Origin: a virus
Lineage: Duplodnaviria > Heunggongvirae > Uroviricota > Caudoviricetes
Length of the DNA: 21,913 bases
IMG/VR virus record: IMGVR_UViG_2675903253_000001
Strand: one strand, 5' to 3'
The notes beneath the pieces were generated by a model. It was not told where the DNA came from. It saw only the letters and a program-made list of their open reading frames with translations, and ran no database searches. How positions within the stretch are numbered: position 1 is the first letter of the stretch; each line of letters begins with the position of its first letter. Made by a program: the position numbers and the translations under genes. Of the stretch, positions 1 through 21,913 are shown piece after piece.

Positions 1-249
1 CTCGCCACGGGAATATCTGCGGCAGCGGGCTTGTAATGGGTTAAGTGATAACAGATGTCTGGAAATATAGGGGCAAATCCAATCGTCGCCGTATTCCCGT
101 ATTAACAGAGACCGTAGCCCGACGGGGAACTCCTTCTGCGCGAGTGTGCGGGAATAATCAAAAACGATGCACACCGGGGTTACCGGGTACACATATTTCA
201 TCATGCCAGCGAGTCCGGTTCTGGCACGGAAGAAACCGGACGTTATGAT

Positions 250-660
250 TTAGTGCGGAAATATTTGTGTAGTGTTCTGTATGTTCTCAGTAAAGAGTAA
301 TGAATTATCAAAGGTATAGTAATACCTTTTGTTTTCGTGGATATTTGTAATCCATCTGAAAACCCCTGCTGTAGCAAGATTTTTCCTGTATTCGTAAAAT
401 GATAACTCTCCTGATTTGAATCCTTTTAAGGTGGCTTCTATAAGGCATTTATTTTTTGAAAATCTTACATTTACAACCTTACCCTGTCCTTTTATTAAAA
501 CCGTATTATCGTTTTCAAGAACAAGATGAATATTCTCTGTGGCTAAATAGTAAATGTAATGTGAGACATTGTGACGTTTTAGTTCAGAATAAAACCAGTG
601 ATAGTTTAAATTATTTCGCACTTTATCGAATATTTGTTTAAAAATGGCAACCTGAGCCAT
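250..660 (-). CDS. Hypothetical accessory (moron) protein, 136 aa, homologous to an uncharacterised ORF at the right end of lambda; possibly DUF1398/YbcV-like (family assignment unverified)
   Basis: Six-frame ORF 250..675 on the minus strand. I prefer the second ATG at 660 (protein begins [11 protein letters not shown]...) because a GGAAGG Shine-Dalgarno-like motif sits about 8 nt upstream of it. DNA is AT-rich (17 G+C in the 60 nt at 421-480) against GC-rich structural genes. Position immediately upstream of cos matches lambdoid synteny. Confidence 0.6.
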
Positions 661-717
661 TGTAGTACCTTCCATGTGATATGAGGGGGCGTAGTCTGCA
701 CGATTATCTAAATTGCT

Positions 718-951
718 TCAATCTGGTCTAACCTGTTTTCTGAGCAATTCAGTAATGTCACTCTTTTCTTTGTTTGCTTCAGGCGAAACTCTTTTTTCTG
801 AGCACAGTCTCCGGCGGCAGGCTTCAATGACCCAGGCTGAGAAATTCCCGGACCCTTTTTGAACAAGAGCGATGTTAATTTGTTCAATCATTTGGTTAGG
901 AAAGCGGATGTTGCGGGTTGTTGTTCTGCGGGTTCTGTTCTTCGTTGACAT
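718..951 (-). CDS. Small Arc/ribbon-helix-helix-like DNA-binding protein, 77 aa (resembles DUF3950/YlcI-type prophage proteins)
   Basis: Six-frame ORF 718..951 on the minus strand. The segment RNIRFP-NQMIEQINIALVQKGSG-NFSAWVIEACRRRL fits the beta-strand/helix/helix pattern of Arc-type repressors (compare Arc FNLRWP-REVLDLVRKVAEENGRS-VNSEIYQRVMESF). Basic N-terminus. Lies just upstream of cos, where lambdoid prophages carry small YlcI-like genes. Confidence 0.6.
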   Translation of the reverse strand: MSTKNRTRRTTTRNIRFPNQMIEQINIALVQKGSGNFSAWVIEACRRRLCSEKRVSPEANKEKSDITELLRKQVRPD

Positions 952-1099
952 GAGGTTGCCCTGTATTCAGTGTCGCTGATTTGTATTGTCTGAAGTTGTT
1001 TTTACGTTAAGTTGATGCAGATCAATTAATACGATACCTGCGTCATAATTGATTATTTGACGTGGTTTGATGGCGTAGATGCACGTTGTGACATGTAGA

Positions 1100-1339
1100 T
1101 GATAATTATTATCATTTTGCGGGTCCTTTCCGGCGATCCGACAGGTTACGGGGCGGAAGGCGCGCGGGTTTTCGCTATTTATGACAATTTTCCGGTTTAA
1201 GGCGTTTCCGTTCTTCTTCGCCGTAACCTAATGTTTTTATTTAAAACACCCCCTGAAAAGAAAGGAAACGACAGGTGCTGAAAACGGGCTTTTTGGCCTC
1301 TGTCGTTTCCTTTCTCTGTTTTTGTCCGTGGAATGAACA
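1100..1339. other. cos: cos packaging site region (cosQ, cosN, cosB with R3/R2/R1 terminase-binding repeats)
   Basis: Sequence ...gataattattatcattttgcgggtcctttccggcgatccgacaggttacg / gggcgg... / cgcgggttttcgctatttatg... is near-identical to the joined right and left ends of lambda as I recall them. Repeated gtttcc / ggaaac motifs (cgtttccgttc, gaaaggaaacgacag, ctgtcgtttcctttc) correspond to the cosB R elements bound by gpNu1. The Nu1 start follows at 1340. Confidence 0.85.
1151..1162. other. cosN: cosN (12-nt cohesive-end site), sequence gggcggaaggcg; differs from lambda GGGCGGCGACCT in the 3' half
   Basis: Located by flanking identity to lambda: caggttacg | 12 nt | cgcgggttttcgc. Confidence 0.7.
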
Positions 1340-1859
1340 ATGGAAGTCAACAAAAAGCAGCTGGCTGACATTTTCGGTGCGAGTATCCGTACCATTCAGA
1401 ACTGGCAGGAACAGGGAATGCCCGTTCTGCGAGGCGGTGGCAAGGGTAATGAGGTGCTTTATGACTCTGCCGCCGTTATAAGATGGTATGCCGAAAGGGA
1501 TGCTGAAATTGAGAACGAAAAGCTGCGCCGGGAAGTTGAAGAACTGCGGCAGGCCAGCGAGACAGATCTCCAGCCAGGGACTATTGAGTACGAACGCCAT
1601 CGACTTACGCGTGCGCAGGCCGACGCACAGGAGCTGAAAAATGCCAGAGACTCCGCTGAAGTGGTGGAAACCGCATTCTGTACTTTCGTGCTGTCGCGGA
1701 TCGCAGGTGAAATTGCCAGTATTCTCGACGGGATCCCCCTGTCGGTGCAGCGGCGTTTTCCGGAACTGGAAAACCGACATGTTGATTTCCTGAAACGGGA
1801 TATCATCAAAGCCATGAACAAAGCAGCCGCGCTGGATGAACTGATACCGGGGTTGCTGA

Positions 1860-1885
<26 letters not shown>
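1340..1885 (+). CDS. nu1: Terminase small subunit gpNu1 (181 aa)
   Basis: ORF 1340..1885. Protein MEVNKKQLADIFGASIRTIQNWQEQGMPVL... matches lambda Nu1 as I recall it, including the N-terminal winged helix-turn-helix. Immediately downstream of cosB and overlaps the A start, as in lambda. Confidence 0.95.
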
Positions 1886-5566
<3,681 letters not shown>

Positions 5567-5586
<20 letters not shown>

Positions 5587-6886
5587 TCTCCCGCATATTG
5601 CCAGCATGGCTTTTAATGAGCCGCTGATGCTTGAACCCGCCTATGCGCGGGTTTTCTTTTGTGCGCTTGCAGGCCAGCTTGGGATCAGCTGCCTGACGGA
5701 TGCAGTATCCGGCGACAGCCTGACTGCCGGAGAGGCACCCGCGGCGCTGGCGTTATCCGGTGATGATGACGGACCACGACAGGCCCGCAGTTATCAGGTA
5801 ATGAACGGCATCGCCGTGCTGCCGGTGTCCGGCACGCTGGTCAGCCGGACGCGGGCGCTGCAGCCGTACTCGGGGATGACCGGTTACAACGGCATTATCG
5901 CCCGTCTGCAACAGGCTGCCAGCGACCCGATGGTGGACGGCATTCTGCTCGATATGGACACACCGGGCGGAATGGTGGCGGGAGCATTTGACTGCGCTGA
6001 CATCATCGCCCGTGTGCGTGACATAAAGCCGGTATGGGCGCTGGCCAATGACATGAACTGCAGCGCAGGTCAGCTGCTTGCCAGTGCCGCCTCCCGGCGT
6101 CTGGTCACGCAGACCGCCCGGACAGGCTCCATCGGCGTCATGATGGCTCACAGTAATTACGGCGCTGCACTGGAGAAACAGGGCGTGGAAATCACGCTGA
6201 TTTACAGCGGCAGCCATAAGGTGGATGGCAACCCCTACAGCCATCTACCGGATGATGTCCGGGAAACATTGCAGTCCCGGATGGATGCAACCCGCCGGAT
6301 GTTTGCACAGAAGGTGTCGGCATATACCGGCCTGTCCGTGCAGGCTGTGCTGGATACCGAGGCTGCAGTGTACAGCGGTCAGGAGGCCATTGATGCCGGA
6401 CTGGCTGATGAACTTGTTAACAGTACCGATGCGATCACCGTCATGCGTGATGCACTGGATGCACGTAAATCCCGTCTCTCAGGAGGGCGAATGACCAAAG
6501 AGACTCAATCAACAACTGTTTCAGCCACTGCTTCGCAGGCTGACGTTACTGGCGTGGTGCAAGCGACGGAGGGCGAGAACGCCAGCGCGGCGCAGCCGGA
6601 CGTGAACGCGCAGATCACCGCAGCGGTTGCGGCAGAAAACAGTCGCATTATGGGGATCCTCAACTGTGAGGAGGCTCACGGACGCGAAGAACAGGCACGC
6701 GTGCTGGCCGAAACCCCCGGTATGACCGTGGAAACGGCCCGCCGTATTCTGGCCGCAGCACCACAGAGTGCACAGACGCGCAGTGACACTGCGCTGGATC
6801 GTCTGATGCAGGGGGCACCGGCACCGCTGGCTGCAGGTAACCCGGCATCTGATGCCGTTAACGATTTGCTGAACACACCAGTGTAA
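5567..6886 (+). CDS. C: Prohead protease/scaffold fusion gpC (439 aa), GTG start
   Basis: The six-frame ORF 5432..6886 is over-extended. The conserved lambda C N-terminus (V/M)TAELRNLPHIASMAFNEPLM begins at GTG 5567, preceded by gaggaggagaag (Shine-Dalgarno-like). Overlaps the end of B by 20 nt as in lambda. S49-type (ClpP/SppA-like) protease family by established knowledge. Confidence 0.9.
6281..6886 (+). CDS. nu3: Scaffolding protein gpNu3, in-frame internal start within C
   Basis: ATG at 6281 in the C reading frame (...SRMDATRRMFAQ...), sharing the C stop codon, at the position of the nested lambda Nu3 initiation. Established lambda biology; the internal start itself is not independently provable from sequence. 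Confidence 0.7.
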   Translation: MDATRRMFAQKVSAYTGLSVQAVLDTEAAVYSGQEAIDAGLADELVNSTDAITVMRDALDARKSRLSGGRMTKETQSTTVSATASQADVTGVVQATEGENASAAQPDVNAQITAAVAAENSRIMGILNCEEAHGREEQARVLAETPGMTVETARRILAAAPQSAQTRSDTALDRLMQGAPAPLAAGNPASDAVNDLLNTPV

Positions 6887-6895
6887 GGGATGTTT

Positions 6896-7228
6896 ATGAC
6901 GAGCAAAGAAACCTTTACCCATTACCAGCCGCTGGGCAATAGTGACCCGGCTCATACCGCAACCGCGCCCGGCGGATTGAGTGCGAAAGCGCCTGCAATG
7001 ACCCCGCTGATGCTGGACACCTCCACCCGTAAGCTGGTTGCGTGGGATGGCACCACCGACGGTGCTGCCGTTGGCATTCTTGCGGTTGCTGCTGACCAGA
7101 CCAGCACCACACTGACGTTCTACAAGTCCGGCACGTTCCGTTATGAGGATGTGCTCTGGCCGGAGGCTGCCAGCGACGAGACGAAAAAACGGACCGTGTT
7201 TGCCGGAACGGCAATCAGCATCGTTTAA
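6896..7228 (+). CDS. D: Head decoration protein gpD (110 aa)
   Basis: ORF 6890..7228. Lambda D begins [27 protein letters not shown], which corresponds to the second ATG at 6896. Sequence is near-identical to lambda D from memory. Confidence 0.92.
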
Positions 7229-7244
7229 CTTTACCCTTCATCAC

Positions 7245-7272
7245 TAAAGGCCGCCTGTGTGGCTTTTTTTAC
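7245..7272 (+). terminator. Stem-loop plus T-run in the D-E intergenic region (gccgc-ctgt-gtggc followed by ttttttt); candidate partial terminator or mRNA stability element within the late operon
   Basis: Inverted repeat at 7250-7263 followed by T7 at 7264-7270, 14 nt upstream of the E start. The lambda equivalent, as I recall it, is a perfect gccgc/gcggc stem; here one pair is a G-U wobble. Confidence 0.4.
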
Positions 7273-7283
7273 GGGATTTTTTT

Positions 7284-8309
7284 ATGTCGATGTACACAAC
7301 CGCCCAGCTGCTGGCGGCAAATGAGCAGAAATTTAAGTTTGATCCGCTGTTTCTGCGTCTCTTTTTCCGTGAGAGCTATCCCTTCACTACGGAGAAAGTC
7401 TATCTCTCACAAATTCCGGGACTGGTAAACATGGCGCTGTACGTTTCGCCGATTGTTTCCGGTGAGGTTATCCGTTCCCGTGGCGGCTCCACCTCTGAAT
7501 TTACGCCGGGATATGTCAAACCCAAGCATGAGGTGAATCCGCAGATGACCCTGCGTCGCCTGCCGGATGAAGATCCGCAGAATCTGGCGGACCCGGCTTA
7601 CCGCCGCCGTCGCATCATCATGCAGAACATGCGTGACGAAGAGCTGGCCATTGCTCAGGTCGAAGAGATGCAGGCAGTTTCTGCCGTGCTCAAGGGCAAA
7701 TACACCATGACCGGTGAAGCCTTCGATCCGGTTGAGGTGGATATGGGCCGCAGTGCGGCGAACAACATCACACAGTCCGGCGTCACGGAGTGGAGCAAGC
7801 GTGACAAGTCCACGTATGACCCGACCGACGATATCGAAGCCTACGCGCTGAACGCCAGCGGTGTGGTGAATATCATCGTGTTTGACCCGAAAGGCTGGGC
7901 GCTGTTCCGTTCCTTCAAAGCCGTCAAGGAGAAGCTGGATACCCGTCGCGGCTCTCATTCCGAGCTGGAGACAGCGGTAAAAGACCTGGGCAAAGCGGTG
8001 TCCTATAAGGGAATGTATGGCGATGTGGCCATCGTCGTGTATTCCGGACAGTACGTGGAAAACGGCGTCAAAAAGAACTTCCTGCCGGACAACACGATGG
8101 TGCTGGGGAACACTCAGGCTCGCGGTCTGCGCACCTATGGCTGCATTCAGGATGCGGACGCACAGCGCGAAGGCATTAACGCTTCTGCCCGTTACCCGAA
8201 AAACTGGGTGACCACCGGCGATCCGGCGCGTGAGTTCACCATGATTCAGTCAGCACCGCTGATGCTGCTGGCTGATCCTGATGAGTTCGTGTCCGTTCAA
8301 CTGGCGTAA
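7284..8309 (+). CDS. E: Major capsid protein gpE (341 aa)
   Basis: ORF 7257..8309 is over-extended. The conserved lambda E N-terminus MSMYTTAQLLAANEQKFKFDPLFLRLFF starts at ATG 7284. HK97-fold major capsid protein by established knowledge. Confidence 0.95.
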   Translation: MSMYTTAQLLAANEQKFKFDPLFLRLFFRESYPFTTEKVYLSQIPGLVNMALYVSPIVSGEVIRSRGGSTSEFTPGYVKPKHEVNPQMTLRRLPDEDPQNLADPAYRRRRIIMQNMRDEELAIAQVEEMQAVSAVLKGKYTMTGEAFDPVEVDMGRSAANNITQSGVTEWSKRDKSTYDPTDDIEAYALNASGVVNIIVFDPKGWALFRSFKAVKEKLDTRRGSHSELETAVKDLGKAVSYKGMYGDVAIVVYSGQYVENGVKKNFLPDNTMVLGNTQARGLRTYGCIQDADAQREGINASARYPKNWVTTGDPAREFTMIQSAPLMLLADPDEFVSVQLA

Positions 8310-8311
8310 TC

Positions 8312-8335
8312 ATGGCCCTTCGGGGCCATTTTCTC
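8312..8335 (+). terminator. Perfect 7-bp stem-loop with a UUCG tetraloop (atggccc-ttcg-gggccat) followed by tttt, in the E-FI intergenic region
   Basis: Read directly at 8312-8333, 3 nt after the E stop codon. The FI Shine-Dalgarno ggagg (8341-8345) and ATG (8351) follow. Confidence 0.45.
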
Positions 8336-8350
8336 TCTGTGGAGGAGTTC

Positions 8351-8749
8351 ATGACGAAAGATGAACTGATTGCCCGTCTTCAGGAGCTGGGTGAGCAATT
8401 GAACCGCGATGTCAGTTTGACGGGAACGAAAGAAGAACTGGCGCTTCGTGTGGCAGAGCTGGAAGAAGAGCTTGATGACACGGATGAAACTGCCGGTCAG
8501 GACACCCCTCTCAGCCGGGAAAATGTGCTGACCGGGCATGAAAATGAGGTGGTATCAGCGCAGCCGGATACCGTGATTCAGGATACGGCTGAACTGGTCA
8601 CGGTCGTGGCACTGGTGACGCTGCATACTGATGCACTTCACGCCACGCGGGATAAACCTGTGGCATTTGTGCTGCCGGGAACGGCGTTTCGTGTCTCTGC
8701 CGGTGTGGCAGCCGAAATGACAGAGCGCGGCCTGGCCAGAATGCAATAA
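8351..8749 (+). CDS. FI: DNA packaging/head assembly protein gpFI (132 aa)
   Basis: ORF 8312..8749 is over-extended. Lambda FI begins MTKDELIARL..., corresponding to ATG 8351 with a ggagg Shine-Dalgarno 5 nt upstream. Confidence 0.92.
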   Translation: MTKDELIARLQELGEQLNRDVSLTGTKEELALRVAELEEELDDTDETAGQDTPLSRENVLTGHENEVVSAQPDTVIQDTAELVTVVALVTLHTDALHATRDKPVAFVLPGTAFRVSAGVAAEMTERGLARMQ

Positions 8750-8760
8750 CGGGAGGCGCT

Positions 8761-9114
8761 GTGGCTGATTTCGATAACCTGTTCGATGCTGCCATTGCCC
8801 GCGCCGATGAAACGATACGCGGGTACATGGGAACGTCAGCCACCATGACATCCGGTGAGCAGTCAGGTGCGGTGATACGTGGTGTTTTTGATGACCCTGA
8901 AAATATCAGCTATGCCGGACAGGGCGTGCGCGTTGAAGGCTCCAGCCCGTCCCTGTTTGTCCGGACTGATGAGGTGCGGCAGCTGCGGCGTGGAGACACG
9001 CTGACCATCGGTGAGGAAAATTTCTGGGTAGATCGGGTTTCGCCGGATGATGGCGGAAGTTGTCATCTCTGGCTTGGACGGGGCGTACCGCCTGCCGTTA
9101 ACCGTCGCCGCTGA
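8761..9114 (+). CDS. FII: Head-tail connector protein gpFII (117 aa), apparent GTG start
   Basis: ORF 8761..9114. MADFDNLFDAAIARADETIRGYMGTSATMTSGEQSGAVIRGVF... matches lambda FII. First codon in the window is GTG. Confidence 0.92.
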   Translation: MADFDNLFDAAIARADETIRGYMGTSATMTSGEQSGAVIRGVFDDPENISYAGQGVRVEGSSPSLFVRTDEVRQLRRGDTLTIGEENFWVDRVSPDDGGSCHLWLGRGVPPAVNRRR

Positions 9115-9125
9115 AAGGGGGATGT

Positions 9126-9704
9126 ATGGCCATAAAAGGTCTTGAGCAGGCCGTTGAAAACCTCAGCCGTATCAGCAAAACGGCGGTGCCCGGTGCCGCC
9201 GCAATGGCCATTAACCGCGTTGCTTCATCCGCGATATCGCAGTCTGCGTCACAGGTTGCCCGTGAGACAAAGGTACGCCGGAAACTGGTAAAGGAAAGGG
9301 CCAGGCTGAAAAGGGCCACGGTCAAAAATCCGCAGGCCAGAATCAAAGTTAACCGGGGGGATTTGCCCGTAATCAAGCTGGGTAATGCGCGGGTTGTCCT
9401 GTCCCGCCGCAGGCGTCATAAAAAGGGGCAGCGTTCATCCCTGAAAGGTGGCGGCAGCGTGCTTGTGGTGGGTAACCGTCGTATTCCCGGCGCGTTTATT
9501 CAGCAACTGAAAAACGGCCGGTGGCATGTTATGCAGCGTGTGGCCGGGAAAAACCGTTACCCCATTGATGTGGTGAAAATCCCGATGGCGGTGCCGCTGA
9601 CCACGGCGTTTAAACAGAATATTGAACGGATACGGCGTGAACGTCTTCCGAAAGAGCTGGGCTATGCGCTGCAGCATCAACTGAGAATGGTAATAAAGCG
9701 ATGA
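9126..9704 (+). CDS. Z: Tail completion protein gpZ (192 aa)
   Basis: ORF 9126..9704. MAIKGLEQAVENLSRISKTAVPGAAAMAINRVASSAISQ... matches lambda Z in position and length. Confidence 0.93.
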   Translation: MAIKGLEQAVENLSRISKTAVPGAAAMAINRVASSAISQSASQVARETKVRRKLVKERARLKRATVKNPQARIKVNRGDLPVIKLGNARVVLSRRRRHKKGQRSSLKGGGSVLVVGNRRIPGAFIQQLKNGRWHVMQRVAGKNRYPIDVVKIPMAVPLTTAFKQNIERIRRERLPKELGYALQHQLRMVIKR

Positions 9705-10096
9705 AACATACTGAACTCCGTGCAGCCGTACTGGATGCACTGGAGAAGCATGACACCGGGGCGACGCTTTTTGATGGTCGCCCCGCTGTTTTTGATGAGG
9801 AAGATTTTCCGGCAATTGCCGTTTATCTCACCGGCGCTGAATACACGGGCGAAGAGCTGGACAGCGATACCTGGCAGGCGGAGCTGCATATTGAAGTTTT
9901 CCTGCCTGCTCAGGTGCCGGATTCAGAGCTGGATTCGTGGATGGAGTCCCGGATTTATCCTGTGATGAGCGATATCCCGGCACTGTCAGATTTGATCACC
10001 AGTATGGTGGCCAGCGGCTATGACTACCGGCGCGACGATGATGCGGGCCTGTGGAGTTCAGCCGATCTGACTTATGTCATTATCTATGAAATGTGA
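9701..10096 (+). CDS. U: Tail terminator protein gpU (131 aa)
   Basis: ORF 9701..10096. [43 protein letters not shown]... matches lambda U. Start ATGA overlaps the Z stop. Confidence 0.93.
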
Positions 10097-10103
10097 GGAC
10101 GCT

Positions 10104-10844
10104 ATGCCTGTACCAAATCCTACAATGCCGGTGAAAGGTGCCGGGACCACCCTGTGGGTTTATAAGGGGAGCGGTGACCCTTATGCGAACCCGCTTTCAG
10201 ACGTTGACTGGTCGCGTCTGGCAAAAGTTAAAGACCTGACGCCCGGCGAACTGACCGCTGAGTCCTATGACGACAGCTATCTCGATGATGAAGATGCAGA
10301 CTGGACTGCGACCGGGCAGGGGCAGAAATCTGCCGGAGATACCAGCTTCACGCTGGCGTGGATGCCCGGAGAGCAGGGGCAGCAGGCGCTGCTGGCGTGG
10401 TTTAATGAAGGTGATACCCGTGCCTATAAAATCCGCTTCCCGAACGGCACGGTCGATGTGTTCCGTGGCTGGGTCAGCAGTATCGGTAAGGCGGTGACGG
10501 CGAAGGAGGTGATTACCCGCACGGTGAAGGTCACCAATGTGGGACGTCCGTCGATGGCAGAAGATCGCAGCACGGTGACGGCGACGACCGGCATGACGGT
10601 GACACCCGCCAGTGCTTCCGTAGTGAAAGGGCAGAGCACCACGCTGACCGTGGCATTCCAGCCGGATGGCGCAACCGACAAGAGCTTCCGTGCGGTGTCT
10701 GCGGATAAAACAAAAGCCACCGTGTCGGTCAGTGGTATGACCATCACCGTGAAAGGTGTTGCTGCAGGCAAGGTCAACATTCCGGTCGTATCTGGTAATG
10801 GTGAGTTTGCTGCGGTTGCAGAAATCAACGTCACCGCCAGTTAA
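10104..10844 (+). CDS. V: Major tail tube protein gpV (246 aa) with C-terminal Ig-like (Big_2-type) domain
   Basis: ORF 10074..10844 is over-extended. Lambda V begins [22 protein letters not shown] at ATG 10104, with a ggag-like motif upstream. The C-terminal ~90 aa ([29 protein letters not shown]...) is the known dispensable Ig-like domain. Confidence 0.94.
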
Positions 10845-10859
10845 TCCGGAGAGTCAGCG

Positions 10860-11282
10860 ATGTTCCTGAAAACCGAATCATTTGAACATAACGGTGTGAC
10901 CGTCACGCTTTCTGAACTGTCAGCCCTGCAGCGTATTGAGCATCTCGACCTGATGAAACGGCAGGCAGAACAGGCGGAGTCAGACAGCAACCGGAAGTTT
11001 ACTGTGGAAGACGCCATCAGAACCGGCGCTTTTGTGGTTGCGATGTCCCTGTGGCATAACCATCCGAAGAAGACGCAGATGCCGTCCATGAATGAAGCCG
11101 TTAAACAGATTGAGCAGGAAGTGCTTACCACCTGGCCCACAGAGGCAATTTCTCATGCTGAAAACGTGGTGTACCGGCTGTCCGGTATGTATGAGTTTGT
11201 GGTGAATGATGCTCCTGAACAGGCAGAGGACGCCGGGCCTGCAGAGCCTGTTTCTGCGGGAAAGTGTTCGACGGTGAGCTGA
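10860..11282 (+). CDS. G: Tail assembly chaperone gpG (140 aa)
   Basis: ORF 10860..11282. MFLKTESFEHNGVTVTLSELSALQRIEHLDLMKRQAEQ... matches lambda G. Confidence 0.93.
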   Translation: MFLKTESFEHNGVTVTLSELSALQRIEHLDLMKRQAEQAESDSNRKFTVEDAIRTGAFVVAMSLWHNHPKKTQMPSMNEAVKQIEQEVLTTWPTEAISHAENVVYRLSGMYEFVVNDAPEQAEDAGPAEPVSAGKCSTVS

Positions 11283-11698
11283 GTTTTGCCCTGAAACTGG
11301 CGCGTGAGATGGGGCGACCCGACTGGCGCGCCATGCTTGCCGGGATGTCATCCACGGAGTATGCCGACTGGCACCGCTTTTACAGTACCCATTATTTTCA
11401 TGATGTTCTGCTGGATATGCACTTTTCCGGGCTGACGTACACCGTGCTCAGCCTGTTTTTCAGCGATCCGGAGATGCATCCGCTGGATTTCAGTCTGCTG
11501 AACCGGCGCGAGGCTGACGAAGAGCCTGAAGATGATGTGCTGATGCAGAAAGCGGCAGGGCTTGCCGGAGGTGTCCGCTTTGGCCCGGACGGGAATGAAG
11601 TTATCCCCGCTTCCCCGGATGTGGCGGACATGACGGAGGATGACGTAATGCTGATGACAGTATCAGAAGGGATCGCAGGAGGAGTCCGGTATGGCTGA
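10860..11698 (+). CDS. T: Tail assembly protein gpGT, produced by programmed -1 ribosomal frameshift at slippery heptamer G GGA AAG (11258-11264) joining G to the T frame
   Basis: GGGAAAG heptamer is present at 11258-11264, in the G frame as GGA AAG. The -1 frame ORF 11264..11698 (VFDGELSFALKLAREMGRPDWRAMLAGMSSTEYADWHRF...) matches the lambda T region and has no credible independent start or Shine-Dalgarno. Established lambda biology. Confidence 0.85.
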
Positions 11699-14252
11699 AC
11701 CGGTAGGCGATCTGGTCGTTGATTTGAGTCTGGATGCGGCCAGATTTGACGAGCAGATGGCCAGAGTCAGGCGTCATTTTTCCGGTACGGAAAGTGATGC
11801 GAAAAAAACAGCGGCAGTCGTTGAACAGTCGCTGAGCCGACAGGCGCTGGCTGCACAGAAAGCGGGGATTTCCGTCGGGCAGTATAAAGCCGCCATGCGT
11901 ATGCTGCCTGCACAGTTCACCGACGTGGCCACGCAGCTTGCAGGGGGGCAGAATCCCTGGCTGATCCTGCTGCAACAGGGTGGTCAGGTTAAGGACTCCT
12001 TCGGCGGGATGATCCCCATGTTCAGGGGGCTTGCCGGCGCGATCACCCTGCCGATGGTGGGGGCCACCTCGCTGGCGGTGGCGACCGGTGCGCTGGCGTA
12101 TGCCTGGTATCAGGGCAACTCAACCCTGTCCGATTTCAACAAAACGCTGGTCCTTTCCGGTAATCAGGCGGGACTGACGGCAGATCGTATGCTGGTCCTG
12201 TCCAGAGCCGGGCAGGCGGCAGGGCTGACGTTTAACCAGACCAGCGAGTCACTCAGCGCACTGGTTAAGGCGGGGGTAAGCGGTGAGGCTCAGATTGCGT
12301 CCATCAGCCAGAGTGTGGCGCGTTTCTCCTATGCATCCGGCGTGGAGGTGGACAAGGTCGCTGAAGCCTTCGGGAAGCTGACCACAGACCCGACGTCGGG
12401 GCTGACGGCGATGGCACGCCAGTTCCATAACGTGACGGCGGAGCAGATTGCGTATGTTGCTCAGTTGCAGCGTTCCGGCGATGAAGCCGGGGCATTGCAG
12501 GCGGCGAACGAGGCCGCAACGAAAGGGTTTGATGACCAGACCCGCCGCCTGAAAGAGAACATGGGCACGCTGGAGACCTGGGCAGACAGGACTGCACGTG
12601 CATTCAAATCCATGTGGGATGCGGTGCTGGATATTGGTCGTCCTGATACCGCGCAGGAGATGCTGATTAAGGCAGAGGCTGCGTTTAAGAAAGCAGACGA
12701 CATCTGGAATCTGCGCAAGGATGATTATTTCGTTAACGATGAAGCACGGGCGCGTTACTGGGATGATCGTGAAAAAAAACGCCTGGAGCGGGATGCAGCC
12801 CAAAAGAGGGTAGATCAACAGCGTCAACAGGACAAAAATGCGCAGCAGCAGAGCGATACCGAAGCGTCACGGCTGAAATATACCGAAGAGGCGCAGAAGG
12901 CTTACGAACGGCTGCAGACGCCGCTGGAGAAATATACCGCCCGTCAGGAAGAACTGAACAAGGCACTGAAAGACGGAAAAATCCTGCAGGCAGATTACAA
13001 CACGCTGATGGCGGCGGCGAAAAAGGATTATGAAGCGACGCTGAAAAAGCCGAAACAGTCCGGCGTGAAGGTGTATGCGGGCGATCGTCAGGAAGACAGT
13101 GCTCATGCGGCCCTGCTGACGCTTCAGGCAGAACTCCGGACGCTGGAGAAGCATGCCGGAGCGAATGAGAAAATCAGCCAGCAGCGCCGGGATTTGTGGA
13201 AGGCAGAAAGTCAGTTCGCGGTACTGGAGGAGGCGGCACAACGTCGCCAGCTGTCCGCACAGGAGAAATCCCTGCTGGCGCATAAAGACGAGACGCTGGA
13301 GTACAAACGCCAGCTGGCTGCACTTGGTGACAAGGTTACGTATCAGGAGCACCTGAATGCGCTGGCGCAGCAGGCGGATAAATTCGCACAGCAGCAACGG
13401 GCAAAACGGGCAGCCATTGATGCGAAAAACCGGGGGCTGACTGACCGGCAGGCAGCGCGGGAAGCCACGGAACAGCGCCTGAAGGAACAGTATGGCGATA
13501 ATCCTCTGGCGCTGAATAACGTCATGTCAGAGCAGAAAAAGACCTGGGCGGCTGAAGACCAGCTTCGCGGGAGCTGGATGGCAGGCCTGAAGTCCGGCTG
13601 GAGTGAGTGGGAAGAGAGCGCCACGGACAGTATGTCACAGGTTAAAAGTGCAGCCACGCAGACCTTTGATGGTATTGCACAGAATATGGCGGCGATGCTG
13701 ACCGGCAGTGAACAGAACTGGCGCAGCTTCACCCGCTCCGTGCTGTCCATGATGACAGAAATTCTGCTTAAGCAGGCAATGGTGGGGATTGTCGGGAGTA
13801 TCGGCAGCGCCATTGGCGGGGCTGTTGGTGGCGGCGCATCCGCGTCAGGTGGTACAGCCATTCAGGCCGCTGCGGTGAAATTCCATTTTGCAACCGGGGG
13901 ATTTACGGGAACCGGCGGCAAATATGAGCCAGCGGGGATTGTTCACCGTGGTGAATTTGTCTTCACGAAGGAGGCAACCAGCCGGATTGGCGTGGGGAAT
14001 CTCTACCGGCTGATGCGCGGCTATGCGGAAGGTGGTTATGTGGGCGGTGCCGGAAGTCCGGCGCAGATGCGGCGGGCTGAAGGCATTAATTTTAATCAGA
14101 ACAATCACGTGGTGATTCAGAACGACGGTACGAATGGTCTGCCAGGTCCACAGATGATGAAGGCCGTGTATGACATGGCCCGCAAGGGTGCCCGTGATGA
14201 AATTCAGACACAGATGCGTGATGGTGGCCTGTTCTCCGGAGGTGGACGATGA
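11691..14252 (+). CDS. H: Tail tape measure protein gpH (853 aa)
   Basis: ORF 11691..14252, 853 aa as in lambda. Long Ala/Gln/Lys-rich predicted helical protein. Position between G-T and M. Confidence 0.95.
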   Translation: MAEPVGDLVVDLSLDAARFDEQMARVRRHFSGTESDAKKTAAVVEQSLSRQALAAQKAGISVGQYKAAMRMLPAQFTDVATQLAGGQNPWLILLQQGGQVKDSFGGMIPMFRGLAGAITLPMVGATSLAVATGALAYAWYQGNSTLSDFNKTLVLSGNQAGLTADRMLVLSRAGQAAGLTFNQTSESLSALVKAGVSGEAQIASISQSVARFSYASGVEVDKVAEAFGKLTTDPTSGLTAMARQFHNVTAEQIAYVAQLQRSGDEAGALQAANEAATKGFDDQTRRLKENMGTLETWADRTARAFKSMWDAVLDIGRPDTAQEMLIKAEAAFKKADDIWNLRKDDYFVNDEARARYWDDREKKRLERDAAQKRVDQQRQQDKNAQQQSDTEASRLKYTEEAQKAYERLQTPLEKYTARQEELNKALKDGKILQADYNTLMAAAKKDYEATLKKPKQSGVKVYAGDRQEDSAHAALLTLQAELRTLEKHAGANEKISQQRRDLWKAESQFAVLEEAAQRRQLSAQEKSLLAHKDETLEYKRQLAALGDKVTYQEHLNALAQQADKFAQQQRAKRAAIDAKNRGLTDRQAAREATEQRLKEQYGDNPLALNNVMSEQKKTWAAEDQLRGSWMAGLKSGWSEWEESATDSMSQVKSAATQTFDGIAQNMAAMLTGSEQNWRSFTRSVLSMMTEILLKQAMVGIVGSIGSAIGGAVGGGASASGGTAIQAAAVKFHFATGGFTGTGGKYEPAGIVHRGEFVFTKEATSRIGVGNLYRLMRGYAEGGYVGGAGSPAQMRRAEGINFNQNNHVVIQNDGTNGLPGPQMMKAVYDMARKGARDEIQTQMRDGGLFSGGGR

Positions 14253-14578
14253 AAACCTTCCGCTGGAAAGTGAAACCCGGTATGGATGTGGCTTCGGCCC
14301 CTTCTGTAAGAAAGGTGCGCTTTGGTGATGGCTATTCCCAGCGAGCGCCTGCCGGGCTGAATGCCAACCTGAAAACGTACAGCGTGACGCTTTCTGTCCC
14401 CCGTGAGGAGGCCATGGTACTGGAGTCGTTTCTGGAAGAGCACGGGGGCTGGAAAGCCTTTCTGTGGACGCCGCCTTATGAGTGGCGGCAGATAAAGGTG
14501 ACCTGCGCAAAATGGTCGTCGCGGGTCAGTATGCTGCGTGTTGAGTTCAGCGCAGAGTTTGAACAGGTGGTGAACTGA
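14249..14578 (+). CDS. M: Tail tip assembly protein gpM (109 aa)
   Basis: ORF 14249..14578. MKTFRWKVKPGMDVASAPSVRKVRFGDGYSQ... matches lambda M. Start overlaps the H stop. Confidence 0.93.
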   Translation: MKTFRWKVKPGMDVASAPSVRKVRFGDGYSQRAPAGLNANLKTYSVTLSVPREEAMVLESFLEEHGGWKAFLWTPPYEWRQIKVTCAKWSSRVSMLRVEFSAEFEQVVN

Positions 14579-15276
14579 TGCAGGATATCCGGCAGGAAAC
14601 ACTGAATGAATGCACCCGTGCGGAGCAGTCGGCCAGCGTGGTGCTCTGGGAAATCGATCTGACAGAGGTCGGTGGAGAACGTTATTTTTTCTGTAATGAG
14701 CAGAACGAAAAAGGTGAGCCGGTCACCTGGCAGGGGCGACAGTATCAGCCGTATCCCATTCAGGGGAGTGGTTTTGAACTGAATGGCAAAGGCACCAGTA
14801 CGCGCCCCACGCTGATGGTTTCTAACCTGTACGGTATGGTCACCGGGATGGCGGAAGATCTACAGAGTCTGGTCGGCGGAACGGTGGTCCGGCGTAAGGT
14901 TTACGCCCGTTTTCTGGATGCGGTGAACTTCGTCAACGGAAACAGTGACGCCGATCCGGAGCAGGAGGTGATCAGCCGCTGGCGCATTGAGCAGTGCAGC
15001 GAACTGAGCGCGGTGAGTGCCTCTTTTGTACTGTCCACGCCGACGGAAACAGATGGCGCTGTTTTTCCGGGACGTATCATGCTGGCCAACACCTGCACCT
15101 GGACCTATCGCGGCGATGAGTGCGGTTATCACGGTCCGGCGGTCGCGGATGAATATGACCAGCCAACGTCCGACATCACGAAGGATAAATGCAGCAAATG
15201 CCTGAGTGGCTGTAAGTTTCGCAATAACGTCGGCAACTTTGGCGGCTTCCTTTCCATTAACAAACTTTCGCAGTAA
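14578..15276 (+). CDS. L: Tail tip protein gpL (232 aa), cysteine-rich C-terminus
   Basis: ORF 14578..15276 with start overlapping the M stop (TGATG). C-terminal cysteines (CTWTYRGDECGYHG...CSKCLSGCKF) are consistent with the Fe-S cluster reported for gpL. Confidence 0.93.
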   Translation: MQDIRQETLNECTRAEQSASVVLWEIDLTEVGGERYFFCNEQNEKGEPVTWQGRQYQPYPIQGSGFELNGKGTSTRPTLMVSNLYGMVTGMAEDLQSLVGGTVVRRKVYARFLDAVNFVNGNSDADPEQEVISRWRIEQCSELSAVSASFVLSTPTETDGAVFPGRIMLANTCTWTYRGDECGYHGPAVADEYDQPTSDITKDKCSKCLSGCKFRNNVGNFGGFLSINKLSQ

Positions 15277-15281
15277 ATCCC

Positions 15282-16025
15282 ATGACAGAGACAGAATCAG
15301 CGATTCTGGCGCACGCCCGGCGATGTGCTCCAGCGGAGTCGTGCGGCTTCGTGGTAAGAACGCCGGAGGGGGAAAGATATTTCCCCTGCGTGAATATCTC
15401 CGGTGAGCCGGAGGCGTATTTCCGTATGTCGCCGGAAGACTGGCTGCAGGCAGAGATGCAGGGGGAGATTGTGGCACTGGTCCACAGCCACCCCGGTGGT
15501 CTGCCCTGGCTGAGTGAGGCCGACCGGCGGCTGCAGGTGCAGAGTGATTTGCCGTGGTGGCTGGTCTGCCGGGGGGCGATTCACAAGTTCCGCTGTGTGC
15601 CACATCTTACCGGGCGGCGCTTTGAGCACGGGGTGACGGACTGTTACACGCTGTTCCGGGATGCTTACCATCTGGCGGGGATTGAGATGCCGGATTTTCA
15701 TCGTGAGGATGACTGGTGGCGTCACGGTCAGAATCTCTATCTGGATAATCTGGAGGCCACAGGGCTGTATCAGGTGCCGTTGTCAGCGGCGCAGCCGGGC
15801 GATGTGCTGCTGTGCTGTTTTGGTTCATCGGTGCCGAATCATGCCGCCATTTACTGTGGTGACGGCGAGCTGCTGCACCATATTCCTGAACAACTGAGCA
15901 AACGAGAGAGGTATACCGACAAATGGCAGCGACGCACACACTCCCTCTGGCGTCACCGGGCATGGCACGCATCTGCCTTTACGGGGATTTGCAACGATTT
16001 GGCCGCCGCATCGACCTTCGTGTGA
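15282..16025 (+). CDS. K: Tail tip assembly protein gpK (247 aa) with JAB/MPN (JAMM motif HSHPGG) and NlpC/P60-like domains
   Basis: ORF 15282..16025. The JAMM-type motif ...EIVALVHSHPGG... is visible in the N-terminal half. Position between L and I. Confidence 0.92.
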   Translation: MTETESAILAHARRCAPAESCGFVVRTPEGERYFPCVNISGEPEAYFRMSPEDWLQAEMQGEIVALVHSHPGGLPWLSEADRRLQVQSDLPWWLVCRGAIHKFRCVPHLTGRRFEHGVTDCYTLFRDAYHLAGIEMPDFHREDDWWRHGQNLYLDNLEATGLYQVPLSAAQPGDVLLCCFGSSVPNHAAIYCGDGELLHHIPEQLSKRERYTDKWQRRTHSLWRHRAWHASAFTGICNDLAAASTFV

Positions 16026-16594
16026 AAACGGGTGCCGAAGCCATCCGGGCGATGGCCACACAGCTCCCTGCGTTTCGTCAGAAGCTGAGCGACGGCTGGT
16101 ATCAGGTGCGTATTGCCGGGCAGGATGTTAGCACGTCCGGATTAACGGCACAGTTACATGAGGCTCTGCCTGACGGCGCTGTGATTCATATTGTTCCCAG
16201 AGTCGCCGGGGCCAAGTCAGGTGGTGTATTCCAGATTGTCCTGGGAGCAGCCGCCATTGCCGGATCATTCTTTACCGCCGGAGCCACCCTTGCAGCATGG
16301 GGGGCTGCCATTGGTGCCGGTGGTATGACCGGCATTCTGTTTTCTCTCGGTGCCAGTATGGTGCTCGGCGGTGTGGCTCAGATGCTGGCACCGAAAGCCA
16401 GAACTCCCCGCACACAGACAACGGATAACGGTAAGCAGAACACCTATTTCTCCTCACTGGATAACATGGTTGCCCAGGGCAATGTTATGCCTGTTCTGTA
16501 TGGTGAAATGCGCGTGGGGTCACGTGTGGTATCTCAGGAGATCAGCACGGCAGACGAAGGGGACGGTGGTCAGGTTGTGGTGATTGGTCGCTGA
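15923..16594 (+). CDS. I: Tail tip assembly protein gpI (223 aa)
   Basis: ORF 15923..16594. MAATHTLPLASPGMARICLYGDLQRFGRRIDLRVKTG... matches lambda I. Overlaps the 3' end of K in another frame, as in lambda. Confidence 0.92.
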   Translation: MAATHTLPLASPGMARICLYGDLQRFGRRIDLRVKTGAEAIRAMATQLPAFRQKLSDGWYQVRIAGQDVSTSGLTAQLHEALPDGAVIHIVPRVAGAKSGGVFQIVLGAAAIAGSFFTAGATLAAWGAAIGAGGMTGILFSLGASMVLGGVAQMLAPKARTPRTQTTDNGKQNTYFSSLDNMVAQGNVMPVLYGEMRVGSRVVSQEISTADEGDGGQVVVIGR

Positions 16595-16654
16595 TGCAAA
16601 ATGTTTTATGTGAAATCGCCTCCGGGCGGTTTTATCGTTTATGGAGCATGACGA

Positions 16655-19600
16655 ATGGGTAAAGGCAGCAGTAAGGGGCATACCCCGCGCGAAGCGAAGG
16701 ACAACCTGAAGTCCACGCAGCTGCTGAGTGTGATCGATGCCATCAGNGAAGGGCCGGTTGAAGGTCCGGTGGATGGATTAAAAAGCGTGCTGCTGAACAG
16801 TACGCCGGTGCTGGACAGTGAGGGGAATACCAACATCTCCGGCGTCACGGTGGTGTTCCGGGCAGGTGAGCAGGAGCAGTCACCGCCGGAGGGATTTGAA
16901 TCCTCCGGCTCCGAGACGGTGCTGGGTACGGAAGTGAAATATGACACGCCGATCACCCGGACCATCACGTCGGCAAACATTGACCGACTGCGTTTTACCT
17001 TCGGTGTACAGGCACTGGTGGAAACCACCTCAAAGGGAGACAGGAATCCGTCTGAAGTTCGCCTGCTGGTTCAGATACAGCGTAACGGTGGCTGGGTGAC
17101 GGAAAAAGACATCACCATTAAGGGCAAAACCACCTCGCAGTATCTGGCCTCGGTGGTGGTGGATAACCTGCCGCCGCGCCCGTTTAATATCCGGATGCGC
17201 AGAATGACGCCGGACAGCACCACAGACCAGCTGCAGAACAAAACGCTCTGGTCGTCATACACCGAAATCATCGATGTGAAACAGTGCTACCCGAACACTG
17301 CACTGGTCGGCGTACAGGTGGACTCGGAGCAGTTCGGCAGCCAGCAGGTGAGTCGTAATTATCATCTTCGCGGGCGCATTCTGCAGGTGCCGTCGAACTA
17401 TAATCCGCAGACGCGGCAATACAGCGGTATCTGGGACGGAACGTTAAAACCGGCATACAGCAACAACATGGCCTGGTGTCTGTGGGATATGCTGACCCAT
17501 CCGCGCTATGGCATGGGGAAACGTCTTGGTGCGGCAGATGTGGATAAATGGGCGCTGTATGTCATCGGCCAGTACTGTGACCAGTCGGTGCCGGACGGCT
17601 TTGGCAGCACGGAGCCGCGCATCACCTGTAATGCCTGGCTGACCACACAGCGCAAGGCGTGGGATGTGCTCAGTGATTTCTGCTCGGCGATGCGCTGTAT
17701 GCCGGTATGGAACGGGCAGACGCTGACGTTCGTGCAGGACCGACAGTCGGATAAGGTGTGGGCCTATAACCGCAGTAATGTGGTGATGCCGGATGATGGC
17801 GCGCCGTTCCGCTACAGTTTCAGCGCCCTGAAAGACCGCCATAATGCCGTTGAGGTGAACTGGATTGACCCGGATAACGGCTGGGAGACGGCGACAGAGC
17901 TTGTGGAGGATACGCAGGCCATTGTCCGTTACGGTCGTAACGTCACGAAGATGGATGCCTTTGGCTGTACCAGCCGGGGGCAGGCACACCGCGCCGGGCT
18001 GTGGCTGATTAAAACGGAACTGCTGGAGACGCAGACCGTGGATTTCAGCGTGGGTGCTGAAGGGCTTCGTCATGTACCGGGCGATGTCATTGAAATCTGC
18101 GATGATGACTATGCCGGTATCCGCACCGGCGGGCGCGTGCTGGCGGTGAACAGCCAGACCCGGACGCTGACGCTCGACCGTGAAATCACGCTGCCATCCT
18201 CCGGCACCACGCTGATAAGCCTGGTTGACGGGCAGGGGAATCCGGTCAGCGTGGAGGTCCAGTCCGTCACCGACGGCGTGAAGGTAAAAGTGAGCCGTGT
18301 TCCTGACGGTGTTGCTGAATACAGCGTGTGGGGGCTGAAGCTGCCGACGCTGCACCAGCGATTGTTCCGCTGCGTGAGTATCCGTGAGAACGACGACGGC
18401 ACGTATGCCATCACCGCCGTGCAGCATGTGCCGGAAAAAGAAGCCATCGTGGATAACGGGGCGCACTTTGACGGCGACCAGAGCGGCACGGTGAATGGTG
18501 TCACGCCGCCAGCGGTGCAGCACCTGACTGCCGAAGTCACCGCAGACAGCGGGGAATATCAGGTGCTGGCGCGCTGGGACACGCCGAAGGTGGTGAAGGG
18601 CGTGAGCTTCCTGCTCCGTCTGACCGTAACAGCGGATGACGGCAGTGAGCGGCTGGTCAGCACGGCCCGGACGACGGAAACCACNTGGGAGACGGCGACA
18701 GAGCTTGTGGAGGATACGCAGGCCATTGCCCGTTACGGTCGTAACGTCACGAAGATGGATGCTTTTGGCTGTACCAGCCGGGGGCAGGCACACCGCGCCG
18801 GGCTGTGGCTGATTAAAACAGAACTGCTGGAAACGCAGACCGTGGACTTCAGCGTGGGCGCAGAAGGGCTTCGCCATGTGCCGGGCGATGTCATTGAAAT
18901 CTGTGATGATGACTATGCGGGTATCAGCATCGGCGGGCGCGTGCTGGCGGTAAACAGCCAGACCCGGACGCTGACGCTCGACCGTGAAATCACGCTGCCA
19001 TCCTCCGGTACCATGCTGATAAGCCTGGTTGACGGAAGTGGCAATCCGGTCAGCGTGGAGGTTCAGTCCGTCACCGACGGCGTGAAGGTGAAAGTGAGCC
19101 GTGTTCCTGNNNNNNNNNNNNNNNNNNNNNNNNNNNNNNNNNNNNNNNNNNNNNNNNNNNNNNNNNNNNNNNNNNNNNNNNNNNNNNNNNNNNNNNNNNN
19201 NNNNNNNNNNNNNNNNNNNNNNNNNNNNNNNNNNNNNNNNNNNNNNNNNNNNNNNNNNNNNNNNNNNNNNNNNNNNNNNNNNNNNNNNNNNNNNNNNNNN
19301 NNNNNNNNNNNNNNNNNNNNNNNNNNNNNNNNNNNNNNNNNNNNNNNNNNNNNNNNNNNNNNNNNNNNNNNNNNNNNNNNNNNNNNNNNNNNNNNNNNNN
19401 NNNNNNNNNNNNNNNNNNNNNNNNNNNNNNNNNNNNNNNNNNNNNNNNNNNNNNNNNNNNNNNNNNNNNNNNNNNNNNNNNNNNNNNNNNNNGAAATCAC
19501 GCTGCCATCCTCCGGTACCATGCTGATAAGCCTGGTTGACGGAAGTGGCAATCCGGTCAGCGTGGAGGTTCAGTCCGTCACCGACGGCGTGAAGGTGAAA

Positions 19601-21463
19601 GTGAGCCGTGTTCCTGACGGCGTTGCTGAATACAGCGTGTGGGGGCTGAAGCTGCCGACGTTGCGCCAGCGCCTGTTCCGCTGTGTGAGTATCCGTGAGA
19701 ACGATGACGGCACGTATGCCATCACTGCCGTGCAGCATGTACCGGAAAAAGAAGCCATCGTGGATAACGGGGCGCACTTTGACGGCGACCAGAGCGGCAC
19801 GGTGAATGGTGTCACGCCGCCAGCGGTGCAGCACCTGACTGCCGAAGTCACCGCAGACAGCGGGGAATATCAGGTGCTGGCGCGCTGGGACACGCCGAAG
19901 GTGGTGAAGGGGGTGAGCTTTATGCTTCGCCTGACCGTGGCAGCGGATGACGGCAGTGAGCGGCTGGTCAGCACGGCCCGGACGACGGAAACCACATACC
20001 GCTTCACGCAACTGGCGCTGGGACGGTACACGCTGACAGTCCGGGCGGTAAATGCCTGGGGACAGCAGGGCGATCCGGCGTCGGTATCGTTCCGGATTGC
20101 CGCACCGGCAGCGCTGTCGCGGATTGAGCTGACGCCGGGCTATTTTCAGATAACCGCCACGCCGCATCTTGCGGTTTATGATCCGACGGTACAGTTTGAG
20201 TTCTGGTTCTCGGAAAAGCGGATTGCGGATATCAGGCAGGTTGAAACCACAGCACGCTATCTTGGCACGGCGCTGTACTGGATAGCCGCCAGTATCAATA
20301 TCAAACCGGGCCATGATTATTACTTTTATATCCGCAGTGTGAACACCGTTGGCAAATCGGCATTCGTGGAGGCTGTTGGTCAGCCGAGTGATGATGCATC
20401 CGGTTATCTGGATTTTTTCAAAGGCGAGATAGGGAAAACCCATCTGGCTCAGGAGCTGTGGACGCAGATTGATAACGGTCAGCTTGCGCCTGACCTGGCT
20501 GAAATCAGGACGTCCATTACGGATGTCAGCAATGAAATCACGCAGACCGTCAATAAGAAACTGGAAGACCAGAGTGCGGCAATTCAGCAGATACAGAAGG
20601 TTCAGGTTGATACAAATAATAACCTGAACAGCATGTGGGCTGTGAAGCTGCAGCAGATGCAGGACGGACGCCTTTATATCGCGGGTATTGGTGCCGGTAT
20701 TGAGAACACCCCTGACGGCATGCAGAGTCAGGTGCTGCTGGCGGCGGACAGGATTGCGATGGTTAATCCTGCGAATGGCAACACAAAACCGATGTTTGTT
20801 GGTCAGGGCGATCAGATATTCATGAACGACGTGTTCCTGAAACGCCTGACGGCCCCCACCATTACCAGCGGTGGAAATCCATCGGCATTTTCCCTGACTC
20901 CGGACGGAAAGCTGACCGCTAAAAATGCGGATATCAGTGGCAGTGTGAATGCGAACGCCGGGACGCTCAACAATGTCACGGTAAATGAAAACTGTACGAT
21001 TAAGGGCATGCTGGAGGCGACTCAGGTCAGAGGTGACTTCGTTAAAGCTGTATCCAAATCATTTCCGAAACAGGCTGGTACGTGGGGTAACACGGAAACA
21101 CCAAACGGGACGGTTACAGTCACCATAAGCGATGATCATAACTTTGACCGCCAGATTATTATTCCGCCCATTATTTTTAACGGTATAGCGTATGACGATC
21201 CGGGGAGCGGAAATAACCCAGGAGGCACGCGATACACGGGTTATGGTTTTGAAGTTCGCAAAAACGGCGTATTAATCGCATCCAGAGAAACTAAAGGTGC
21301 CATTCCCGGTAGTTACAGTGCAGTTATTGATATGCCTAGTGGTGGTGGTAGCGTCACTCTGGAGTTTAAGATTTTCCAGAAAGGCAATCAGGGGGCAGGC
21401 AATATCACCGACTGTACGGTGATTGTGACCAAAAAAGCGGCTTCCGGCATCAGTATTCGTTGA
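16655..21463 (+). CDS. J: Central tail fiber/host specificity protein gpJ; the apparent 1602-codon ORF includes an in-frame duplicated segment and a 383-N gap, so the true length is uncertain
   Basis: ORF 16655..21463 starts [30 protein letters not shown], the lambda J N-terminus. Most of the body matches lambda J. Internal tandem repeat and N-run are listed separately. The C-terminal ~350 aa diverge from my recollection of lambda J. Ambiguous bases at 16747 and 18685. Confidence 0.85.
17882..19616 (+). repeat. In-frame tandem duplication within J: copy 1 at 17882-18685, copy 2 starting at 18686 (period 804 bp = 268 codons), interrupted by the N-gap; 19493-19616 is identical to 18986-19109
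   Basis: Direct comparison of sequence: tgggagacggcgacagagcttgtggaggatacgcaggcc... recurs at 17882 and 18686, and gaaatcacgctgccatcctccgg... at 18182, 18986 and 19493. The copies differ at scattered SNPs (for example [46 protein letters not shown]). The junction base at 18685 is n. Confidence 0.8.
19110..19492. other. Assembly gap (383 consecutive N) inside J
   Basis: Run of n from 19110 to 19492. The 124 bp on each side (18986-19109 and 19493-19616) are identical, typical of an unresolved repeat or scaffold join. Confidence 0.95.
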
Positions 21464-21485
21464 AATATTTATAACCCCAATAAAT

Positions 21486-21512
21486 GGCGTCAGGAATGAC
21501 GCCTTTTTTATT
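21486..21512 (+). terminator. Candidate Rho-independent terminator downstream of J (ggcgtca-ggaa-tgacgcc followed by ttttttatt)
   Basis: Perfect 7-bp inverted repeat at 21486-21503 with a 4-nt loop and a T-run at 21504-21512, 23 nt after the J stop codon. Confidence 0.65.
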
Positions 21513-21533
21513 GCAGAAAAGCGAGAGGTAATT

Positions 21534-21913
21534 ATGCGTAAAGTTTGTGCAGCCATTTTGTCCGCAGCCATTTGCCTGGCCGTATCCGGTGCGCCTGCAT
21601 GGGCGTCTGAACATCAGTCCACGCTGAGCGCGGGGTATCTTCATGCCCGGACCAACGTTCCCGGCAGTGATGATCTGAACGGGATTAACGTGAAATACCG
21701 TTATGAGTTTACGGATACGCTGGGGCTGGTGACGTCATTCAGCTATGCAGGAGACAAGAATCGCCAGCTGACCCGTTACAGCGATACCCGCTGGCATGAA
21801 GATTCCGTGCGTAACCGCTGGTTCAGCGTGATGGCGGGGCCGTCTGTGCGCGTGAATGAATGGTTCAGCGCGTATGCGATGGCGGGTGTGGCTTACAGCC
21901 GTGTGTCGACTTT
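21534..21913 (+). CDS. lom: Lom-family (Ail/Lom/OmpX-like) outer membrane protein, 5' portion; runs off the window end
   Basis: ATG at 21534 preceded by gagaggt. Translation MRKVCAAILSAAICLAVSGAPAWA|SEHQSTLSAGYLHARTNVPGSDDLNGINVKYRYEFTDTLGLVTSFSYAG... has a signal peptide with AxA cleavage motif and alternating beta-strand pattern. GINVKYRYE, VMAGP and SAYAMAGVA(Y/H)SR are shared with lambda Lom as I recall it. Position immediately after J is as in lambda. Not in the ORF track because no stop codon lies within the window. Confidence 0.85.
   Translation, partial: MRKVCAAILSAAICLAVSGAPAWASEHQSTLSAGYLHARTNVPGSDDLNGINVKYRYEFTDTLGLVTSFSYAGDKNRQLTRYSDTRWHEDSVRNRWFSVMAGPSVRVNEWFSAYAMAGVAYSRVST

Follow-up and report, generated by a model that had tools for sequence, protein, structure and literature searches.

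The DUF3950 and DUF1398 genes beside cos of a lambda-like phage are, on balance, two separate accessory neighbours

Two minus-strand genes next to the packaging site of a lambda-like phage genome are best explained, with moderate confidence, as two separate accessory genes that happen to adjoin one another in the right-end region of a lambda-like prophage and do not form a two-component module. The pair is already catalogued as ynfO (DUF3950) and ydfO or ybcV (DUF1398), and it is known, extremely common and under-characterised. The cos-proximal gene (718-951) encodes a small, very basic and probably ribbon-helix-helix (RHH) DNA-binding protein of the YlcI/YnfO family, a near-constant fixture beside the lambdoid packaging site and terminase; the family is also represented in the regulatory region of PICI-like satellites, and we infer that the protein is a transcriptional (auto)regulator whose target is the non-coding DNA preceding its gene. 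The second gene (250-660) is AT-rich, horizontally shuffled cargo, dispensable for lytic growth, and appears to be transcribed from a predicted promoter of its own under putative host control via a PdhR box and stress induction; its soluble product may act in lysogens as a binding protein with no enzymatic activity and thereby modulate host physiology.

By alignment to lambda, the window (the whole 21,913-nt stretch of DNA that was analysed) comprises the right end of a lambda-like phage genome and its left arm (Table 1), and the late region around the cassette looks complete and lambda-like, with cos, nu1 and A. Both cosQ and the variable positions 7-12 of the cohesive end have been described previously (PMC4669245). 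The nick site lies 199 bp from the DUF3950 start codon. Minus-strand ORFs were listed at 250..675 (141 aa) and 718..951 (77 aa), the alternative in-frame ATG at 675 adding five residues to the 136-aa DUF1398 protein; the two ORFs that a preliminary description of this DNA had placed at 250-660 and 718-951 were thereby present exactly as claimed, and its placement of the cassette beside cos agreed with the lambda alignment. Its count of 17 G+C within 421-480 was also exact, and GC content was 31.4% in the DUF1398 ORF, 44.4% in the DUF3950 ORF and 54.9% in the whole window. Positions 1-1340 of the window were matched at ≥80% coverage in 2629 of 5426 complete E. coli genomes (the region matched also takes in cos and DNA upstream of nu1). 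The earlier view that the cassette is widespread and under-characterised and not new was supported. A search against Rfam returned sub-threshold miRNA-like noise only, on the cosB hairpin.

Table 1. Coordinates of genes, packaging-site elements and predicted signals in the window
Feature	Position	Strand	Remarks
DUF1398 gene (ydfO/ybcV/lambdap78 family)	250-660	-	136 aa, soluble, pI 9.4
Spacer between ORFs	661-717	-	57 nt, in frame here, single TGA at 718-720
Shine-Dalgarno-like GGAAGG	668-673	-	7 nt before ATG 660; kept in 14/14 spacer variants
Weak sigma-70-like promoter candidate, TAGACC-16-GATAAT	703-730	-	consensus 9/12, PWM scan; prediction
DUF3950 / YlcI-YnfO family gene	718-951	-	77 aa, pI 10.9, variable C-terminal tail
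PdhR-box-like dyad ATCTGGTCTAACCTGTT	721-737	+	overlaps -35 candidate and last DUF3950 codons; predicted
Non-coding block upstream of DUF3950	1012-1077	-	66 nt; contains CCACGTCAA (1057-1065) and dyad 1021-1053
Promoter-like site overlapped by palindrome	1088-1115	+	
Perfect palindrome ATGATAAT-T-ATTATCAT	1099-1115		adjoins cosQ
cosQ-like GGGTCCT	1121-1127	+	alignment to lambda right and left ends
Cohesive-end sequence GGGCGGAAGGCG	1151-1162	+	alignment to lambda right and left ends
nu1	1340-1885		alignment to lambda
Gene A	1860-3785		alignment to lambda

The preliminary description had guessed the families DUF1398 and DUF3950, and both guesses were right. The 136-aa protein matched Pfam DUF1398 (PF07166; gathering score 22 bits) along profile positions 1-119 of 119 (E = 3.3e-43, 147 bits), and the same 411-nt CDS is called in the RefSeq annotation of a 98% identical E. 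coli locus. It is ~75% identical to E. coli YdfO (PDB 2HH8, NMR) over 140 residues (E = 1.4e-69), has the duplicated alpha2-beta3 fold (alpha2-beta3 ×2) of that structure and contains no hydrophobic segment. Among DUF1398 alleles dN/dS was 0.2-0.35; both ORFs of the cassette are far beyond chance and are protein-coding genes under purifying selection. Homologues of DUF1398 numbered only 189 clusters, mostly fragments, in a HMMER search of 1.84 billion representative proteins, and in a species-level genome scan the genuine ones came almost exclusively from Enterobacteriaceae, the exception being three weak partial matches in Epilithonimonas. No toxin fold or toxin family was matched, a scan of PADLOC-DB 2.0 gave no significant model (best Csx23, E = 0.025, 12.6 bits, sub-threshold) and a match to HEPN_AbiA_CTD scored 15.8 bits, short of the 27-bit Pfam cut-off. 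DUF1398 is a narrow orphan-fold family, unlike enzymes, toxins and defence proteins. The lambda counterpart mentioned earlier for the 136-aa ORF does exist, as lambdap78, and its CRISPRi knock-down was neutral for plating (EOP 1.3-1.9). In databases lambdap78 is labelled either “putative envelope protein” or “head protein”. We rejected the “head protein” label, which phrog_413 and several RefSeq records attach to DUF1398, as it conflicts with the soluble structure and the neutral knock-down.

The DUF1398 gene runs on the minus strand, with the lysis genes on one side and the packaging genes on the other, and most phages with the same cos-proximal region are without it. The moron-like traits attributed to it were confirmed, namely its opposite strand, low GC and presence/absence variation between related phages. 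It resembles bor and lom in being opposite-strand or independently expressed, in its late-region position, in its deviant composition and in its variable presence; however, the products of bor and lom are exported to the envelope and have known phenotypes, whereas the DUF1398 protein is cytoplasmic. Of the promoter-terminator pair expected of a moron, scans gave weak promoter-like sites only, and no intrinsic terminator was found after position 250, where a hairpin at 214-240 lacks a T run and is no better than shuffles (z -0.8 to -1.2).

Expression of prophage copies, as had been proposed, is supported by transcription of the homologues in K-12 cryptic prophages (PMC7660256, PMC4077768). PdhR boxes were reported by genomic SELEX upstream of ybcV (AtcTGGTctgACCtcTT) and at ynfO/ydfO, and ybcV mRNA was down 10-fold in a pdhR mutant (PMC7660256). 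The dyad ATCTGGTCTAACCTGTT matches these SELEX-reported boxes and is the single match in the window, with 0.02 expected by chance. In exponential phase, ydfO was induced by [C2mim]Cl between 12-fold (microarray) and 116-fold (qPCR) (PMC4077768). Its expression was also altered upon DicC overexpression, and expression of T4 MotB in BL21(DE3) raised ybcV and ybcW >1000-fold, a rise that may reflect H-NS relief or DE3 induction or read-through. A claim that YdfO overexpression protects from oxidative stress was traced to a source that covers YfdO, YfdK and YfdS of CPS-53 and never ydfO; the claim is a YdfO/YfdO mix-up, and DUF1398 is therefore left with no phenotype attached to it.

The 77-aa protein matched Pfam DUF3950 (PF13132; E = 2e-20, 72.8 bits, cut-off 25) and NCBIfam YlcI_YnfO_N (NF041551; E = 9e-9, 35.2 bits, cut-off 30), and a PADLOC-DB 2.0 scan gave no match to it. 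RefSeq names the products of the pair “DUF1398 domain-containing protein” and “YlcI/YnfO family protein”. Across 26 diverse DUF3950 members the motifs IRFP and FS(A/S)WV are invariant; the N-domain as a whole is almost invariant, and the tails are mosaic. Variable sites in the N-domain show a third-position excess (14/11/32 by codon position), and between alleles 25-29 of 156 nucleotides differ, yet just 5 to 11 of 52 residues change. A second subfamily, of ~60 residues, was found in Pasteurella, Actinobacillus, Proteus, Morganella, Providencia, Yersinia, Serratia, Salmonella and others. Lambda has its own copy, a 64-codon ORF at 48109-48303 that carries no annotation in NC_001416.1.

The preliminary description had credited the 77-aa protein with a clear Arc-type RHH signature. 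The layout of the protein, a basic and arginine-rich N-terminal arm followed by the invariant I-R-F-P and then two helices, is shared in outline with the Arc, Mnt, CopG and NikR repressors, which are of similar size and have in common with it the basic arm, an N-x-R-x-P strand motif and two helices joined via a short G/S/N turn. Profile comparison set N-I-R-F-P in register with N-L-R-W-P of Arc. In hhalign runs with target sequences entered by hand, DUF3950 aligned to Arc with a probability of 12-16% (P = 0.002) and to Mnt and NikR in the correct register over 38-42 columns; with a more diverse DUF3950 alignment, equally good scores were reached by 0 of 40 shuffles for Arc, 1 of 40 for Mnt and 0 of 40 for NikR, and five non-RHH controls stayed at background level. 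CopG, ParD, CcdA and MetJ gave no signal against DUF3950 in hhalign. An AF2 monomer model of the protein (pLDDT 66) has helices at 19-32 and 34-52 and leaves residues 12-18 unstructured, with no strand, and the interhelix loop varies in length by 0-8 residues within the family. Foldseek of this model against the PDB returned no RHH protein (best E = 4.2; a TCP domain, 7vp3, at E = 9.4), profile searches of PDB sequences with two DUF3950 alignments yielded chance matches only and no RHH protein, and a Pfam scan at E up to 10 matched all 20 family members tried to DUF3950 alone. The likeness to the repressors consists of weak in-register profile matches, with no significant sequence or fold match. 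The N-terminal ~50 aa of the DUF3950 protein are probably an RHH DNA-binding domain; the register with Arc, Mnt and NikR above shuffles and the two modelled helices lend weak support to that part of the earlier claim, but its wording as a clear signature overstates the case, because hhalign probabilities did not exceed 16% and neither Foldseek nor the PDB-profile searches recovered an RHH protein.

The two ORFs share one frame in the window across a single TGA and 14 sense codons, and 233-aa “fusion” proteins with W at the TGA codon exist in databases, as would be expected if the pair were a single DUF3950-DUF1398 gene read through its TGA or recently split. We regard this as vanishingly improbable. 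The DNA of the fusion entries has the TGA and does not give the stored protein under code 11, and the “fusions” are therefore genetic-code-4 gene calls. The spacer measured 57 nt in 48 of 88 related loci, 56 nt in 39 and 58 nt in 1, the difference lying in a C run, and since its length varies in this way the shared frame is a coincidence; in 8 of the 57-nt copies there is also an in-frame TAG. Programmed read-through is excluded, and both forms of the one-gene reading were rejected on the variable spacer and the TGA in the DNA of the fusion entries.

Whether the two genes belong together was judged from several independent lines of evidence. Their distribution shows no coupling. Among 50,697 phage records searched by tblastn, the DUF3950 N-domain was found in 153 and DUF1398 in 43. 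The DUF3950 gene lies ~390 bp from nu1 and divergent from it irrespective of what follows (DUF1398, Rz1 or a TonB_C gene), and in Stx phage 2851 it adjoins an HK97-type HNH-terS-terL module. Homologues of DUF1398 with ≤53% identity stand alone in the chromosome, no DUF3950 gene lying within 4 kb of them; examples are ycgX beside bluR and copies in Citrobacter, Klebsiella, Kluyvera, Pseudocitrobacter and Salmonella diarizonae. In lambda and DLP12, a 613-bp segment with a plus-strand ybcW-like ORF stands in place of window positions 735-788, so that the genes are ~650 bp apart and the DUF3950 protein ends in a different, shorter tail; in lambda, ybcV retains the region with the promoter-like site and the PdhR box.

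These observations bear on the antitoxin-toxin or regulator-effector architecture suggested earlier for the cassette, in which the RHH protein would neutralise or repress a toxic or defensive DUF1398 effector. A small basic RHH-like gene does lie just upstream of the 136-aa gene, on its strand and separated from it by 57 nt, Qin (ynfO-ydfO) and numerous prophages show the same arrangement, and ydfO, the supposed toxin, had no insertions in a TraDIS study (PMC5821084). Nevertheless, the genes are not co-inherited as a unit, each also occurring alone, an opposite-strand insert parts them in lambda and DLP12, DUF1398 resembles no toxin fold or PADLOC model, and the spacer itself provides a promoter-like site and a PdhR-type box. 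An ASKA clone overexpressing ybcV is viable and reaches stationary phase with a glycogen phenotype (PMC2853380). The gene without TraDIS insertions is moreover the “toxin” itself, and ynfO is not mentioned in the main text of that paper (PMC5821084). H-NS as the cause of the ydfO result stays a conjecture, because the same main text contains no discussion of H-NS, AT-richness or repeated sequences. We consider a type II toxin-antitoxin or regulator-effector pair very unlikely, and the architecture proposed in the preliminary description was not supported. Some functional link, for example repression of the ydfO promoter by YnfO, may nonetheless exist, since ynfO/ydfO adjacency is common in E. 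coli. Just as improbable, in our judgement, is that DUF1398 alone is a prophage anti-phage or superinfection-exclusion factor: its moron position, low GC, variable presence and frequency in E. coli prophages would suit such a role, and with an orphan fold any function is conceivable, but there was no PADLOC match, the HEPN_AbiA_CTD score fell short of its cut-off, homologues also occupy non-prophage chromosomal sites (beside bluR and beside yedE/yedF-like genes) and no phenotype for the protein was found in the literature searched.

At lambda-type loci the 200 nt between cos and the DUF3950 start codon are 83-96% identical between alleles with 31-42% third-position divergence, and the non-coding block at 1012-1077 is identical in two of three allele comparisons. 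Consensus and PWM scans predicted no convincing sigma-70 promoter upstream of 951. The block could be a promoter or operator, or a mosaic segment exchanged along with cos. Conserved upstream DNA fits an autoregulated DNA-binding protein with upstream operators; these operators are something we infer, because a mosaic segment moving with cos would look identical. In four integrase-alpA-primase satellites a DUF3950 homologue lies antisense within the alpA-to-primase gene string, and the ~170 bp upstream of it contain three or four RGTG-N6-CACY dyads, for which the background expectation is 0.03-0.09 per 260 bp. In the Yersinia and Salmonella satellite copies the dyads start at -171, -109, -86 and -39, and, judged from sequence, the arrays are suggestive of repeated operator half-sites.

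The DUF3950 protein might alternatively be a factor of the packaging module that represses the terminase operon in lysogens or aids cos recognition or termination, the DUF1398 gene being unrelated cargo. Its position at cos and terminase does not change between packaging modules of the lambda and HK97 types, lambda itself carries a copy, the protein is extremely conserved despite the third-position divergence given above, and a palindrome and a plus-strand promoter-like site adjoin cosQ. We nevertheless hold this to be unlikely, as in satellites the homologues are found within the alpA-primase region, away from packaging genes. Classical lambda genetics and cosmid packaging, too, defined cos function without the DUF3950 ORF. 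The YlcI/YnfO protein might also control packaging-gene expression in a way so far unrecognised, or mediate cross-talk between phage and satellite; this idea is likewise doubtful, and a shade more so. A conserved DUF3950 regulator common to lambdoid phages and satellites would be the one thread with some novelty.

Since the proteins match DUF1398 and DUF3950 and carry the corresponding RefSeq labels, the cassette corresponds to ynfO-ydfO as arranged in the Qin prophage of K-12. Families, order, orientation and adjacency are the same as in the window, Qin-type loci keep the 57-nt spacer and a PdhR-type box is in the same place; the DUF1398 allele, however, differs at about a quarter of its residues, and the Qin prophage is decayed whereas the late region of the window is apparently complete. 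The pair is among the commonest of E. coli prophage genes, and the structure of one of the proteins has been solved since 2006. A ruling against a toxin-antitoxin pair spares a misdirected experiment and keeps two separate questions in focus, the targets of the cos-proximal DNA-binding protein and the ligand of the DUF1398 protein. It is also worth flagging that the “head protein” label, the code-4 fusions and the confusion of YdfO with YfdO are annotation errors that are spreading. Homologous genes are found at the same genome end in lambda (lambdap78 and the 64-codon ORF) and in DLP12 (ybcV and ylcI). Lambda differs from the window in having bor downstream, and it aligned with window positions 81-734 at 83% identity and with 789-1400 at 95%.

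The name "head protein" is attached to the DUF1398 gene in phrog_413 of PHROGs and in several RefSeq phage records, lambda included. The label is at odds with the NMR structure, which is that of a soluble protein without hydrophobic segments, and with the neutral outcome of CRISPRi knock-down; it seems to be a misannotation that has spread between records. Literature on the family member ydfO was also affected: greater oxidative-stress resistance upon YdfO overexpression (PMC4077768, citing PMC3105296) was rejected as evidence, as the cited study covers YfdO, YfdK and YfdS of prophage CPS-53 without mentioning ydfO, and the attribution is a gene-name mix-up. Escherichia coli K-12 ydfO was classed as "essential only by TraDIS" despite being a cryptic-prophage gene (PMC5821084), a result for which the main text of that paper offers no explanation; our guesses are AT-richness with occlusion by nucleoid proteins, or read mapping to multiple copies.

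Database artefacts were found among both contigs and proteins. Eight whole contigs (∼3.5 kb; L100, L101, L106, L108, L109, L114, L130 and L131) matched the lambda right end, yet were filed under Brevibacillus, Arcanobacterium hippocoleae (as "plasmid unnamed1", CP136411.1), Aeromicrobium, Flavobacterium, Pedobacter, Polaromonas and Cohnella. Identity to lambda was 99.8 to 99.9% over ∼3447 bp in seven of the eight, and 100% over 1736 bp in the other (L100, Brevibacillus). These contigs are control-DNA contaminants, as many error-ridden ENA contigs of ∼3.5 kb represented in the protein database also seem to be. Database "DUF3950-DUF1398 fusion" proteins (P0014 and P0010; loci L004-L007) carry W where the DNA has TGA; they were products of short contigs translated with genetic code 4.

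Reference lambda itself has an intact YlcI/YnfO-family (DUF3950) ORF at a distance of 199 bp from its right cohesive end (see table). This ORF is unannotated in NC_001416.1 and called "hypothetical protein" in newer lambda records. At the left edge of the window, positions 1-80 did not align to lambda, and the sole PHROG match of the plus-strand ORF at 45-248 was a weak, partial one to an Rz-like spanin. This phage type is without bor, since Rz/Rz1 directly precede the DUF1398 gene in related loci.

Coordinates of features in the window, lambda and phage/satellite Pmp7 (L175, lambda; L166, Pmp7)
Feature	Location	Strand	Details
DUF1398 gene	window 250-660; NC_001416.1 47042-47575 (= L175 743-1276)		
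YlcI/YnfO-family ORF	NC_001416.1 48109-48303 (= L175 1810-2004)	minus	intact, 64 codons; reference lambda
Promoter-like site	window 1088-1115	plus	GTGACA-16-TATCAT, 10/12
Perfect palindrome	window 1099-1115		ATGATAAT-T-ATTATCAT; immediately left of cosQ
DUF3950 ORF	L166 3001-3180	plus	unannotated, 59 codons; NCBIfam E 6e-12

The window's cohesive end (1151-1162) is GGGCGGAAGGCG, differing from that of lambda (GGGCGGCGACCT) at positions 7, 8, 9, 10 and 12; at least five of the loci retrieved share this variant. Positions 7-12 are reported to tolerate variation (PMC4669245), although five changes exceed the number in the examples given there. The cos-side palindrome overlaps the −10 element of the plus-strand promoter-like site, which would read across cos into nu1.

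DUF3950 homologues are also carried by satellites from Pasteurella, Proteus, Yersinia and Salmonella (L166, L168, L171 and L174). In the Pasteurella phage/satellite Pmp7 (OR544138.1), the strand opposite to the DUF3950 ORF bears a 224-aa CDS annotated as a "transcriptional repressor", which looks spurious. Upstream of the DUF3950 gene in all four, three or four copies of an RGTG-N6-CACY dyad (14-15 bp) fall within ∼170 bp. They start at −171/−109/−86/−39 in both L171 and L174, and the offsets in L166 and L168 differ from these by no more than about 12 bp. The 9-mer CCACGTCAA of one satellite dyad is also found upstream of the lambda-type DUF3950 gene (window 1057-1065).

Follow-up and report, generated by a model that had tools for sequence, protein, structure and literature searches.

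An in-frame 804-nt repeat in the tail-tip gene J of a draft Shigella prophage is very probably an artefact of scaffolding and gap filling

False duplications in genome assemblies typically lie next to gaps, and in the "heterotype" form a scaffold carries the same locus twice in succession, as two diverged versions (Ko et al., 2022, Genome Biol 23:205, PMC9516828). SSPACE and GapFiller work greedily and can produce false joins (PMC5320598). GapFiller extends sequences by 30-mers, stops at ambiguous allelic bases, at which it takes a majority vote, and accepts a fill only when its length is consistent with the gap estimate (PMC3446322). In this study, we analyzed a window of 21,913 nt, which is the complete draft record CXFG01000074.1 of the assembly GCA_001250555.1 and belongs to a lambda-like Shigella prophage. 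The center of its J gene is repeated in frame, and the repeat resembles the heterotype cases in that two diverged versions of a locus stand in tandem on a scaffold. Unlike those cases, which concern the haplotypes of diploids, the versions here would be paralogous prophage alleles in a haploid bacterium. That a residual N run is flanked by the same sequence left and right agrees with the rules of SSPACE and GapFiller (PMC5320598, PMC3446322), and an extension that halts at an allelic site, together with an allele switch in a shared stretch of 30 nt, agrees with those of GapFiller (PMC3446322). From this signature, we infer a link between these two programs and CXFG01000074.1.

The features of the window are listed in Table 1. 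The first-pass annotation had described two 804-nt copies in register, 383 Ns in the second copy, an exact repeat of the 124 bp before these Ns, and an n at the junction between the copies, and the coordinates of all these elements were confirmed. When the junction base is included, copy 1 spans 17882–18685, and copy 2 consists of 18686–19109, the 383 Ns, and 19493–19996. Position 17882 is the first base of a J codon. A repeat finder applied to the window returned spacings of 804, 507, and 1311 nt; the register offset between copy 1 and the sequence from 18686 onward is 804, and that between copy 1 and the sequence after the gap is 1311. Because 804 nt correspond to 268 codons and 507 nt (383 + 124) to 169 codons, the reading frame is kept throughout J. 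The window contains three non-ACGT stretches, i.e., the 383 Ns and single Ns at 18685 and 16747, and the last of these, although it also lies within J, was absent from the first-pass annotation. In the public record, J is broken into gene calls of 818 aa and 656 aa, and a protein look-up of the 1602-aa scaffold ORF returned no entry.

Table 1. Coordinates of the features in and around J in the window; A and B are the two J alleles distinguished in the text.
Feature	Position	Strand	Remark
J (tip attachment / host specificity)	16655..21463	+	Scaffold ORF of 1602 codons, some of them with N
Second single N inside J	16747	.	Replaces exactly one base; allele A = C, NCTC9082 = T
Three NCTC9082-like bases in the otherwise A-type left part	17299, 17323, 17353	+	
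Copy 1 (allele A)	17882..18684	+	Read as the prophage's own J segment, aa 410–677
Single N at the junction of the copies	18685	.	Allele A = T, allele B = A at this site; ...GGAAACCAC[N]TGGGAGACGG...
Copy 2, first piece (allele B)	18686..19109	+	J unit positions 1–424
Left copy of the 124-nt repeat	18986..19109	+	Identical to 19493–19616
383-N run	19110..19492	.	Read as a spurious positive gap; flanking pieces would really overlap by 124 nt
Allele B continued	19493..20062	+	19493–19616 = repeated flank; unit end 19996; B haplotype to 20062
30-nt stretch identical in A and B	20063..20092	+	Scaffold switches from B to A within it
Allele A again	20093..21913	+	C-terminal part of J, to record end; 20063–21913 100% identical to L002
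Partial lom-like gene at record end	21534..21913		

The closed genome CP104423.1 contains the same prophage (L002), and positions 1691–18684 of the window were 99.965% identical to positions 1–16994 of L002, without a single mismatch inside 17882–18684. Copy 1 follows 17 kb of prophage sequence without a break and was 100% identical to L002 and to the drafts L003 and L004, in all of which J is single-copy. In CP104423.1, J has 1165 aa, which is exactly 1602 − 268 − 169, and the exact 1165-aa protein was found on at least 1000 contigs, named Shigella sonnei or Shigella. Between 20093 and 20452, the window had the A base at all 32 discriminating sites. The N at 16747 and the three non-A bases further downstream (17299, 17323, and 17353) all fall on allele-discriminating sites, and these three bases lie within 17168–17418, an interval that is a 250-N gap in CWWG01000057.1, another draft of the same prophage.

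Domains and structure were examined in L002, whose A-type J has the same sequence as the window except at the artefact. All Pfam matches were above the cut-offs, and PDB 8iyk chain J was matched with E = 0 over residues 1–836. Like lambda gpJ (PDB 8iyk), the collapsed J is full-length and has six domains in the same order (FNIII-A_GpJ, Phage-tail_3, Ig_J, Ig_J_second, Phage_Tail_Tip, and Ig_GpJ_C), and this architecture, with the homology to the solved protein, places it with gpJ. It differs from lambda gpJ in length (1165 versus 1132 aa) and in its C-terminal receptor-binding part, which is a different allele. As written in the scaffold, J repeats aa 410–677, and no solved or finished J shows such a repeat. 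The unit starts in the middle of Phage-tail_3 (330–498) and stops in the middle of Ig_J (610–714), so both breakpoints lie inside folded domains.

Between the two copies, 40 of 804 nt (95.0% identity) and 8 of 268 aa differ, which is more than the "handful of SNPs" of the first-pass annotation; the copies are therefore two alleles, A and B. Without the gap and one of the 124-nt flanks, copy 2 is exactly 804 nt long. This collapsed sequence, together with the next 66 nt, matched without a mismatch the J of L024, an IMG/VR contig that is free of Ns and has J as a single copy, and collapsed copy 2 aligned to Escherichia coli NCTC9082 in one contiguous alignment with 99.9% identity. The first piece (18686–19109) was 100% identical to L024 and 99.8% identical to NCTC9082, but only 94.8% identical to allele A. 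The B haplotype extends 66 nt beyond the duplicated unit, to 20062, and 19493–20062 has the B-like base at each of the 35 sites by which A can be told from NCTC9082. Each copy is thus a distinct allele that is single-copy elsewhere (A in L002–L004; B in L024 and NCTC9082), and the 100% identity of each to a different single-copy J supports the first-pass proposal that J alleles of paralogous lambdoid prophages were mixed in assembly. In a search for homologous proteins with the B fragment, exact B was not among the matches listed, which consisted solely of incomplete J proteins from contigs of ∼1 kb and representatives of 90% clusters. These partial proteins suggest that the center of J assembles poorly, and in drafts it is commonly a stand-alone contig of ∼1 kb. 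Both alleles are present in two other draft assemblies, and a B-like J adjoining sitABCD was found on 19 contigs named S. sonnei; allele B presumably lies at another locus of the same genome. A B-like J remnant beside the sit operon (P0002 / L007) was considered as the donor and rejected, because its DNA was only 95–96% identical to the B of the window.

A single N is the mark of an unresolved overlap in scaffolding and gap-filling tools of this kind. The N at 18685 occupies a site at which A and B differ, and the assembled sequence is thus interrupted at the junction. One molecule with a defined junction sequence is therefore lacking, and the copies are separated by an unknown base, with 383 further Ns inside copy 2. 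The joint shows no microhomology (ACCAC before the N, TGGGAG after it). A 100-nt junction probe was not covered to at least 80% at any of 13,463 J places, drawn from 4,484 complete E. coli genomes, or in any of 132 phage records, and exact-pattern scans of GTDB species representatives and IMG/VR did not find the exact junction. Accordingly, the junction was not reproduced in finished genomes or independent assemblies, and the related CP104423.1, L003, and L004 have one copy each. Fifteen metagenome matches to the exact junction 22-mer provide no evidence for the junction, because BLAST and inspection of the flanks placed all of them in one unrelated conserved gene. To explain why a contig boundary lies at 17882, we considered a K'-'J deletion remnant in CP024661.1, in which J homology starts 3 nt from the start of the unit; as this is a single genome, it stays a lead.

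Comparable chains were found in other drafts. In the IMG/VR contigs L023/L026 and L027/L028, segments 100% identical to allele A and 99.9% identical to allele B are chained across single Ns, and in other drafts with the same alleles the coordinates of the pseudo-junctions differ from those in the window. In L031, allele A is chained to a different prophage of ∼78% identity, and in one of the chained contigs an N is followed by the identical contig start, TGGGAGACGGCGACAG, but has another left partner. In IMG/VR contigs with both alleles, B is followed by a different J 3' end of its own. The preference of the first-pass annotation for an artefact is also borne out by these chains of the same two alleles across single Ns elsewhere, by the N at an allele-discriminating site, and by the absence of the junction from the finished genomes searched.

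As judged from these sequence comparisons, the duplication is very probably false, i.e., it arose when a short-read draft was scaffolded and its gaps were filled and does not exist in the DNA, and the true gene is most likely an ordinary single-copy J of 1165 aa. The particular software behavior behind the scaffold may be pictured as follows. The genome, a Shigella of the sonnei type, would carry at least two lambdoid J alleles. The contig of allele A would extend without interruption from the head genes and end at 18684, one base before a site at which A and B differ. Pieces of allele B, which would normally lie in another prophage, would then be linked behind A by read pairs; with 95% identity between the alleles, such links are to be expected. 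In J coordinates, the start of the first B piece would lie 804 nt upstream, and since the overlap of this piece with A is not exact, the two would be left unmerged with a single N between them. The two B pieces would overlap by 124 nt and likewise stay unmerged, with 383 Ns between them, which would match the documented outcome when the extensions of a gap filler meet but the filled and estimated gap lengths disagree. Finally, the path would return from B to A inside the 30-nt stretch common to both alleles. In principle, the 383-N run could hide sequence instead of being a gap estimate (18686 + 804 = 19490, which is 3 nt before the end of the run), and even if it were a mask over real sequence, the verdict would stay the same.

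A genuine in-frame tandem duplication, in which illegitimate or unequal exchange between prophage J alleles added a second 268-codon central segment, would give a tail-tip protein of ∼1433 aa in which partial hub and Ig modules are added, and the 383-N gap would be the only flaw in the assembly. Lambdoid J is highly mosaic and present at a median of 2 and a maximum of 12 places per E. coli genome, so recombination between prophages is plausible; furthermore, the unit is exactly 268 codons long and begins at a codon boundary, and the chance that both offsets (804 and 507 nt) would be in frame is ∼1 in 9 if the joins were arbitrary, which counts against an artefact. However, nothing that was sequenced spans 18685, the joint lacks microhomology and is missing from all finished genomes and phages searched, and each copy is fully identical to a separate single-copy allele. 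The breakpoints would also cut Phage-tail_3 and Ig_J of a trimeric hub protein, other pseudo-junctions occur in assemblies with the same two alleles, and the same prophage has the 1165-aa J on at least 1000 contigs. A real duplication is therefore very hard to credit. It is, by the same token, extremely improbable that the scaffold order represents a real molecule, namely a Shigella lambdoid prophage J with an in-frame 268-residue hub-to-Ig repeat composed of two alleles; if it did, illegitimate recombination between prophages would have produced an extended tail tip.

We also consider it unlikely that the duplication is artefactual but the true J is a natural A-B-A mosaic, with copy 1 as a misplaced piece from another locus and a gene-conversion tract from a second prophage over roughly 17882–20062. 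The piece from 19493 to 21913 does run continuously from allele B into allele A, a small B-like patch is present at 17299–17353, and E. coli J alleles are mosaic: for the 401-nt stretch across the switch (window 19900–20300), the best match in complete E. coli genomes was 99.0% identical. However, copy 1 is physically joined to the 17 kb of prophage sequence and identical to the standard Shigella allele, and the exact B-to-A switch was found neither in complete E. coli genomes nor in IMG/VR, which was searched with a 76-mer across it. The switch lies in a shared stretch whose 30 nt match the k-mer length that a common gap filler uses by default, so that an artefactual allele switch would be expected exactly here, and in other IMG/VR drafts allele B continues into its own J 3' end. 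For a left A-then-B hybrid 122-mer, the sole IMG/VR match, L031, was rejected as a natural mosaic, because it is an A-type variant that shares a single SNP and sits on another N-chained contig.

With scaffolding and gap filling as the preferred origin of the repeat, the finding has no biological significance of its own, as J here is of the ordinary lambda type. The case is a warning about data quality, because the chaining of prophage alleles across single Ns also occurs in IMG/VR viral contigs, so tail-fiber length variants, "novel" J architectures, and host-range predictions mined from drafts can be artefacts. Such cases may be screened for simply, by looking for an N between near-identical segments in register or for identical sequence flanking an N run.

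The open reading frame of J and the ambiguous stretches of the window are summarized in the table below. The region 17882–18685 (copy 1) is in register with 18686 onward at an offset of 804 nt, the sequence after the long N run is in register with copy 1 at an offset of 1311, and 18986–19109 is repeated exactly at 19493–19616. A codon starts at 17882, and the 804 nt correspond to 268 codons; the gap plus the repeated flank (383 + 124 = 507 nt) correspond to 169 codons. When the gap and one 124-nt flank are removed from copy 2 (18686–19996), exactly 804 nt remain. The coordinates, register, and codon counts thus agree with the first-pass annotation of an in-frame 268-codon near-repeat in J with 124 nt repeated across an N gap, and a single N was located at the junction base, as had been reported. 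However, the two copies had been said to differ at a handful of SNPs, and the actual differences are more numerous (40 of 804 nt and 8 of 268 aa).

Positions of the J reading frame and of all non-ACGT stretches in the window
Feature	Position	Extent
J ORF as written	16655–21463	1602 codons
Non-ACGT stretch	16747	single N
Non-ACGT stretch	18685	single N
Non-ACGT stretch	19110–19492	383 N

The post-gap J fragment (19493–21463) is recorded on one contig only, CXFG01000074.1 (GCA_001250555.1; 21,913 nt), and the stored sequence of this contig is the window, so that the window amounts to one complete draft record. The tape measure protein encoded in it is named Shigella sonnei or MULTISPECIES Shigella on at least 1000 contigs, and its genes form a standard lambda late operon (Nu1, A, W, B, C, D, E, FI, FII, Z, U, V, G/T, H, M, L, K, I, J, and lom). 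The lom-like (Ail/Lom) gene at 21534–21913 is cut by the end of the record. The prophage sequence at both ends of this 21.9-kb scaffold carries on in closed genomes, indicating that the scaffold is bounded by repeats common to several prophages. The slippery heptamer GGGAAAG occurs at 11258–11264, where the G-like (10860–11282) and T-like (11264–11698) ORFs overlap; this is the classical, already known lambda G/GT programmed −1 frameshift site.

A gap-free alignment of window 1691–18684 with this prophage as found in the closed genome CP104423.1 had 99.965% identity, and none of the six differences lay within 17882–18684. In CP104423.1 and in a draft (L004), J is a single ORF of 1165 aa, which matches 1602 − 268 − 169 = 1165; exactly this protein, named host specificity protein J [Shigella sonnei], occurs on 1000 or more contigs, of which the longest measures 5.03 Mb. 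Judging from these alignments, copy 1 appears to be the prophage's own J segment, here called allele A. For copy 2, identity to CP104423.1 was only 94.8% before the gap (18686–19109); after it (19493–21913), there were 35 differing sites, all within 19516–20062, with 20063–21913 identical. Collapsed copy 2 aligned in one contiguous piece, at 99.9% identity, with J of E. coli NCTC9082, which is single-copy. Extended by the following 66 nt, it had 0 mismatches to L024, an IMG/VR contig free of N whose J is likewise single-copy. A three-way comparison showed that the window has the NCTC9082-like base at 35 of 35 discriminating sites in 19516–20062 and the allele A base at 32 of 32 in 20093–20452; beyond 20093, the true B alleles (L024, L029, and NCTC9082) take a different course from the window. 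The B-like J genes are located in a prophage adjoining sitABCD, and one such protein beside sitABCD is named S. sonnei/Escherichia on 19 contigs. Copy 2 is a different natural allele, here called allele B. Because 18686 + 804 = 19490 falls 3 nt short of the end of the N run, this run could hide the end of the B piece and a further join instead of being a pure size estimate, and the artefact verdict is unchanged either way.

The junction itself was searched for elsewhere. A 600-nt junction query against complete E. coli genomes matched, among the top-listed ones, only as two permuted pieces that together span 803 nt, the signature of a single-copy J. With presence defined as coverage of 80% or more of a 100-nt probe, the junction occurred at 0 of 13,463 places in 4,484 complete E. 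coli genomes, and none of 132 phage records had it. In finished phages, a 2455-nt query left a footprint of 2030 nt, again indicating a single copy. Exact junction scans gave no match in the GTDB representatives or in IMG/VR. Fifteen metagenome contigs (L008–L022) with the 22-mer ACGGAAACCACTTGGGAGACGG were rejected as carrying a conserved gene unrelated to J; the flanks of the 22-mer are conserved among them and have no similarity to J.

A single N in a scaffold may mark an unresolved overlap. At 18685, allele A has T, allele B has A, and the scaffold has N, after which the B piece starts; no assembled base crosses this junction, and no microhomology was found there. The N at 16747 stands for exactly one base without an indel (C in allele A, T in NCTC9082) and looks like an allelic base left unresolved by mixed reads. 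Apart from it, the left part departs from allele A only at 17299, 17323, and 17353, all NCTC9082-like. A natural conversion patch could explain these three SNPs; they lie within 17168–17418, a 250-N gap in a draft of the same prophage (CWWG01000057.1), which suggests instead a gap filled with reads of another J allele. In that draft, N runs of exactly 250 at 15478–15727, at 20406–20655, and from 22321 onward suggest a fixed or conventional gap size, and as the window has 383 N, the pipelines may not be identical. The return from B to A lies within 20063–20092, 30 nt identical in both alleles. A 76-mer spanning this switch was not found in IMG/VR, and a 401-nt stretch over it (19900–20300) was matched in complete E. 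coli genomes at 99.0% at best, never exactly. We consider it quite probable that allele A truly occupies the window prophage, with less certainty than attaches to the artefact itself; the alternative is a natural A-B-A mosaic.

Similar structures were found in other drafts. In UViG_2700989365_000006 (L023/L026) and UViG_2693429679_000007 (L027/L028), segments with 100% identity to allele A alternate with segments 99.9% identical to allele B; they are chained with single Ns between them and overlap in J coordinates. The order is A-B-A-other or B-A, and the resulting pseudo-duplications measure about 0.7, 1.1, and 1.2 kb. The identical contig start TGGGAGACGGCGACAG also comes after an N in L026, but the left partner there is another part of J, so that 17882 is a recurrent contig end and no biological joint. 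In UViG_2693429733_000004 (L031), allele A is likewise chained to a different, roughly 78% identical prophage. The N-chained alleles in these isolate-derived IMG/VR "viral genomes" span J plus the L/K tail genes. The hits of a search with the B-fragment protein were mostly incomplete J proteins from contigs of 0.8–1.6 kb, and some of these counted hundreds to thousands of members; the center of J therefore routinely drops out as a repeat contig. CASDMC010000056.1 (L006; 2783 nt), with several repeated J fragments of different alleles and a 431-aa protein (P0001) bearing both allele signatures and two Ig_J hits, is another misassembled J. At a Rac-like locus adjoining ynaE-uspF-ompN-ydbK in CP024661.1 (L030, 8001–9383), K' and 'J are naturally fused by a deletion; the fusion (P0016, 460 aa) is cut 3′ after ...ALYWI. 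Its J homology sets in at window 17885, 3 nt away from where the duplicated unit begins, and contig starts at 17882 could be explained if the source genome had a comparable remnant.

The duplicated unit (aa 410–677) starts in the middle of Phage-tail_3 (330–498), ends two-thirds into Ig_J (610–714), and lies within the portion of J covered by the alignment with the lambda gpJ structure (8iyk, residues 1–836, E = 0). This portion makes up the trimeric tail-tip hub; if the repeat were real, a truncated Ig domain would be fused to half a hub domain. Both offsets preserve the reading frame, for which the chance is about 1 in 9, and this is a caveat to the artefact reading. That reading, already favored in the first-pass annotation as mixed J alleles in one scaffold, is supported by the separate single-copy alleles, the N junction, its absence from finished genomes, and the differing joints in other drafts. 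False duplications in drafts typically lie beside gaps and arise from diverged locus versions not recognized as the same (PMC9516828). SSPACE and GapFiller, run on those reads that had not yet been mapped as proper pairs, are described as greedy and able to make false joins (PMC5320598). GapFiller lengthens gap edges one base at a time using 30-mers that overlap by 29 nt, settles allelic positions by majority rule, and closes a gap only when the extensions overlap and the fill is within 50 nt of the estimated gap (PMC3446322). Under such rules, extension would halt one base short of an A/B difference (end at 18684), one base would stay unresolved at an allelic site (N at 16747), two extensions could overrun each other by 124 nt while still separated by N, and the allele could switch within a shared 30-nt stretch. 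We infer that scaffolding and gap filling probably produced the false duplication. Taken together, the comparisons support the view that the J duplication is not a real feature and that the real gene is most likely an ordinary single-copy lambda-type J, and they warn that N-chained prophage alleles occur in public drafts and in IMG/VR.

Follow-up and report, generated by a model that had tools for sequence, protein, structure and literature searches.

A probable natural mosaic at the 3' end of a lambda-like J gene: a phage-21-type shaft joined to a 434-type receptor-binding domain with OmpC as predicted receptor

The 3' end of gene J described here is very probably a natural recombinant, in which a lambda-like body is followed by a phage-21-type shaft and a 434-type receptor-binding domain, a combination that would retarget the virion to OmpC. 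The DNA analysed (the window) is a single strand of 21,913 nt from a Caudoviricetes virus, IMG/VR record IMGVR_UViG_2675903253_000001. A sequence-only reading of the same DNA had proposed that the receptor-recognition end of J was swapped. This is borne out, as the terminal domain belongs to an allele class other than that of lambda (37% identity) and is 95.5% identical to that of phage 434. The term “domain swap” holds for the exchange itself, but what was exchanged is a homologous allele that shares its Pfam family and fold with the lambda domain, not an unrelated domain. Nor is there one divergent end: two modules, exchanged independently, are separated by a conserved block.

The gene containing this mosaic is organized in the window as follows:

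16655..21463, + strand: gene J (tip attachment protein, central tail fibre) as scaffolded, from the ORF list, translation, BLASTP and Pfam
18685..19492, no strand: scaffold artefact within J, made up of one N (18685), a J fragment that starts anew (18686-19109) and a run of 383 N (19110-19492)
19493..20380, + strand: lambda-like part of J, comprising the end of the hub domains, FNIII-1 and FNIII-2, from protein and DNA identity and the Pfam families Ig_J and Ig_J_second

The position of J in the late operon is that of lambda, after H-M-L-K-I and before lom. The upstream ORF sizes agree with lambda H (853 aa), M (109), L (232), K and I (223), and the 16.6 kb upstream of J are 96.6% identical to lambda. 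The ORF translation of the J frame is 1602 aa long. This length is a scaffold artefact caused by N runs and duplicated segments, and the real protein is expected to have about 1165 aa; the J protein of phi458 (1165 aa) is 97-98% identical to the window J over the whole protein. Against lambda J (reference NC_001416), BLASTP returns three collinear or overlapping pieces: aa 1-705 match lambda 1-699 (94% identity in this N-terminal part), aa 678-818 match lambda 410-550, and aa 947-1601 match lambda 510-1131. The re-started fragment corresponds to lambda aa 410-550 and is 94% identical to window positions 17871-18305, while the 124 nt ahead of the N gap recur exactly after it (19493-19616). A further N lies at 16747. 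The linkage of the J 3' end to the upstream late genes is by scaffolding alone, across gaps.

In the clean C-terminal 656 aa of J, three Pfam families score above their cut-offs, namely PF24421 Ig_J (146 bits), PF24489 Ig_J_second (132 bits) and PF09327 Phage_Tail_Tip (108 bits). The full lambda-type J domain set is present: hub, two Ig/FNIII domains, tail-tip fibre region and C-terminal receptor-binding domain. Over 19493-20425, the protein is 95.5% identical to lambda, 95.8% to 434 and 96.8% to phage 21, and the DNA over 19493-20392 is 94-96% identical to all three alike. J had been read as close to lambda J and then divergent, and the alignment agrees, with 94-98% identity until lambda residue ~815-820 (nt ~20381-20425). 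The first differences from lambda put QP in place of RA at nt ~20381, right after ...SAFVEAVG, and divergence starts at ...DFFKG, at nt 20426, which is lambda residue 821.

The first exchanged module begins here (domain names for J after Ge & Wang 2024, PMC11101478):

20381..20842, + strand: module 1, phage-21-type alpha-helical shaft and upper central straight fibre, from identity, dN/dS and an AlphaFold model
20753..20848, + strand: homologue of lambda J 902-933 (HepS trigger peptide), from alignment to lambda J

This module is 28 residues longer than its lambda counterpart. Over 20426-20812 (129 aa), it is 97.7% identical to phage 21 J at the protein level, with no gap, and 96.9% at the DNA level; protein identity over this stretch reaches 100% to phi458 J, against just 36-37% for lambda and 434. 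The segment following the lambda-like part, 56 residues of which had been singled out earlier as different, is indeed so, with 36.4% identity to lambda over the 129 residues. Relative to phage 21, dN is 0.010 and dS 0.115 in the shaft. A single-sequence AlphaFold model of 20396-20860 places helices at residues 4-26 and 31-89, with a pLDDT of 71-90 over residues 31-80. It supports a mainly helical shaft, at a low overall model confidence. In a crude heptad scan, the shaft did not stand out clearly from that of lambda. The lambda J peptide 902-933 triggers the Gifsy-1 HepS abortive-infection nuclease (PMC13043305); its homologue in the window retains the equivalents of Q922 and F924, within a stretch of 12 residues, and may have the same HepS-triggering activity.

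The similarity to phage 21 ends within a block of the fibre:

20843..20992, + strand: conserved block of the central straight fibre, common to all alleles compared, from protein identity and a 90-nt DNA profile

Protein identity over 20813-20992 is 91.7% to lambda, 88.3% to 434, 83.3% to phage 21 and 85.0% to phi330. The last ~200 residues of J had been described as divergent. Divergence is found, but its extent was overestimated: the divergent terminal domain comprises only the last ~156 residues, because this conserved block interrupts it. In the 90-nt DNA profile, identity to phage 21 falls from 0.96 to 0.76 at 20843, and identity to 434 climbs to 0.87-0.99 past 20933. As the similarity changes here from 21-type to 434-type, the block is likely the crossover zone. 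Being conserved in all alleles, it would have served as the site of homologous crossover joining the 21-type to the 434-type sequence. Lambda residue 964, the graft point of Brodel et al. 2024 for natural gpJ C-termini, lies in this block (PMC11338833). The J end thus offers a clean textbook case of modular exchange at a conserved linker inside one gene, and it is at this very linker that lambda particles have been engineered towards OmpC.

The second module extends from this block to the stop codon:

20993..21463, + strand: module 2, 434-type linker and receptor-binding domain (156 aa) with the stop codon, a predicted OmpC binder, from identity, Pfam, AlphaFold and dN/dS

The coding residues of the domain (nt 20993-21460) have the 95.5% identity to 434 J at both the protein and the DNA level. 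Close identity to 434 runs from lambda residue ~974 to the end, which places the domain in the 434-type (h434) class. It falls outside the LamB-binding class of lambda, with 37.2% identity to lambda residues ~985-1132 (36.6% by tblastn) and several indels in loop regions; this value, over the terminal 156 residues, is clearly below the 90% identity to the lambda C-terminal domain above which the exchange was held not to exist. It also falls outside the class formed by A8, phi330 and phage 21, with 40.4% identity to phage 21 and 42.9% to each of phi330 and A8. Among phage records, these domain classes are discrete: 74 have at least 90% identity, none lies between 60 and 90%, and 169 are below 60%.

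The domain matches PF12421 (Ig_GpJ_C) at 90.2 bits, the cut-off being 26.2, and gpJ chains in the PDB match it by sequence at E-values of 1e-90 to 1e-100. An AlphaFold model of the last 200 aa has a mean pLDDT of 75.9, and about 70-97 over the domain. The top four Foldseek matches in the PDB are 9wca, 8xck, 8xcj and 9wcb (E 2.5e-19 to 5e-17, probability 1.00). The model thus predicts the gpJ receptor-binding fold, a beta-sandwich at the fibre tip. Because the Pfam family and the fold are the same, with solved gpJ tips as the top matches, the event is an allele exchange and not the acquisition of an unrelated domain.

Two rival readings of the J end can be weighed at this point. The joining of 21-type and 434-type parts could be an assembly artefact combining different prophages, and the N runs and the duplicated segments (94% alike) upstream in the same gene would invite such an explanation, as J is often fragmented in assemblies. 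It has a very low probability, however, since 19493-21913, which holds the whole divergent J end, contains no N and the identical arrangement is found in the complete genomes of phi458, cdtI, mEp332 and ev243. In phi458, the match over 20426-20812 is complete and the domain is 96.8% identical (protein). Among the 80 best-matching viral contigs, 50 combine the 21-type shaft with the 434-type domain, three of them at 100% identity over all 425 query residues. The lambda-type shaft with the 434-type domain occurs in 29 of the 80 and the 21-type shaft with another domain in one; the shaft and domain modules reassort.

The DNA had been noted to become AT-richer, and the count of 22 G+C in the 60 nt at 21121-21180 is exact. 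Over 20426-21463, the G+C content is 0.499, compared with 0.587-0.594 in the remainder of J, and GC3 falls from 0.68 to 0.55 at the J end. The drop from 0.59 to 0.50 could be seen as a sign that the J tip came in recently from a source other than Escherichia, a scenario we consider very improbable. In the J gene of lambda itself, the G+C content also declines at the 3' end, from 0.583 to 0.541, so the shift is partly a common property of the gene. E. coli genomes themselves average about 0.50, and the allele was found only in Escherichia, apart from a single contig attributed to Collinsella; the lower G+C content is therefore no evidence of foreign origin.

This distribution was seen in several collections. 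Of 5426 complete E. coli genomes, 2113 (39%) carry the domain allele, and the named matches come from E. coli, Shigella and E. albertii. A scan of 185,579 species-representative genomes retrieved three loci, all in Escherichia save one 1350-bp Collinsella MAG contig, which is probably mis-binned; three loci are too few for a distribution analysis and are consistent with a restriction to Escherichia. Many of the database matches to J are partial and lie on short contigs. The two modules recur together, at 95-100% identity, in phi458, cdtI, mEp332, long-tailed Stx phages and viral contigs.

OmpC, and not LamB, is the predicted receptor of the domain, because phage 434, and lambda carrying the 434 fibre gene, use OmpC. 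The receptor of 434 is OmpC, and its fibre gene moves lambda to this porin (PMC3509688; PMC11101478). The earlier suggestion of a receptor other than LamB is thereby supported, on the basis of sequence similarity to 434. Natural gpJ C-termini grafted at residue 964 suffice for the switch of lambda particles from LamB to OmpC (PMC11338833). Lambda can plate without its side fibres (PMC12617516), so an absolute requirement for OmpC points to J. In the sequenced lambda h434 hybrid, residues 55-681 of J resemble lambda and the change to 434-like sequence has come by residue 752; within this 434-like stretch, 434 departs densely from lambda only from residue 974. The classical hybrid also contains the lom and side-fibre genes of 434, for which reason the hybrid alone leaves either J or Stf as the protein that binds OmpC. 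In the available literature, no receptor determination was found for mEp332, the PhiR series (PV340xxx), phi458 or ev243, nor for cdtI, Ayreon, PhiR42_1 or the long-tailed Stx1/Stx2 phages; an indirect statement ranks OmpC second among the receptors used by the lambdoid mEp phages. A 2026 preprint on receptor prediction has Drexlerviridae-type GpJ as its scope and is of no help for lambda-type tips.

A domain that still binds LamB, its divergence being due to drift or antigenic variation, would fit the fold and family shared with the lambda domain. It would also fit the fact that distinct domains can share a receptor, the 434 and A8/phi330 classes being ~42% identical and both linked to OmpC. 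We regard it as very unlikely given the low identity to the lambda domain, the indels in loop regions, and the nearly identical domain of 434, an OmpC-using phage whose fibre gene shifts lambda away from LamB.

A 434-like domain with a narrower or shifted specificity, restricted to certain OmpC variants or directed to a related porin such as OmpF, has a better though still small chance of being correct. The domain differs from 434 at 7 of its 156 residues (14 in the last 200), and several of these sites are polymorphic within the 434 class. The substitutions include N/D in a stretch of 11 residues and I/V, Q/H and G/R in KIFQKGNQG, the last of these sites also being seen as W within the class. 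Moreover, natural gpJ tips such as A8 and 1A2 differ in OmpC-variant specificity, and the engineered tip 1A2 recognises the OmpC of EDL933, not that of K-12 (PMC11338833). Against such a shift, dN/dS within the 434 class is ~0.10, in the domain and the adjacent fibre alike, and therefore indicates a conserved function in this class. The phages mEp332 and PhiR34_1 of the 434 class are recorded as propagated on K-12 MG1655 and phi458 on MC1061, like 434, and the exact last-200-residue sequence of the window occurs in four independent viral contigs, which makes it a standard variant. With the same dN/dS value, a rapidly evolving domain under diversifying selection within the 434 class was rejected.

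With OmpC as the favoured receptor, the trimeric domain at the fibre tip would bind the trimeric porin, as its 95.5% identity to 434 suggests. Binding would then spread the distal loops, twist the straight fibre, flip the helical shaft and open the tail tip for DNA ejection. This opening sequence has been demonstrated for lambda with LamB, and A8 with OmpC has been solved in closed and open states; for the present J, it is proposed by homology. The allele exchange would in this way retarget an otherwise lambda-like virion to OmpC. More speculatively, and rather doubtfully, the pairing of the 21-type shaft and its 28 additional residues with a 434-type domain might alter the fibre reach or the triggering threshold, and the N/D, Q/H and G/R/W sites might tune the recognition of particular OmpC variants. 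If they did, natural selection of the tip towards OmpC types other than that of K-12 would be the result, in the form of an optimised allele. Because OmpC is polymorphic, the range of variants recognised could differ from that of 434.

The 434-type sequence continues beyond J:

21486..21509, + strand: intrinsic terminator-like hairpin (7 bp, 5 of them G-C) followed by TTTTTT, between J and lom, from sequence
21534..21913, + strand: 5' part of lom (Ail/Lom outer-membrane beta-barrel, with signal peptide), running past the window end, from translation and the Lom annotation in matching phages

Phage 434 has an annotated terminator in the matching place (18940-18966 of OL657226), and the terminator DNA is 85% identical to it. 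Over 21535-21913, the lom DNA is 95.8% identical to 434, compared with 55% to lambda, and by this similarity lom is assigned to the 434-type allele. The 434-type stretch as a whole extends from about 20930 to the window end, at 95-96% DNA identity, through the terminator and lom.

The J tip is real but ordinary, a natural mosaic that is already known and common in Escherichia prophages. There is nothing new in the tip, because its allele is that of the classical phage 434 and is so widespread in complete E. coli genomes, and it opens no new question. The gain is one of annotation: a 434-type J tip (predicted OmpC), a 21-type shaft and a 434-type lom, for which “J, lambda-like” is too loose.

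In comparison with named phages, 434 J (UMO75286, OL657226) has the same linker and domain, the same terminator and lom type, Pfam family and fold, and the same predicted receptor; its shaft is of the short lambda type, 37% identical to the window over 20426-20812, whereas that of the window is the longer 21-type. Phage 21 J (UMO75436, OL657228) shares the shaft and upper fibre, including the extra residues, but its domain is of the other class (40% to the window, 81% to A8), and the side tail fibre gene directly follows J, with no lom in between. The same module combination is found in phi458 (OP434518), cdtI (AB285204/NC_009514), mEp332, ev243, Ayreon, PhiR42_1 and long-tailed Stx1/Stx2 phages, which are 95-97% identical to the window in DNA over 20100-21913, lom included, with point differences only. 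Lambda J (NP_040600; 8XCK, 8XCJ, 8IYK) shares the body, the conserved block (92%) and the order of FNIII, helical shaft, straight fibre and receptor-binding domain; it differs in its shaft (36%, 28 residues shorter) and its domain (37%), and lambda binds LamB. The gpJ of A8 (9WCA; 9WCB with EDL933 OmpC) and phi330 J (PV189401) have the same fold and family and give the best sequence and fold match in the PDB. For A8, OmpC use is established by the structure; for phi330, a Keio knockout together with complementation shows it (PMC12502783). The A8 and phi330 domains are 98.7% identical to each other and form a separate allele class, since their identity to the window domain is just 42.9%.

The 3' end of gene J, which encodes the tip attachment protein, was compared by segment at the protein level with lambda (NC_001416), the classical phage 434 and 21 genomes (Feiss et al. 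2022), phi330 and phi458. A sequence-only reading had described a J that stays close to lambda and then diverges toward its C-terminus. The divergence is confirmed, as identity to lambda is 95.5% over 19493-20425, 36.4% over 20426-20812 and 37.2% over the last 156 residues (20993-21460). A conserved block at 20813-20992, 91.7% identical to lambda, divides the divergent region into two parts.

Protein identity of window J to five phages, by segment (window nt)
19493-20425 (FNIII etc.): lambda 95.5%, 434 95.8%, 21 96.8%, phi330 73.3%, phi458 97.4%
20426-20812 (shaft, upper fibre): lambda 36.4%, 434 37.2%, 21 97.7%, phi330 60.5%, phi458 100%
20813-20992 (conserved block): lambda 91.7%, 434 88.3%, 21 83.3%, phi330 85.0%, phi458 98.3%
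20993-21460 (linker, terminal domain): lambda 37.2%, 434 95.5%, 21 40.4%, phi330 42.9%, phi458 96.8%

The earliest differences from lambda J (QP for RA) lie at nt ~20381, right after ...SAFVEAVG, and the protein alignment places the onset of divergence at nt 20426. This break point, at lambda residue ~815-820, comes shortly after the second Ig/FNIII Pfam match and shortly before lambda residues 841-861, which have been assigned to the shaft (Ge & Wang 2024, PMC11101478). On that basis, it is placed at the FNIII-2/shaft junction.

The DNA profiles give the origin of both parts. Phage 21 matches the window at 97% between ~20393 and 20842, with sharp edges; 434 matches it at 95-96% from ~20930 to the J stop and onward to the window end, across two further features:

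21486-21509: terminator-like hairpin, intergenic, between J and lom
21534 to window end: lom, 434-type

Since these edges are sharp and the change from 21-type to 434-type falls within the conserved block, the end of J is a mosaic of two modules, both known alleles. The lom region DNA (window 21464-21913; 434 locus 4920-5588) is 96% identical to 434 and 55% to lambda. As the 434-type similarity runs past J through the terminator and lom, the receptor domain and lom are exchanged together as a unit.

The window covers the late operon, for head and tail, in a lambda-like prophage. Its first 16.6 kb are 96.6% identical to lambda and 97.6% to phage Chlobot, and the ORFs upstream of the region match lambda H, M, L, K and I in size. 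Two ORFs overlap at J:

16655-21463, plus strand: J as scaffolded, 1602 aa in the ORF list (lambda J, 1132 aa)
17444-20443, minus strand: 999-aa ORF of the mechanical ORF list, antisense to J, spanning the N run

The surplus length of J is an assembly artefact. It contains one N at 16747, another at 18685 and a 383-N run at 19110-19492; beyond the N at 18685, J starts over from lambda residue 410, and past the gap it picks up again at lambda residue 510. Because an unmerged 124-nt overlap across the gap is exact (18986-19109 = 19493-19616) and the restarted segment and the first copy agree at only 94% (18675-19109 vs 17871-18305), the scaffold interleaves two J alleles, ~94% identical. They probably stem from two lambdoid prophages, and at least two such prophages, with J genes ~94% identical, are probably present in the source genome. 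The 999-aa ORF, antisense to J and crossing the N run, was rejected as an artefact. The mosaic end itself sits in the N-free stretch 19493-21913, which continues back to lambda residue ~410 in one of the alleles; given the breaks in J, only the scaffold ties this stretch to the upstream late genes, so that the link is not proven.

A scaffolding origin of the mosaic is ruled out, since phi458, cdtI, mEp332 and others have the same arrangement and three of the best 80 viral contigs match all 425 query residues at 100%. Identity reaches 95-97% over the full 20100-21913 in phi458, cdtI, ev243, mEp332, PhiR42_1, Ayreon and several Stx2 phages. Among the best 80 viral contigs, 50 combine a 21-type shaft with a 434-type domain, 29 a lambda-type shaft with a 434-type domain, as in 434 itself, and one a 21-type shaft with another domain. 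Taken together with lambda and phage 21, these pairings show independent assortment of shaft and terminal domain across the conserved block. The domain alleles are discrete: 74 phage records reach ≥90% identity and 169 stay <60%, with nothing in the 60-90% range. One contig, IMGVR_UViG_2534681627_000017, joins a 21-type shaft (98%) to a terminal domain that shares only ~64% with the 434 type and may represent an additional allele class or a recombinant within the domain.

Of 5426 complete E. coli genomes, 2113 carry the 434-type domain DNA, with up to seven copies each. Named protein matches are from E. coli, Shigella sonnei and E. albertii, and among species-representative genomes the domain is confined to Escherichia, save one tiny contig that is probably mis-binned. 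This contig, JAGZNZ010000056.1 (1350 bp), was assigned to a Collinsella MAG; its J terminal domain shares 99% identity with that of the window, and it is almost certainly DNA of an E. coli prophage.

The AT-richer end that had been pointed out is present (22 G+C in the 60 nt at 21121-21180; 0.499 over 20426-21463 vs 0.59 upstream; 434-type block near 0.48-0.50), but lambda J also falls toward its 3' end, more weakly (0.583 to 0.541). The most fitting reading of the drop is that the G+C-rich lambda left arm normally contrasts in this way with its host-interaction end. As evidence of import from another host it was rejected, since lambda drops too and the allele is confined to Escherichia.

The last ~135 residues belong to Pfam PF12421 (Tip attachment protein J, C-terminal receptor-binding domain; score 90 bits, cut-off 26), and the C-terminal 355 match solved gpJ chains (E 1e-90 to 1e-100). 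An AlphaFold model of the last 200 residues, with 24 homologues as input (pLDDT roughly 70-97 over the terminal domain), has solved gpJ tips as its top four PDB matches:

9wca: A8 gpJ, closed
8xck: lambda gpJ, closed
8xcj: lambda gpJ with LamB bound
9wcb: A8 gpJ with EDL933 OmpC bound

The swap is thus an allele exchange inside one domain family; capture of an unrelated domain is ruled out by the PF12421 and fold matches. Over 20426-20812, window J has 28 residues more than lambda. A low-confidence single-sequence model of 20396-20860 predicts helices at residues 4-26 and 31-89, tentatively in agreement with a lengthened shaft; if fully helical, the extra residues would add an estimated ~4 nm, at 0.15 nm per residue.

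OmpC is the receptor of phage 434, and it takes the place of LamB when lambda has the 434 fibre gene (Chatterjee & Rothenberg 2012, PMC3509688; Ge & Wang 2024, PMC11101478). In the sequenced hybrid lambda h434 imm21, J is lambda-like at eleven diagnostic residues between 55 and 681 and 434-like from residue 752 at latest, with dense 434/lambda differences within the 434-derived part only from residue 974 on. This hybrid alone does not isolate J, because it also has the 434 lom and side-fibre genes. J as the OmpC determinant is supported by three points: the titre on ompC mutants is unaffected by lambda side fibres (PMC12617516); when the side fibre is an unrelated one, natural gpJ C-termini joined on at lambda residue 964 suffice to shift lambda particles from LamB to OmpC (Brodel et al. 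2024, PMC11338833); and dN/dS within the 434-type class is ~0.10, as expected for conserved function. On these grounds OmpC is predicted, with good confidence, to be the receptor of the window tip. A shifted OmpC-variant range is an alternative, A8 and 1A2 being gpJ tips that differ from each other in such range; binding of another porin is less likely. The OmpC prediction, from a domain 95.5% identical to that of an OmpC phage, supports the suggestion that a tip swap would confer a receptor other than LamB.

A second domain class is linked to this porin. The A8 and phi330 terminal domains are 98.7% identical, and that of phage 21 belongs with them (81% identical to A8). The need of phi330 for OmpC was shown by knockout and complementation (PMC12502783), and A8 gpJ was solved in complex with OmpC (9wcb). 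As the window domain is only about 42-43% identical to this class, two distinct gpJ domain classes, 434-type and A8-type, are linked to OmpC.

Two smaller features were observed. The homologue of lambda J 902-933 is conserved at 20753-20848 (32 residues), with the Q922 and F924 equivalents kept; the lambda peptide activates the Gifsy-1 HepS abortive-infection nuclease (PMC13043305), which would probably sense window J too. At 20882-20884, the GGNPSAF stretch of window J carries a Ser; Pro stands at this site in 37 of 38 distinct 434-type sequences. A sequencing error was rejected, since this Ser recurs in four viral contigs whose last 200 residues equal those of window J; it is a real minor variant.

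A 21-type shaft with a 434-type (h434) domain on a lambda-like J is already known. Phage 21 resembles the window in shaft and upper fibre (97.7%) but not in the terminal domain (40.4%), and is without lom after J (phage 21 locus 7177-7235), where the window has it. Phage 434, in contrast, shares the terminal domain (95.5%) but not the shaft (37.2% over 20426-20812). The J of phi458, of 1165 aa, is 97-98% identical to window J throughout.
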